Part shown: piece by piece, positions 1 to 64,000 of the stretch
Position numbering within the stretch: the first letter of the stretch is position 1
Layout: every line of letters starts with the position of its first letter
Origin: Lingula anatina
Taxonomy: Eukaryota > Animalia > Brachiopoda
DNA length: 64,000 bases
NCBI GenBank assembly: GCA_051362555.1
Contig: CM120645.1
Coordinates: forward strand, 15,934,001 to 15,998,000
Direction of reading: 5' to 3'
The notes under the pieces: generated by a model
The model's input: the letters and a program-made list of their open reading frames with translations, nothing else
What the model was told of the DNA's origin: nothing
Databases searched by the model: none
Translations under genes and position numbers: made by a program

Positions 1-1495
1 CTAGATACTTCAGTAGCATACCATTTACTAATAGATGAAATTTCCTTTTTATAACAAATGGATTTATAACAACTGCACAGCTATCACAAATTGAAGTAAT
101 TTCAATAATTTTGGTCTGAAAATTAAGACTAAAGCTCTGTTAATTAGGCCCCTAGGGTCAGTTTCATAAAATGGCTATAGCCCCAAAACTGCTCTAAACT
201 TTTACGACTTAAAATCAGGTGTACTAGTCTAAGATAAATCCAATATTATGGTATGCCAACAAAGAAACATAAGCTAATCTAATGTAAAAAAAAAAAAAAA
301 AATACAGGCACATTACTGGTATTTCTTTCTTTTGGACCACTAACAATTGATCTTGTGTCATAGCCAACAAAAACTGGTCTCAAAGTTTAGACTTGTAGAA
401 TTATTCAGGCTACAGCTCTTTTGAGACACAAACCTCTGGTGTTGAAATAGGGAGAACAAACATGTCAGCAGTGCAATAACTGCACATGTTCGCCCTCATG
501 TTTTTATCTAGCATCTGTCAAAACAAAGTGTAAACACATGTTTATAGGGGCTGGGATAGCAACATGGGCATTTTTCTGTAGGTGACAAGTGCAGGTAGGT
601 GGTACAACTGTTATATGATGGTCATGTGGAGCCCTTTTCACATTCTGTGGTATACTTCTCTGCATTGCAACATTTTAACTGGTCCTAACATGTAGGTTCT
701 TTTGCTCCTTTTTACAGTTTCACTTCCAGCTATTTGGACCAATTAAAATTAATCAAGTTAACTGACTGTGTCTAGTGCAGAGGGCTTCTTTGCGGTGACT
801 CCCATATGTAACAACCATGAAATTTAAGCCATTAGTCTCCGAAAAACGCTGCAATACAGTTAAGTGTACCACTTGGAGTGTCAAGGGATTATTATTTATT
901 CAACAGCATGCTTTTTCTTTACATTCAAATACGGGTAAGTATGCTGGTATCAACATACCGCATATTCCATTTTTTTTCATGGACTGCTTTTTTCTGAGTT
1001 ACTTTTCCCAACATCAGTATATTTGCTATGGTGGTCTGAATACACTGCCAGCTACTTGAAATCCACAGCTTTTAGTTGTACATGTACAGTCACTGGGGAA
1101 AAAGCTCTTTGCCCGCCCTGAGCTGCACTTACAAACCATGTCCTTTCAAATTCCAAGAAATTGGGTTCAGTATTCAGAATTGTGGAAAAATTAAATGGTT
1201 TGGACAGTTTCAAATGTGTTCAACGTATTTAGATTGCTTTGTAATCAGTCTTGTGTTGTGATTAAGTGCTTGACTTTAGGACATTTTACGTTGTGGGATT
1301 CAGGTGCATAATTAGTATGAACATTATGAATATTAGGACCTTTTAAAAGCATATGCACTTGTCTTTAGTCTTATATTATAATGGACATACATGTGTGAAC
1401 AACAATGAAAATCTTTCTTTTAATAATAAAAACTGAGATTATAAAATTAAGCATAAAAAAACTTTAAAATAATGAATCAAACACGATGAACTTAC

Positions 1496-1660
1496 GTCTT
1501 TTCAGAGAGGCTGCTTGGAGCACCGCAGTAACAACATCACAGTTCTTCTGCAGTTTGGCTTTCATGTGGTCGCGCTTTCGTAACTGACGCACCAGCCGCG
1601 TGTTCATCTGTGCCACCGTGTGCTTCAGTTCGTGAACCATTCTTCTCAGTTCTGCTTCTT
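1496..1660 (-). CDS. TBC1D30: TBC1 domain family member 30, coding exon 2 (gene continues beyond the window start)
   Basis: Translates EEAELRRMVHELKHTVAQMNTRLVRQLRKRDHMKAKLQKNCDVVTAVLQAASLKR. This matches, from memory, the TBC1D30 pre-TBC coiled region (ELKTILRELK...LLRHLKQKDRL...QRNCDIVTACLQAVSQKRR). Acceptor tcttccacag and donor gtaag; phase 1-1, in frame with exon 1. Confidence 0.88.
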
Positions 1661-4600
1661 CTGTGGAAGAAAATATCACAGGGGTGAGTTTTAAAATCAT
1701 TTTCTATGTATAAAACTATATACCACTATCAAGCACACACTGACAGGCATAAAAAGCATCAATATTTATATACTATCCAGTTCCTTTCTATTACTTTTAA
1801 ACCATCTTCAGCCACACCTTCTAAAACATATGTTGAATTGTGTGAATCCATTCCATTAATATCAATGATAAAATACATAGTAGTCTTCAATGTTTTTTTT
1901 TTTTTTGCAATGTGTCGTACATTGGGAAACTGATCTGCGTGATTCCAGTGAATCTGAGATGTCTGATGTAAAAATACATTGAAATTTATCATTGCTATAG
2001 TTGAGACACAGCACATTGGTAGTTACAAGCATTGCGCCATGACAGTGGCACCTCAACTACAACAATGAGCAACACCACTCGCTTCCATCGTTTTAGAAGC
2101 CAAGACTGGATTTATACTGATTATGTTCCAAACCACACAGCAGTCAGTCAATCAATCAATTGGCCAATGAAGCATCAATTTTAAAACACAATAGACAACT
2201 CCAGTTACCTCTATCAATATAGTTGTTTGACGAAACAGTAATAAAAGATAATTTGTATTAAAAAAAATAAATTATTAATAATTTACTCTATTTTTACCAA
2301 TGCACATTCTTTAACCAGCAATAAAAATAGTCCAAGCTATCAGAGTCCAGCAGTTGTCACTCAAGATAATTTTGAAACCGAAGCCATAACAGTAATCAGA
2401 AAATGATGTATTTCCCTACAATAATGGCCATAATGACTGTCAAATGACATGTAGAAATTAAACAATGCTGCTTAGAGCTGGTCTGCACAGTAAACCTTTG
2501 AACTATCAGTGGCTGATTAGGGATCTAATATACAACAATCACCATATATAATCTAACTGGGCTTTAATGATAATAATAATTGCACGAAAAGACATTAGTG
2601 CCTAAAACTGCATGACAGTCATTACCTAACTCAGCATCATTTTCATTGCAATAAAATCATGAAGCTACAGGGGTTATACAAATTCTCACTGCAATAATTA
2701 TATACAAGGTTGGAATCAAACAATGTAGGAATAAGTTTGTTTTCTGAAATAAGAATGAACAAATATCTTTCAAGTTATCAATGATGGAATAAATCATGAA
2801 AGCAAGGGAAAATATCCTAGGCAAAAATATTCCCTGAATATTTTCTTACTCACTTAGCAACCTGGCATTAACAGTTCCCCTTGATCCTCTAAATGAGAGA
2901 ACAGCACATAAAAAAGTATCAAAAATTGTCTAGAAACACAGAGAGACCTTGCTTGCCATTGATTTGAATTTTGATCGAGACAAGGCTTATTTAATATCCC
3001 AAGAGTAAATGACATAAACAAATGTCTGCATTATCCAATTTATCTCTTTGGCTCTCAATTTTCACAAATTGCTCTGTAATTGTTTGACGTTATGAGTTCC
3101 AGCCTGGTTCACCTTATCTTTTGTAGGTATGACCGTTTTCATTTCTCTGAACAAAATCACGAGGGATTTATATAATAACCTTACATTCCATTTTCAAAGA
3201 ATTGTGCTTCTAACAGTAGCAAATATGTACAGTTTGAAATCAGGAGTGCAGACCTGGCTGGATCAAAGTGTTTACAAACAGTCATACTTTTATAGTCTTT
3301 AGTGTAGGTATAAGTAAATATACCTGATCACATGCTGAATGGTATATTTATCTACAGTGTCAGTAAAGCAAGATATTTATAAGGGTCGTAGGTCACTGAC
3401 AAACAATATTGTAATGAAATACAGTAAAGGTGTACATACATCCAAGTTTTGACATAAGATGTGAAGCAATGAGAGTGTGGAGACAGTAGGCACATGCAAC
3501 TATATATAATTTGTATGGTGCAGATATGTACATATGTACCTGCTATGTTACAATCAGAGTACTTTGAGTGAAAATAAAGCTACTTTTAAGAAACATGCTA
3601 GACAACTGGCTTTTCACAGGGGAGGGGGAGGCAGATGCTGGATCTGCAATTTTTATTTGGAGAGTCCAAGCTCATAGCCACTGTTGGAATAATAGTGTCC
3701 TGGTTCACTGAAAATTCACAATAAAAACACTGTAATATGCCTCAGCTGGAGACAGCTCCCTCAAAAAGATAATACTTCACTGGGTTTATACCTGTGGTTA
3801 CCCAAAGTCAATAAATAGCACAGGTTCTCTTGTCTCTTTTGTTGGTCAACAAGATCTGTCCTGGATGGAATATTCATGCCTTTTCAACCCAGACTATATT
3901 TCTGTTAAATGCTGCATAAAATATGAATTGCTGACAAAACTTAAACGAAATGTTTTTTTTTTTAGCTTCATCTAATACTTGATTTATCTGGAAATAATTT
4001 GTCAATAAGACTGCACAGTAATCATTATGGCTATATTTCTATTCACCTTTCACAGAATAATGAATATGTATCATATGCAGAACAAATAGGCAAAAATTAC
4101 AACAAAACCAATGAATGCATTTACATTTTTAAATTCAGAGTGGAAAACAGGATAGAATCAAAAATGACCTACGTTAACAACTGAACGTTTGAGACTGAAA
4201 GGTCTGGCAGAAAGAAAAATGTCAAATTAATTAATATCTCCAATGAAACCATAGCCAAGCCCAAACTGCCAATAAAGCTGTGGTATCAAAACCATTTATT
4301 TGCTTTGCTTTCAGTTCCCTTCATATGTTATAATATCACATACTGGAGTTGCAGAGGGCAGGTAATAAAACTGCGGAAAAGATTCACCCACAGTCTGATA
4401 ATGTAGCCACAAATAATCTCTCCTACGTGACTTTAGAAAGACTAGAGTTCTGTACATTTTTCGATTGATAGAATTGATTTAAATTTGATATTCTCCAGTG
4501 AGAAGGCAGTTTTTTCCCTCTTTTACCATTTCTGACAATCAACTCTAGTGTTACAAGGTTGATGGATGCACAATCGATTTGTCTATTTGATGTAATGGAT

Positions 4601-4844
4601 TCAATCAGTCACACCTTTGTCTTCAGACATTTTGATTTTACTCTGAATATTGAGAGGAAATGTTAAAACCCCCAATTCTATTTTCTTTTTCTATCACTTT
4701 CTCACTATGATCAACAACATTAAATATTTGACCTATAAACATAATTTCATAAAATAGGCAAAACTACTGGAAGTACACAAAAAGTAAGGTCTGGGATAAG
4801 GGTAGCTTTTTAGTTTATAAACTCCTGTTGTTATCCATAAGGGC

Positions 4845-4848
<4 letters not shown>

Positions 4849-4916
<68 letters not shown>
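4849..4916. repeat. (TA)n microsatellite
   Basis: Long perfect TA run followed by poly-T. Confidence 0.95.
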
Positions 4917-4930
<14 letters not shown>

Positions 4931-5033
4931 AATGAAAATATTATTAACAAAGGCCTGGAACATTAAACTCCTGACATCAATAAACTGTTCAGACGATTCA
5001 CAATCAAATTTTTGACCTTTGTAGGCAATCATA

Positions 5034-5248
5034 GGGCGTATTCCCACAGATTTTAGATCGATCTATCCCCGTGGGGAGGCTCACTAGATTACTGTCAGAT
5101 AATCCGACTTAAATGTCCGTCCCGCCTACTACAAGCTGTAAGGGGGTAATTAACTTTCGTGCCCGCTCAGCTGACAGCTATTTAGCGTGAACCCCCAGGG
5201 AGTTAGGTCGATCTAGTTTGGATCGATCTAATCTCTGGGAATGGGGTC
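5034..5248. mobile_element. ~215-bp PIF/Harbinger-like MITE
   Basis: Ends GGGCGTATTCCCACAGATT..AGATCGATC and reverse complement GACCCCATTCCCAGAGATTAGATCGATC; flanks ATA/TTA (imperfect TWA TSD). Confidence 0.65.
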
Positions 5249-6481
5249 TTAGTTCACTTCAACATGATTTATACCATCCTTCTTTTTTCAAAATTAACTC
5301 ATTAATTTTGTCATAATTATTACTTATTTATTCAGCAGATTATACAGGCTAATCATCACTGAAAGACTACAAAAAAACAGAATTACAGTCATTATCAATG
5401 TTCAATATTTTGGGACATGTATTCAATCCATTTTCTTCAAATTATTTGCCATTATATGTTCTCGATCAATTTAACAATTCCATGTCACAGTTAAAGTAAC
5501 CCAAACTGCTGTGAACCCAATCATTCATCAAGTGACCTGAACACAAAAAGAATGCATGCTAAACATTTATTCTTTCATTATTTTTCAATTTCGGGAACAT
5601 CTTTACATCGCAATCATTATACGCCATCCTGTTAACATATTCCCACATGAATCTTTACATACACAAGTATGAGATGCCAGCATATAAATGTATTAATACA
5701 GCATATCAGAAGCTTTTAGAACTGTGCATTTGGGTCAAGGCTCAATAATTTCAGTTGAAGCAAGTTTACCTGTTAGAAGTTTCTTATAAATGTGCACGCC
5801 TGTAATAAGAACCCGTCATAAGGTGTGTACTGTCCTATATATATCTAGGTGTGAATTTTCACGATTCTAAAACCCTATTCCCATAGATACCATACTACTT
5901 CGATAAACCCAACATTACTGTGACTCTTCCTGAGTGCAATCAGCTTAATGACCTATCTCTGAGGTCTGTTCTAACAGGGAGATAAATCTCAACCACTTGG
6001 CTTCAAAAACACATATTTTGAGTGGAGGAAAAATGGTGGTGAATACCTAATCATAATGTGAGAAGGGTAAAAACTTTTTAAAAATTAAAATTGTTGGTTG
6101 TTAATATTTTAGGAACATGGCTGCTGATTTATGCCTTCCAGTCTGCTAAAAATAGTCATTTAGTGTGACAGCCATGTGTTAAACCAGCTGTGGCTATTTT
6201 ATAATACATTGGGCTTAAAATTGCTGCAATTGTACATTTAAATATATATATTTTGCTGATTCATTGCTGTACGATTCCTAGTGGAAAATATTACTATTGA
6301 CATAAGAAATTGAGTTCTCCACACGTGTATGGCTGGCTGTAAGGAGGAAAAAAATGTGCAAATTTACATTTTTGGAGTGTTCTAATTCTGGGACATTTTT
6401 ATCTTGAAAATCATACAGTATAATCTCTAATAGACAACATTTTATGCTTGTCACAGAAATCTGAATGCAGTGTTAGACTAA

Positions 6482-7030
6482 GACCGCATTCTCAACGAAT
6501 TGAGCCAGGTTTACAAATCCTGAGAACTAAAAATGGTGGACGTACATGAAAGAAAAACCGCCTAATCTTTTAATAGTCTCTCCGCCTCTCACACGCCTCC
6601 CCACACGTCGTCCCTGCAGGGTACAGTAATTAAATCTCGGCTCCGTTCGCCATGCCGAAGCTACCTGAGAAATATTAAGTGCGCATGCTCATCAGTTAAA
6701 CTTGTGGTGAAGAAAGCATGGCGGCTAAAGGCGATCGAAGAAAAAAAGCTCTTCTGTTCTATTATCTTTCAAAACAGAGACGAAAAAGGAATGAATTGAC
6801 CCGTAGAGCAGCAATGAATCGACTATTTACGGAGATAATATCACCAGAGATATTCACAGAGATATTCATTTTCAGAGCCTGAGACTGTACCCCGCAGGGA
6901 CGACGTGTGGGAAGGCGTGTGAGAGGCGGAGAGACTATTAAAAGATTAGGCGGTTTTTCTTTCATGTACATCCGCCATTTTTAGTTCTCAGGATTTGTAA
7001 AGCCTGGCTCAATTTGTTGAGAATGCGGTC
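6482..7030. mobile_element. PIF/Harbinger-like non-autonomous element with ~150-bp TIRs
   Basis: GACCGCATTCTCAACGAATTGAGCC... is mirrored at the right end as ...GGCTCAATTTGTTGAGAATGCGGTC; flanks cTAA / TTAg; same TIR family as 8688-8989. Confidence 0.85.
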
Positions 7031-7192
7031 TTAGTGTGATTCTCCTGAGGTGGTCTATGCAAGGTATAATGCAGTCCGACGTCACAGTGCCACACATCAG
7101 TTTGAGAGATGTCTACTCAAAATAACAGTGTAAAGAGATAGGAAGGAAAACTTTTTATAGGATCCATGTGCTGCATGTGTATTTAGCATCTG

Positions 7193-7223
<31 letters not shown>

Positions 7224-7617
7224 ATGAGCATTTATTTTGATTACCATGGTTTAAAGGAAAAACCAGAGGCTAAATCAAAATAAAATTCAAAAACCAGTTT
7301 TAATCTGAGGAAAGGTTTCTGTAACACAACATAGCATACCATTAACAATGTTTACAATATTATTAATTTTTCTTTTGAATAGATAGGAAGTCGCATGTTC
7401 TAGCTGCATTTTGCCATGCAATTTCTTTTTCCATTTTTTGCTATTGATTTGGAACGTTTCATGCATGCATGGGTATTATATTTCATTTATAATTGACCGA
7501 AACCAGATTAATAATTTATATAATACAACAGTAAGTTAACATAATCTAGGAAGGCCAGCTTACTGCACATCAAAATCATTATTTAAGTACTCAAGTACTA
7601 GTAGCTTCCAACATTTA

Positions 7618-7822
7618 GACTCCGTTCACATGAAAAATCTATTTTCTAAAAATCTATTTTCTATTCGCGGTATCTTGTGATCACTCCGAGTGCAGCCGAG
7701 AATTAATTACAGCTTTGGAAGTAACTGCCTCGCGCTGCCAGTAATTACGCCGCGGGGTATCACAAGATACTGCGAATAGAAAATAGATTTTTAGAAAATA
7801 GATCTTTCATGTGAACGAAGCC
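7618..7822. mobile_element. 205-bp PIF/Harbinger-like MITE
   Basis: ~65-bp TIRs (GACTCCGTTCACATGAAAAATCTATTTTCT... / ...AGAAAATAGATCTTTCATGTGAACGAAGCC); perfect TTA TSD. Confidence 0.85.
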
Positions 7823-8479
7823 TTAGCTACGGGTATACTGAATATGTGTAAAAGTAGCTGGCTGACCCTTTAACTATCTAATATATACACCATTGTTTAC
7901 TTTGTTTTGTTTGGCTGGTAAAATTCTGTTTAATGTACCCACTTATTCAACATCATTAAAAAATAAAAGCCCACCTTTATTATGCTTGTTGTACACAGCA
8001 AAACTGTTTGGTAAGATTTACCTGCTCTTGTAACATCACTGATTAGGTATATATTTCACTTAAAACTGCCTTGTAAACTGTCAATTGTCATATTTACCCT
8101 ATTAAGATATAGATAGAAGCAAATATTCACACTTAATTCTAGATGATATCTAGCTTTATCTTTCATTATTTAGTAAATACACAAGGACCCCAAACAGACC
8201 CACATGCGTCAAAATCATACAGTATTCAATGCCAAATTTTGTATTGCTTTGTTATAATGAGACACCATCCATCAGTTTATCTTTTTAAACCTAGTGCATG
8301 ACTTAAAATCACTTTAATTGTTCACAAATTTCAAAACCACCTCACTCATTCCAATACTTTGTTTTTTCAAGATGTGTTAGTCTGAAAAACATGTGTAACT
8401 CTTTACTATTGTGGCACATTTGAGACTGACTTTTGTTAAAATGTTGTACTTCCTTTTGCTTGAAACATAACCGTAGTAA

Positions 8480-8684
8480 GGGCGTATTCAGATTCACACA
8501 TCATACTAGCTGGGTCGGTCCAACTTTACGGGGGAATATGGTAAAAGTGCAATCAGCAAAACCCCCAAGTGCCCAAGGAGGCATGTCAGACAATTAAGCT
8601 GATTACACTGATTGCACTAAAGTGAGAAACCCCTGCAGAGTTGGACTGACCAAGCTAGTATGATGTGTGAATCTTGCTGTGGTC
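8480..8684. mobile_element. 205-bp PIF/Harbinger-like MITE
   Basis: Inverted repeat AGATTCACACATCATACTAGC..GGTC..TCCAACT; TAA on both sides; left end GGGCGTATTC as in 5034. Confidence 0.8.
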
Positions 8685-8687
8685 TAA

Positions 8688-8989
8688 GATCACATTCACA
8701 ACGAGTTGAGCCATGGCTTTACAAATCCTGGAACTAAATATGGCGGACATACATGAAAGAAAAACCGCCTAATCTTTTAATAGTCTCTCCGCCTCTTACA
8801 CGCCTCCCCATGTGTCGTCCCAATGGAGCTGAGATTTAATGACTGTACCCCCACAGGGACGACGCATGGGGAGGCGTGTGAGAGGCGGAGAGACTATTAA
8901 AAGATTAGGCGGTTTTTCTTTCATGTATGTCCGCCATATTTAGTTCTAGGATTTGTAAAGCCATGGCTCAACTCGTTGTGAATGCGATC
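8688..8989. mobile_element. Near-fully palindromic Harbinger-like MITE (family of 6482-7030)
   Basis: ~135-bp TIRs with a short spacer; TAA TSD at 8685-8687 and 8990-8992. Confidence 0.88.
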
Positions 8990-10213
8990 TAAGTCACAAC
9001 AAATAGCTCTCTGTTATGAACCCAGCTCAAAATCCAAAATTTTTAAATTATATTTTTCATATCAATATTATTACTAGTTATGAAACATTATTTTGGCTTA
9101 TTGAAAATTTTATTTTATTTGAATTACTGTAGGTGAAGAAATACCTGAGCTCTTTTTGATTGTCTTGTTCTGCTGCTAAATTGAGTCACTGTGACAGCAT
9201 CATGTATAATTCATCAACAAATGTTTTCAGTTGATTATGCCAGATAAAAAGTTTTTACAGATCATTTCCTTGTATACTAATAAGAAATTAACGGGGGATT
9301 ACCCAGATTCTACTGTTAAATTCATGCATTTTTGTGGCAATTTCGTGTTTTTATCTAAAGAAATAAATCAATTCAGTCCATTGTCTATGTCACCCAAATT
9401 TGCAGAATTAATCTTTGGGGTTTTAGATAGCATTTTGCAAAGTTAAATTCCATGTAAGAATAATCAACGACATTGTCTTTACATCAATACCACAAGACAA
9501 AACTGTCCACTTTTCACCACTTCTCAAAGTTGCAAAAAGAAATTTTTGTGTTTTCCATACAATCAGCATCTCTTCAAATTATAATGTGGCCTTCAAACTA
9601 TTTCAAATTTGAAAAGCATGTTATTTCATCTTGCTGACATACAAAGTATTTTTCATTAAAATGCACAGAAAACCAATTGGAACTGCCAGGAATCCACAAA
9701 CTTCAGACAGTAATTAAAGAAACAAAAATATTTCTGAGGACATGCATTTAGGCATATATATGCTTAGTTTTTGTAACATGTGTCTATATATTCATAAGTA
9801 TTTTCTTTACCACCAAACAGGATGTATTGTGGACAATTCAACAGTGTTATCGCTTATTTTGACAACTGCTGTGCTTGTTTGAAATGTGACTCTTTTGTAT
9901 GATACTACCTACTGTAAAACACACACACACAGAGAGACAGAGAGAGAGAGAGAGAGAGATAGAGAAGAGAGAGGCTGGTTGCATGCTTGCAAATTGAAAT
10001 TTAACCAGGTGATAATGGTATTCCTATTCAACTAGAAAAATATTTCACGTTTTTATGTCAAATTTATCACTGACATAGATTCAGATGCCTAATGTGCTAA
10101 ACAAAACATGCATGGTTCCATGTCAACAGCTATGTATACATGCACACACAAACCCTCACTTGAACCACTTCACACTTGTACTGAGAAAACAAGCCAGAGA
10201 CCACTGTCACTTA

Positions 10214-10411
10214 GGGGACATTCCCATACCCTATCACACTAGCAGGATCGATCTTTTTCCGAGGGGTTTGTCGCTAGATTGCATTTAGTTTAAGCGAAAG
10301 TAAATTACCCCCTAGAAGCTTCAGTGGGTGTGACAGGCATTTCAGCTGCTTAAACTGAATGCAATTTAGCGAAAACCCCCACAGATACGATAGGTTAATG
10401 GGAACCCAGTC
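10214..10411. mobile_element. ~200-bp degenerate Harbinger-like MITE (relative of 5034-5248)
   Basis: TTA|GGGGACATTCCCATACCCTATC ... GATAGGTTAATGGGAACCCAGTC; shares GATCGATCT and TTTAGCG..AACCCCC internal motifs with the 5034 copy. Confidence 0.55.
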
Positions 10412-11196
10412 TATGAGGTCCCCAATTTGAATCAATATTACTGGACCACAAATTTCAAACTGAGAAAATTGCAACAATTATTCATGATGTACAGGCAGAA
10501 TAAGTACTGTTGATTTTTGCATAAATAGTATATTATATAAGAAATAAGTGCTCTGACACCTGCAGAGGACTGTGAACTGTGGCTAGGAATATCAGCCACT
10601 GGACACCTAGGCAAAGGTTATCATGTATAAGGCTATGGATTTGTAATGGCAAAAAGCTCTCCAAAAATGCTATCACTATTTAAATCATGAACATCAATTT
10701 TGACACTTCGAAATGAATCATGTACCATGTTTTCTAAGAAAACTCAACAATTTTGTATGGGAAATGTTCACGCATATCAAACTTTTGCCAATTGATCATT
10801 TTAGTAAATAGTATTTATTTTAAAACTACTAGTAAGTCTATATTAAGTAATCTTAAGTTTCGTAATTAAATATATAATGAACTTAATTAAGTTTATCTGC
10901 AGAAAATAAAAACCTTGTGAGTTTGTATAAATTCAGTCATAATGTACTGGTATGTACTATTATTGTAGTATCCCAGACAAGTGACACAAGCTGAATAAAC
11001 CAAACCCTGTTAGGCCAAAATTAAAGGAATAACAACTCTTTAGATGAGATCTATATTTCACAATAAAAACATTGTGAACAACTCTATTCTGTTGTACCAC
11101 AAAAATGGCAGTTATAGCTACTATTCGGATATCTGAGCTTGTCTTTAGACCACTTGACCTCCATTGAAGTCTATATTATGTTCTTATTATTATTAA

Positions 11197-11197
<1 letters not shown>

Positions 11198-11240
<43 letters not shown>
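11198..11240. repeat. poly-A tract
   Basis: About 40 consecutive A. Confidence 0.9.
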
Positions 11241-11242
<2 letters not shown>

Positions 11243-12397
11243 GTTTAGAAAAAACCATGGACTAACTTTGAATGTAAAAATGGATTCATTAACCATTGGT
11301 AAGTATGGGAAAATTGTTGTTTAGTCCAGGAAAATTTCTTTTTTCACCAAAATGGAGAGTTATTATCCCTTTAACTGTTCACATCACCTCAGATGTTATG
11401 TCTTCTAAAACATCTAAATTCATGAAATATAACCCTGTTTCCAAAAACAAACAATAGCGTAAACCCCAGTAAAAAGTAGCTCCTTCCAAAACCGTATCAT
11501 ATCATATCTTTAAAACAAGAGTATGGTCATAAAAACCATAAGGTTCATAGCTCTTGAGTGTAAAACTCTATAGGCCAAGAGAAGCACAAAAAGTGCAAAC
11601 ATTTCTTCATGCATTTCCAGGTTTTAAATTATAAATATATAAACCTGTTACTAGTATTCATAACGAAATACAAATCACTTTTTAGCACACCTAAGCCCCC
11701 CCCTTTTACCCCATCTCATGTTATTTGTCATTACATTAATATAGTGTACAGACCAGATGGTCCCAAGGGAACACTCTTCTCTTTCAGACATAAATCGACA
11801 AGCATGAACTGTTGCGCATGGGATAACTAGTAAAAAGAATTTCAAATAGGTTTACAAATACCCAAAGCGCATAATAAAATTTTCACTAATACTAATGAGA
11901 TAAAATTAGAAAAAGATTGTTTCAATTTTTTCAGGCAAAATAAATTGTTATCAATTTTTTCAGGCAAAATAAATTATCTAGTGCAAATTATCTTAAGGCT
12001 TTGACAATAAGTAAGTGCTTGCCATCCTCCTAGTTTGACTTTTGAACCACGTCAATTAACAATGGGCACTAATTTGTGGTCTTGATTGATACAGATCAAA
12101 ATTATTCCATGCATTATTACTGCCCAGTACGTACACTATGATGGTGGCCCTTTGAATTTGTCCACAGGGAAATCAGGCACCTGTTTGATAACCTTGGTAA
12201 AGTCCTATCACAAATTGCAGCACGCAGTGGCTTTAGAAATGTCACACTTATAGCTAACTGATATACGTAGAGAACTATGTGTTTGTACCAGCAGTTTTCA
12301 GTTGTGTTCACAATGGGACTAAATTGGACTGGAAACTGTCTAAATAGTGTCATAGGATACTAGTAATCATGCTGTGATAACATATAGTATGTCTATC

Positions 12398-12578
12398 CTG
12401 GGGTAGCGCTAGCAATTTTTTTCGCTTAGCCAAATCACCGTTTTTTTTTTTTTTTGTCAATTTGTTATCCAAATGATTTTAATTTGACTAAAATGAGTCA
12501 ATTCAAGCCCTTTTTGTTTAGCCAAGTTAAGCCATTTTTAGCATTTGGCTAAATTGGCGAGTGTTAGCCCTACCCCAG
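12398..12578. mobile_element. MITE with 5-bp TSD (hAT5-like)
   Basis: TIR CTGGGGTAGCGCTA / TAGCCCTACCCCAG; subterminal TTAGCCAA repeats; direct repeat CTATC on both flanks. Confidence 0.8.
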
Positions 12579-14595
12579 CTATCACAATTTGCAGCATGTG
12601 GTTAATTTGAGAATGCCACACGTATTGAGAGATGGACACCCCAATAGCTTCCAGTTATGTTCAGAACAGGGCTAAATTAATCTGCCAACATTCCAAATTG
12701 TGTCACCCGATAACCAGACTGCCTTATTTAAGCATGGAAATTCTACAGCAAAATGGATGTCAACATGTCATTTGATCTTTTGGTGACATCAGTTCATAAC
12801 CCCAGTGTGATTAGGTGAAGAATGCAACTATAGAAGTAGCACAGTGTATTCTTAAACACTTAATCCGTACATGAACACTTATCTGTACTAGTGCTTGTGC
12901 ATGGTTCAGATCATAGTTATCTAAAAACAAGTAAAAATTTCAAAGTGTCTTCACATCCATTTAGATGATTTGATTTGCTATCATCATGCTACATCACAAA
13001 CACACACACACACACACTCGTACACACACACACACACAAACACACACACGCATGCTCATCTCAGACAAGCTTGTAAACAATTTATCACTTGCAGTACATC
13101 CATTTATCAAGTGCACCAATTAGATATATATTATTATACTGAAGCATCATCAATTTTACAGAAATGGCCATTTTCTTTAGCTGCCAGCTGGCATAGCAAA
13201 AACACAATATCAGACAAACAGAATTACACACATACTCGCACACAAATGCGTGCACACACACAGATGAACACAAACACCCTCTCTCTTCAAGAACAACTTT
13301 GACATGTCATTCCTTTCAGCTAAATGGTATAATACTAAGTGACAATGATGTGGACAAAGTTCACACAGTAATGACTAATGCTTTATACCCATATATATAT
13401 ATATAAATCACAATGTGAGGTTTAACATATTTCTGAAACAAAATTTCAGGATGCAATAACACGCAGACACCCAACCAAATGACCTTATTCAAGTTGTTTC
13501 ATTATCCCATGCAGAGAAAAATGTCTGGATGATAACTTTATAAGAAAACCAATTTTTTCTCAAGGTCTTTTTTTAAATTAAGGTATGTACCTATTAAAGG
13601 TGAATACAAAACTACAGGTCCATTCAAAACTAACAGGTAAATTTCATCCCATGACTTCAGTCACTAAATCCCGGAAGTTATACCTCATGTGTCAGCTTTT
13701 ATTGAACCATGCTAAAGGAAGCTTAAACAGTACAACTTTTCACATTGGTTTTGATCTATTTTATATCAATCTGTTTTCTTTACAAGGGTCATATTTCTTA
13801 GGTGGAATTTTAAAGGATCATGCTAGTACCTAAGCTTCAGTTAAGTTTTGCTACTGCATAGGGATGACTAAGTCACTTGAAATATGAGTGCTAGTATGCA
13901 AATAAATGAATTTATGCACAAATAAAATGTAGAATACCAGTATAACACTTGCACGTGTCCTTTTCAGGGCCACCAAATGCATCACTAATCTAACTATGTA
14001 AAAGTCAGGCTGCCAAACATATTTTGTAATATTTAGATTCTTATTTTTACATTTCTCAACTTTTTGTGGACTTCATTGTTTTAGTTACTAGTACAGTCAT
14101 TATACATATAAAACTCTAAAATATAAAAATCACATACAGTATATTCATTTTGTTTTTCTGACAAAGTCTTAAAAATTCAGTGAGTACTACGAGTATGAAA
14201 ATAAATACCAGAACAATATGGAACACTGTGTTTCTAAACTCCTTTATTCTGAACTTATTACTTGAATAAGCTGTAGTTTTTTTAAGCAATCTCACAGCTT
14301 TGTGGTTTGAATTTTTGGATTTGTATGGCCCAGGTGACTCTGGCCATATAGAACTTGTAAATAATATTCTTTTCCTTTCTTTTACCAAACCAATCAGAAT
14401 TGGCAAAGCTTTCAGAATTGACAGTTTTTTAAAGGGAATGAAATGATTAAAACTGCAACTGAATCTGTGTTTACTGATTATTATTTATTTTTCTAAATAT
14501 TTTTATGTTATATTATCTTATTATCAGCACTCTGCCTTGGCCCAAGTTGGTGTCCTCAAAGTTACAAGCATGCAATCACCAGCTAGTCACCAACG

Positions 14596-15295
14596 CTGGG
14601 AGTTCATATCAGTTCTAATTTGAAATGGGACTTACATATAGAAAAAATTCTCTCAAAAGCTGCATCCAGACTGTATTTCTTATGCATGGTCAAACACGCT
14701 GGGGTGCCGAGACATGACCTCTTACAAATTTATAAAAGCAATCTCAGACCAACATTTGAGTACGCTTGTCAGCTATGGCATGCTGGAATTACCGCACAGC
14801 AATCTAAAGCCTTAGAGAACATCCAAAAAAGGGCTCTTCATATTATATACCCTGAACTCACTTACAACGAAGCAATGGACATCACTGAATTACCTACCTT
14901 GAAATCTCGGCGTACTGACTTATGCAAAAAATTATTTAATGAGATAAAACTGTGTACACATAGATTGAACCATCTTTTACCTAACACTCGTGTCATAGAA
15001 AAGGACCTAAGGAATGTTTATAGATATGTTTTACCAAAATGTCGGACAAAAAGATATAGAAACACTTTTATCCCATACTGTTTATATACGTGTCAATGAT
15101 CTAGGTCTATCCATTAACTTTTAGCTTTTGAAAATAACAACGAATCACCATTTTTAACCTCATTATTGGTTTTATAACTTAGAATTTATCTTAAAGCTCT
15201 ATTTTAGTACTACATCTTTATACTTTTATACATATACATTCAATATATGTCTTATATATTGCAAAGAACACAATAAACCCCTTTATTATATTATT
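14596..15295 (+). mobile_element. 5'-truncated LINE (CR1/L2-group-like), C-terminal part of RT ORF plus 3' UTR
   Basis: LGVHISSNLKWDLHIEKILSKAASRLYFL...RPTFEYACQLWH...LENIQKRAL...LPTLKSRR is typical of the post-RT thumb region of CR1/L2-group elements. AATAAA then a (TAT/TTA) tail; possible AACG TSD. Antisense within the TBC1D30 intron. Confidence 0.85.
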
Positions 15296-15604
15296 AACGT
15301 GAAGGTTTACACAAGAAAAATTCACTGACCCATGATGACAAATTGCCCCTTACTGACACAACAAGGACAGTAAGTATCCTTTCTAAACCTTCTTTCATGT
15401 TTTCTTACATACGACTATCATTACTAGTTAACAGGCTGAGTAAATTGACCCTACGGAAACTTCCTCATGTTGTTATATTACAAAGACCACTTATGAGGAA
15501 ATTATATGCCAAGCTCATGCTTGCTTAACTCAAGGTATTTTTATTATTGGCAGAAAGAAATGATAGAAAATTGACTATTTCTTGTCAGTTCATCATTCAT
15601 TTGG

Positions 15605-16964
15605 CAGGGCTAGACACTAACTTTTACGAGCACCTGTCCTTCGGACAGGTGCTCATAAATTTGACCTGTCCGATTTTCAATCCAACCTGTCCACAAAACC
15701 AATAATTTTTTTCTATTCATACGTTTGAACTTTGTCAATTTATATGTGTGGTCATACATTTAAATTAATGTATATATTACCAAAACATTCAATCATATGA
15801 GCCCCGAAAATGCACCTTAAAGTGAATCTATGTTCAGATTAAAATTTGTTTTTTCATACTTGTGAACTCCTGAAGATTTAATCTTGCATTTAAGTCTGAT
15901 AATTCACATCAGGGCTTCTCCTAGGATTTGGGGTACAGGGTCTACTAATTGTAAGTCTGCAATTTGATAACAGATTCACATGAAGTTTAACCAAAGCTAA
16001 AAAAAAACCCTGAGTGGGAAGTGGGGAGGGGGTACAGTACTGTTAAATTAATTTTATTAAAATATTCAAAATTTATAATATTTGAATAAATTTCAATGAA
16101 AATTAAAGAAATTTTATAATACTTTACTTATATTTATGTTAACAATTTAACTTTTTAAGGGGTTATCACATGTTTGATTTTTTAAACATATATGAACTAA
16201 ATAAAATCAGTATAAAAAAGTTCCCCTTCTTTTTATTAAAATTCTCATATTTGTTATTACTAATTTCTTCCTTACATCAATATCACACTGGTATATGAGA
16301 GCAATGTTAATTTATCATATTCCAGCACTAAATTTTAAACTGTAAATAACAGAGGTGATGCTAGAGTCATTAAAAAAACATCATACATAATTTCAGGTAA
16401 TATTTTGGCAAATAAACAACATTTCAACAAGATCTTCAGTCCCAAAGATTTCACTTTCTATAGTGAGCAGATAGCATACAACGTGTTTGATTGACAGGCA
16501 GTTTGTTGCCGTGACAACGAACTAGATATAGCCAGTTCATCCAGTCCAATCTGGCTCCAGCACAGTACTTGTGTAGTTTCTGTTTTTGGAAGTGTCTTTA
16601 TTACTAAACCACGTAAATTTTTAACTAAATAAATGTTCAGTAGTGAACCTGATATGTAAATAAATTTTGTCTGCTGAAGTTCTGGAGGGTGTTCACTTTC
16701 ATAATTTGGCGGTAAGTTTGCTCAGACTTCGTTTTGCGACTGCATGTGTTTTGTGCCAAAAGTAGGTCACTCTTTTTCAATGTCCTCTAGGAAGAGGCAA
16801 AAAGACGTTAGTATGCAACAAAAAATGATTTTTAAAAGATTTTTGCTCCAAATTTCTCATAAAGCATGACCTGTCCGTCGGACAGCCAACCCTGCAACTT
16901 CACCTGTCCGAACTGAATTTTTACCTGTCCCGGACAGGCGGACAGGCGCTAATGTCGAGCCCTG
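15605..16964. mobile_element. Non-autonomous hAT-like transposon with 5-bp TSD (hAT5-like)
   Basis: TIR CAGGGCTAGACACTA / TAATGTCGAGCCCTG; clustered subterminal ACCTGTCC/GGACAGG motifs at both ends; TTTGG duplicated on both flanks. Confidence 0.85.
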
Positions 16965-18137
16965 TTTGGTAAAAAAATTAACAAATTATACATTTAAATA
17001 TATTAGGATGAACAAACAGAACCAATGGACATGAAAATCACATACACCTCTACTTTTAGCAGTGACAGAGAAAAAAGGCATGACGAAAAAAAAAACAATG
17101 TTGACTGTCATTCCTCCTAAATCTGAGTGTCATTCTTTGCAACTCGGTCATTTCTGTTGTCACGTTATTATTAAGGCAGCATCAACAGGGTAGTATGCTC
17201 ATGCAATCAGTTACTAGTAGTTTGATAGGTCCTTGAGAGATACAGAGACCATGTCTGGAAAGCATGTTATTGATTACACAAGACAATTTACAAAAATTGC
17301 TTCGCAGAAAGAGAAATGGTATGGCAGGGCATGGTTCAGTTTCCCTTTATAAAGGAGTTGTCTTGTCTAGGGCTTTTCAGACTGTGCATTACAGTGCGTG
17401 ATACATGTTGGAAGATAATTGTATCAGACAGTTACCTAAACTGAGCCCTCGCGCTCGACACAGCCAGTTAACTGGGTTAATTTTCATCCATCCACTTGAA
17501 CTTGTGAAAGGGAGCAAAGAAAAAGAAAAAGCGTGAATAAACAGACCATACAGTCAGTGTTTCCATACAGATACAATGTAAGTGTAACACATGGTGACCA
17601 TGCAAAAAGGGCCTTTAAAGGGACTGGGGTCTTTTTTCCCACTAATAAACATATTATGATTACAAAGAGGCAGTACATATATAATTACTTACAACTGGGT
17701 ATACATGGTTTTATAAATCCGACTTATCTTTGTGATATGACAGACTCAGGTCACTCTCAGAGCATCAGCCTTTATTTTATGATGTTTTCTGTAATTACAA
17801 TTTAAATGTGTGTATGCTCTTACTGCACTTACTGCACTTAAGCTGTAGATATTGAAGATATATTATGGCTTATTCTATACAAACAGAAATCCATGTGTAT
17901 TTGTACATTAAGTCCCTGATCAAATGTACCCAGCTGTCACTTGATACCCCAACACACAAACACACCTCAATAACAAAAACATTCACACATGACATGCCCA
18001 CAGGTGACATATATTTACATGTACTACAAGTGCTGAAGTACTGGCACTAGACCAGTATGTAATATCAGTGACTAAATTACCACAAAATATCTTTATATAA
18101 TGACCCATCGTCACCGCCACTACTAACTCAGCTGTAC

Positions 18138-18645
18138 CTTTATTTTGCAGGAACGCCTTGTTGAGCTTACTGGAGTGTCTCTGCTCCAGCTCCAATTGAT
18201 ACGACCCATAGCGTCCCGAGTGGAAAACCTCGGACGTGCTCGACGCCTCCGTGAAGGTGTCACTGTCAAAGCTATCACGATGAGTGACATGCCAGCGGTC
18301 GTAGATCTCAAACAACAAGTCATCTACGATGGACGCCTGCCTCATAAAACTGCACCGTTTTGAGAAAGAGATATCGTGGTCGTCCGGTGACTGAGAATCA
18401 GAAAATACTGATACATCGTTGCGGTGGGACATCTCAGAATCCGAGGTGTCACTTCGACCCAAAGCTGGGGGACGGATTTCCCCCCAGTGCAGCGTTTCGG
18501 GGGACCCATCGTGGAATTCTAGGGTCTTGAACCCATCTACATGGTTCTGATTATTATGTAAATTGTGTCCAAGGGACAAATCTATCTCTGATCCGTCATG
18601 TTCTGGAAATTTCTCGCTGCCCTGCTTTGAAATATGTGCCATCAT
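18138..18645 (-). CDS. TBC1D30: TBC1 domain family member 30, coding exon 1
   Basis: ATG at 18645. RQASIVDDLLFEIY...RDSFDSDTFTEASS...LELEQRHSSKLNKAFLQNK resembles the TBC1D30 N-terminus (RTASLVSGLLNELY..RDSLDSSTEASGS..LQELQER..YLRQK). Donor G|gtacag in phase 1; CpG-rich start region. Confidence 0.88.
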
Positions 18646-21174
18646 GCCATGTTGGCTTGTTTATGCTGACCTACCGTAGAGGGCAGGCCAGTCGCAGGAC
18701 AGGATGCATGCGACTTCTCGCACCCGGAAGGCTACTCGCGAGACGAGAACAAGTAGACGCTTCTAGGGCACGTTGATTTATTAATGGTTTTTATTATTTT
18801 CTAGTAAATTTTAGTGACACGATCAGCAGTACCACTTTTCGAAACTAGTTAACAGGGTTGAGCTTTGGTGGGAGAGTCGGCGCAATTTGGCAAAACAACA
18901 TAGAAAGGAGAGAGCAGGGGAGGAAACGTATGTTGTAAATATAAATGTAGGCCTATACAATGATTATTTGTGAAAAATCGGTTGTTCTTATTTATAAAAA
19001 CAAACTCACAATAAATAAATAAATAAGTAAAAGAAAAGAGAGACTCGTTTTGTCTTCTGACTAGTTTAGACACGTCAAAAACAACTAAGTAAATAAATAA
19101 ATAAATTAATATATTTAATTTGATAAAAGAAATACTATTGTTTTCACTATGAAACAATAATCTTCACAAAAATAACCATATTTTATTAAAAGAAATAGTT
19201 ATGGACAACAAGGCCTGTAACAACAGATTGATTTTATTTTTCAATAAGACAATCTTTCACTTGATACATGCTTGCACTGCTATCACTTTAATGCTGCAAG
19301 TTTATTATTTGTAACAATTAAATCCATAACATAAAGTGCAAATTGTCTTTCGTTAAATATAATATTAGTTTTAATAGCTACACTGGTAAATAAATTCTCC
19401 TTATTACTAGCAGAATCGTTAGGATCCCGTTAACATAATATTTCAAATCGTGATCACTATTCCACATTGTGCAACAAAGAAATGACGCAATTTAAAAATT
19501 GGGAACGTCGTCTTGCTACGTGACTATAGCAGTGTCAAAAATACTTGAAAATAGGCTATAATGCCAGTAACCGAATTTTGCCTTAAGATGTACGTAATCG
19601 CCTTTAAAAGAATGATCATCAAAAAAGAAATTAGAACAAAAAATTGACATTTTTCTATGAAGGAAACACATTTTATTGATAATTTTGACGTCAATTTTAA
19701 AATCTGCATAAAACTGAAAATTACGCTGCTTTCGCTTATCCTTTGTTAGCATCATCTATCTTGTTGAACTCTGGGCAAACTTTTGGATTTAAAATACCCA
19801 TCTTATTTGCAACCGTTGTGATTTTAACGTTACGGAACATTTTTGCGGAGATTTTTTGAACGCTCGAGTGCACATTGTAATGCAGTGTTTTTCATATGGA
19901 ATAGCTGTAATACTCTGATAGGCCTATATATTTCTATAGGATTTCAAATAACATAAATGCATAAATGAAAGCATCCATTTCACTATCATTATAACAACTT
20001 TTACACAATACACAAAGTTGCTGGCAATATTTTTTTCATTTAAATGCATAATATAAACTTAATAAGTTCAACATGTTGAGTGATGGCAGTGGGATCAAAA
20101 GCAGAATACGCCCTCTTATCTCTTTATTCGGGGCAAATTTGAGGGGGTATGGTGGGGAAAAAAATATACTCCCCCATCACTGTATTTTTATAGATTGTTC
20201 GTTTAGGGCTTCTGCCTTCGATATCATTGGCTGGTGAGTTCTTGAAAAACATGTGCGTTGCGCTCGCTGCCTATTGCAGTGTAAGTGTCCCTTTCCTGAG
20301 AGAGAGAGAGAGACAAAGGTAGAATAATCTATTTTTGAGGTATCAAAAATTATTGCTCAATCCGAATCTCTATCATTCAAAACAATTTTACACGTCTTTT
20401 ACCGACATCATTCTATATCAAGCATCAATTAAAGCAAATCCTTTTATTTTCACTGGGCTTTTTTTTTCTTTTGAGCAGTCTATCTTACACGCTCACCGCA
20501 AGTATAGGATAAATCGAAGAGAGGCAAATATGTCAAAGTGCTGATAAAGATACTTCATGGCTGAAATACTGAGTTTCCTTATTAAACACGCACGTACACG
20601 TACTTGTCCCCAGTAAAGGTCAATTTTGGCATCTCAAAATGGTTTGATAAAGAAAAAAATGTTATCTATAATGCATCAAACAAAATAATTTTAAGAAGAA
20701 AAAAATCTTAGCAACCTCAGATACACTGTGTATATTGACATGGAAATTATATTCGGCCAGTCCCTGGAGGTTTCGTATGTTAGATTCTAGGTACGGAATC
20801 AGCCGAAATGCCCCGAATGGTTGGCACGGTAAACAGGATGTAAGCCTTTTATGTCACTTAGATACTTTCATAACTGGTTATTGATATGATTCTCAAAGCT
20901 GAGTACAAAATTGGTTAAATATCTGTCTAAGACCGCACCCTATAAGCTTAACGAGTTAGAAGTTCGCCGTTATTGGGATATTCTCAAAAAAGCCTTATAC
21001 AATTACTGGGTTTTCATGATAGTGTGCTTTGAAAACAAAGTGTTTTTGAGAAGGTTTGTGAAATGCCAACTTCGATCAGTTCATTTTACTGAATAACCCT
21101 TTACTTTTTTGCGCTTCTTTTAGATCCTTCTTTTGTAATTTTCCACCTCTTTATCAATCCAAAATCATCATCAG

Positions 21175-21459
21175 TTATTTTTTCTTATGATCCTTGTTTG
21201 TTTCGTGCTGCAAGTCCTCCAAAGATATACTCCTAATGTCATTCATTTCGGCGCCTATGATCTTTTTCTTTTCTTCCGTGTCTGTCTTGGTCTTGCGGAG
21301 CAGTTTTGGTGACGTGAGTGCGATCGCAGCGGCACCTATCGGAGCGGTAACAAGTATCGAGAGCACGGCAATGGTGAGGATCTGTAGTCCCCAGAACTCC
21401 TTCATGTCACCATGGCCATGATCCCTGGCTGTGTCCAGGGCGATGGAACCAATGGCAGC
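21175..21459 (-). CDS. SLC9B2: SLC9B-like unit 2, terminal exon (exon 21)
   Basis: AAIGSIALDTAR...ILTIAVLSILVTAPIGAAAIALTSPKLL...KKK*; acceptor cag. Confidence 0.9.
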   Translation of the reverse strand, partial: AAIGSIALDTARDHGHGDMKEFWGLQILTIAVLSILVTAPIGAAAIALTSPKLLRKTKTDTEEKKKIIGAEMNDIRSISLEDLQHETNKDHKKK

Positions 21460-21768
21460 CTGAATAATCAATAAAATCAAGTAAAAATTAAGGCTATGCT
21501 TTTTATCCATGCGTATATAATTCCAATATACTTAACATTACTATATATTTTCTTCTGTCGTACCCAACTTTCAACTTGGTTATCATTTTGTAAAGAGGTA
21601 GGTGAATCACGTCAGTATGCATTAAAGTAACCAATTACTTAATTAGCGCACCATCTTTTACTAAATTTTACCAATACTAACAATTAATCATATCTTCGAT
21701 GTTAGATTTCTTTCTTATTCGAATTCAAATATAGCCGCATAAAGATAAAAGAAAGTTGGGTTGTATAC

Positions 21769-21905
21769 CTGCACTGTAGCCTTGGGCAGCCACGACAGAA
21801 CGAGGAACAGCCGCTCCTTCATATTCAGGGGCGACCTTATCATGGTTAAGAACGTCACCAAACTTCGCAGACAGAGACCCACGCCTAGGACGGCAAGACC
21901 CAGGC
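21769..21905 (-). CDS. SLC9B2: SLC9B-like unit 2, exon 20
   Basis: GLGLAVLGVGLCLRS...KERLFLVLSWLPKATVQ; 137 nt, GT-AG. Confidence 0.92.
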
Positions 21906-22304
21906 CTGAAAAAATATCAAGAAAATAAATAAACATGTCAAAAAGGCAATGTAATTGCTTTATGGCTTTTTAAAATCAACAGATTTTCTGACTTAAAAAT
22001 GGAAAATAAAAAGAAGAAAAGCGCTGAACAATTAATTATTATAAACACATATCGCCTAACTTTATTTTCCCCTCGAAAAACGAGAACTGAGTGACCATTT
22101 TATAGAAATGAAAAATAAAAAATACCTCCAAAATGAATTAACGAAAAAAGCGACTTTTACAAATAGCTCAAATTCACGTTTTCGACAGATTGAGGAATTC
22201 TGTTCGATGAAGCCTTCAAACATCGGCCAAACTCGCATCATTTCAGATTCCATTAACATGTGCCATTTGACTAATTAGCCGACCGAATGAATGAAATTAC
22301 TGAC

Positions 22305-22425
22305 CTGTGGTGCGCCCTAATGCGCTGCCCTCTATCGACTTAAAATCAACCTCGGCGCCAATTAGACCAAAGAGGAATGGTTGGAACAGCACCCAGAACT
22401 GAGCTATGATTTCTTTTATGCGCGT
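22305..22425 (-). CDS. SLC9B2: SLC9B-like unit 2, exon 19
   Basis: TRIKEIIAQFWVLFQPFLFGLIGAEVDF...; ccag / gtcagt; 121 nt. Confidence 0.85.
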
Positions 22426-23284
22426 CTGGAAATAAACAATCAAAATCAACCCCCTTTAAAAATTCTAAAGAAAAGAAGTATATTAAATTTTACATTGACA
22501 ACTCGAGTAATTGAGAAATAAACAAAGGAGACGAAATAAAAAAGAGAAAAAAGAAAGTTTTTTCAGCAAAATTCGGAAATATATGGTTTAAGATGTGTTA
22601 ACAAAGAATTACGTGTACTCTGCTCCTTCTTTAATGACTGAAAATTATAAAGGGTTGAGTTTATGTCAAATACGGAGATGTGAAACTATATACCAATAAC
22701 AAGTAAGATTAATAATTTTTTAACGTCTAAAGGGAATTGACCTCAAATATCTCTGCAATAACTGTAATTTTAAAAATAAAATAGAACAACTACAAAAACG
22801 ACATAAAAGTGTAAAATAAAATGAACAGAACACGTGAACTATAAAACAGAATGCTAAAATAAAGACAAAATAATCTTACCAAGTCTTCTTATTCTAAAAC
22901 ATCAAATCACATTAACGAGTAAAACAACTAATCACCAAAGCTTCAATCAAATGGAATGTTAAAATTTAAGAAAAATGCATTTTTGATTTGTGATTTGAAG
23001 CGGCATCGGATATGTAGCCCACATCTACTGCTGTACACCGGCACCGAATTGGGAGTCACCAAAATGAAACCAAATCAAAATTATACCAATGGTGTCTATT
23101 GCTGTGTGTAAAAACCTAAAGGGAATTGCAGCTTATGAAGCTGGCATGGGGAGGTAGTTGGATTTAGGCTGCCATGAGACAGACATTGTATTGTATTGTA
23201 TTGTATTGATGAAAAGCTGGAAAGGCCCCATGTACGGGATATATTGTTTTATAACTGCATAATGTCCCTGGCACAGCACAGAAC

Positions 23285-23952
23285 CACCCTGAGCTTCAGA
23301 GCTAACTTGACACTAACCTCTTCACTGTAGCCTATCTTCATCGTGTCAAGTAACCTCTGACCAGATTCGATTGCCTCCGCCGCCCGCCAATCAAATTTAA
23401 AAGCCCGCACTCAATGACTCATTAAACGATCTAGCCAATGAACGCGAACGAGTCAAAGCGCGCTTTGTTCAAATCCGGACCAATCAAAGATAAGGCTGAA
23501 TATCAGGGACTTGCCGTAACCTGTGGGCAGCACGCAAATAACACCGTCTCTCAGTAGATAATGATGCAGGGCCTCAAACTGCTAGACCCTATGGTTTCAA
23601 TTCCGATTTACTCATATTTTGCAAAGAATCAAGAGATAACTTAACACATTCTTTTTCGTAGTCACTCGCCTTGCTTTCTTTGTGTACGGTAATACACTCG
23701 GAACTACTCGGATGTCTCCGCACTCGACAATAACTATGTTGTTAGTATGGAGCTTGCGGAATCAGCCGAGGATTGCCGATTGACGGTCAACCAATCAGCG
23801 TCTTCACCAAACTTTGGTGAAAAATTTTGAAACATGGATTTGATTGGCTTATATAAACTAGGTCAAACTATTTTCGTCAGAGGTTACTTGACACGATGGA
23901 GATAGGCTACAGTGAAAAGGTTAGTGTCAAGTTAGCTCTGAAGCTCAGGGTG
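23285..23952. mobile_element. Non-autonomous DNA transposon, ~77-bp TIRs, 8-bp TSD (P- or hAT-like)
   Basis: CACCCTGAGCTTCAGAGCTAACTTGACACTAACC... is mirrored at the right end; CACAGAAC duplicated on both flanks. Confidence 0.9.
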
Positions 23953-25058
23953 CACAGAACAGGTAACACATTGGTACTTTCATTATGGGAAATGCTACCT
24001 GAACTAATATACTGCTTGTAATATGACGGGTCAGCTGTAGGGGTGGGGCTGATCATGATGTTTTATCTCTAAACAATTTGATTCCCGTATAAAGATTATA
24101 CGTCTCTTGATTATAGATACAAGATGCTTTTCGTGTAAGAGGCCATATGCTTTCATATTGTAAGCTAAGATTTGCTCCATTTCGTTGACCCTTAATTTCC
24201 AAGCCCTCCTTAGCGCCACAGGTTTTGTAAGTTGTCTGTCCTCGCCTTGACGTGTATTTTTTACGCAAACCACCTTTGGGACTTAAGCAACCTTTGGTAC
24301 TTTTTCACTTCACAGCAACAACAGCACACAAATGAAAAGCAAAATGACGGGCAACTTACGTCATAGAGGACCGTGTACTCATCAGTTTGAACAAAAATCG
24401 TGTTAGACCTAACTTCAAGGACCTACCCCGAGTTTCAGAGATGACACCCCACGGCAAAGGCACGCTGATGGTGGAAATTTATTTCCAGACATCTCTGAAA
24501 CTCATGGTGCCGAAACCAGACACTTGGCAGCAACCCCCATTGAAAACACCTCTGTACTTTTGTCCATCACTTATTATGCTGACCACTAACTTGGGTATTA
24601 CAGAGGAGTTACACATCGGGGGATTTCTATCAAGGGCTACAGGGGCTTGAAATAATTTTGTTCAAACCAATGAGTACCGGCCATACTCACCAGTACTGCA
24701 CCTCGCGCATGTAAACCAACGTCAAGCTTGAACAGATTATTCAGATGGTGAAGAGTTGCATACTAAATATGTTACCATAATTACAATTGGATGGTTAAAA
24801 GATAGTGACCATTTATAATGGATCGTTTTTTTACAAAAGCTTCAAACATACAGTAAAATTCATGGGAAACCGCATTGGTGTGTTCAAGCCACTTGAAATT
24901 GAAAGTTATAAGTTGGAATAAGCGAAATGATTGGATATTTCCAATGTTACAATTTTCCTAAGTATAAAATACGTACTACTGAGAAATAATTATATATCTT
25001 CTCGAGCATTATAATCCTTTTTGATCAATTTAATCGTCTCACTAGAGGAGATACGTAC

Positions 25059-25220
25059 AATATCGTTACACTCCTCCTTGCGCCATCTAACGGCAGCCGT
25101 GAACGCCGAGATAAGACAGCCTAGAGGCCCTGCCCCTGGAAACCCGGCAGCAACACTTCCAAACAACGCAAACAACCCGGCGCCAGATAGAAGAAACGTG
25201 CGGTACATCACCAGGTTTTT
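25059..25220 (-). CDS. SLC9B2: SLC9B-like unit 2, exon 18
   Basis: KNLVMYRTFLLSGAGLFALFGSVAAGFPGAGPLGCL...; 162 nt, GT-AG. Confidence 0.9.
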
Positions 25221-25639
25221 CTACCAAAATAATGAAATGAAAAAGATGGTAAAATCAAAACTTGTATCAGTAGCTTAGTGGTATAGAATGTGGAACTTTT
25301 AATTGCTTTGTATTACTGGTGCAAGAAGGATTTTTACGAAATCTGCCACGATCAAACGTACTTTGGCACGGCAAAATAAAATTCATATAATTATAATCTA
25401 GTTGCATATATATGCGGAATAATCAATGAGAGAATGTGAATCGAAGACTAAAATGTAATAAACTTTAAGGACAATCTCTCGGGTATCAAGAAGAATAACA
25501 TAAATCATTTTTGGCATTCCACTAACATCAGTTACCAAAAAACATGATAAATGTTATAGAGTAGACGACTGGCAACATGAAAAATGCAATGCAACTGAGC
25601 TGTCTGCAATGACATTAAACCAGAAACGATTTCTCTTAC

Positions 25640-25746
25640 GTGTTTCTTATGAGGAAAATACCAGCACACGATTCCCACTACGACACCATATACAACACCT
25701 ATCAGCACTTCCAAGGGACCCTGTAGAATCATCTGCACCAATTGTC
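25640..25746 (-). CDS. SLC9B2: SLC9B-like unit 2, exon 17
   Basis: QLVQMILQGPLEVLIGVVYGVVVGIVCWYFPHKKH; 107 nt. Confidence 0.9.
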
Positions 25747-26279
25747 CTATAGATACAAAAATAAAGCCAACTTTTAATGAATTCTTTGAAGCATAGCAAC
25801 TTGCTTGTAACCTCTTTTAGGAAATGCTTAATATCTGCATGTACTGCTTGTAATGAGGAATTTCTGATCACATTTGATATTTGACCACTTTTCTAAAGAA
25901 AGTTTCCCGTTTTAATGAAATTTGATATGGCATTATCAAGCATGCCATAACAGACATATGCGTTATCTGTACCCTCTACCAGGGCCGCAGTTATTATTCT
26001 GTGGACATTTTTGCTGACAGTACAGAGATAAGCCATCTATTAAACCAGAGACATATCTCTTAATATCTGGTGAAAAATTATTCTGTGGCCCTGGTAAAGG
26101 GTACGTTACATCTGGACCTACGTGTGGATGGTTCAGCGCATTTTTTGTCAAAATTAAGAACGTATGTTTACGCAAAACTCAACTCTGAGTTAGAGAAAGG
26201 TTTCAGCAATTAAAAAGTTCATCATAATCGAAAGCACAAACAGAGTAAGAAAACATAATTCAAAAATTCACATAATCAC

Positions 26280-26455
26280 CGTGTGAGAAGGCAATTCCAA
26301 GCAGAACGCCGAACAGACTAATGACAAAAACGTTCTCTATGCTTGCAGCGGCCACGGCGATGGTGGGGATTCCTTTATCAGTTCCAAGGCCTTGCTCCTG
26401 GAGGTGTAACATGCTAGGTACCACCACTGCCGGGGACACTGCTGACAGGACGAAC
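26280..26455 (-). CDS. SLC9B2: SLC9B-like unit 2, exon 16
   Basis: FVLSAVSPAVVVPSMLHLQEQGLGTDKGIPTIAVAAASIENVFVISLFG...; 176 nt. Confidence 0.92.
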
Positions 26456-27119
26456 CTTATAACGTATAATATAACGCAATATAGAAGTATCCATCATTTG
26501 CAAAGACAAAGTAGGCAAAGAAGTGAAATGCCTCACGTACTGTTTCGTACACACTGTAAGATTACAGCCCTAAACACAAACCTATATAATATGTAAAAAA
26601 AAGAAAATATAACCCAATAAAGCTGGTATTCGAAGCTGACCTGCATTTTAATCCATAAATAAATAAAGTCAGTTTAATACACACGTAGTTAGTCACACGG
26701 TTTTCCTTAAATTACGTTAACTGTGAAAAGTGCACGATGACGCAGACGATTATAGACACAGGTGACGGCTAAATGTACATAATAGTACACATACATACTG
26801 TACACGAGAAACTGTAAAAAAGGTGATATCCTTGTCAATTTCCAGTCGTTATATGATAAATTGGAAACGACTTCTGCCTTTATCATTATTGTTGGACTAC
26901 GAATGTACAACTACAGGCATAGATTATAGTCCTCTTTTGACACACAGTGTGATACAATATGGCTTAAATGGCAATTATACCCCGCGTTGTATATAAATGT
27001 CCATCAAATGTACAGAATCACACAACCTGGAACAAAAGTGTTCATAAAAACAACGTCCACGACTGACTTCTCCCAATTATGTCCACCAAGTCCGAGGGCA
27101 TAATGCCCCTCTTACTTAC

Positions 27120-27302
27120 CCGAGCATAAAACTCCAATCCCAGGGGAAGCCCAGTAAAAAGTGTGCCACAGTAGCTTCGATGATCGCCTCAGCCAGGCAC
27201 GGGAGAAAGGCAAGCTTGAGGACCGAGGCGGAAGACTTACGCAGGGCCCTGGAATCCAAGCCCAGTGCTGCTTTCAACAGGATCACCGCTAGTGCAATAG
27301 AC
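27120..27302 (-). CDS. SLC9B2: SLC9B-like unit 2, exon 15
   Basis: SIALAVILLKAALGLD...PCLAEA...HFLLGFPWDWSFMLG; 183 nt. Confidence 0.92.
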
Positions 27303-27508
27303 CTGGAATACACATGGGTAAATACAGCACAAAAACAAAGCGGCCTAGGGAATTTCTTAGAGAGAGCCTTAACGAAAAAAAAAAAAAAAAAAACGGAATC
27401 TGCAACAACATAAGCTCGTGTTTCATTATCTAGTTCTTACACGATTATTTTTATTGATGGGACATTATGCTTTTGGATTCTTTAAGTAGCTGAAAGCAAA
27501 CTATTCAC

Positions 27509-27596
27509 CTGATTGCCACGGACCAGTGCCTGTCAATATCCCTAGCAAAGGAAATATATGGAATGTTCTTTAGTGCCACGCCCACCAACAGCATAC
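27509..27596 (-). CDS. SLC9B2: SLC9B-like unit 2, exon 14
   Basis: GMLLVGVALKNIPYISFARDIDRHWSVAIR; 88 nt. Confidence 0.9.
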
Positions 27597-27742
27597 CTGA
27601 AATAAATATGATGATGAGGAGACAGCGATTTCTCTTTCACTCATTACTGATCATTTCGAAGAGAAACAACATTGCTTTCACAGCAAGCTTATAACTCAAA
27701 AAGTGGATTCTGACGACATTTAACATCAAAAACAAATCTTAC

Positions 27743-28613
27743 CTAACAGCGAAGGAAGCCTGATCAATTCTGCCACGTTCCCACCAAGCTGAGCGCATAT
27801 CAACAATATAAGCAGCCCAAACAGGTTCCCACCAGGTAAGGCGTTATCCCCAGTGATAGCCCAAAGGACACCCCAAAGAAGCAGTACAGAAACAATAAGG
27901 GTCAAATACCGCCCGGTGTGCCCATGGGGTGGACACATGAGGGCATATTTCAACCTTTGACCTCTGGTGGGATTTGGTGGCAGCGGGTGGGCCTCGGTCA
28001 TGCAAGGTTCGCAACACTGGTAACAGCAATCTCGCAGCCTTGCACATTTCCGTTTATGTTCTACCTCGTCGTAAGAGCAAGAGAATGTCGACTGGCTGTT
28101 ACATAATTCGTTGTCTGTTGTGGCACTCTGTGATCCACCAGAGCCTTTCACGTCTTGATCAGCTATAAGGACTGGGGAGATTTGCACCCCGTCTTGGGTT
28201 TCAGAGGCTTTCACTTTGCCGTTGTTCTTGCCCTCTTTTTCTGCACCATTTTGCAGAGGAGCCTTTTCGTTGACAGTTTCCACTTTGGCGCTATTCCTCT
28301 CCACTGTCCGTGAGTCGTCGCCGTCTTTTTTAGTGCCTTGGGACGAGGGGGCACCTTGAGATTTTCCCCCTTGGGATTTACTTTCAGGTTCTGGCTCAGG
28401 AACCGGCTTCTGATTTCCAGTCTCTGGATCCTCCTTATCACCAGGATCTGGGTGGTGCTCCTCATCCTGGTGCTGATGGTGGTGGTGATGATGATGGTGA
28501 TGCGCATGCTCCTCGTGGTGGGTGTGGTCACCAGTGTGGTGCACGTGGTGGGGGTGGAGATGGGGGTGGTGGATGTCGTATTCGTGGATTGCTTCTTCTA
28601 GCAGGTGCTCCAC
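27743..28613 (-). CDS. SLC9B2: Exon 13: His-rich linker plus N-terminal part of SLC9B-like unit 2
   Basis: VEHLLEEAIHEYDIHHPHLH...HHHHHHHHH...CCEPCM...LMCPPHG...LPGGNLFG...LPSLL. Acceptor aattaag is weak; donor gtaag. Confidence 0.8.
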
Positions 28614-28824
28614 CTTAATTGTACATAACCCTAATGTCAAAGCTTTTAAAGTATTCACACACTGGCAGTGAAAATTGTAAATCGCCTAATTTTGCTTTAC
28701 CATTTGGACAACTGCTGGCCATTATATACTTTTTAAAATGCTTCAGCTTACTGCGTAAAAACAGAGAAATGATTAAATTGATCTTACTTAGAATGAAACT
28801 TTTTTGTCTGTGCTTTAGAGTCAC

Positions 28825-28952
28825 CTTTTCTAGCTCCTCCTCTTCCTCTTCTTCGTCACTTTCAACCTCGGATTCTGGTGTTTCTTCCTCCTCCTCCTCC
28901 TCCTCTTCCTCCTCGTTTTCTTTTTCTTCTGCCTTGTCTTCAGGTTCAGTTT
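28825..28952 (-). CDS. Exon 12: acidic (poly-Glu) linker exon
   Basis: KTEPEDKAEEKENEEEEEEEEEEETPESEVESDEEEEEEELEK; ttctatag acceptor (phase 1) and gtgact donor (phase 0) bridge exons 11 and 13 in frame. Confidence 0.75.
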
Positions 28953-29100
28953 CTATAGAATAAATCATGTAGAGAATGTTAATTAGTTGTATATTCTATG
29001 ATTCCATCACGTGAAATAAAAAAAAATCATTTTCACAAAATTATCGTCACAAATAATATTTACATTCCTAGCCTAGTGCAAATCAAGTAGAAAAACCCAC

Positions 29101-29233
29101 TTTCTTTTTTGGTGTCCTCCTCCTCCTCTCCTTCCTTCGGGCTCTGATGTAACAGCCTAGGAGCCGTCAAGGCGATCAGAGCGGCACCTATCGGGGCAGT
29201 TACCAGTATGGCAAGAACAGCCAGGGTCAGAAT
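29101..29233 (-). CDS. SLC9B2: SLC9B-like unit 1, exon 11
   Basis: ILTLAVLAILVTAPIGAALIALTAPRLLHQSPKEGEEEEDTKKE; no stop before donor gtgggt. Confidence 0.85.
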
Positions 29234-29513
29234 CTAGCATAAAAAACAAATGTTCATGATTAACTAATATAAAAAAAGAATTTAAAACAAAACAATAGAA
29301 ACGCATAGACCTAAAATGATACAAATTAACATGCATGACCATTTAAAAAATTTTAAATTACAAAATTTTAATGGTGTCTTCTAAAATTACTTAAAATTAC
29401 ATTTGTATATTATAATTAATATCTGTGAATGACATTTGTTTTGAAATATTCCGCTTAATAAATGACCCGGCTTCAATCATGGTATAAAGATGGTAAATAT
29501 TATCAAGCTGTAC

Positions 29514-29591
29514 CGTGTTTCCCATCGCCTCTTCCTCTTCACTCGCGTTATTCCGTCTTGCTGTGTCTAAAGCCACAGATCCTATAGCGGC
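29514..29591 (-). CDS. SLC9B2: SLC9B-like unit 1, exon 10
   Basis: AAIGSVALDTARRNNASEEEEAMGNT; 78 nt, ccag / gtacag. Confidence 0.88.
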
Positions 29592-29968
29592 CTGGTAAAT
29601 TCAACATATATATGACAGAAAGTATACAAACATTAGCAATCTGTGTTAGTGAACTGGCAGAAATACCTCTTGACTTCAATATGTCGCCTTCTGACGGCTA
29701 CGGTTCACTTCAGAAAGTGGACAACCTTCAGCACTACGCCGACACACAGGTTGGGAATAATAGTTAAAATTAAAGCAGTCATTAATGGAATGGGCAAATA
29801 CTGAAAATTGCTAGACAGATCTAAATCTATCAAGATGGTAACTGTTGCTTTTAATACAATGTAGGACAAGCTCAGTTGCCTCCTAATAGAATGCGTTCAA
29901 ATTTCAAACGATATTAAATATTTTCTATTAAGTAAACGGAATGGAAATTTAATCAGTCGTGTTTTTAC

Positions 29969-30105
29969 CTGAACCGTTGCTTTGGGCAGCCAGGCTATTG
30001 GTACGAAGAGCCTCTCCTTGAAGTTAAAGTCCGTCCTGACTACGGCTAGTACACAGCCTACAAACCGTACGGCAAGACCGATACCGAGGACGCCCATGCC
30101 GATGC
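29969..30105 (-). CDS. SLC9B2: SLC9B-like unit 1, exon 9
   Basis: GIGMGVLGIGLAVRF...KERLFVPIAWLPKATVQ; 137 nt. Confidence 0.92.
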
Positions 30106-30540
30106 CTGGAAGAAAAAAAGGAAACGTTGGTGCGATCAGAGATAGACAGTTGTCGGGGGCGCGCATGGTTAGAACTTCATCTCAAATGCGTCCATTAAGA
30201 TTCCAGCAAGAAAAAGTAGAAGAAGTAGAAAACGCATAGCAGCTCTAAGGCTTATTTTGCGTGATACTGTGATCATTCTTTTGGACCTATAGTGAGAGTG
30301 GGCGTGCCCCGGTGTGACAAAACTGAGGGTCCCCATAATAGAGAGTAGACTTCCCATTCATTTGTACAGGTGAGCCTCGCCCTAGATTTTGACCCACTTA
30401 GGTCAGGCTAACCCATACCATTTTAAGTAAACCATTATAAGAGGGAGGACTTTCGGACTCAGTTTCGTTGCACCGGTATGGAAGACAAACTATTTAAATT
30501 TTAAAACCTGAAAATATATTTTCATTTTTGTTTACGACTG

Positions 30541-30542
<2 letters not shown>

Positions 30543-30581
<39 letters not shown>
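30543..30581. repeat. (TAA)n microsatellite
   Basis: Perfect trinucleotide run. Confidence 0.9.
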
Positions 30582-30582
<1 letters not shown>

Positions 30583-31101
30583 TTAAATGGAGTATGTTTT
30601 TTTTTCTTTCCTCTGTTTGCGAACTGGTATAAAATGAATTCGAGTTGAAGATAAAAGATTCAAATAACAACATGACACAATAATGGAACTCGTGTGATAT
30701 TGTACCACACTGTTCACCAGCCACGATTGTACATATATCATGTTGGCCGTCCCGTGGAGATAAGGCAGCCCTGTGTAACGAGTACCGACTCATACTTTTA
30801 CATTTTATGTGGTGTTTGTCCTAGTAGGAGATGTAACTATGAAAAATGGTGCCGAAGACAAGCAATGACATTTCACGCTAGTCAGTGAACATAACTTCAT
30901 AACTTCAGGTTAAATAAAACATTTAAACCCTTACTCAGAATACACCATTGTCCACAGGCATACACTGTATTATAACACATGGTTCTGGAGTCGAGGAGGT
31001 TTGCCCCAATTTTATCAATTACGTCAGTCATTAGTGTAGAAGCGGGTTAATACTATTTTTCTTTTTTTTTCTTTTTTTTTTTTGAACGGAGCATTTCTTA
31101 C

Positions 31102-31210
31102 CGACTGTTCCGCCATTGAGTTTGGTAATGTCTATCTCAGCTCCAATCAAACCAAATAACAGAGGTTGAAAGATAAGCCACATTTTACCAATACTCTTTG
31201 CCACGGGATT
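31102..31210 (-). CDS. SLC9B2: SLC9B-like unit 1, exon 8
   Basis: NPVAKSIGKMWLIFQPLLFGLIGAEIDITKLNGGTV; 109 nt. Confidence 0.9.
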
Positions 31211-31446
31211 CTGATTAAAATAAATAAATGTAAGTGCATTTATACTTTACTTTATACATACTTTTTACATCAGACTGAGCAGGTTTATATGCATTGTAAA
31301 AGGAAGCAGCTCAAATTAACGTTGATGTTTATAAAACGATAAGCATTAAACATGATGCTTGTAAGTATAATATTTCACTTGAAACCAGGTATAATCTAAC
31401 ATTCATATTGAACTCATTTAACTACGGAAAAAAAGCAGTAACGTAC

Positions 31447-31608
31447 GCTTGATGTCCATCCCTGTCTCCGCCATCCCAGGGACGCCACGAATGCCATGGT
31501 CAGGCACCCCAGGGCCCCAGCCCCAGGGAATTTGGCCGCACCGCTACCAAACAGAGCAAACAGCCCACCACTTGTTACCAAAAACGTCCTGAACGACACC
31601 TGCTTCCT
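31447..31608 (-). CDS. SLC9B2: SLC9B-like unit 1, exon 7
   Basis: RKQVSFRTFLVTSGGLFALFGSGAAKFPGAGALGCLTMAFVASLGWRRQGWTSS; 162 nt. Confidence 0.9.
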
Positions 31609-32039
31609 CTGTAACAATTGAAATGATTTGATATGTAATATAATATCTAGCTACCCTGAGTTTCGTTCGGTATTTTCTGCTTATATCTAGTTACCCTGAG
31701 TTTCGTTGGATTTTTTTCCCTATCAGAATGAAACCAACTGGAAACGGAGTCTCAGGCATGCTGTTAGTTGGGAGGTCAGTTAGCAGTCTTCTGCCCTGAA
31801 AATCAGGGTGCATCTGGCAAATTTTGAGTGAATTCTGCACAGGGTCTCCGAAAACAAGGCATCTTTGCGATTTAAAAGCACACATTGGCCGACAAATGTT
31901 CCTATTAGTATGAGAATGTATGAGAATATAGACGAACATTGGTTCACATAAACAAATTAATAAAATAAGTCATAAACACTCGGAGTTGTGATGATTAATC
32001 CTCATGCTTTCTGGAAGCGAAGCGAACTGGGAGAGAAGG

Positions 32040-32083
<44 letters not shown>

Positions 32084-32561
32084 GGGGGATGGAGGGGCAG
32101 GGAAAGAGAAAGACAGTTCTAATTTTTTGTTTTAATCTGAAAATTCTACAAGCATCAGTAGAGGGGTGATATTTTAAAATCTCAACGAGCACTTCCTTTC
32201 GATGTCTGGCTCGTACCTGTTAACGTCTGCACTTATCCAAACATCAATTCCTTTTAAGTCAGTGAGTATTTTAATAGATTAAAGTTAAACTGAAATTTAG
32301 GGGGAAATAAAAATAAAATGCTTAAACCTTTTCATTTTTTTCTTTCTTTTGATATACCCATTAAATGAAACAAAATACTAGCAATTCTTACACCTAACCT
32401 ATACCAACGAAGGCACGTCACAAAAACACAGCTAATAGTGATACTACATACACAATACGCTTTAATGGAAAAAGTCGATAAATGCAATTTTGCGGTCAGT
32501 CATTGTGTTCAGCAGAATGCCAGCGAATGCCTCCTATATTTAGCCGCCTTCGTGACAACAA

Positions 32562-32634
32562 GACCCGGTGGCCTAATGGATAAGGCGTCTGACTTCGAAT
32601 CAGAAGATTGCGAGTTCGAGTCTCGTCCGGGTCG
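32562..32634 (+). tRNA. tRNA-Arg(TCG)
   Basis: GACCCGG acceptor stem pairs with CCGGGTC; D-loop TGGCCTAATGG; anticodon loop CT-TCG-AA; T-loop GTTCGAGT; downstream TTTTT. Antisense inside an SLC9B intron. Confidence 0.95.
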
Positions 32635-33148
32635 TGTTCTCCTTTTTAATTTATTAATAAAAAGCAAATAGATGTAAAAGCTGGCAATTACTGTAATGAA
32701 ATTACGAAATTAATGAAATCCCTTAGGATATCCATAGGAACACTGAGATATCCAAAGCAAAACTTACCTTGATATTTCGCTCTCAGTTCAAATATCGTCG
32801 ACACCGAGTCGTTCGGATTTTTTTAAATAATATTTTTCATAATATCACCTTGCATATATTTCTAAGTCTGTTCGCTGTATGGGAGAATATAGAAGGGTGG
32901 TAAGAAGAGTCTGCTGTCATTTAAAGAAGAAAAATGACACATAATACCACATAGGCTACTAGTTGACAGTATAGTCTCTTTTACAAACCATAAAAACGTC
33001 TCCCCTTAGAAGTCGGGATAAGTTGCCGATACAAATAATATGGCCATGAATCAGGACAGTGTTGTGCTGGGCCTAATTTCCAACCAATATACCCAATTTT
33101 TTATTCGTTCCGTATACATATGTAAGTTGAAAATATATTGTGTGTGTG

Positions 33149-33184
<36 letters not shown>

Positions 33185-33577
33185 GTGATACCTACGATGC
33201 ATGGACGCCTGTGGTGACGCCTGTCTGTGGTGTGTGTGTGAGGGGGGGGCAACATCTGCAGGCCTTACAATGAACAGTAATGGTTCAGTAATTAATTACG
33301 ATTTTCTCCATCCTTGCCCTCAGTCCTAAGACCCCCTCAGAAAAAAGGGACGGTTTACCCTTTAAGGCTAGATAAATATTCTGTTAGCAGCGGTAAAAGT
33401 TTTATTCAAAGCAGTAGGCCTATTCAAAGCGAGGTGTGAATGACGTCATGTAACAAACTATTATATGAGTAAAGCTTTGACGTCATAATGAGCAGAACAA
33501 TGCCCTTTGGGGCTATTACCGATCAAGCCTTACAAACCAAAAATCACCCTGCAAACTTGATTACAATTTGGACCCAC

Positions 33578-36500
33578 CTTGGACCTAAATAGAGAAGGAC
33601 AAGAAACGCGGCATCTTCCTTTGAAGCTATGTGCGTTCGGGTAAACATTCGCCTATTGTCTCACATAATCTGTTTTGATAGCTCCACGGGCGTCTGAACA
33701 GCTTATTATCAAGGTAGCGTTTCTCTGCATTGATAACGCAATTTCTCGCAGTCCCTCGTGGTTGCTATGATACAGCATTGCCGCCATCTTGCAGTTGCGA
33801 GCACACAGGTTTCCGTCAACACGTGGAAATTTATTGAGGGGTTTTCGGCATTTTTCCCCGTTACCTCATAAAAACGGGGTGTGAAGTTTGTCTTCAATAC
33901 CTGCTGCCTTTCCCTGTCCGTGAGGTAGTCTCTGACAGGACAGGAATACGCACCCAACGACCGGAAATCTCATTCCTACATGTACCAGTAGCTGTGACAC
34001 CCCGGAAGATCAATCGAATTTTCACAAGAACTGACTGCTGGTGAATCAGACAAATTAAAAATGGACCTTTTTAGCATGTTTGTGAAATTATATATTACCA
34101 TTAGGGGCCACTCATTTCGCAGACAGCTTAAAGAAAAGTACCAAGAATTTGTGTCTGCATCTACGAAAGAAAAAGGATTGAGAAAGTCTCTCAAAAGGAA
34201 GAGTAGAATTACAGCTTGAATTATTACCTAGATTTTCAACAAACAGACAGTATGATCTTGTGCATTTATAACATTTGGGTTTTTTCACTTAGCAATTAAG
34301 ATCTTAATTGGAAATTTCATCTAGGTTTACATTAATTTTAATTAGTTATTTAAGAGTCAGATTTGTCGTATTAGTTTGGTAGAAAATAATACGACAAAAC
34401 CAAAATATGGCTTTCTGTTTTCAGTAACTGAAAAGCAGTCGTAATTCAAGAACTTATTATAAGTATTTATAATATTTGTTTTTTTCATTCAGCAACTATC
34501 TTTCATTTATATTTCGCTTTATTTTTCATTAAAAGTTACCCGTTTACAATATGAGATTAATTTCACCAATACTGATCTTATGGTAATAAAAAATGCATAT
34601 ATTTGATATAAAAAATCTTCTTTTTATTTCTTTTCACTTCCTTTTTTTTTTACACAACTTTAAATAATAAAAGATTTGACAAATCACTGCAAGAGGGTCA
34701 ATGTCAAATGTGAGTATGAATTTTATCAGGATCAGATTTTTTAAACCTGTAGTTAGTGTATTCTGAGGTAATTGAATATGCAATTTCAATCAAGCAAGAA
34801 AAAACTGTCTAAACATGTAATCCATGTTTTTTACATTTGATTTTTTTTTCATTATAAGATAGGAAATATAAAACAACTTGAGTACATTTCAATATTTATT
34901 CTTATAAAAGTAAACATTAAAATTTTAAAATGCTTGTTACAAAGCTAGTGATGATGAATATACAATACATGTGCAGTTTTCTTGTCTTGTCTCTTTTTGT
35001 GAAAGTCATGTTGGAGTTCTTTCCGATTTGTATCCAAGTAGTATTAACTTATTTATAAAAGGTATAAACTAATTTCTCATTGACCTATGTGAATTACTGT
35101 CCAAATGTTTAATTAGTGAGTCTCCTCTTGGGCAATGGTGCATTGTCCAATTTTAACTTTCCGGCATCTTGTGGAGAGAATCTGGAAGAGAATAAGAATG
35201 TTTTTATCACAAACTACTATAAATGACAATTGCCTTTTTTACTTCTACTTGGACATTTGAGCCACAGGTAAGCCTTATCAAATGCATCTCAAGATTCTAC
35301 CTGTCAGGTAGATTTTCCCTCTAGTTAAATTTACTTCCCTTGTTAGGCATGGACTTTCTAGATCATTATCAGCCAGGTAACTAAGCCGTCTGGCCCTTTG
35401 ATGATTTGATAAAGCCAGCTAGGTGCTATCCAAAGGCATGTCTCAGGATTATTTCAAAGATTTCAAGCACCTGATAACAAGATAATGCAATGTAGCAAGG
35501 CAATTACAGAGGTGAGACTCTTATCACAAATGTGATCAAGATCTACTTTTATGACCATTACCCGAGTAAATATAATCATGAACTTTGCATGTGTACATGT
35601 CCACATATACACTTTCACTATAAGACCAATGAGGGTGTTTGTCAATCGTCTTTATTCTGTTTAGGGAATCCAATTTAAAAATGAAAAACTAATAATTATT
35701 ATTCTTAAACTGGAGCAGACTTTAGCCGGTCATGTGAATATACATATATACTTCAGAGTAGAGTTAATGTCAACTTTGATAAAAGGATATTAAAAGGCCC
35801 ACAGGTGCGTTTTTTGTGTGTCACAATTGCATGGGTGGTGCCATATTGCAATGATAGCCCATATTAAGAGTTAAAAAAATAATAATTATCATTCTCAGAC
35901 TGGAGCTGACTGTAGCCGGTAATGTGTAAATATATATATACTTTAAAGCAGTGTTAATGTCAACTTTGATAAAAGGATATTTAAAGAATCACAGTTGCGT
36001 TTTTGTGTGTAACAATTGCATGTGTGGTGTCATATTGCTATGATAGCCCATATTGAGAGTCAAAAAAATAATAATTATCATTTTCAGACCAGAGCTGACT
36101 GTAGCTGGTAATGTGTAAATATATATATACTTTAGAGCAGTGTTAATGTCAACTTTGATAAAAGGATATTAAAAGGATCACAGGTGCGTTTTTGTGTGTC
36201 ATAATTGCATGTGTTGTGCCATATTGCAATGATAGCCCATATTGAGAGTTATAAAAATAATAATTATCATTCTCAGACCGGAGCTGACTGTAGCCGGTAA
36301 TGTGTAAATATATATATACTTCAGAGCAGTGTTAATGTCAACTTTGATAAAAGGATATTAAAAGGATCACAGGTGCGTTTTTGTGTGTCACAATTGCATG
36401 TGTGGTGCCATGTTGCAACGAGAGCCCATATTAAGAGTTAAAATATTAATTATCATTCCATAATTCGGGCTCACTTAAGCAAGTAACATAAACCTATACA

Positions 36501-37105
36501 TATAGTACACAGCGGTGTTGATGCCACCTTTATCTAAACCGTACGTAAAAAATACCAGACCTAAAACGATGTCGGCGAGTCGAATAAATCGGAGAGGAAT
36601 TGCGTCATTTCAATTCAAAACACGATTTGAGGTCAAATTATTGCCGCATCTATGGCTAATTCTTTACATAGAGGTAAAATTTCGAGACTAGAAATATTTT
36701 TCTATCGGATCATAGCTAAAGACAAGTATTCGACACCGCAGTTGTACAATTTTAAACACTCATTTTACGGCAACAAACACGATTGCCTTCACCATATTGG
36801 GCATTTTGAATTCCTCCATGAACAAACATACCTTATTCTCATCTAGCATCCAAAATAGCAAAAGAAATTGTACTTACATTTTATCTCTATAAGTGTCTTG
36901 ACTCATCCACCCGAACGTTTTCCTCGCGTTATCACCAGCTACCTGTCCAAATGACACAAAAATTCATCAACAGCCGCGATATGCTCGCTACCTGTACGGG
37001 AGGTCACGTGATCCGAACGCACATCGTTTCGCGAAGAGCTCGCGCTAAGCCGATTATCCTTTGATCTTTCTCCGCGTTACTTGTCCTTCTCTAGTTAGGT
37101 CCAAG
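33578..37105. mobile_element. ~3.5-kb non-autonomous DNA transposon, P-element-like
   Basis: 34-bp TIR CTTGGACCTAA(A/C)TAGAGAAGGACAAG(A/T)AACGCGG; GACCCAC duplicated on the flanks (7 bp; a 5-bp reading is also possible); internal coding remnant at ~34022-34219. Confidence 0.8.
35690..36456. repeat. Minisatellite, 4 copies of a ~189-bp unit, inside the transposon
   Basis: Recurring TAATAATTATCATTCTCAGAC..GAGCTGACTGTAGCCGGTAATGTG...GTTAATGTCAACTTTGATAAAAGGATATT. Confidence 0.92.
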
Positions 37106-37316
37106 GACCCACTAAACAAAGGGATAAACACTTGTTTTGTGGGTCCTAGCATACAATCAGCACTGCTTCCATTATTTCGACAAAAATAATATGAACGTTG
37201 CTTGAAATGTATGGTATTTGATACCCTCTGCTATCGGGGGGTTCTAAAACAGTACACAGAATTTAACATGCTACTAGCGCACCCTATTGTCTGAGAGGAA
37301 GAATCAAAGTACTCAC

Positions 37317-37423
37317 GTGTTTGATATGGGGCAGATACCAACACATGAGTCCGCCGATCACGCCATATATCACTCCCGTCAGCGCCTCCAGCGGACCACG
37401 GATGATAGAGAACGCTAAATCAC
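37317..37423 (-). CDS. SLC9B2: SLC9B-like unit 1, exon 6
   Basis: GDLAFSIIRGPLEALTGVIYGVIGGLMCWYLPHIKH; 107 nt. Confidence 0.9.
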
Positions 37424-37731
37424 CTAGAGAGAAATATCTTCTTTTAAACAAATTATTCGATTCTTATACTTGAATAAAAAGCAGCCTGCAAATGACATTT
37501 CTTATTCTACAATGTGTGTATGACATATCTTTATATTTAGGAACAAACCCTTTAATGCTGCCGTTTTAAATTCCTTATGTGATAATGTTGTAATAATTCT
37601 AAGCTGTATTAGTTTCAAGCTCTAAAAAAAAAAAATAAATAAACAAAATAAAATAAAAACGACTGACTTTTACATTCATTTGTGTTATTTGTGATTAGGG
37701 AGATATTTCATTCCAGTATTCCAGTGATTAC

Positions 37732-37907
37732 CTTTTGAAAAGGCAATTCCCAAAACCACCCCAAAAGCGCTTATGGCCACCACGTTTTCCACGCTCCCCG
37801 AAGCCACGGCAGCAGTGGGGATGCCTTTATCTACACCAAGGCCTTGCTCCTGCAGGTGCAACATGGAGGGAACGACGACTGCCGGGGACACAGCCGACAT
37901 TACAAAG
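37732..37907 (-). CDS. SLC9B2: SLC9B-like unit 1, exon 5
   Basis: FVMSAVSPAVVVPSMLHLQEQGLGVDKGIPTAAVASGSVENVVAISAFG...; 176 nt. Confidence 0.92.
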
Positions 37908-39258
37908 CTAGATAAAAGATTAGGAGCTTAAAATATAAAGATATTTATATCTTTTAAAACAAATAAAACTAAATATATAAAAATAAATTATGAACTGCAG
38001 AAATGGAATTATACAACGTTTGTCCTCACGATCTCGTAGCAGTTTAATTAGCGACATTGAAACATTGAAAATGAAGTAAATCGTTATTGTTATTTTGATG
38101 ACATTTTAATTAACTTTTCATAGCAAAAAAACACCCTTTCTCTACATTATATTTTTTTCTGAAACACCCACTATTAATGTGTGATCAGTGGCAAAAAGAC
38201 AAAGACAAATGTTATGACAAATATTAAAGTAACAAAATAAATATCTCACATTCTCCATGTAAATTTTCGATACCAACACTTCAGACATATAAAACAAATT
38301 TTAAGACTTGTAACCACTGAATGACGTAAAGCTTCTATGAATAAAATATAAATCAATGACAGGCAAAGTTTTGTTATTCTGAGAGATGGTCTTTAATTTC
38401 CGCTGAGATCTTAAAGATGCATACAAAGTCAATTTTTTGTCACAAAAACCAACCAAATGCCAGCATATAGTTTCAAGTAGTATAACTAAGAGAATTGCCA
38501 AAAGGCATTGTTTAATTTTACCCGAAAATGATGTTTGAACGGATTTTTCTGCTGGCATTCTAAGCTGAATGTCAATGGGGCAGGAAAGTAGGTCACGAAA
38601 GTAGGTTAAATTTACAACCAAAAATTTAAAGAAAGAAGCAGTCTAAAGGTCTTTTATGGCTGATCGAGTGATCTTAGTTTATCCCTTGGCATGTCGAATT
38701 TATTTGAGTGATATAAGAATCTAGTAGAAGTGGTTTACATGTGTTACTGGGAATCCACGCTCCACCGATGCCCGGTTCGTATGTACCTTTAAAAGTTAAA
38801 CAACAATCTATTTAACGTGTTCGAAAGCAAACTTTTTAATTTATTATATGAAAAAATCATTTTAATGATTCTTCAAAGATGAAACTGCCGCCGAGCATTA
38901 CCGGAAAAGAATCGAAAGCATGTTTATAATCTGCTTTATGGAGTATTTCGTAACCCATGCCTTCAAGGAGGAGGCATTGCGTGTGAAAAAATTTAAAGTG
39001 GTAGTGAGGAGAATAAATCAGTACATTGTTAAAAAACAATCCTTTTACTATAATTAATCGATAACTTCAAACATTTGTACAGCGACAACAGTATACCCTG
39101 AATGCTGAAGACACGAGGGGAATAAAAATCAGTGGGCTAAAGATGATGACAAGGTATTCGTAAGAAGCTTTTTTGGAGGTTTAAAAGGTGAAAGACCTTA
39201 AGTAAATACAAAAAAAGTTCTTGCAGTTCCAAATATGTTTCTCTTTGTCGTACCTGCA

Positions 39259-39261
<3 letters not shown>

Positions 39262-39335
<74 letters not shown>
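39262..39335. repeat. Compound (TC)n(AC)n microsatellite
   Basis: Direct reading. Confidence 0.9.
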
Positions 39336-39337
<2 letters not shown>

Positions 39338-39362
39338 AATATACAGTGTACACCCTTCTTAC

Positions 39363-39545
39363 CCCAGCATAAAGCTCCAGTCCCAGGGAAAGCCCAGTAG
39401 AAAGTGGCCGGACACGGCCCCGGACACGGCCTCGAAGGCGCATGGAATGAAGGCCAGCCGCGCAACGACGTGAGAGAGGCGGCGCAAGGCTTTGGGGTCC
39501 AGACCCAAGGCCGCCTTGATAAGGATGACCACAAGGGCTATGGAT
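39363..39545 (-). CDS. SLC9B2: SLC9B-like unit 1, exon 4
   Basis: SIALVVILIKAALGLDPKALRR...PCAFEA...HFLLGFPWDWSFMLG; 183 nt. Confidence 0.92.
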
Positions 39546-40012
39546 CTGAAAATAAAAAAGAAGAAAAAAAAAACATGCTGAATTTTTCAACCGCCAAAAT
39601 GCCTACAGAATCACACACCTTGGCTTCCCTATCTTTTTATTTATTTATTTATTTATTTATTTATTTTTTGACAGAGCAAGTTAAACAAGTATAATCTGAA
39701 GTGGCAAAGCTGGGCTTTAATTCTTACAGGTAAAAATGTTTCTATGGAAAATAGGAAATATTTTAAGCCACTGGTTCTTTTAAAAAAACTGCGTGTAGGC
39801 CTACTGTAACAGTCGTGCTTCAACGCCTTGGGTTTGTCGTTCTCTTCAGCCTTGAAATGTCTTGTTTTGAACTTGTCAGGTAAAACAAAACCTCGAAGTG
39901 GGGAAAATAATGAGCCGCAAGGCACAATTCACGCCTGTTATTGGGACCACGCCGTTCCGTACCCTGGGTATTAGACAGCTGGCGTCAACTTAACCGCTGT
40001 CTTTGGGTGCAT

Positions 40013-40215
40013 TCTCTCTCTCTCTCTCTCTCTCATACCCAGGGTGCATCAACCTACACACACAATCTCTCTCTCGCTCTCTCTCTCTCTCATACCCAGG
40101 GTGCATCAACCTACACACACAATCTCTCTCTCACTCTCTCATATCCAGGGTGCATCAACCTACACACACAATCTCTCTCTCTCTCTCTCATACCCAGGGT
40201 GCATCAACCTACACA
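40013..40215. repeat. Minisatellite: 4 copies of (TC)n-ATACCCAGGGTGCATCAACCTACACACACAA
   Basis: Direct reading; unit length varies with the TC tract. Confidence 0.9.
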
Positions 40216-40230
40216 TGAACAGTACAATAC

Positions 40231-40318
40231 CTTATGGAAGACGACCATTCTTTCTTAATGTCCTTGGCGACGTCTATGTACGGGACATTCCTGAGGAGAC
40301 AACCGACTATCAGCATGC
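40231..40318 (-). CDS. SLC9B2: SLC9B-like unit 1, exon 3
   Basis: GMLIVGCLLRNVPYIDVAKDIKKEWSSSIR; 88 nt. Confidence 0.9.
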
Positions 40319-40711
40319 CTAAAATATACAATATATGGAGATAGGGAACGATAGCTCGCCTTTTTTCTTGTCAACATTTTCTTTATATTAAATTCTTCAC
40401 GATTTCCCTAAAATAAATTGTCTTTAGACGCGCAGTGCTGTATCTTGCTTGATTTACAATGGTAAGCGAATGCTGGTTCTTAGATTAGTGTCTTATTTTT
40501 ATTGAGAATTGTGGAATTTTAACTGCATTTTACAAGGACGGTCTTCGTTTGAATCAAGGCCAATGCAAGTAAATGTGGTTCACGAAAATTAAAAAAATTC
40601 AAATATTTATTTTATCCAATTCGCCTAAAATACTTTTTTTTCGAAAATGAGCTTGCAAAGCAAAATTACTACTAAAATTAACTTAGATCGATTTTTTCTT
40701 AATATGCCAAC

Positions 40712-41257
40712 CTAGTAAAGGTGGAAGTCGTATTTTGCTAACTAAAAACCCTCCAAGTTTACAGGCTAAGAACAGCACAATAAGGCCGAAGAAATTTCCA
40801 CCAGGGAGCGCTTCATCTCTGGTGATCGCCCACAAGACAGCCCACAGCAGAATCAGCGTTAGTTTTGAGGTGACGACCCGCCCGAGTTTCCCGTGAGGCG
40901 GGCACATCAGAGCGTGGCGCATGCGCTGTGCTCGCGTTGTCACTGGCGGGTGGTACTTCGTCATACATGGTTTACAAAAATTATAGCAACTCGTGCGGCA
41001 CGCATCACATCGCCGCGTGCGTTTTTTGTAGCTGGACTTTTCTTTGCCCTCTTTCAAATGTGCTGTAATGTCTTTAAATTCAACGGAACCATTTTTCTTC
41101 ACGTCCCCAGTGTCTTTGAAGTCTCCTTTTTCATTTTCTTTAATTTCTATCCCATTTTTCAAGTGCCCGTCGTCTCCTTTACTGTTTTCATGGCTGTCAT
41201 CTAAAAGGGGATTGATCGCAGGCGACCCTGGGTCTTCTTGACGATGAGCATCAGTAC
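40712..41257 (-). CDS. SLC9B2: SLC9B-like unit 1, exon 2
   Basis: TDAHRQED...CYNFCKPCM...LMCPPHG...LPGGNFFG...LPPLL; acceptor tttatccttcag, donor gttggc; phase 1-1. Confidence 0.88.
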
Positions 41258-41328
41258 CTGAAGGATAAACAGTTTGTCTTGTCAAATTGAAGCACGTTTT
41301 ATTTTGGATCTATTAGATGGCACAAGAG

Positions 41329-41332
<4 letters not shown>

Positions 41333-41373
<41 letters not shown>
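41333..41373. repeat. (AG)n microsatellite
   Basis: Direct reading. Confidence 0.9.
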
Positions 41374-41375
<2 letters not shown>

Positions 41376-42097
41376 CAAACAAACAGACACAAACGGTTTA
41401 GCGTCTCAATATAATTCAAAGTTTTCTAGAAAATAATTCGTGCTATCATGTCTCTTACTTGCATTAGTCGAATAAGAGGCATGTATATTTCATATATCTC
41501 GTTAATTTGGTAACGGATGAGTCAGTGCCAAATCATTCACATTAGCTAATCACTTTGCAACGATATAGTAAGGTTCCTATCGCCTATCTTATACATATTA
41601 ATTAAAAAACCTAATTAAAAAAATCTAAAAACCGTGTCTCACTTCATCCAAGAAACGTTTAAAAAAAGACTAGCCTGTCAATAATAATGAGCAAGTCTAC
41701 CACAATATAGAACAATGTAATTGTCATTGTGTAATATAGGTATTTTTTTTATCTTATTATCATCATTATTATTATTAGTATTATTATTTATAATTATTAT
41801 TTCCTTCCTTATAGTTTTTTTCCCACATTTATAAGAAATACTTCCACTTGTTACTGTAGATTATGTATATAAGGTAATTATGAAACATATAATTACATTT
41901 GTGTTTGAAAGCCTGATATCACATAAGTGGGATAATAGATCTAGATATATATATTACATGTATGTATAACACAAGTAGTTTAGAGGGCCTGCAAAATGTA
42001 CTGAAACATTTTAATGCTCAATAAATTATTATTAATTAATGCTCTTATTGATAATAGATGACATATCTCAATGTAACTGACGAGAAAAAGACAATTT

Positions 42098-42169
42098 TTC
42101 CGACGCCGGGAATCGAACCCGGGCCACCTGGGTGAGAGCCAGATATCCTAGCCACTAGACCACGTCGGA
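42098..42169 (-). tRNA. tRNA-Glu(CTC)
   Basis: Reverse complement TCCGACGTGGTCTAGTGGCTAGGATATCTGGCTCTCACCCAGGTGGCCCGGGTTCGATTCCCGGCGTCGGAA; lies in predicted intron 1 of the SLC9B gene. Confidence 0.95.
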
Positions 42170-43463
42170 TGCTACAAGAAAACCTTATCACAAAATGAGA
42201 GTGGTTCAGCTGTACCTGTACTATTACTATTGCGCATGATATTATCCCATTTTTCAAGCAGTAAGTATCTTCACACTGATACAAGAAGATAACATCAAGA
42301 AGCCGATAAATCTCGCTGCCCACACGCGCCGGGACGCATAGACTCGCGTCCAAACGTTCCAAGTCTATTTGTGTCGTGTTGTGAATGTCAGGTAATCTAT
42401 CATGGCCTAAAATGTTTTATGTAATTGTTAGGGACTATTTTTGAAGTAATCGTCCTTTTATTATAACAGAAGTAAAATATTTGAATATTTCATACTTATT
42501 TCAGTCGTTTTTGGAAATAATAGTTATTTTCTTCATGATGACTATACCTTTGGTCTTAGGAATGCCGTTGTGTTAGCGAAAGGATTTCGAAAATGGTTGA
42601 GGCAAACCTCAGAAGACAATAACCACAACAGGTTTAATGTTATGTGAGGTATAACATACAGTAAAGGATGCATAAGTGAATGCTGTAGTTGTTGAAAACA
42701 GTCAGAGGAATTATTTTCTTTTTATGATATATAAAACTAGTTACTGTCTAATAGTATGTGTATTTTTTTGGGACTATATAATATTGTTATTCCCGTGAGC
42801 TTATGAATTTTAAGAAAATAAATATATAGGTCTACAATGCTTGATATGTTTGCAGTAACATGAAGGAACATGTCTTTTTTACTATCAACTTTCCTGAGAT
42901 AGTTTTCAATAATCAAGTGGACCCTACACAGACCAAAAAAGGGTCTAATGCAATAAAAGTTACAAAAATGTTTTTTTTTTTTTCAATCAGTAATAAAAGC
43001 AGACAAGCCCTTGTAACTTTCGATGTAAAATATAAATGGGTGCTTTGTTGTATATACCGGTAGGCCTTTGTCTTGCTCGCACCGAGAAGTTGTAACTTAA
43101 ATTATCCTGCTACCGGGCGACAATAACATGTGACGTCACTAACTGGCGTGAGGGAATCCCGTGCAAGGGGAATCCCTTTGCAATTTAATGAATTTCTTGC
43201 ATCAATGCATGAAATTTGCCTGGAATTATGATAATCATAAGCAATGAAGCTGTACACGTGTCAGGATGAAAAAAAAAGAAGAAGCCGAGCATTATGAATC
43301 CTTGTCGTGGACCCACAGTTCCCGATATCGACGGCACTACAATATACGAGTTATTTTTAGTAACACGATTGACCTAGATAATTACAAATGGCTGTGCAGC
43401 GTGGAAGAAAACACCAATATAATTTATCACAATGCCTGAATCCCTAGACTAATATATGATTAC

Positions 43464-43524
43464 CTGGAGGAGCTCCAAGTTCTATGGCTTCGGTAGCCGG
43501 AGTTGAATCCTTGGTAGAAGTCAT
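43464..43524 (-). CDS. SLC9B2: Probable first coding exon of the SLC9B-like gene
   Basis: MTSTKDSTPATEAIELGAPP then G|gtaatc; phase 1 matches exon 2, which has no early ATG of its own. No homology support. Confidence 0.6.
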
Positions 43525-44949
43525 CTGTGTTCTACGACGATTAAAAACGAAGGGAAATGCTGTACGGCAAGGTTAAGTCATACTGTAGGCCTAACTGGCA
43601 AGCATGATTCGTGTAACCGCTGAAGAATTTCCCCGAATCAAGGCACTCAGGTCCATATTCTGTACACGTACATCTCTAACAAGACAACAAAATGTTAAAC
43701 TGCGCCATCGCTTCGTCAGACTGAGAACTGAGCCTGGGAGTTACATGAATTAACCCGCTAATATTATAGAGACTTCACATGCTGCTTTGCAAGATCGAAG
43801 CGGATTCCCGTCCTATATCTCAGCTACCTCAAGGTCATGTAATGACGTTACGCGTGCGCGTTGCTAGGTAACAGCTAATTACCTAATTACTGTATACTCG
43901 CTCCTGTTTAACTGTGTCACGAGCTACTAATTTCGAAAAAATTAGAAGTCCTTCTTGAGCAGAAACCACCTTCAATCCGAATTGTGATAAACTTTGTGCA
44001 TCCTTAGAAAATGTCAGCGTTCGCAATCAAAAGACTTCAACTTTGATTTATCACGAATTCTTGCATGACTTGTAAATTTTATCTTTCTAAGTTTAGTTTT
44101 GTAACCATTATATAAGTCAAGGATATTTTGTTTGACGCCCTATCCATGATCATTAACATAGCCACATCACGATAGAATGGAATATTATTCTTTTTTTCTC
44201 CGTGATTTAGTTTTTCTATTTTAAAAAAGCAAAAACAGAATTGATTGTTGCCGAAAATTTCTTTTGGTAAAGTTGCATCATCTTTTATAATTAATTATTT
44301 ATTTACCCAACTGAAAATTAGGGGAGTGGGTGGCGTTTAAAAAAAACTATCGGAAATTTTGTTCCAGTTCTTTTATATCCTAGGTGTTAATATCTTTTGT
44401 TTTGATAATCTGAGGTGAAACGTGCTTCACTGGGGGAAATAAAAAGCATGTCCCGGATCTCTAGGTACCCTGGTGAAAGTTGGAGTAAAGGGTCCTCTTT
44501 GTTACCTTGGCCAACCGCGTTGTTTGTCAAAAAATCTTATTACGCACATCGTACCATTCTCCAAAACGTGCCCAGTTTTTACAATTGCCGCTGCGTATTG
44601 TTTCCTTTTTATTTTGAATGGGAGGTCTGTCCTAACTCAAACATAACTTTTCATGAAGCAGAAACAGTGGTAAACAATTTTAAAATTTATGATGGGATTT
44701 TTTTGCATATTCAGATTTTGGTGCAAACAGTCCATGTGTAGGGTATGTTAACAAATGAAACGCTCCCCTCCAGTCCCATCTCTCTCTCTTTTTCTCTCTC
44801 AATGGAAATATTGTATATGTTTGAGGATACTCGGGCCTCAGAGGATATTTGGCACAAAATATTAAATGGTACTGTTCTGGTTATTATTATTATTATTAAC
44901 TAGCTACTTTTCATATGAATTCAGTCAATAAGATAGAAAAAAAGACGCA

Positions 44950-45021
44950 TTCCGACGCCGGGAATCGAACCCGGGCCACCTGGGTGAAAGCCAGATATCC
45001 TAGCCACTAGACCACGTCGGA
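44950..45021 (-). tRNA. tRNA-Glu(TTC)
   Basis: Same body as the CTC copies; anticodon loop CT-TTC-AC. Confidence 0.95.
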
Positions 45022-45803
45022 TCAGTTGGTGGCTTAGGGCAACTACGTTATACTCAAATCTTTCTTATTCCTTTCGCCTGAATCCATTAATGCATTCTCC
45101 ACCTGTTTTGGTGGGCGCTAATGAGAAAAGATGTAATACAGTGAATTATACCAGATGTCTTTAATGCTGTTATTATAGCCCGTGATTACAGCTAACTTAA
45201 ACAGCAGATTAGAACAGGTCTCGTTCTAGATTTAAAAAAAGTTTCACAATTCGAAGAAGGATTTGAATGCATTACTCCATGCATAATACAAGAACCGTAA
45301 AAGCGAGCTTATATGAATCTTTCCGTAATTTCTCTTCGCTTTGGCAAAGGAGCTTTGCATTTGGAACAGATCCCAATCAGGATTCCACCACACTGGATCT
45401 ACGTGCGGCAAAAGGGCATTCGGAATATTCTCATACAAGAAAACGCTGCAATTATTTTCCAAACGGAATATCAACAGGACTATTATGAGTTTATTTTCAA
45501 GATGTAGAAAAATCTGGGTATGGATGAATTTAACGCCAACCTAACTTGGACATACAATTATTAAATAATAATAATAATAATAATAATAATAATTTATTCG
45601 AGCATTAAATGTGGCAGTTACATTTGTTAGCCCTCTATACTACAAATATATAAATAAATAAAAGTTATACATCACTATGGATTACTACTAATACAGTGTT
45701 TAAGATTATTAATTACATTAATTACATTAAAAGGATTATAGGAGGGAGGTTTGCGTCCACGGCCAAAGGATTAAAAATTAACTAAAAACAAAGGAAAAAG
45801 GTC

Positions 45804-45875
45804 TTCCGACGCCGGGAATCGAACCCGGGCCACCTGGGTGAGAGCCAGATATCCTAGCCACTAGACCACGTCGGA
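45804..45875 (-). tRNA. tRNA-Glu(CTC)
   Basis: Identical to the 42098-42169 copy. Confidence 0.95.
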
Positions 45876-48800
45876 TCCGATGATCAACTATGCAAATTGC
45901 ATCCCTCCCATCACTCTCTTATCCTTCACCTGAATTGCTAATTGCTTACCCACCTGTTCCGACCGGTGTTTAGGATAAGAGAAAATATGCATGCTTTATT
46001 AGGCCTACAGATGTCTTGAGGCTGTAATAGCTGTCTTTCAGCTGTCTTTAAGGAAGGAAGAGAACCAGCCCCGTTGTAGGTCTCTCATGCTTAGAAGGGA
46101 AAAATCTTCCATATTTCGAAATTAAAAAAAAATATCAATACGCCTTTATAAAGTCTTTAATAACGAAGTCTTCTGAACTTAAGGTTCAGTATAGGCCCCT
46201 ACTTGTTAACTGGGTCGTAGTCTGAACAGCAATGTCTCTGGAGGGGAAAGCAAAGGAGAGAAAATGTACTACATAAAAATATTATCTGTTATATACCACA
46301 ATTTTTCAGTCAGAGAACTGCTTGTGTCACAGAAATATAAAAGATCGAAAAGTAGTGTGTATTTCGTGTAGTTATATTGGTTTCCGGAAGCACTAGTTCA
46401 GTAAGGTGAACGTAGAAGACTGTGCTAGCTATATTGCCAAGGTAAAAGCGATCCAAATTTTTCTTGTTGTTTTATTGGATGCCGGAAGCACTTGGAGGTG
46501 GAAGAAGATACAATTCTTCAAAGGGGAAGGCAGGAGAAGACAAATGGAGCCCAATAACACTGACGCCGGAGGTCGGTGGCGGCCTCCGCCTTAGCCCACT
46601 ATTTATCAATGATAGGTGTGCAAGCCGCTGCCGTGCTATAACACGCAGTAAAGACCGTACGCTGCTTGGTACACATGTTAAAAACTGTTGATGCATAGAT
46701 AAAATCGTCTCGTTTTTATACTAAGTTGAAAAACTGATAAAAAAAGGCATAAATTTTGTGGTACAAAAGCCGTAATGTAGGCATTTTATTTTATCTCCAA
46801 AGAATCAGCTATTTTTCTCTTTTTTTTAAGTTTTAAAATGGATTGGAATGCGATATCGCTGTGTTCGTGATTAAGCTAACAAGGAACATGATATAAATGT
46901 GACTATTGTGACAAGCAGAGAAGCACGAGTTAGGCTGTCATGTGCAAACCAAGGTTTGGAAGACTGGCGATATTCAATCATGTGGTTCTCAAAAATGTTT
47001 TCGTTGGCTAACGTGTCAAACAACCCTCCCCTAGATACGCAGAAGTCAAAGCCAAATCGCAACTACGTTTACGTTAATGTCTAAGCGTTTTGGAATTTCT
47101 TACTATCTTGTGATAGCAAATTCTCTCTGTATTATGGTGTTTCATTAGTGCAGTAACTGCAACACGATGAACAACAGATATGATCATTCTGAAAAAAAAA
47201 ATGCATGAAAATGTGTAGACCAACAAAACATCTTGATGGAACATAGTTGTTGTGCAAAAATCTTCCCAGAACAGAAATTTGCTTTGCCAGCTATAATGGA
47301 TACTCAGAAAAAATATCTGAGGATATAGCAAAATTCTCTCTGCGGCCCTGGTAGAGGGTACTAGTTAACCCTAGTGATATAGATTCTGGTTCCCATTAAT
47401 TTGAATAGATTAGTCCCGTCCTGGATTTTGGCCAACATAGTGAACCGAATGAAAAGCGGACTCTGTAAGATAGACCCTCAGTTTTATTAACAGTATATCC
47501 AGCTGAGAGTATTCAGATATTACTGATTGTGTTAGCGGTGACAATTGTGTCCATTTGTGCTTACTCTGTTTCTATTGCGCTTGTAGGCCACGTCCGAAGC
47601 GGCGGATGTGCAAGAATCAGTGTCTCAAGCATTTATACCTTTCTACTTGGACATAATGCCTTATTATGTCCAAGCTTTCTATCATGTAGAAGAAAAAAAT
47701 TGTTAAAATTTAAAACTTGCTTGTGATTAATAAATTTGGAAAATTATCCTCATACTGAACAAGAGATTGCACGAAGAATATATCTTGTCCAGTTTGTGCC
47801 GACTTTAACTTAACGCAGACAAAAGGCTGATATTTAAAAGTGGATGCGCACTTAATTTTCAATATAATTTAATCGTATTTGACCCGGTTTTTCTCGACGA
47901 TTCATTTTGTGAAAAAATTTAGCCTTCCGCTCTTCACTCCGCCGCTACGTTATTTGTCCGCAGTTAATCCAGTGTATTTTATTACAGATATAAAATGTCG
48001 ATTAAAATTTTAGAATTCTTATTGATACTTAGACACCAAATAGACCATGTATCTATGAGAATTGATCTCGTTTTTTGATACAGTTTTTCTCAAATTTTGA
48101 AGTTTGAATGTTTAAAACAAAGCAGCATTGTAAGTGATGTCACGCTAATTGCGAAGAAGGGGGGCATTATTTTTCCAAATATAAATCATATTCTTTCCCT
48201 TTATCTGTGGCTTCACAAGTGTTGGTTATGTGCTACAGAATAAATTGTTCCAGTAGCAGAGAATCACGCAGTGTTCATATGTTTGAACTTTGAACGACCT
48301 GCAATTTTGATGGGTTTGTAGATCTACGTGTTCCTTTTTTCTTCTACTCTGACGCCTTCTTATTATGACAGAGGTGTTAAGTTTCTTCTCGTCTTTTCTT
48401 CAAGATGAAACGAGATCCACTGGGTTTAATATAAGCTTGCGATGATACATGTAATGAACCCATGCCGAGTACCAACACTTCTTTTAATTTTATAATAAAG
48501 ACAGAGAAGATGTTGATGTCTGGAACAACTTGATACCCTACGTCTGGGTAGTTAAATAACAGTTTATGTGGAAACAATAGCACATTGTTGTATACAGTAC
48601 CGTACGTCAATTAGTCGGTTAAAACAAGTGGCATCTATTTGCGAAGACCGACTTTCGATCACAGTCGGCCTAGCTTGCGAATGGCGATAAGGATCTTTAA
48701 AATGAATAAGGATCCTGATGTGTTTTTCTTTTTCTAATAAAAATCAGCATTATATTCCAGCCTCCTCAGGTGAATTTTCAAAGGTGAGCGGTTGAGAAAA

Positions 48801-49057
48801 TTGCCCTAACCTTGGTGCTAGCTGATATTACCCACCAGACAATCTTTATTGCTGAACGACGGTGCGGGCTCCGTTGTCAGCTTCGTTCACTTTATGCTAT
48901 TTTTTAACATTTTGATTTGTAAACTACTCTAAGTACATGTTACCTACCTCGAGTAAGACTGCTCAGGTTAAAGCATGACGGAAAATGTCAAAACACACAC
49001 ACACACACACAGACACACACACACATTAAGGCCTTGGGTATTATACCCTCAAAATAA

Positions 49058-49071
49058 ATGAAAAAAAAAAG

Positions 49072-49115
<44 letters not shown>

Positions 49116-49128
49116 CTTTTTTTTTCAT
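49058..49128. repeat. (TA)n microsatellite within a near-perfect palindrome
   Basis: ATG-An-GAAA-(TA)n-TTTC-Tn-CAT. Confidence 0.85.
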
Positions 49129-49269
49129 ATATGAAATAATCTTCTATTTACAGTCTCTTTTGTAGACCTCTTTCTTCAGACATCCAACTGTTATACGTAT
49201 AGACATCAGCTTTATTCACTTATTTATTTATTTATTTGCTTTTTGAAATAGGGAACAAAATTGAAGTAT

Positions 49270-49341
49270 TTCCGACGCCGGGAATCGAACCCGGGCCACC
49301 TGGGTGAGAGCCAGATATCCTAGCCACTAGACCACGTCGGA
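49270..49341 (-). tRNA. tRNA-Glu(CTC)
   Basis: Identical body. Confidence 0.95.
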
Positions 49342-49888
49342 TTTCTACTCTTTTTTCGCTTGGACAATGAGCTGATCAAATACTATAAGATACCACCTGG
49401 AATGCTTCTGCCGTGTCTTCCGGTGGGCTTCGGTGTCAGCGTTTGCAAAAAGAGACATTGGCTGTTTGGTTTTTCTTTTCCACTAAAAAATTAGCGTTAT
49501 ATATGAGCTTTCTAAAATGAATTTGGTGAGGTGAGTGTTTTAGAAAATTGTCTTAATAACCTTGGACCAGGTCCTAAATGATGGCACACCAAACAATGTT
49601 TTTTGGCTATGCGGGCTCCTTTGTTAGCATTTTTTTGTTTATTTTTTTCAGCAACTTGATAAGTGTACTTCTATTGCAATTCGTGTTACCTACCTCAGAT
49701 TAGAGGCTCAGGTAAAAATGACAAACATACATACAAACAAAGGCCTTGGGTATTATCCCCACAAAGTAAATAAATAGAATCATGCCTCCTTTTATATCAG
49801 CATTAGTCTGTCTCTTTTACAACTTTCTTTCACTCTCAAAAGAGAACGCCTTGAACAGGTTGATTTGTATTCTTGTTTAAAAGAGAAT

Positions 49889-49960
49889 TTCCGACGCCGG
49901 GAATCGAACCCGGGCCACCTGGGTGAGAGCCAGATATCCTAGCCACTAGACCACGTCGGA
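49889..49960 (-). tRNA. tRNA-Glu(CTC)
   Basis: Identical body. Confidence 0.95.
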
Positions 49961-51543
49961 GAATACATTACCTGTGCATCTGAATTTACCTAATGATTAG
50001 TTACTTGAATTTACATAAAATAACACTTGCAAGTGTCTTCCGGCTGGGTTTGGTATTAGCATTTTGCAAGCAGCATAAACTTTTAAAGCAACTGGCTTGT
50101 GTCACAGTCTCTTCATTTTACAGTTCATTTTGGCTTGCGGAACACACCTTAAAACACAATGCTTTAACAGTGCATAACATAGGCCTACATTGGGCGTGTA
50201 TCATACTTTGTGGTAAAACCAATGGTCCATCCATATCGTACCGAAATGCGGAGCTAACGGAAAACTGCTTTTTTGTTTCATATAGACTCATTGCCCAATA
50301 TTTTAAGATAGCTGCTATTTATTATCAAAAAGTCGCTGTAGCCCACTATTTATTTCAAGAAAATCAGGTTCCTTACCTTTGAAAAACCGCATCTTGGTTC
50401 CAGTCTGTAGCTCACGACCCAAGTCGACGACCGGGACTGATGCTGGCAAGAGATGTTGCGAAAGCTCTCAAAAATTTCGTATCATCCAAGTTGCTCTCAA
50501 TATATGATACATGTTACCGAGCCATTTGAGTAAATGATAAAAACAGCAATACATAGCAGTTACATTATAATCTTTTTTATTTACAGACATTGAACATAAA
50601 CAACAGGGTACAGACTGTAACACAAATGTGATACTTTGCCAGTCCTCTTCATATGATATTTTTACAAAATCGATCCATTTAAAGTGACAACCGAACAAAG
50701 AAGTGTGACAAAAGAGGGCGTCAGACAACTTACGGTGTATGAAATAAAGTTATATACTCCTATGGATCTCAACTAACCTAGGCACGATGTGGCGAGGGGC
50801 GCTATTTATTTTCCAGATTTTTTAAATATTATCAAATATGAGCAAACATACTCATTAACTTGGTAGTTGGATCATATACATGTACGGGAATTATAAAACA
50901 CAAGATGAAATATTTTCATGCATTAGCTTATGGCCAACCTGGACGTAGGCCCGAATTCATCAGACAGCATGAAAAATTTTCAGCTTGTTTTATAATTATC
51001 ATATATGCTATTAAATATGTTTACATGTACTAAGAAAGATTGGGCAGTGGTAGCCACCTGATAGCAATACTATGAATAAACGGTTGTTTATACTTTCCTA
51101 TTGAGATCTATTGTGATGATGCAGACATGATTATTTTGCAAGTCAAGCTCAGGGTCTTGTGAACGGTGTCTGTCATTGATATGCATGATGCGTTTGTCAT
51201 TTTGATTTGCAGCATTGTTATTACATACTCACAATAAATCATTGGTCAACTTTTAGAAACTACGGCATTACAACCCCCCCCCCCCCAAAAAAAATAATAA
51301 TAATAAAATCACTTCACAAAGGGGATTCTTATCTCTCTCTCTCTCTCTCTTGCTATCTGTCTGTTTTGAGGAAGTCAATTCTCAAGGTTCAATCGTTAAT
51401 TTATTGTCTAACAGAATTCTGTATAAAATGCATTCATACATTTCTCCGTTTCTACTTTAGCTAGGCTATAATTGCCAGTTAAAACTGTAAACTTCCATTG
51501 TGTCTTTCTATCTATCCGTCTATCGAGATTTATTGAAGTATAA

Positions 51544-51725
51544 GCATCAGAAAATAAGGTCCTATATGCGTACGTGATTGCCCGTCCCTGAACTTGATGG
51601 AACAAAATCAGGGACCAAGGAGCCGCAAGACATACCAGACTACCTGTACATGTTAATCCGTCTTTTAAATGGATAAGTGAACCGATAGAGCCATCGATGT
51701 CAAAGAACCTTATTTTCTGATGACC
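51544..51725. mobile_element. Small Harbinger-like MITE
   Basis: TIR CATCAGAAAATAAGGT / ACCTTATTTTCTGATG with TAA / TTA flanks. Confidence 0.6.
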
Positions 51726-52852
51726 TTATGTTGTTAATATCAAGGATAAGGGCTCCAAGGTAGGCTGGTAGATTACCTCTGTGCAGAGCCTTAAAAGGGC
51801 AGGGCAATGGAACTCCCGCGTGTTCACAAAGGTCTTTTTCATTTGGATAAAGGTAACTGTCGTTATTTGAAAACACTAAATTCTTATATAAAATACTGTT
51901 GTTCAGAAAGTTAATCAGAATACAAAATCAACTGACACTGAAAGTATAAAGTTACGAACTGATAGTCTCTGATGGGAAATACAATATCTGTTTTCGAAAG
52001 CTACTCATATAATATTGCATCTTTCATAACTATCAACTCGTTAAAGGTCGCGTCCTTGACTTTCCGACATGAAGTTTACTGTAATGAAGGATGTCAATCT
52101 GTTGATATTGAACATGAGCACCTATTACTTCAAACCGCACTGCGGTCAAACTGCAGTCAATATCGTTTCTGCGTTGTAGTATTTTGTTTCCCTATTCAAC
52201 ATACCTTCACAGTAATAACAATTCTAAAAATGTAACGGCTACGACAAGCTGTTTATATTTTCTAGTTATTAACTGAAGTCTCATAGCGCAATAAATACTA
52301 GAAAAGCATGCATTCCTAAGGGCAAGTAAGACACTTTAAACCTCGATTGCATGTGCCATTGTTAGCGTGGTTTTGCCAGGAATCAATCACGATAACTCGA
52401 CTTCAGAGTCTTGCCTTGTAACCTTCTTCCTTGCCGCTCCCAACAGTGCAGCTTGTCCTCACAAACAAACAAGGGCCAATTAATACAAGAACCAACCAAG
52501 CTTATGTTAAAACTAGGGTGGAAATGCAATTCCAGAGGTTATGGTTATCAGAGAAAAAAGTACATCAAATTATTTACTGACCGATGCCTGACTTTTCAGC
52601 CTCATTACTCCCATGCTGGCAATTTGTGGTCTTTGCCAGGGAAAATTGGTTTTTAATAGAGGTGTTGGCACAGCATGATCATCAAGAGCCTAATTAACTA
52701 TTTGAAGTCCCCTCTCTTAATTTGCCTAAGGTGCTACAAATACAGGTGACCAAAATTTTCTTAGTACAGTCGCGCCTCTTGGCAGTAGATTGACACGTTG
52801 ACGTTGACGTTGACGTCTCTTCATAAGAAGTTACACTTTGAAAGCGGACACC

Positions 52853-52926
52853 ATGGAGACCTGGAAAATGCTGCTCTGTGCAGGGCTTATCGGTCTTGGT
52901 TCAGTCGACTGCGTTTCAGAAGTAAG
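52853..52926 (+). CDS. FG-GAP-repeat/zinc-metallopeptidase protein, exon 1 (signal peptide)
   Basis: accATGG context; METWKMLLCAGLIGLGSVDC-VSEV; donor AG|gtacgt, phase 2, matches the acceptor before 53155. Confidence 0.75.
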
Positions 52927-53154
52927 GTACGTAGTTTATTTCGTAGTCAAAAGCTGAGACCTATACTTCTTCAGATCGGCCTTTGCCGTACTTCGACTAC
53001 TGTTCGCTGCCTAACAGATTTCAAGGCGTCCTGAAATTGAAGCCTTTGATTTTAGAGGCTCCCGTTGATGACAGTTTAAAACTATTTGCCATTCCAGTTT
53101 TACCATGGTTTAAACAATCAATAACTTTCAAATCCATCCATTTCACTTCTACAG

Positions 53155-54297
53155 ATGGTATAATACAACCTCCATGACAGGTAGCACCCTAAATGCCGAC
53201 TTTGAAGAGGGAAAATATGTAACTGTGAGTGACACAAACAGCGGGGAGGCAATCAGCTTCAGCGGTGCCGCCAATCCATCAGTGTGTGACCTTGACGACG
53301 ACGGCCTTGTGGATATCTTAGTTGGAGCCAAAGGGTACGTGTATCTAATGAAGAATTCGGGCAATGCAGGTGCCGGTCATTTCGAAAGTCCCGCGAAAAT
53401 GACATATTCTGCGGATAAACTGTTCATGAAAGTTGGCAAATTTCGCACCTATGCCGTCTGTGCTGATATGAATGGCGACGGAAAGCTGGACATTGTTGTC
53501 GCTGGGAATATCTATTTCAACCACAACAAGGTGATCTACTATCCAAACATTGGTTCAGCAAGAAATCAACCAGCCTTCGCACAACCCGTGGTATTTCTCC
53601 AGAACATGCCGAAGGAGATAGACGTGCGAATTGACGTAGCTGACTGGAACGCCGACGGCCTTTTAGACATTGTTGTCGGCCGGAACGAAGGCCGCTTTGC
53701 ATTTTACGCCAACACAGGGTCTCCAACATCCCCGATCTTTCTGGAAGAGCGGGTGGACATCCAGCCTGATAGCACTGCGGAGCCTGCGCCCCATCCTCGT
53801 GTTGTAGACTGGGATGAAGACGGCAATCCAGACATTCTATATGGGTCTTATTATTCGGGACCAGGGCTGCAGTACGTGTCAATTGACAATTCTGGCGAAA
53901 CTTACGAGGAAAGTATCCACTATGTAATAGACGGTGAAAAATTCCTCCTGGCGGACAAAGTTGGTAAAAAACTGTCGACGGATGTGGCAGACTTCAATCT
54001 CGACGGGATTGCCGATTTGTTGGTGTCTGGATCTCGAGGTAAAATGGTCATTTTCTGGGGAGCACCTCTCTTAAACAAAGTGAATGAACTGATTGGAATT
54101 ATAGATCGAATCTTGCAAGACTACCCTGAGGATCTTGGTACAGTTATGGCAGAAGACTCAAGTGTTAGCCTCGGCCTTCAGCGAGCACAAGACAAGTTAT
54201 TGGAAATCGCAAACGTGCCATCGTCCGGGTATTTCAAAAACGATTTCTTCAACAAGATGGCAAGTCTGGTAGAAAAACACCCACATTACCTTAAACG
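53155..54297 (+). CDS. FG-GAP-repeat/zinc-metallopeptidase protein, exon 2 (FG-GAP/VCBS beta-propeller repeats)
   Basis: Five DxD/NxDGxxD(I/L) repeats: DLDDDGLVDIL, DMNGDGKLDIV, DWNADGLLDIV, DWDEDGNPDIL, DFNLDGIADLL. Acceptor cttctacag; donor CG|gtatgt. Confidence 0.88.
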
Positions 54298-54544
54298 GTA
54301 TGTATATGCATATACTTTTATTAATTTAATTTTGAGCATGTCAGTTGATCATCTATATTATCTCAATCTTAACAGATTAAATAGAATTTTAAGATTAATA
54401 GGTGCCAGTAACTTAATCGATGGAATGTAGTTATATTATCAAAGCTAACTATACTATAACAAACTCCGGTAACAGTTTGGGCTGGGCTACCAGTACTCGT
54501 ATAACAACGTACATGACTTTTAAGTGATAATTTTACTTTCACAG

Positions 54545-55697
54545 AAGAGTGTTCCAGTCACCGTATCTAGTCTACTTCAGTGGTTACATGTGGACCATTA
54601 TGCTAGAGTGCCGGGCAGACACGGTAGAACACAGAACAGAGCTGGCCAAGGTGACAAACCACACAGGTCCACTATACGACACATTGGTGGGCTCGGGGAT
54701 ACTGGTGATCGACAACGACGCCTCCACCGAAGATGCCAACCGCATGCTTAGAGATTACACAGCATCTCTTCGAGTTGAATACTTTTGGGTGGAACGCATA
54801 AGCATACAGGGCTGTATTGGAGTTATCGACTCAAAGCAGTACCATTGGAGCTGGCTCAAAAAATCGAGTGTTAATATATTCTGCAAAGCCGAAAACTCCG
54901 GTATCAATAAAGCCAGTCTGCCAGGCTGCAGGGTGTGTCAAACGCATGGAAACATACTCGGGAATATGCACATCTCTGTCATAGCGCATGAATTGGCGCA
55001 CAACTCCATTACCAATCTTGGCAGTGTATCTTCCACCGAGGCCCTTAGAGCACGAAAACTCACCTTGATGCACAGGGTGCTGAAGGACTGCCCAGACATC
55101 ATGTGGAAAGAAAACCGGGAAGTAGACAAAGGCGCTACCTTAGATCACTTCGAGGCTCAAGGTTGGTTAAACGCTGACACGGATAACTTTGGAGTCGTTA
55201 TAAAGAGGTACTTTGATGGGAAATGGGTTCCAGAAGCAGCAAACTATAAGTATGATATTATAACAAATGTAAACCCTGGCGTCGTAATCGTTAATAGCCC
55301 AAATGAGTACTTCGCCTCCATCGCGCAGTGCTGGGCCCAAGATTCCAAAATGCTTCTCGATATTGCAGTTGAACGATTCCTGGTCGGGTACAAGGAAAGC
55401 ATCAACCAGATTCTCCTGCTGGCTGAATACTACTCGGTAGGGGGCGACACCACACGTTTCTGGATGCACAACAAAAAAGGCGACGTCTACTCTTTTGATG
55501 TAGACCTCGAACGGGATGTCAAAGGCAATATTATTTCGATGTCAGTCCCGAAGGCAACGGAACGGGATCCATTGGACAAGGGTGGTGCATATCTTGTCCA
55601 TCTTGATTCTCCGCATGTGTATGAGTTTGCAGTAGATGACGACGGCTTTGTCGTCAAAATTATAAATTTCCCTTCTTACATTGCTGCTGCAAATTAA
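54545..55697 (+). CDS. FG-GAP-repeat/zinc-metallopeptidase protein, exon 3 (HEXXH domain)
   Basis: Acceptor ctttcacag, phase 2; VIAHELAHNS (54987-55001) and downstream NEYFASIA; stop TAA at 55697. Three exons total 2370 nt. Confidence 0.88.
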
Positions 55698-56322
55698 TTA
55701 GGCCTAATGTCATCTCAACACGAGGGTATGGTGAGTGTGTTTATGTGTACCGAGGCTCGCTTTGCCGTAAGAAATCAACATACATGTACCGGTAGTGGTG
55801 TGGATGAGAAACGACCATCATTAGTGAAAACTCTATTAAGATCTTCAATGAAAACGTACGCAAAATACATTATAAGTTTTATAATTTTTATCTATTAATA
55901 TATTTTTTAGTAATCAATGTATACATGTACTTGGTGAGCATGTTTTGTTAATTACAGTACGCAGTGTTTTTATCTGATAGGCCAATTATTAACCAAGCCC
56001 TAAAGAGTCGCACTTTCAACTGTGTTGGGTATATATAAAGAAAATCTACAACAACAACAAACCGCATTTGATTCGTCATATCGAACGTCCTAAAGTGATT
56101 TCTCGTCCAAATACCTCTTCCCATCAGAATAAGTCAAAGCAAATAAATCATAACTTCCCATACTCAGTCAGAAGACACGATGACTTTTGAGCTTGTTGAA
56201 CAACCTAGATTGCTTTTGGTTGTGCTTTTGCAGCGTGACAGCACAACTGTAGCAATGACGTAGCTTCCAATGCAAAGATACTATTGGACTTTTTATAACT
56301 AAGATAAAATGGGTTAATCTTT

Positions 56323-56605
56323 CCCGCACGAAAATGCGGTAGTATCGAAGTAGAAAAGAAGCATTAACGCAGTAGTGGTGTGGAGCATATTTGCAGTAGA
56401 AATGCAGCATAGCCTACTGCAATTCTACTCCAAAAAGTACATAGGTTTGTACAGAGAGGAGCATTAATGCAGTAAATTAGCAGCATGATAGAAGCATGTT
56501 TCAAATATGCTAATTAGCTCCCTAATCGAAGCAGATTTGAAGCATGTTTGCATTATGATTGCAGTAGTCTACTGCGCTGGAGTATCTACTGCGTTTTCTT
56601 GCGGG
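56323..56605. mobile_element. MITE with CCCG termini, EnSpm/CMC-like
   Basis: TIR CCCGCACGAAAATGCGGTAG / CTACTGCGTTTTCTTGCGGG; TT on both flanks; internal GCAGTA/GCAT repeats. Confidence 0.6.
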
Positions 56606-56734
56606 TTATCAAATACCTTAATCAACGCCCCTAAATAGTGAACCTCACCAGACGCTTTCAGGTTTGACGCGAAATTAGTTTAAAAGTCGTTCGAAGGGTT
56701 AATTTGCATTTTTGGTGAAGTAAGCAGTGCTCAT

Positions 56735-56751
56735 GTCCTCACTACGGTGGG

Positions 56752-56791
<40 letters not shown>

Positions 56792-56842
56792 GGCCCCTGG
56801 CGCAAGGATGACACGCACATTCGTGAAGCGTTCCATATTTTT
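56735..56842 (+). ncRNA. U6: U6 snRNA full-length copy (probable retrocopy; 5' part of a U6/LINE chimera)
   Basis: 5' stem-loop GTCCTCAC-TACG-GTGGGAC, then ATATACTAAAATTGGAACGAT-ACAGAGA-AGATTAGCATGGCCCCTG(G)CGCAAGGATGACACGCACATTCGTGAAGCGTTCCATATTTTT. One extra G and one A>C against the conserved metazoan core. Confidence 0.95.
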
Positions 56843-59800
56843 AAAAAATGATTATGTAAGCAAACGGCGTGATTTTGACCATGCTAAACAACGAGCTAAA
56901 CGCCAGTTTTGGCGTAAATCGCAAGAAGAACTCTTACAAAAACAAACCAGTGATCCACGGAACTTCTGGAGAGATATTGGTCGCATCGGAATTCAGAAGG
57001 ATAGAAAAAGTACCATTCCCATGGAAGTACTGAGAGATGATGGATCTGTCTCCACGGATATCACTGAGGTTTTATTGAAATGGCAAAATGACTATGCAGG
57101 TCTATTCAGTGTGTCAGATAAAAATTGTGATAGTTTTGATAAATCTTTCTTAGCCCAGGTTAATGAGAAACTTTATAGTTATAGACAGGGTGAACTTGAT
57201 ACACCAGATTTGAGTGCCAGTCTTAACACTGATATTACGTTTAAAGAAGTTGAGCTTGCAGTTAATGGTGCTAAGTGTGGTAAAAGCCCCGGGCTTGATG
57301 ACCTGCCCTCGAAGGTCTTAAAAAACAATACAACTATTATATTTTTGTACAACCTGTTTAAGTACTGTTTTGCTAATTCTGTGGTCCCTAGTGATTGGCT
57401 TAGGTCTGTCATTAATCCCATACCGAAAGGTAGTGGTGTTAATTCATGCAACCCACTAGAATATAGAGGAATAACATTATCATCTAGCATATATAAGATA
57501 TACACATCTATTCTGAATAGGAGATTATCGAAGTGGGCAGAAGATAATGAAATAATAGTTGACGAGCAAAATGGTTTTAGACAAGACCGTGGGTGTTTAG
57601 ATCACATGTATGTAATGTCCAGTATAATAGAAAATAGTTTAAAGCAAAAGCAGAGCATATATGCCTGTTACATCGATGCAAGAAAAGCATTCGACAGAAT
57701 TAATAGGTCTCTTTTATGGTATAAATTATTTAAACTAGGAATATGCGGAAATTTTATGAATTCCCTCCAGGCTTTATATGATAACCCAAAGTGCTGTGTT
57801 AGGGTAAATAACTATACAACAGGTTTCTTTGATATTGAAACTGGAGTAAAACAAGGGTGCCTGTTGTCACCTTTACTTTTTGACATTTACATTAATGATA
57901 TGGTACATGATCTGAAAGCTCTGGGTAAAGGCATTAATGTGAACGATGAGCTGATTTGCTCGCTTCTTTATGCAGATGACGTTGTGCTTTTGGCCAAGAA
58001 TGAGGAAGATTTACAGTCAATGCTTAATGTGGTGCACAAGTGGTGTTATAAATGGCAGTTGACTCTGAATGTGGACAAGACCCAGATAGTTCATTTTAGG
58101 TCACCTAAAATACCTAGAACAAATTATGTTTTTAAATGTGGCAATTTTATAGTAAACATTGTTGAGAAATATAAATACTTGGGTATGTGGTATTTTGAAC
58201 ACTTTGATGTGAATAAGACTGTATCATGTATAACTAAGTCTGCAAGCAGAGCTTTAGGTCTTCTGATTGCAAAATGCAAGGCTTGTGGGGGCATGCCCTA
58301 TGCATGCTTTACGAAATTATACGATGCACTTGTAGCTCCTGTGTTAGAATATGGTTCTGCTATATGGGGACTCCAGGAATTTAGTCAGATTAATGCTGTT
58401 TTCAATAGAGCTTGTAGGTATTTTTTGGGCGTGGGTAGGTACGCGCCAGCCGCTGCCACCCGTGCTGAAATGGGATGGATTTTGCCTTTTGAAAAGCAGT
58501 TAATTAAAGTGACAAATTTCTGGTGTAGATTAGCTAATATGGATTGTAATAGGTTGACTAAAAAGGTGTTTTTATGGAGTTTACGTGTATCAAACAATGG
58601 AAAGAAAAATTGGATAACTAGGGTTAAAGGTAAATTTAGTGATCTAGGAGTAAGCCACCTATACGTAACTGATAATGATATATCGAAGGCTAGTACACTT
58701 AATTGTGTTAGGGAGAGTGTAGCTTTTGAATGTCACTCTGATTGGTTGGCGAAGCTATGGGATGATACCCCACGTAGAAATGGAGGTGGAAATAAGCTGA
58801 GGCTATTCAGACTGTTTAAGGGATCTTGGATATTAACGAAAAAGTCCAAAACTAATGCAGCTAATGAAATTTCCTATTAACTTAAAGAAAAGGTCTAGCA
58901 AGCCAAACAATTTTTCAAAGTTTGTAGTCACAGTGTAACACGAGTGACGTAATATCAGCGTTTTGAGGCTAAAATTGTCTTTTTTTTAATCAAGAATTTC
59001 TCCTAAACAAAAAGCCCTATTAATACGATTGAAATAGCTATCTAAAGGTTAGCACAAACTCCATTAAACTCTGTCAGGATTTTCTCTTTTTATTTTTACT
59101 TTTGATTTTATTTTGATAAAACGTGAATTTTACGAAATATATATGGACCTTCCAATTTCAGTAATAATAACTTCAAAAATAAAAGGTCAATCTAAAAACC
59201 AAGACTCAGACGACTAGATATTATACTGAAACAGAGACACATCAAATTTCATGTCAATCTGACAGTTACAGAATGAGATATGGGGATTGAAGTTTAGACT
59301 ATGTTATCAATCTTCAAAGCTGAGAAATCGCTCCTAAACCATTTTGCTCAGGTAATTGGGCTATTTAAGCAAAATAATTGCACCTCCACCTTACCTGTTA
59401 TCATCTTGTTGATCGGGAAGGTCTATACACCATTACGTGTTAAAATTGGGTTGTTTGTTTCTATCTAGATGCCAGAAAATCTTACTTTTGTACGCAAACT
59501 TATTCGTACCACGAAAGTCGCTCTTCCCTGGGAAATGATTGACAGCTGAGTAGGTCTACCTACTCTCGTTTCACTGACGTAATTAATCATAATTGTGCCT
59601 GACGCAGTAGGAGTCTGTGCACTGTCTAGGAAGTGTCTAAGGAAGCGCTTACAAACAAAAAGAGGATTACTTGGTGTGCCAGCAGAGGACAATGCCACCC
59701 GTCGTGCGTGGGCGCCGCTCTACACACCAAGACGCGAAAATTGAGAAAGTAAAGCAAGATTTACTCCGAGAAATGGCCGAATGTGGGTACGTATATGCCA

Positions 59801-60909
59801 TGATGCCACAGAGTGCCAAGACCGTAATATGCGAATTTGAAAATGTTTTGGGTGGCAATATTACTTTAAAACTTGCTTGCTATTACAATCTTTATTGTGC
59901 ATAAAATGATTGCCTAACGATTTTTTTCTGACAACTCCAGACGTTGTACGAATACTCAGCAGTTCAAGTGTGATCTCGAGTCTTTACCGCGGGGTTTCTC
60001 CATCCACCAGAAGCACTCTCTTTCAAAATTCTCTTGCTTTCCTCGCTCATCCGTTTTCTCACGACTTTCTTTCTTCCCATGACTGTGTATATAACTGTGT
60101 TCTGCTTAGCTGACGTAAGACTTATGAGCTGCCAGGGCACGCGTAACAGCTTAAGAAGTTAGACAACCATTCTTGCCCCGCCCCCATAGTAACGGTGCTT
60201 GACAACGGAGGCGGAGCCTAAAGCCTGCCACCCGTACCAGTCAGGACAGGTAGAAAAACTCGTCCAAATGTATATTTTTAGTCCGTGTTTCACAAATATT
60301 ACTTAATTAAGTATTAGATACAAAATTGATTATTTCTAACGTATAAAAAACTAAAAATCGAGTTTTAGACGCATTTTTAATATCCTAGACCCCTTAAGCA
60401 AGACTTGGTAGTTAGTGAATACATTAAGAAACCAACTTTATCGCTCAAGCACCGGCGGGCATTGGCTAAGCTGAGATGTGGGGTGGCCCCACTCAGAATA
60501 GAAACTGGACGGTATGAAAAACTTCCAGTGCTGGAGAGAACGTGTGTACTCTGTGAATCAGGTTGTGTTGAGGATGAGATTCACTTTTTAATTAATTGTC
60601 CATTTTTTAATGATTATCGTACTGATTTAATTAGAACTGCTAAATGTTTTAAGCCGGATTTTGATTTATTGGATGAAGTAAGCAAATTTCTTTTCCTGAT
60701 TGATGATCCAAAAATGATTTTTAGCACTGCCAAAGCCTGTAGCCTTTTCTTAGGATTAAGAAGAAATTTTATGTATTTAAACTGTAATTAGTTCTTTTAG
60801 TCTCTCATAGTTCTCTGTATAGAACTGCCTGATGACTGTTTTAATTTTTATTGTTTTTAATTGTATCTATGGGTGAGACTTTAATAAAATAAATTGAATT
60901 GAATTGAAT
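56843..60909 (+). mobile_element. 5'-truncated RTE-X-like non-LTR retrotransposon (RT plus C-terminal CCHC), split by a Kolobok-like insertion
   Basis: RT motifs KSPGLD, PIPK, YRGITL, EQNGFR, DARKAFD, GVKQGCLLSP, YADD (57969-57980), YKYLG. C-terminal LRIETGRY..CVLC..EDEIHFLINC at 60405-60791; (AATTG)n tail; no endonuclease domain. Clade assignment is from motif recall. Confidence 0.9.
58820..60393. mobile_element. Kolobok-like non-autonomous DNA transposon
   Basis: TIR GGGATCTTGGATATTAA / TTAATATCCTAGACCCC; TTAA TSD at 58816-58819 and 60394-60397; purine-purine start (piggyBac would start CCY). Confidence 0.88.
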
Positions 60910-62495
60910 TGCTCATAGTTAGAAAGAATGAGGGTCCACGTGTGTGTTTGGGGGGGGGGGGGGGGGAAGGATTGTAACAGACACGTGCCCACGGACACGT
61001 GCCCAAGAGCTTTGAAAGAATTTTTTTCTCTCACCAACCTGTCCAGTAAGAACAATAATAATTTTTTCCTTCTACCTCGCTTTGCTCGAAACTTTTTAAA
61101 TTAACTCATCCCTTTATCATAAATCAAGCAAACAAGCAAGCTATCTTGCAAAAGTCTAGAACTTATAATTTAAATTAATAGACCAAAATTATATCCTTTT
61201 CATCATTATATCTCTTTATTTGACTTAGATTTCCATTAATTATTTTAGTGTTTCTCTTGGAAATAATTTTGAACCCAAGTTTGGAAGTTATTGGTAGAAA
61301 ACACATCTAAGATGTACCTTTTTAAGAAAAACTTACATATTCTGATGGCCACATGTAACAACATTTTAAAAACTGTTGATTATTTCCATTAACTTTCAAG
61401 ACTGAGTCGATGCAAATCTTAAATTATTATTTCATAATATAAAGAATCAACAACTCCAAAGGAGCAACTAGTTATAGGACAACATCCACTTCTTACAATG
61501 AACTTTCCAGGTCTGCATTTGCTCATCTGGTAATTATTTGATAGCATAAAAAGAAAATTCATTAAAAGAATTCATTAAAAGAAAATTTCTATCAAAAGGA
61601 TGAGATCTTGTTCTATAATTAATTATCATGATAATATATAGTATTGACAGTTCTTATTGTATTAGCATTGCACTGGACAATCAAAATGCCCAGGTTTATC
61701 AGAAATGGAGCAGATGTAAGTATTAGTATGTCATTTGCTTGCACATGCTTTACTGCTTTTTTAAAGACCGACAATGTACATGTACATTGCACCTTTATAT
61801 AACACAAAAGTTTATATTTTCCTTGAAAATTTACCATTTTTCCTAAATTACTAAGGTTAATCCTATATAAACCCGTTGAAAAAAATGAAATAAAACGTTA
61901 ACTGTTTTTCAAGTTATCATTTTTTAATTGTTACCTTTTTATGGTTTCAAATGAATTAGTTCAAAAATCTCCTTACATGTATGTACTACAAAAGAATGTG
62001 AAACTTTAGAGAGAATCAATGGGACACGTAATTTTTTGAAGGATGCAAAGTTGTATTAAAAATCTAAAAGCAATTGTCTAGAAAGTCTTACCATTTCAGA
62101 ATAAGTTTCCATATAGGGTTCAATCAATTTGTAGTCAAAAATTGAAACTATCACAATTAAACTGCCTTATTATACTGTCAACAATAGACATGTTTAATAT
62201 TGCTCCAAAGCACCATCCTCACATTCTTAATAGTCTTCAGTGTTTTCTTTTTTTAATGTCTATTTCTTATGCCCATGATTGTATACATTGTTCATGGCTT
62301 TCTAACAGTGTCACTACAAACAACAATTCAGTTATGCAAAATAATAGATATATTTTCCCTAAAATATTCAAGTATTATTGTGCCTTTGGTTTGAAGTCAA
62401 GAAGGCTGTAGCTGACAAATATCCCCAAGTTTCTTGACTGATATTACATGGGCAGTTTGGGGATGGGGATTCCAGGCCCCCTTGCAGTGGTTTCT

Positions 62496-62608
62496 TTAAT
62501 TACTTGACCCCAGACTGATGGCCTTCTTCCAAACTACTGGCCGGGTTTTGTGATTTTGCCCCATTGGAACTGCATTGTACTTGTTGAGCAGATGCACTTG
62601 GGTCTTAA
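62496..62608 (-). CDS. Possible terminal exon of an unidentified gene entering from the right
   Basis: Good acceptor tttccatttcag; GC-richer block translating (phase 1) KTQVHLLNKYNAVPMGQNHKTRPVVWKKAISLGSSN*; followed by AT-rich UTR-like DNA. No homology recognised. Confidence 0.3.
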
Positions 62609-63259
62609 CTGAAATGGAAAATTAGCAGATAGTAAATATGGTGACTTGGCAATTTTTTTCAAAATCACTGAAAAGATATCAAGAGTTTTGATGCCCCCCC
62701 CTTCTTCTTACATCCTGTGCATCTCCTCCCCCTTTTGAATACTTCATAAAAATTTGCCCAACTTTTTTCTTGTATTTTTATTACTACTTTCAAATGTACT
62801 AGTACCTGCTTCTATGTCAATGTCTGTGAATATCAACATAATTGAGATTTTCTGCTACATTGACACCCAAATAACATATTAATTATTGCAGTGATTTTTA
62901 TTTTGAGTACTGTACCTATGATATATTACTGTATGTCACAGGCAGGATTGAAATCCAGGCAGATTTTTAAGTTGCTTAGGCCAGATTGAAATCACAAGTC
63001 ACAGATATTTTAAATTGTTATAAAAAGATTAAACACATCCCTATAAAAGCTATTTTTGTAATACAATATATGGTCTAGAGCATCTTTTATTAACTGTCTT
63101 GCACACACGGGATTGAAAAACATTTATTTTTCGATCTTGCCCAGGAGACTTTAAATCTGCTGTGATGTCAAATTGTAATGCCTGTGACATATACACAACA
63201 TATTAACAAAAGTAACCAACTTCTCACATTGAACAACGATAAAATTAACAAATCAAATA

Positions 63260-63910
63260 CTAAAAAAGCACTACGAGAGTGCAGACCTACGCCAAGGCAG
63301 CAATTTTTTATTATTATTGATTGATTACTGATCCGGGTCACCACCACTAATCACTTTTAAGTTAACCCATTTCTGACCTACCCTGAAAATTTCATCAAAA
63401 TCGGTCCCTAACTTTCTGATTTATGTTGATGATTGGTTTTTGATTATTGATTGATTATTGATGCAGATCACCACCAAAAACTAATCACTTCTAAGTTAAC
63501 CCATTTCTGACCTACCCTGAAAATTTCATCAAAATCGGTCCCTAACTTTTTGAGTTATGTTGATGATTGGTTTTTGATTATTGACTGATTATTGATCAAG
63601 ATCACCACCAAAAACTAATCACTTCTATGTTAACCCATTTCTGACCTACCCTGAACATTCATCAAAATCGGTCCATAACTTTTGGAGTTACTAGTATGTT
63701 GCTGATTGATTTTTGATTACTGATTATTGATTATTGATGCAGATCACCACCAAAAACTAATCACTTCTAAGTTAACCCATTTCTGACATACCCTGAAAAT
63801 TTCATCAAAATCAGTCCATAACTTTTTGAATTATGTTGATGACAGTCAAAAAAACAAAATAAACAAACAGACATACAGGGGTGAAAGCATAACCTCCTTG
63901 GTGGAGGTAA
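63260..63910 (-). mobile_element. Helentron-associated non-autonomous element (HINE-like) carrying ~4 tandem 134-142-bp repeats
   Basis: Subterminal inverted repeat ACCTACGCCAAGG / CCTTGGTGGAGGT; short hairpin GCACT..AGTGC at one end; ACAG/AAAC microsatellite-like tract; A/T-run flanks; AAGTTAACCCATTTCTGAC-like motif recurs near 63359, 63493, 63627 and 63769. Confidence 0.75.
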
Positions 63911-64000
63911 AAAGAAGAATCACATTCAAGTACAGTTTCTTTCAGCTCTACTGTGTAAAAAGAAAACCCGAGAAACAAACCTTAATTCTCTCAGCATCTC

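Follow-up and report, generated by a model that had tools for sequence, protein, structure and literature searches.

A full-length U6 snRNA copy on an RTEX-like LINE fragment in the brachiopod Lingula anatina: a probable single-event retrotransposition chimera

Introduction

How did a complete U6 snRNA sequence come to lie directly in front of a LINE fragment in the genome of the brachiopod Lingula anatina? The window analyzed here is a 64-kb stretch of DNA in which the two sequences, both on the plus strand with U6 5′ of the LINE, are enclosed by copies of a single 7-nt repeat. The original prediction explained this arrangement as a U6/LINE chimera inserted in one event. Our analysis makes it highly likely that a full-length U6, joined to the last 2.5 kb of a young, RTEX-like LINE, arrived through one target-primed reverse transcription; the template was probably an RNA in which mature U6 was already attached by ligation to a broken LINE transcript.

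Features of the locus

The locus contains the following features, given in window coordinates.

56728–56734, plus strand: 5′ target-site duplication TGCTCAT; U6-less alleles match the window up to its last base
56735–56842, plus strand: full-length U6 snRNA copy (Rfam RF00026), from +1 to the terminal T-run
56843–58815, plus strand: first piece of a 5′-truncated, RTEX-like LINE ORF2, with linker, reverse transcriptase (RT) domain and part of the C-terminal region
58816–60397, no strand assigned: later non-autonomous DNA transposon with TTAA at 58816–58819 and 60394–60397 and terminal inverted repeats
60394–60791, plus strand: second piece of the LINE ORF2, sharing the TTAA; stop codon at 60789–60791
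60792–60911, plus strand: LINE 3′ UTR and (AATTG)4 microsatellite tail (tail at 60892–60911)
60910–60916, plus strand: 3′ target-site duplication TGCTCAT, its first 2 nt common to the tail

The U6 copy is complete, as had been claimed: it matches Rfam RF00026 over model positions 1–105 of 105 (105.8 bits, E 1.5e-26) and carries a single inserted base relative to the consensus. No TATA-like box was found at −35 to −20 or elsewhere in the 100 nt upstream; an octamer at −33 lies inside flank that is common to alleles with and without U6. We considered a functional U6 gene at this locus and rejected it, given the lack of a TATA-like box near −30 and the existence of alleles without U6. U6 also provides two in-frame ATGs to the RT reading frame, which we judged to be chance rather than a route to an RT that lacks its endonuclease. 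No function of the chimera is evident, and it is likely a dead retropseudogene.

The first LINE piece encodes an RT domain (Pfam RVT_1, E 2.4e-38) and no endonuclease. The second piece carries a C-terminal CxxC...H...C motif that 41 of 45 long relatives also possess. Compared with full-length relatives, the LINE has lost the first ~350–380 codons of ORF2 and has kept its own C-terminus, 3′ UTR and tail; it represents the 3′ ~2.5 kb, or back two-thirds, of the element. The 1,578-nt TTAA element that splits the ORF, and that was absent from the original prediction, is bounded by 24-nt inverted arms (TTAA included) that are 88% complementary. Its longest stop-free frame is 87 codons; we take it, as a label only, to be Kolobok- or piggyBac-like. 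In silico excision of the element yields 787 stop-free LINE codons, which align from residues ~320–400 to the end in all 32 relatives of at least 1,090 amino acids. Because these codons are open once the later 1.6-kb transposon is removed, the LINE copy is, by the state of its reading frame, young.

Affiliation of the LINE

The closest proteins to the LINE ORF2 are 45–49% identical, and a near-identical parent was absent from 996 and 176 protein matches. For clade assignment we used labeled references from Additional file 30 of PMC10294476, two of which were counted and four more only inspected. In by-eye, ungapped alignments, a hand count gave 108 of 216 identical RT residues (50%) with RTEX-1_LG and ~60 of 213 (28%) with Proto2-1_BF. 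By this hand count the LINE is RTEX-like, which supports the affiliation originally proposed. L1 ORF2p scored 109 bits, compared with 650–680 bits for the LINE’s own relatives, and the ESM Atlas returned only RVT_1 clusters, which carry no clade name.

Relatives at 40–45% identity contain an ORF1 of 360–480 codons and an ORF2 of ~1,170 codons with Exo_endo_phos and RVT_1 domains; this layout of two ORFs with an APE-type endonuclease and RT describes the relatives rather than the parent family itself. None of nine ORF1s from these relatives matched an esterase family. An SGNH esterase occurs in ORF1 of some RTEX members and is apparently not required of all (PMC3905857). The esterase-free ORF1s led us to consider Proto2, a clade that classifiers confuse with RTEX (PMC10294476); we rejected it on the RT identity count. 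A scan of metagenome contigs with a single protein found no relative.

Insertion as a single event

At the junction, five T adjoin the LINE with no spacer. The absence of a spacer agrees with the original prediction, whereas the count of exactly five T for U6 is ambiguous: U6’s own share is 3–5 T, and LINE protein homology starts at the T-run itself. The codon at 56841–56843 encodes Leu, as does the same column in 21 of 30 relatives, and the next column is Lys in 26 of 30. In light of this conservation, 1–2 of the five T probably double as the conserved LINE Leu codon or are common to both parts. The join keeps the reading frame and lies where the LINE protein is conserved.

The heptamer TGCTCAT was confirmed on both sides of the composite. 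It is exactly 7 nt long and cannot be extended on either side; discounting the overlap with the tail leaves 5 nt. TGCTCAT occurs 14 times on the two strands of the 64-kb window. Among ~200,000 random position pairs, with 5 nt of slack allowed each way, 0.13% showed a match of at least 7 nt, which puts chance agreement at ~1.3e-3, or on the order of 1e-3. One copy directly precedes U6 +1, the other marks the end of the LINE tail, and this sole duplication at the locus brackets U6 and LINE together. The insertion site does not contain the L1 endonuclease consensus.

We next consider alleles, for which reads and contigs were compared over the left flank and as far as U6 +15. In run X9 (study P3), one contig of 1,010 nt agrees with the flank as far as 56734 and then continues for 428 letters that have no match to U6 +1 to +15; the last bin has a depth of 27.6, equal to 86.7 × 7/22. 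In run X3 (study P2), the last-bin depth of 72.5 is accounted for by a contig at 49.6 that enters U6 and a contig at 71.9 that stops at 56734, the pattern that a heterozygote would give. In run X1 (study P1), which may be the window’s own sample, depth stays flat at 11.1 into U6. Run X10 (word share 0.16), at first a candidate for an empty allele, is uninformative, as its coverage is confined to a high-copy repeat of the flank. Since contigs of two further studies lose their match exactly at the boundary between the target-site duplication and U6, U6 is not a resident gene at this locus. These U6-less contigs bear out part of the empty allele that had been anticipated: the insertion appears to be polymorphic, and we infer a clean empty site in which 56734 would be joined to 60917.

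Together, the enclosing duplication and the alleles that break off exactly at its boundary support the original claim of a one-event chimera, and we hold with considerable confidence that U6 and LINE were inserted in a single event. Two successive events, in which a U6 gene or retrocopy was present first and the LINE landed later at its T-run, appear improbable. The T-run followed by an A-run at the junction does resemble an APE nick site, a pattern known for L1, and contigs followed for 15 nt into U6 would also be compatible with an allele that carries U6 alone. This order of events is opposed by the U6-less alleles in two runs, the lack of a TATA-like box upstream of U6, and the fact that the only duplication encloses both parts; moreover, the A-run is LINE coding sequence, the conserved Lys. 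An assembly artefact that joined a U6 gene to a LINE is more improbable still. Read and contig support spans the left flank and the start of U6 rather than the U6/LINE junction, but contigs of two runs pass from unique flank into U6, the duplications on the two sides match, and the join preserves the LINE frame.

Joining of U6 to the LINE

In the model that we favor, an intact RTEX copy would have supplied endonuclease and RT and nicked the target, and priming would have taken place at the AATTG tail through 2 nt of microhomology. Before copying, RtcB may have joined the 2′,3′-cyclic-phosphate oligo-U end of U6 to a 5′-OH LINE fragment; the TTAA transposon split the ORF later. RtcB ligation is plausible by analogy with human cells, in which it yields full-length U6 with a T-run on 5′-truncated, sense LINE sequence (PMC6789731). 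Given a single event, we lean modestly toward ligation as the joining step.

The probable 1–2 nt T overlap at the junction leaves room for template switching beside ligation. Here the same single insertion would have occurred, but the parts would have been joined at the DNA level: RT would have left the broken LINE template and continued at the 3′ end of an unattached U6 RNA, with 1–2 T of microhomology easing the jump. This alternative competes with the ligation step and not with the single insertion. The conserved Leu makes such an overlap likely, template switching is the origin to which Doucet et al. ascribe the chimeras with L2 and RTEX (PMC4476161), and chimeras of this kind have been described for a fungal LINE (PMC2104539). 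We nevertheless consider it rather unlikely: the U6 copy extends through the natural T-run, as a cyclic-phosphate end predicts, U6/L1 RNAs form in human cells without retrotransposition (PMC6789731), and a T overlap could easily arise by chance in an AT-rich LINE.

The chimera is known as one copy. It could in principle descend from a master locus in which a LINE lies behind a genuine U6 gene and is transcribed by read-through; the junction would then recur at many sites, as in a nascent U6-headed element. Families of snRNA-headed SINEs do exist (SINEU, PMC4494074), and the two ATGs of U6 would be available to the RT frame. We regard this origin as very improbable, however: the 2,482-nt LINE body contains 33 runs of at least four T that would stop Pol III, and snRNA promoters are external and so would be lost by daughters (PMC4494074). 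Alignment scans provided 160 related LINE loci, and Rfam scans of 100 of these found no snRNA, a weak blank given that the loci come from other species and mostly from collapsed contigs. One locus (L110) contained a 5S rRNA match on the opposite strand.

Discussion

The Lingula locus extends the formation of U6/LINE chimeras from vertebrates to a spiralian invertebrate. The chimera is not a new system, and the original suggestion of novelty must be narrowed to the host. Doucet et al. (2015) described U6 chimeras with L2 in platypus and Anolis, with RTEX-2 in Anolis (three copies), and with a CR1-like element in turkey, the last unresolved (PMC4476161); Moldovan et al. (2019) repeat these non-L1 findings (PMC6789731). 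The screen described by Doucet et al. was confined to vertebrates. Our literature searches found no U6/LINE chimera in an invertebrate, and the Lingula U6/RTEX chimera may be the first such case.

Among the closest counterparts is U6/RTEX-2 of Anolis carolinensis, in which U6 likewise lies 5′ of a non-L1 LINE fragment of the RTEX clade, in three lizard copies. Platypus U6/L2 and U6/Mon-1 resemble the Lingula chimera in their U6 5′ of a non-L1 LINE, short target-site duplication (1–9 bp) and simple-repeat tail, but nearly all the platypus copies described carry 5′-truncated U6 on a short L2, whereas Lingula has full U6 on 2.5 kb of LINE (PMC4476161). Mammalian U6/L1 chimeras share the full sense U6, T-run, 5′-truncated LINE and single duplication (PMC6789731; Law and Burns, PMC11838501); the Lingula chimera differs in its RTEX-like partner, an (AATTG)n tail in place of poly(A), and a target that lacks the L1 endonuclease consensus. 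Outside vertebrates, WEIRD/MGL of Magnaporthe grisea joins a cellular non-coding RNA to a LINE fragment, in a fungal host and with an RNA other than U6 (PMC2104539). Crocodilian SINEU elements carry snRNA-derived 5′ parts on a retroelement, but these are U1/U2 heads of amplified, uniform families (PMC4494074), in contrast to the single U6 copy of Lingula, for which amplification is not evident.

The Lingula case agrees with the literature, in which chimera formation is regarded as an ancient process that is not bound to L1. It also offers a caution that U6 annotations in invertebrates include retrocopies. Some animals appear to be without the insertion. Given that the insertion seems to be polymorphic and the LINE family young, both filled and empty alleles are available in Lingula, probably together with live LINE RNA; ligation and template switching can therefore be tested against each other for a non-L1 element. 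U6-to-LINE RNA ligation has to date been demonstrated in human cells alone. A tentative further reading, which we regard as less likely than not, is that this ligation is an old bilaterian reaction still active in the Lingula germ line, where it could have produced a first invertebrate chimera, young enough to segregate, with a full-length, ligation-type U6 on a stringent RTEX LINE. If this were true, dependence on RtcB would become testable outside vertebrates.

Anatomy of the U6/LINE insertion

The feature under study is a real, young, and apparently polymorphic U6/RTEX chimeric retropseudogene composed of the following parts.

56728-56734 and 60910-60916, plus strand: target-site duplication (TSD) TGCTCAT, 7 nt and not extendable
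56735-56842, plus strand: U6 snRNA copy matching the whole Rfam model (105.8 bits, E 1.5e-26)
58816-60397: DNA transposon of 1.6 kb, non-autonomous, bounded by TTAA at 58816 and 60394 and by terminal inverted repeats
array ending at 60911, plus strand: (AATTG)4 tail, the repeat of the LINE 3' end

Both the completeness of U6 and the presence of TGCTCAT on either side of U6 and LINE agree with the original prediction. TGCTCAT is found at 14 places in the window with both strands counted; when random pairs of positions were compared with 5 nt of slack, 0.13% gave a match of at least 7 nt. Two bases of the right TSD copy are common to the tail because the (AATTG)4 array ends at 60911. U6 and LINE very probably arrived as a single event; their separate, sequential insertion is improbable.

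This U6 is the only one detected by the Rfam scan of the window, and it differs from the Rfam consensus by one inserted base. The extra base lies near the internal stem-loop, whereas the LINE part contains no frameshift across 787 codons; it may stem from a slip during copying, from species variation, or from an error in the assembly. No TATA-like box was found upstream of U6, and an octamer at -33 falls within the flank common to alleles that lack U6. Two ATGs within U6 (56790-56810) are in frame with the LINE reverse transcriptase (RT), in a frame open from 56763 that, before the TTAA insertion, would have encoded an endonuclease-less RT of ~800 codons. Their being in frame is probably due to chance.

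The LINE fragment and its clade

The frame that follows U6 carries RVT_1 (E 2.4e-38) and is split by the 1,578-nt TTAA-flanked element, whose longest frame is 87 codons. The GG...CC ends and TTAA of this element suggest a Kolobok rather than a piggyBac transposon. Removal of the element by coordinates restores 787 open LINE codons, which align at 39-45% identity with all 32 relatives of at least 1,090 aa, beginning at residue ~320-400 of each and continuing to its end. The copy thus lacks the endonuclease and is young. Relatives from host-contaminated assemblies have an ORF1 of 360-480 codons, in which no esterase was matched (0/9), and an APE-RT ORF2 of ~1,170 codons. Many intact animal LINEs (L081-L101 and other loci) lie in contigs filed as bacterial metagenome-assembled genomes of Sedimenticola, Thiodiazotropha, and Nitrospirales, which reflects host contamination of those assemblies.

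The predicted RTE-X-like affinity is supported by hand counts on two labelled RT references from Additional file 30 of PMC10294476. The window RT shares 108 of 216 ungapped residues with RTEX-1_LG and about 60 of 213 with Proto2-1_BF, and the L1 ORF2p match reaches 109 bits vs 650-680 bits for the LINE's own relatives. Assignment to RTEX is therefore supported by pairwise identity, short of phylogenetic proof.

The U6/LINE junction

A profile of 45 long relatives places the start of in-frame LINE homology at the T-run itself, so no spacer separates U6 from LINE, as had been predicted. The predicted count of exactly five T proved ambiguous. Three residues before 56850, the relatives' column is Leu in 21/30, followed by Lys in 26/30; the window encodes Leu-Lys, with the two final T of the run included in its Leu codon. 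The LINE may thus have supplied, or may share with U6, one or two of the five T. DNA of the parent LINE family was not found when near-identical ORF2 was sought among 996 and 176 protein matches, and the T count cannot serve as a ligation signature without it.

Direct observation covers the chimera anatomy, the common TSD, the boundary between alleles, and the DNA transposon that inserted later. An intact RTEX copy would drive target-primed reverse transcription, with priming presumably on the simple-repeat tail. There is roughly an even chance that the parts of this single event were joined by RNA ligation. In human cells, RtcB ligates 5'-OH L1 fragments to the cyclic-phosphate end of U6 independently of retrotransposition (PMC6789731). 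The products carry a U6 with a terminal run of about 4-6 T, followed by L1 truncated to varying extents. The full-length U6 in the window is consistent with RtcB ligation. A template switch by the RT, a possible but less likely joining step, is fitted equally well by the probable T overlap at the junction. Transcription of a master copy, in which a LINE behind a U6 gene is read through, is highly unlikely, since Pol III would have to pass 33 runs of at least four T within the LINE body. Rfam detected no snRNA beside related LINE loci in the 100 scanned of 160.

Alleles at the insertion site

Nine DNA runs from three studies contain 65-71% of the words of 56300-58900. Four runs were compared with 55800-56749, using a filter that can drop records and following contigs that enter U6 for 15 nt only. 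A 1,010-nt contig of X9 (study P3) follows the flank as far as 56734, where the TSD ends, and then runs on for 428 letters with no match to U6 +1 to +15. Depth in the last bin is 27.6, which is 86.7 x 7/22; therefore, no other X9 contig covers the U6 start. X9 retains 65% of the words, which suggests that near-identical LINE copies exist elsewhere. In X3 (P2), our decomposition of the depth and variant tables divides the last-bin depth of 72.5 into 49.6 running through and 71.9 x 7/22 ending at the TSD, as in a heterozygote. Depth is flat into U6 in X1 (P1, possibly the window's own sample). X10 covers a flank repeat only and is uninformative on the allele. The U6-less allele is thus present in 2/4 runs, the U6 allele in 2/4, and neither is visible in 1/4. 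A search for an empty allele had been proposed as a check; alleles whose match to the window stops at the TSD edge were found in X9 and X3. Their letters beyond 56734 fall among 202 loose contig ends, and an empty site with a single TGCTCAT is inferred from the break. The insertion is apparently polymorphic, and misassembly is extremely improbable.

A ~284-nt repeat at 56323-56606 is of very high copy number, with contig depth thousands of times that of the flank. Other alleles lack it and close the gap in two different ways, 56334 to 56639 and 56320 to 56606; the repeat is probably a mobile element of MITE or Helitron type.

Other features of the window

27726-28685 and 40683-41309, minus strand: two tandem, paralogous Na+/H+ exchanger 9B2-like exons
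32562-32634: one further tRNA, separate from the five-gene set
42098-49960, minus strand: five near-identical dispersed tRNA genes, four identical and one with a changed anticodon base
53114-55697: two adjacent long intron-free frames (438 and 388 codons) with raised GC and FG-GAP repeats in the first (E 1.1e-23)

One 9B2-like exon contains a long histidine-rich stretch. The exon at 40683-41306 (minus strand) matches Lingula anatina LOC106154881 with 95% identity across 91% of the exon; its next matches are nemertean (41%) and chiton (33%), among three matches in 996 candidates. This places the host as Lingula or a close relative, a brachiopod. The second frame of the 53114-55697 pair has an HExxH-like motif and no Pfam match; the two frames may belong to a single gene, for which horizontal acquisition is possible.

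Relation to known chimeras

The prediction that a U6 chimera with a non-L1 partner in an invertebrate would be undescribed did not hold as to the partner. Doucet et al. 2015 (PMC4476161) found U6 joined to L2 and Mon-1 in platypus and, in Anolis, three chimeras for each of the partners L1, L2, and RTEX-2; a turkey chimera may have CR1 as its partner. They consider U6 chimerism general for non-LTR elements, with vertebrates alone screened. Law and Burns set out the defining features of U6/LINE chimeras (PMC11838501), and fungal RNA/LINE chimeras are on record (PMC2104539). SINEU families have U1/U2 heads (PMC4494074), whereas the head of the window chimera is U6. No invertebrate U6/LINE chimera was found in the literature searched, a scope that excluded most subscription papers and Repbase. 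With a non-L1 partner already published, the remaining novelty lies in the invertebrate host and in what this chimera offers for testing RtcB ligation beyond the vertebrates.
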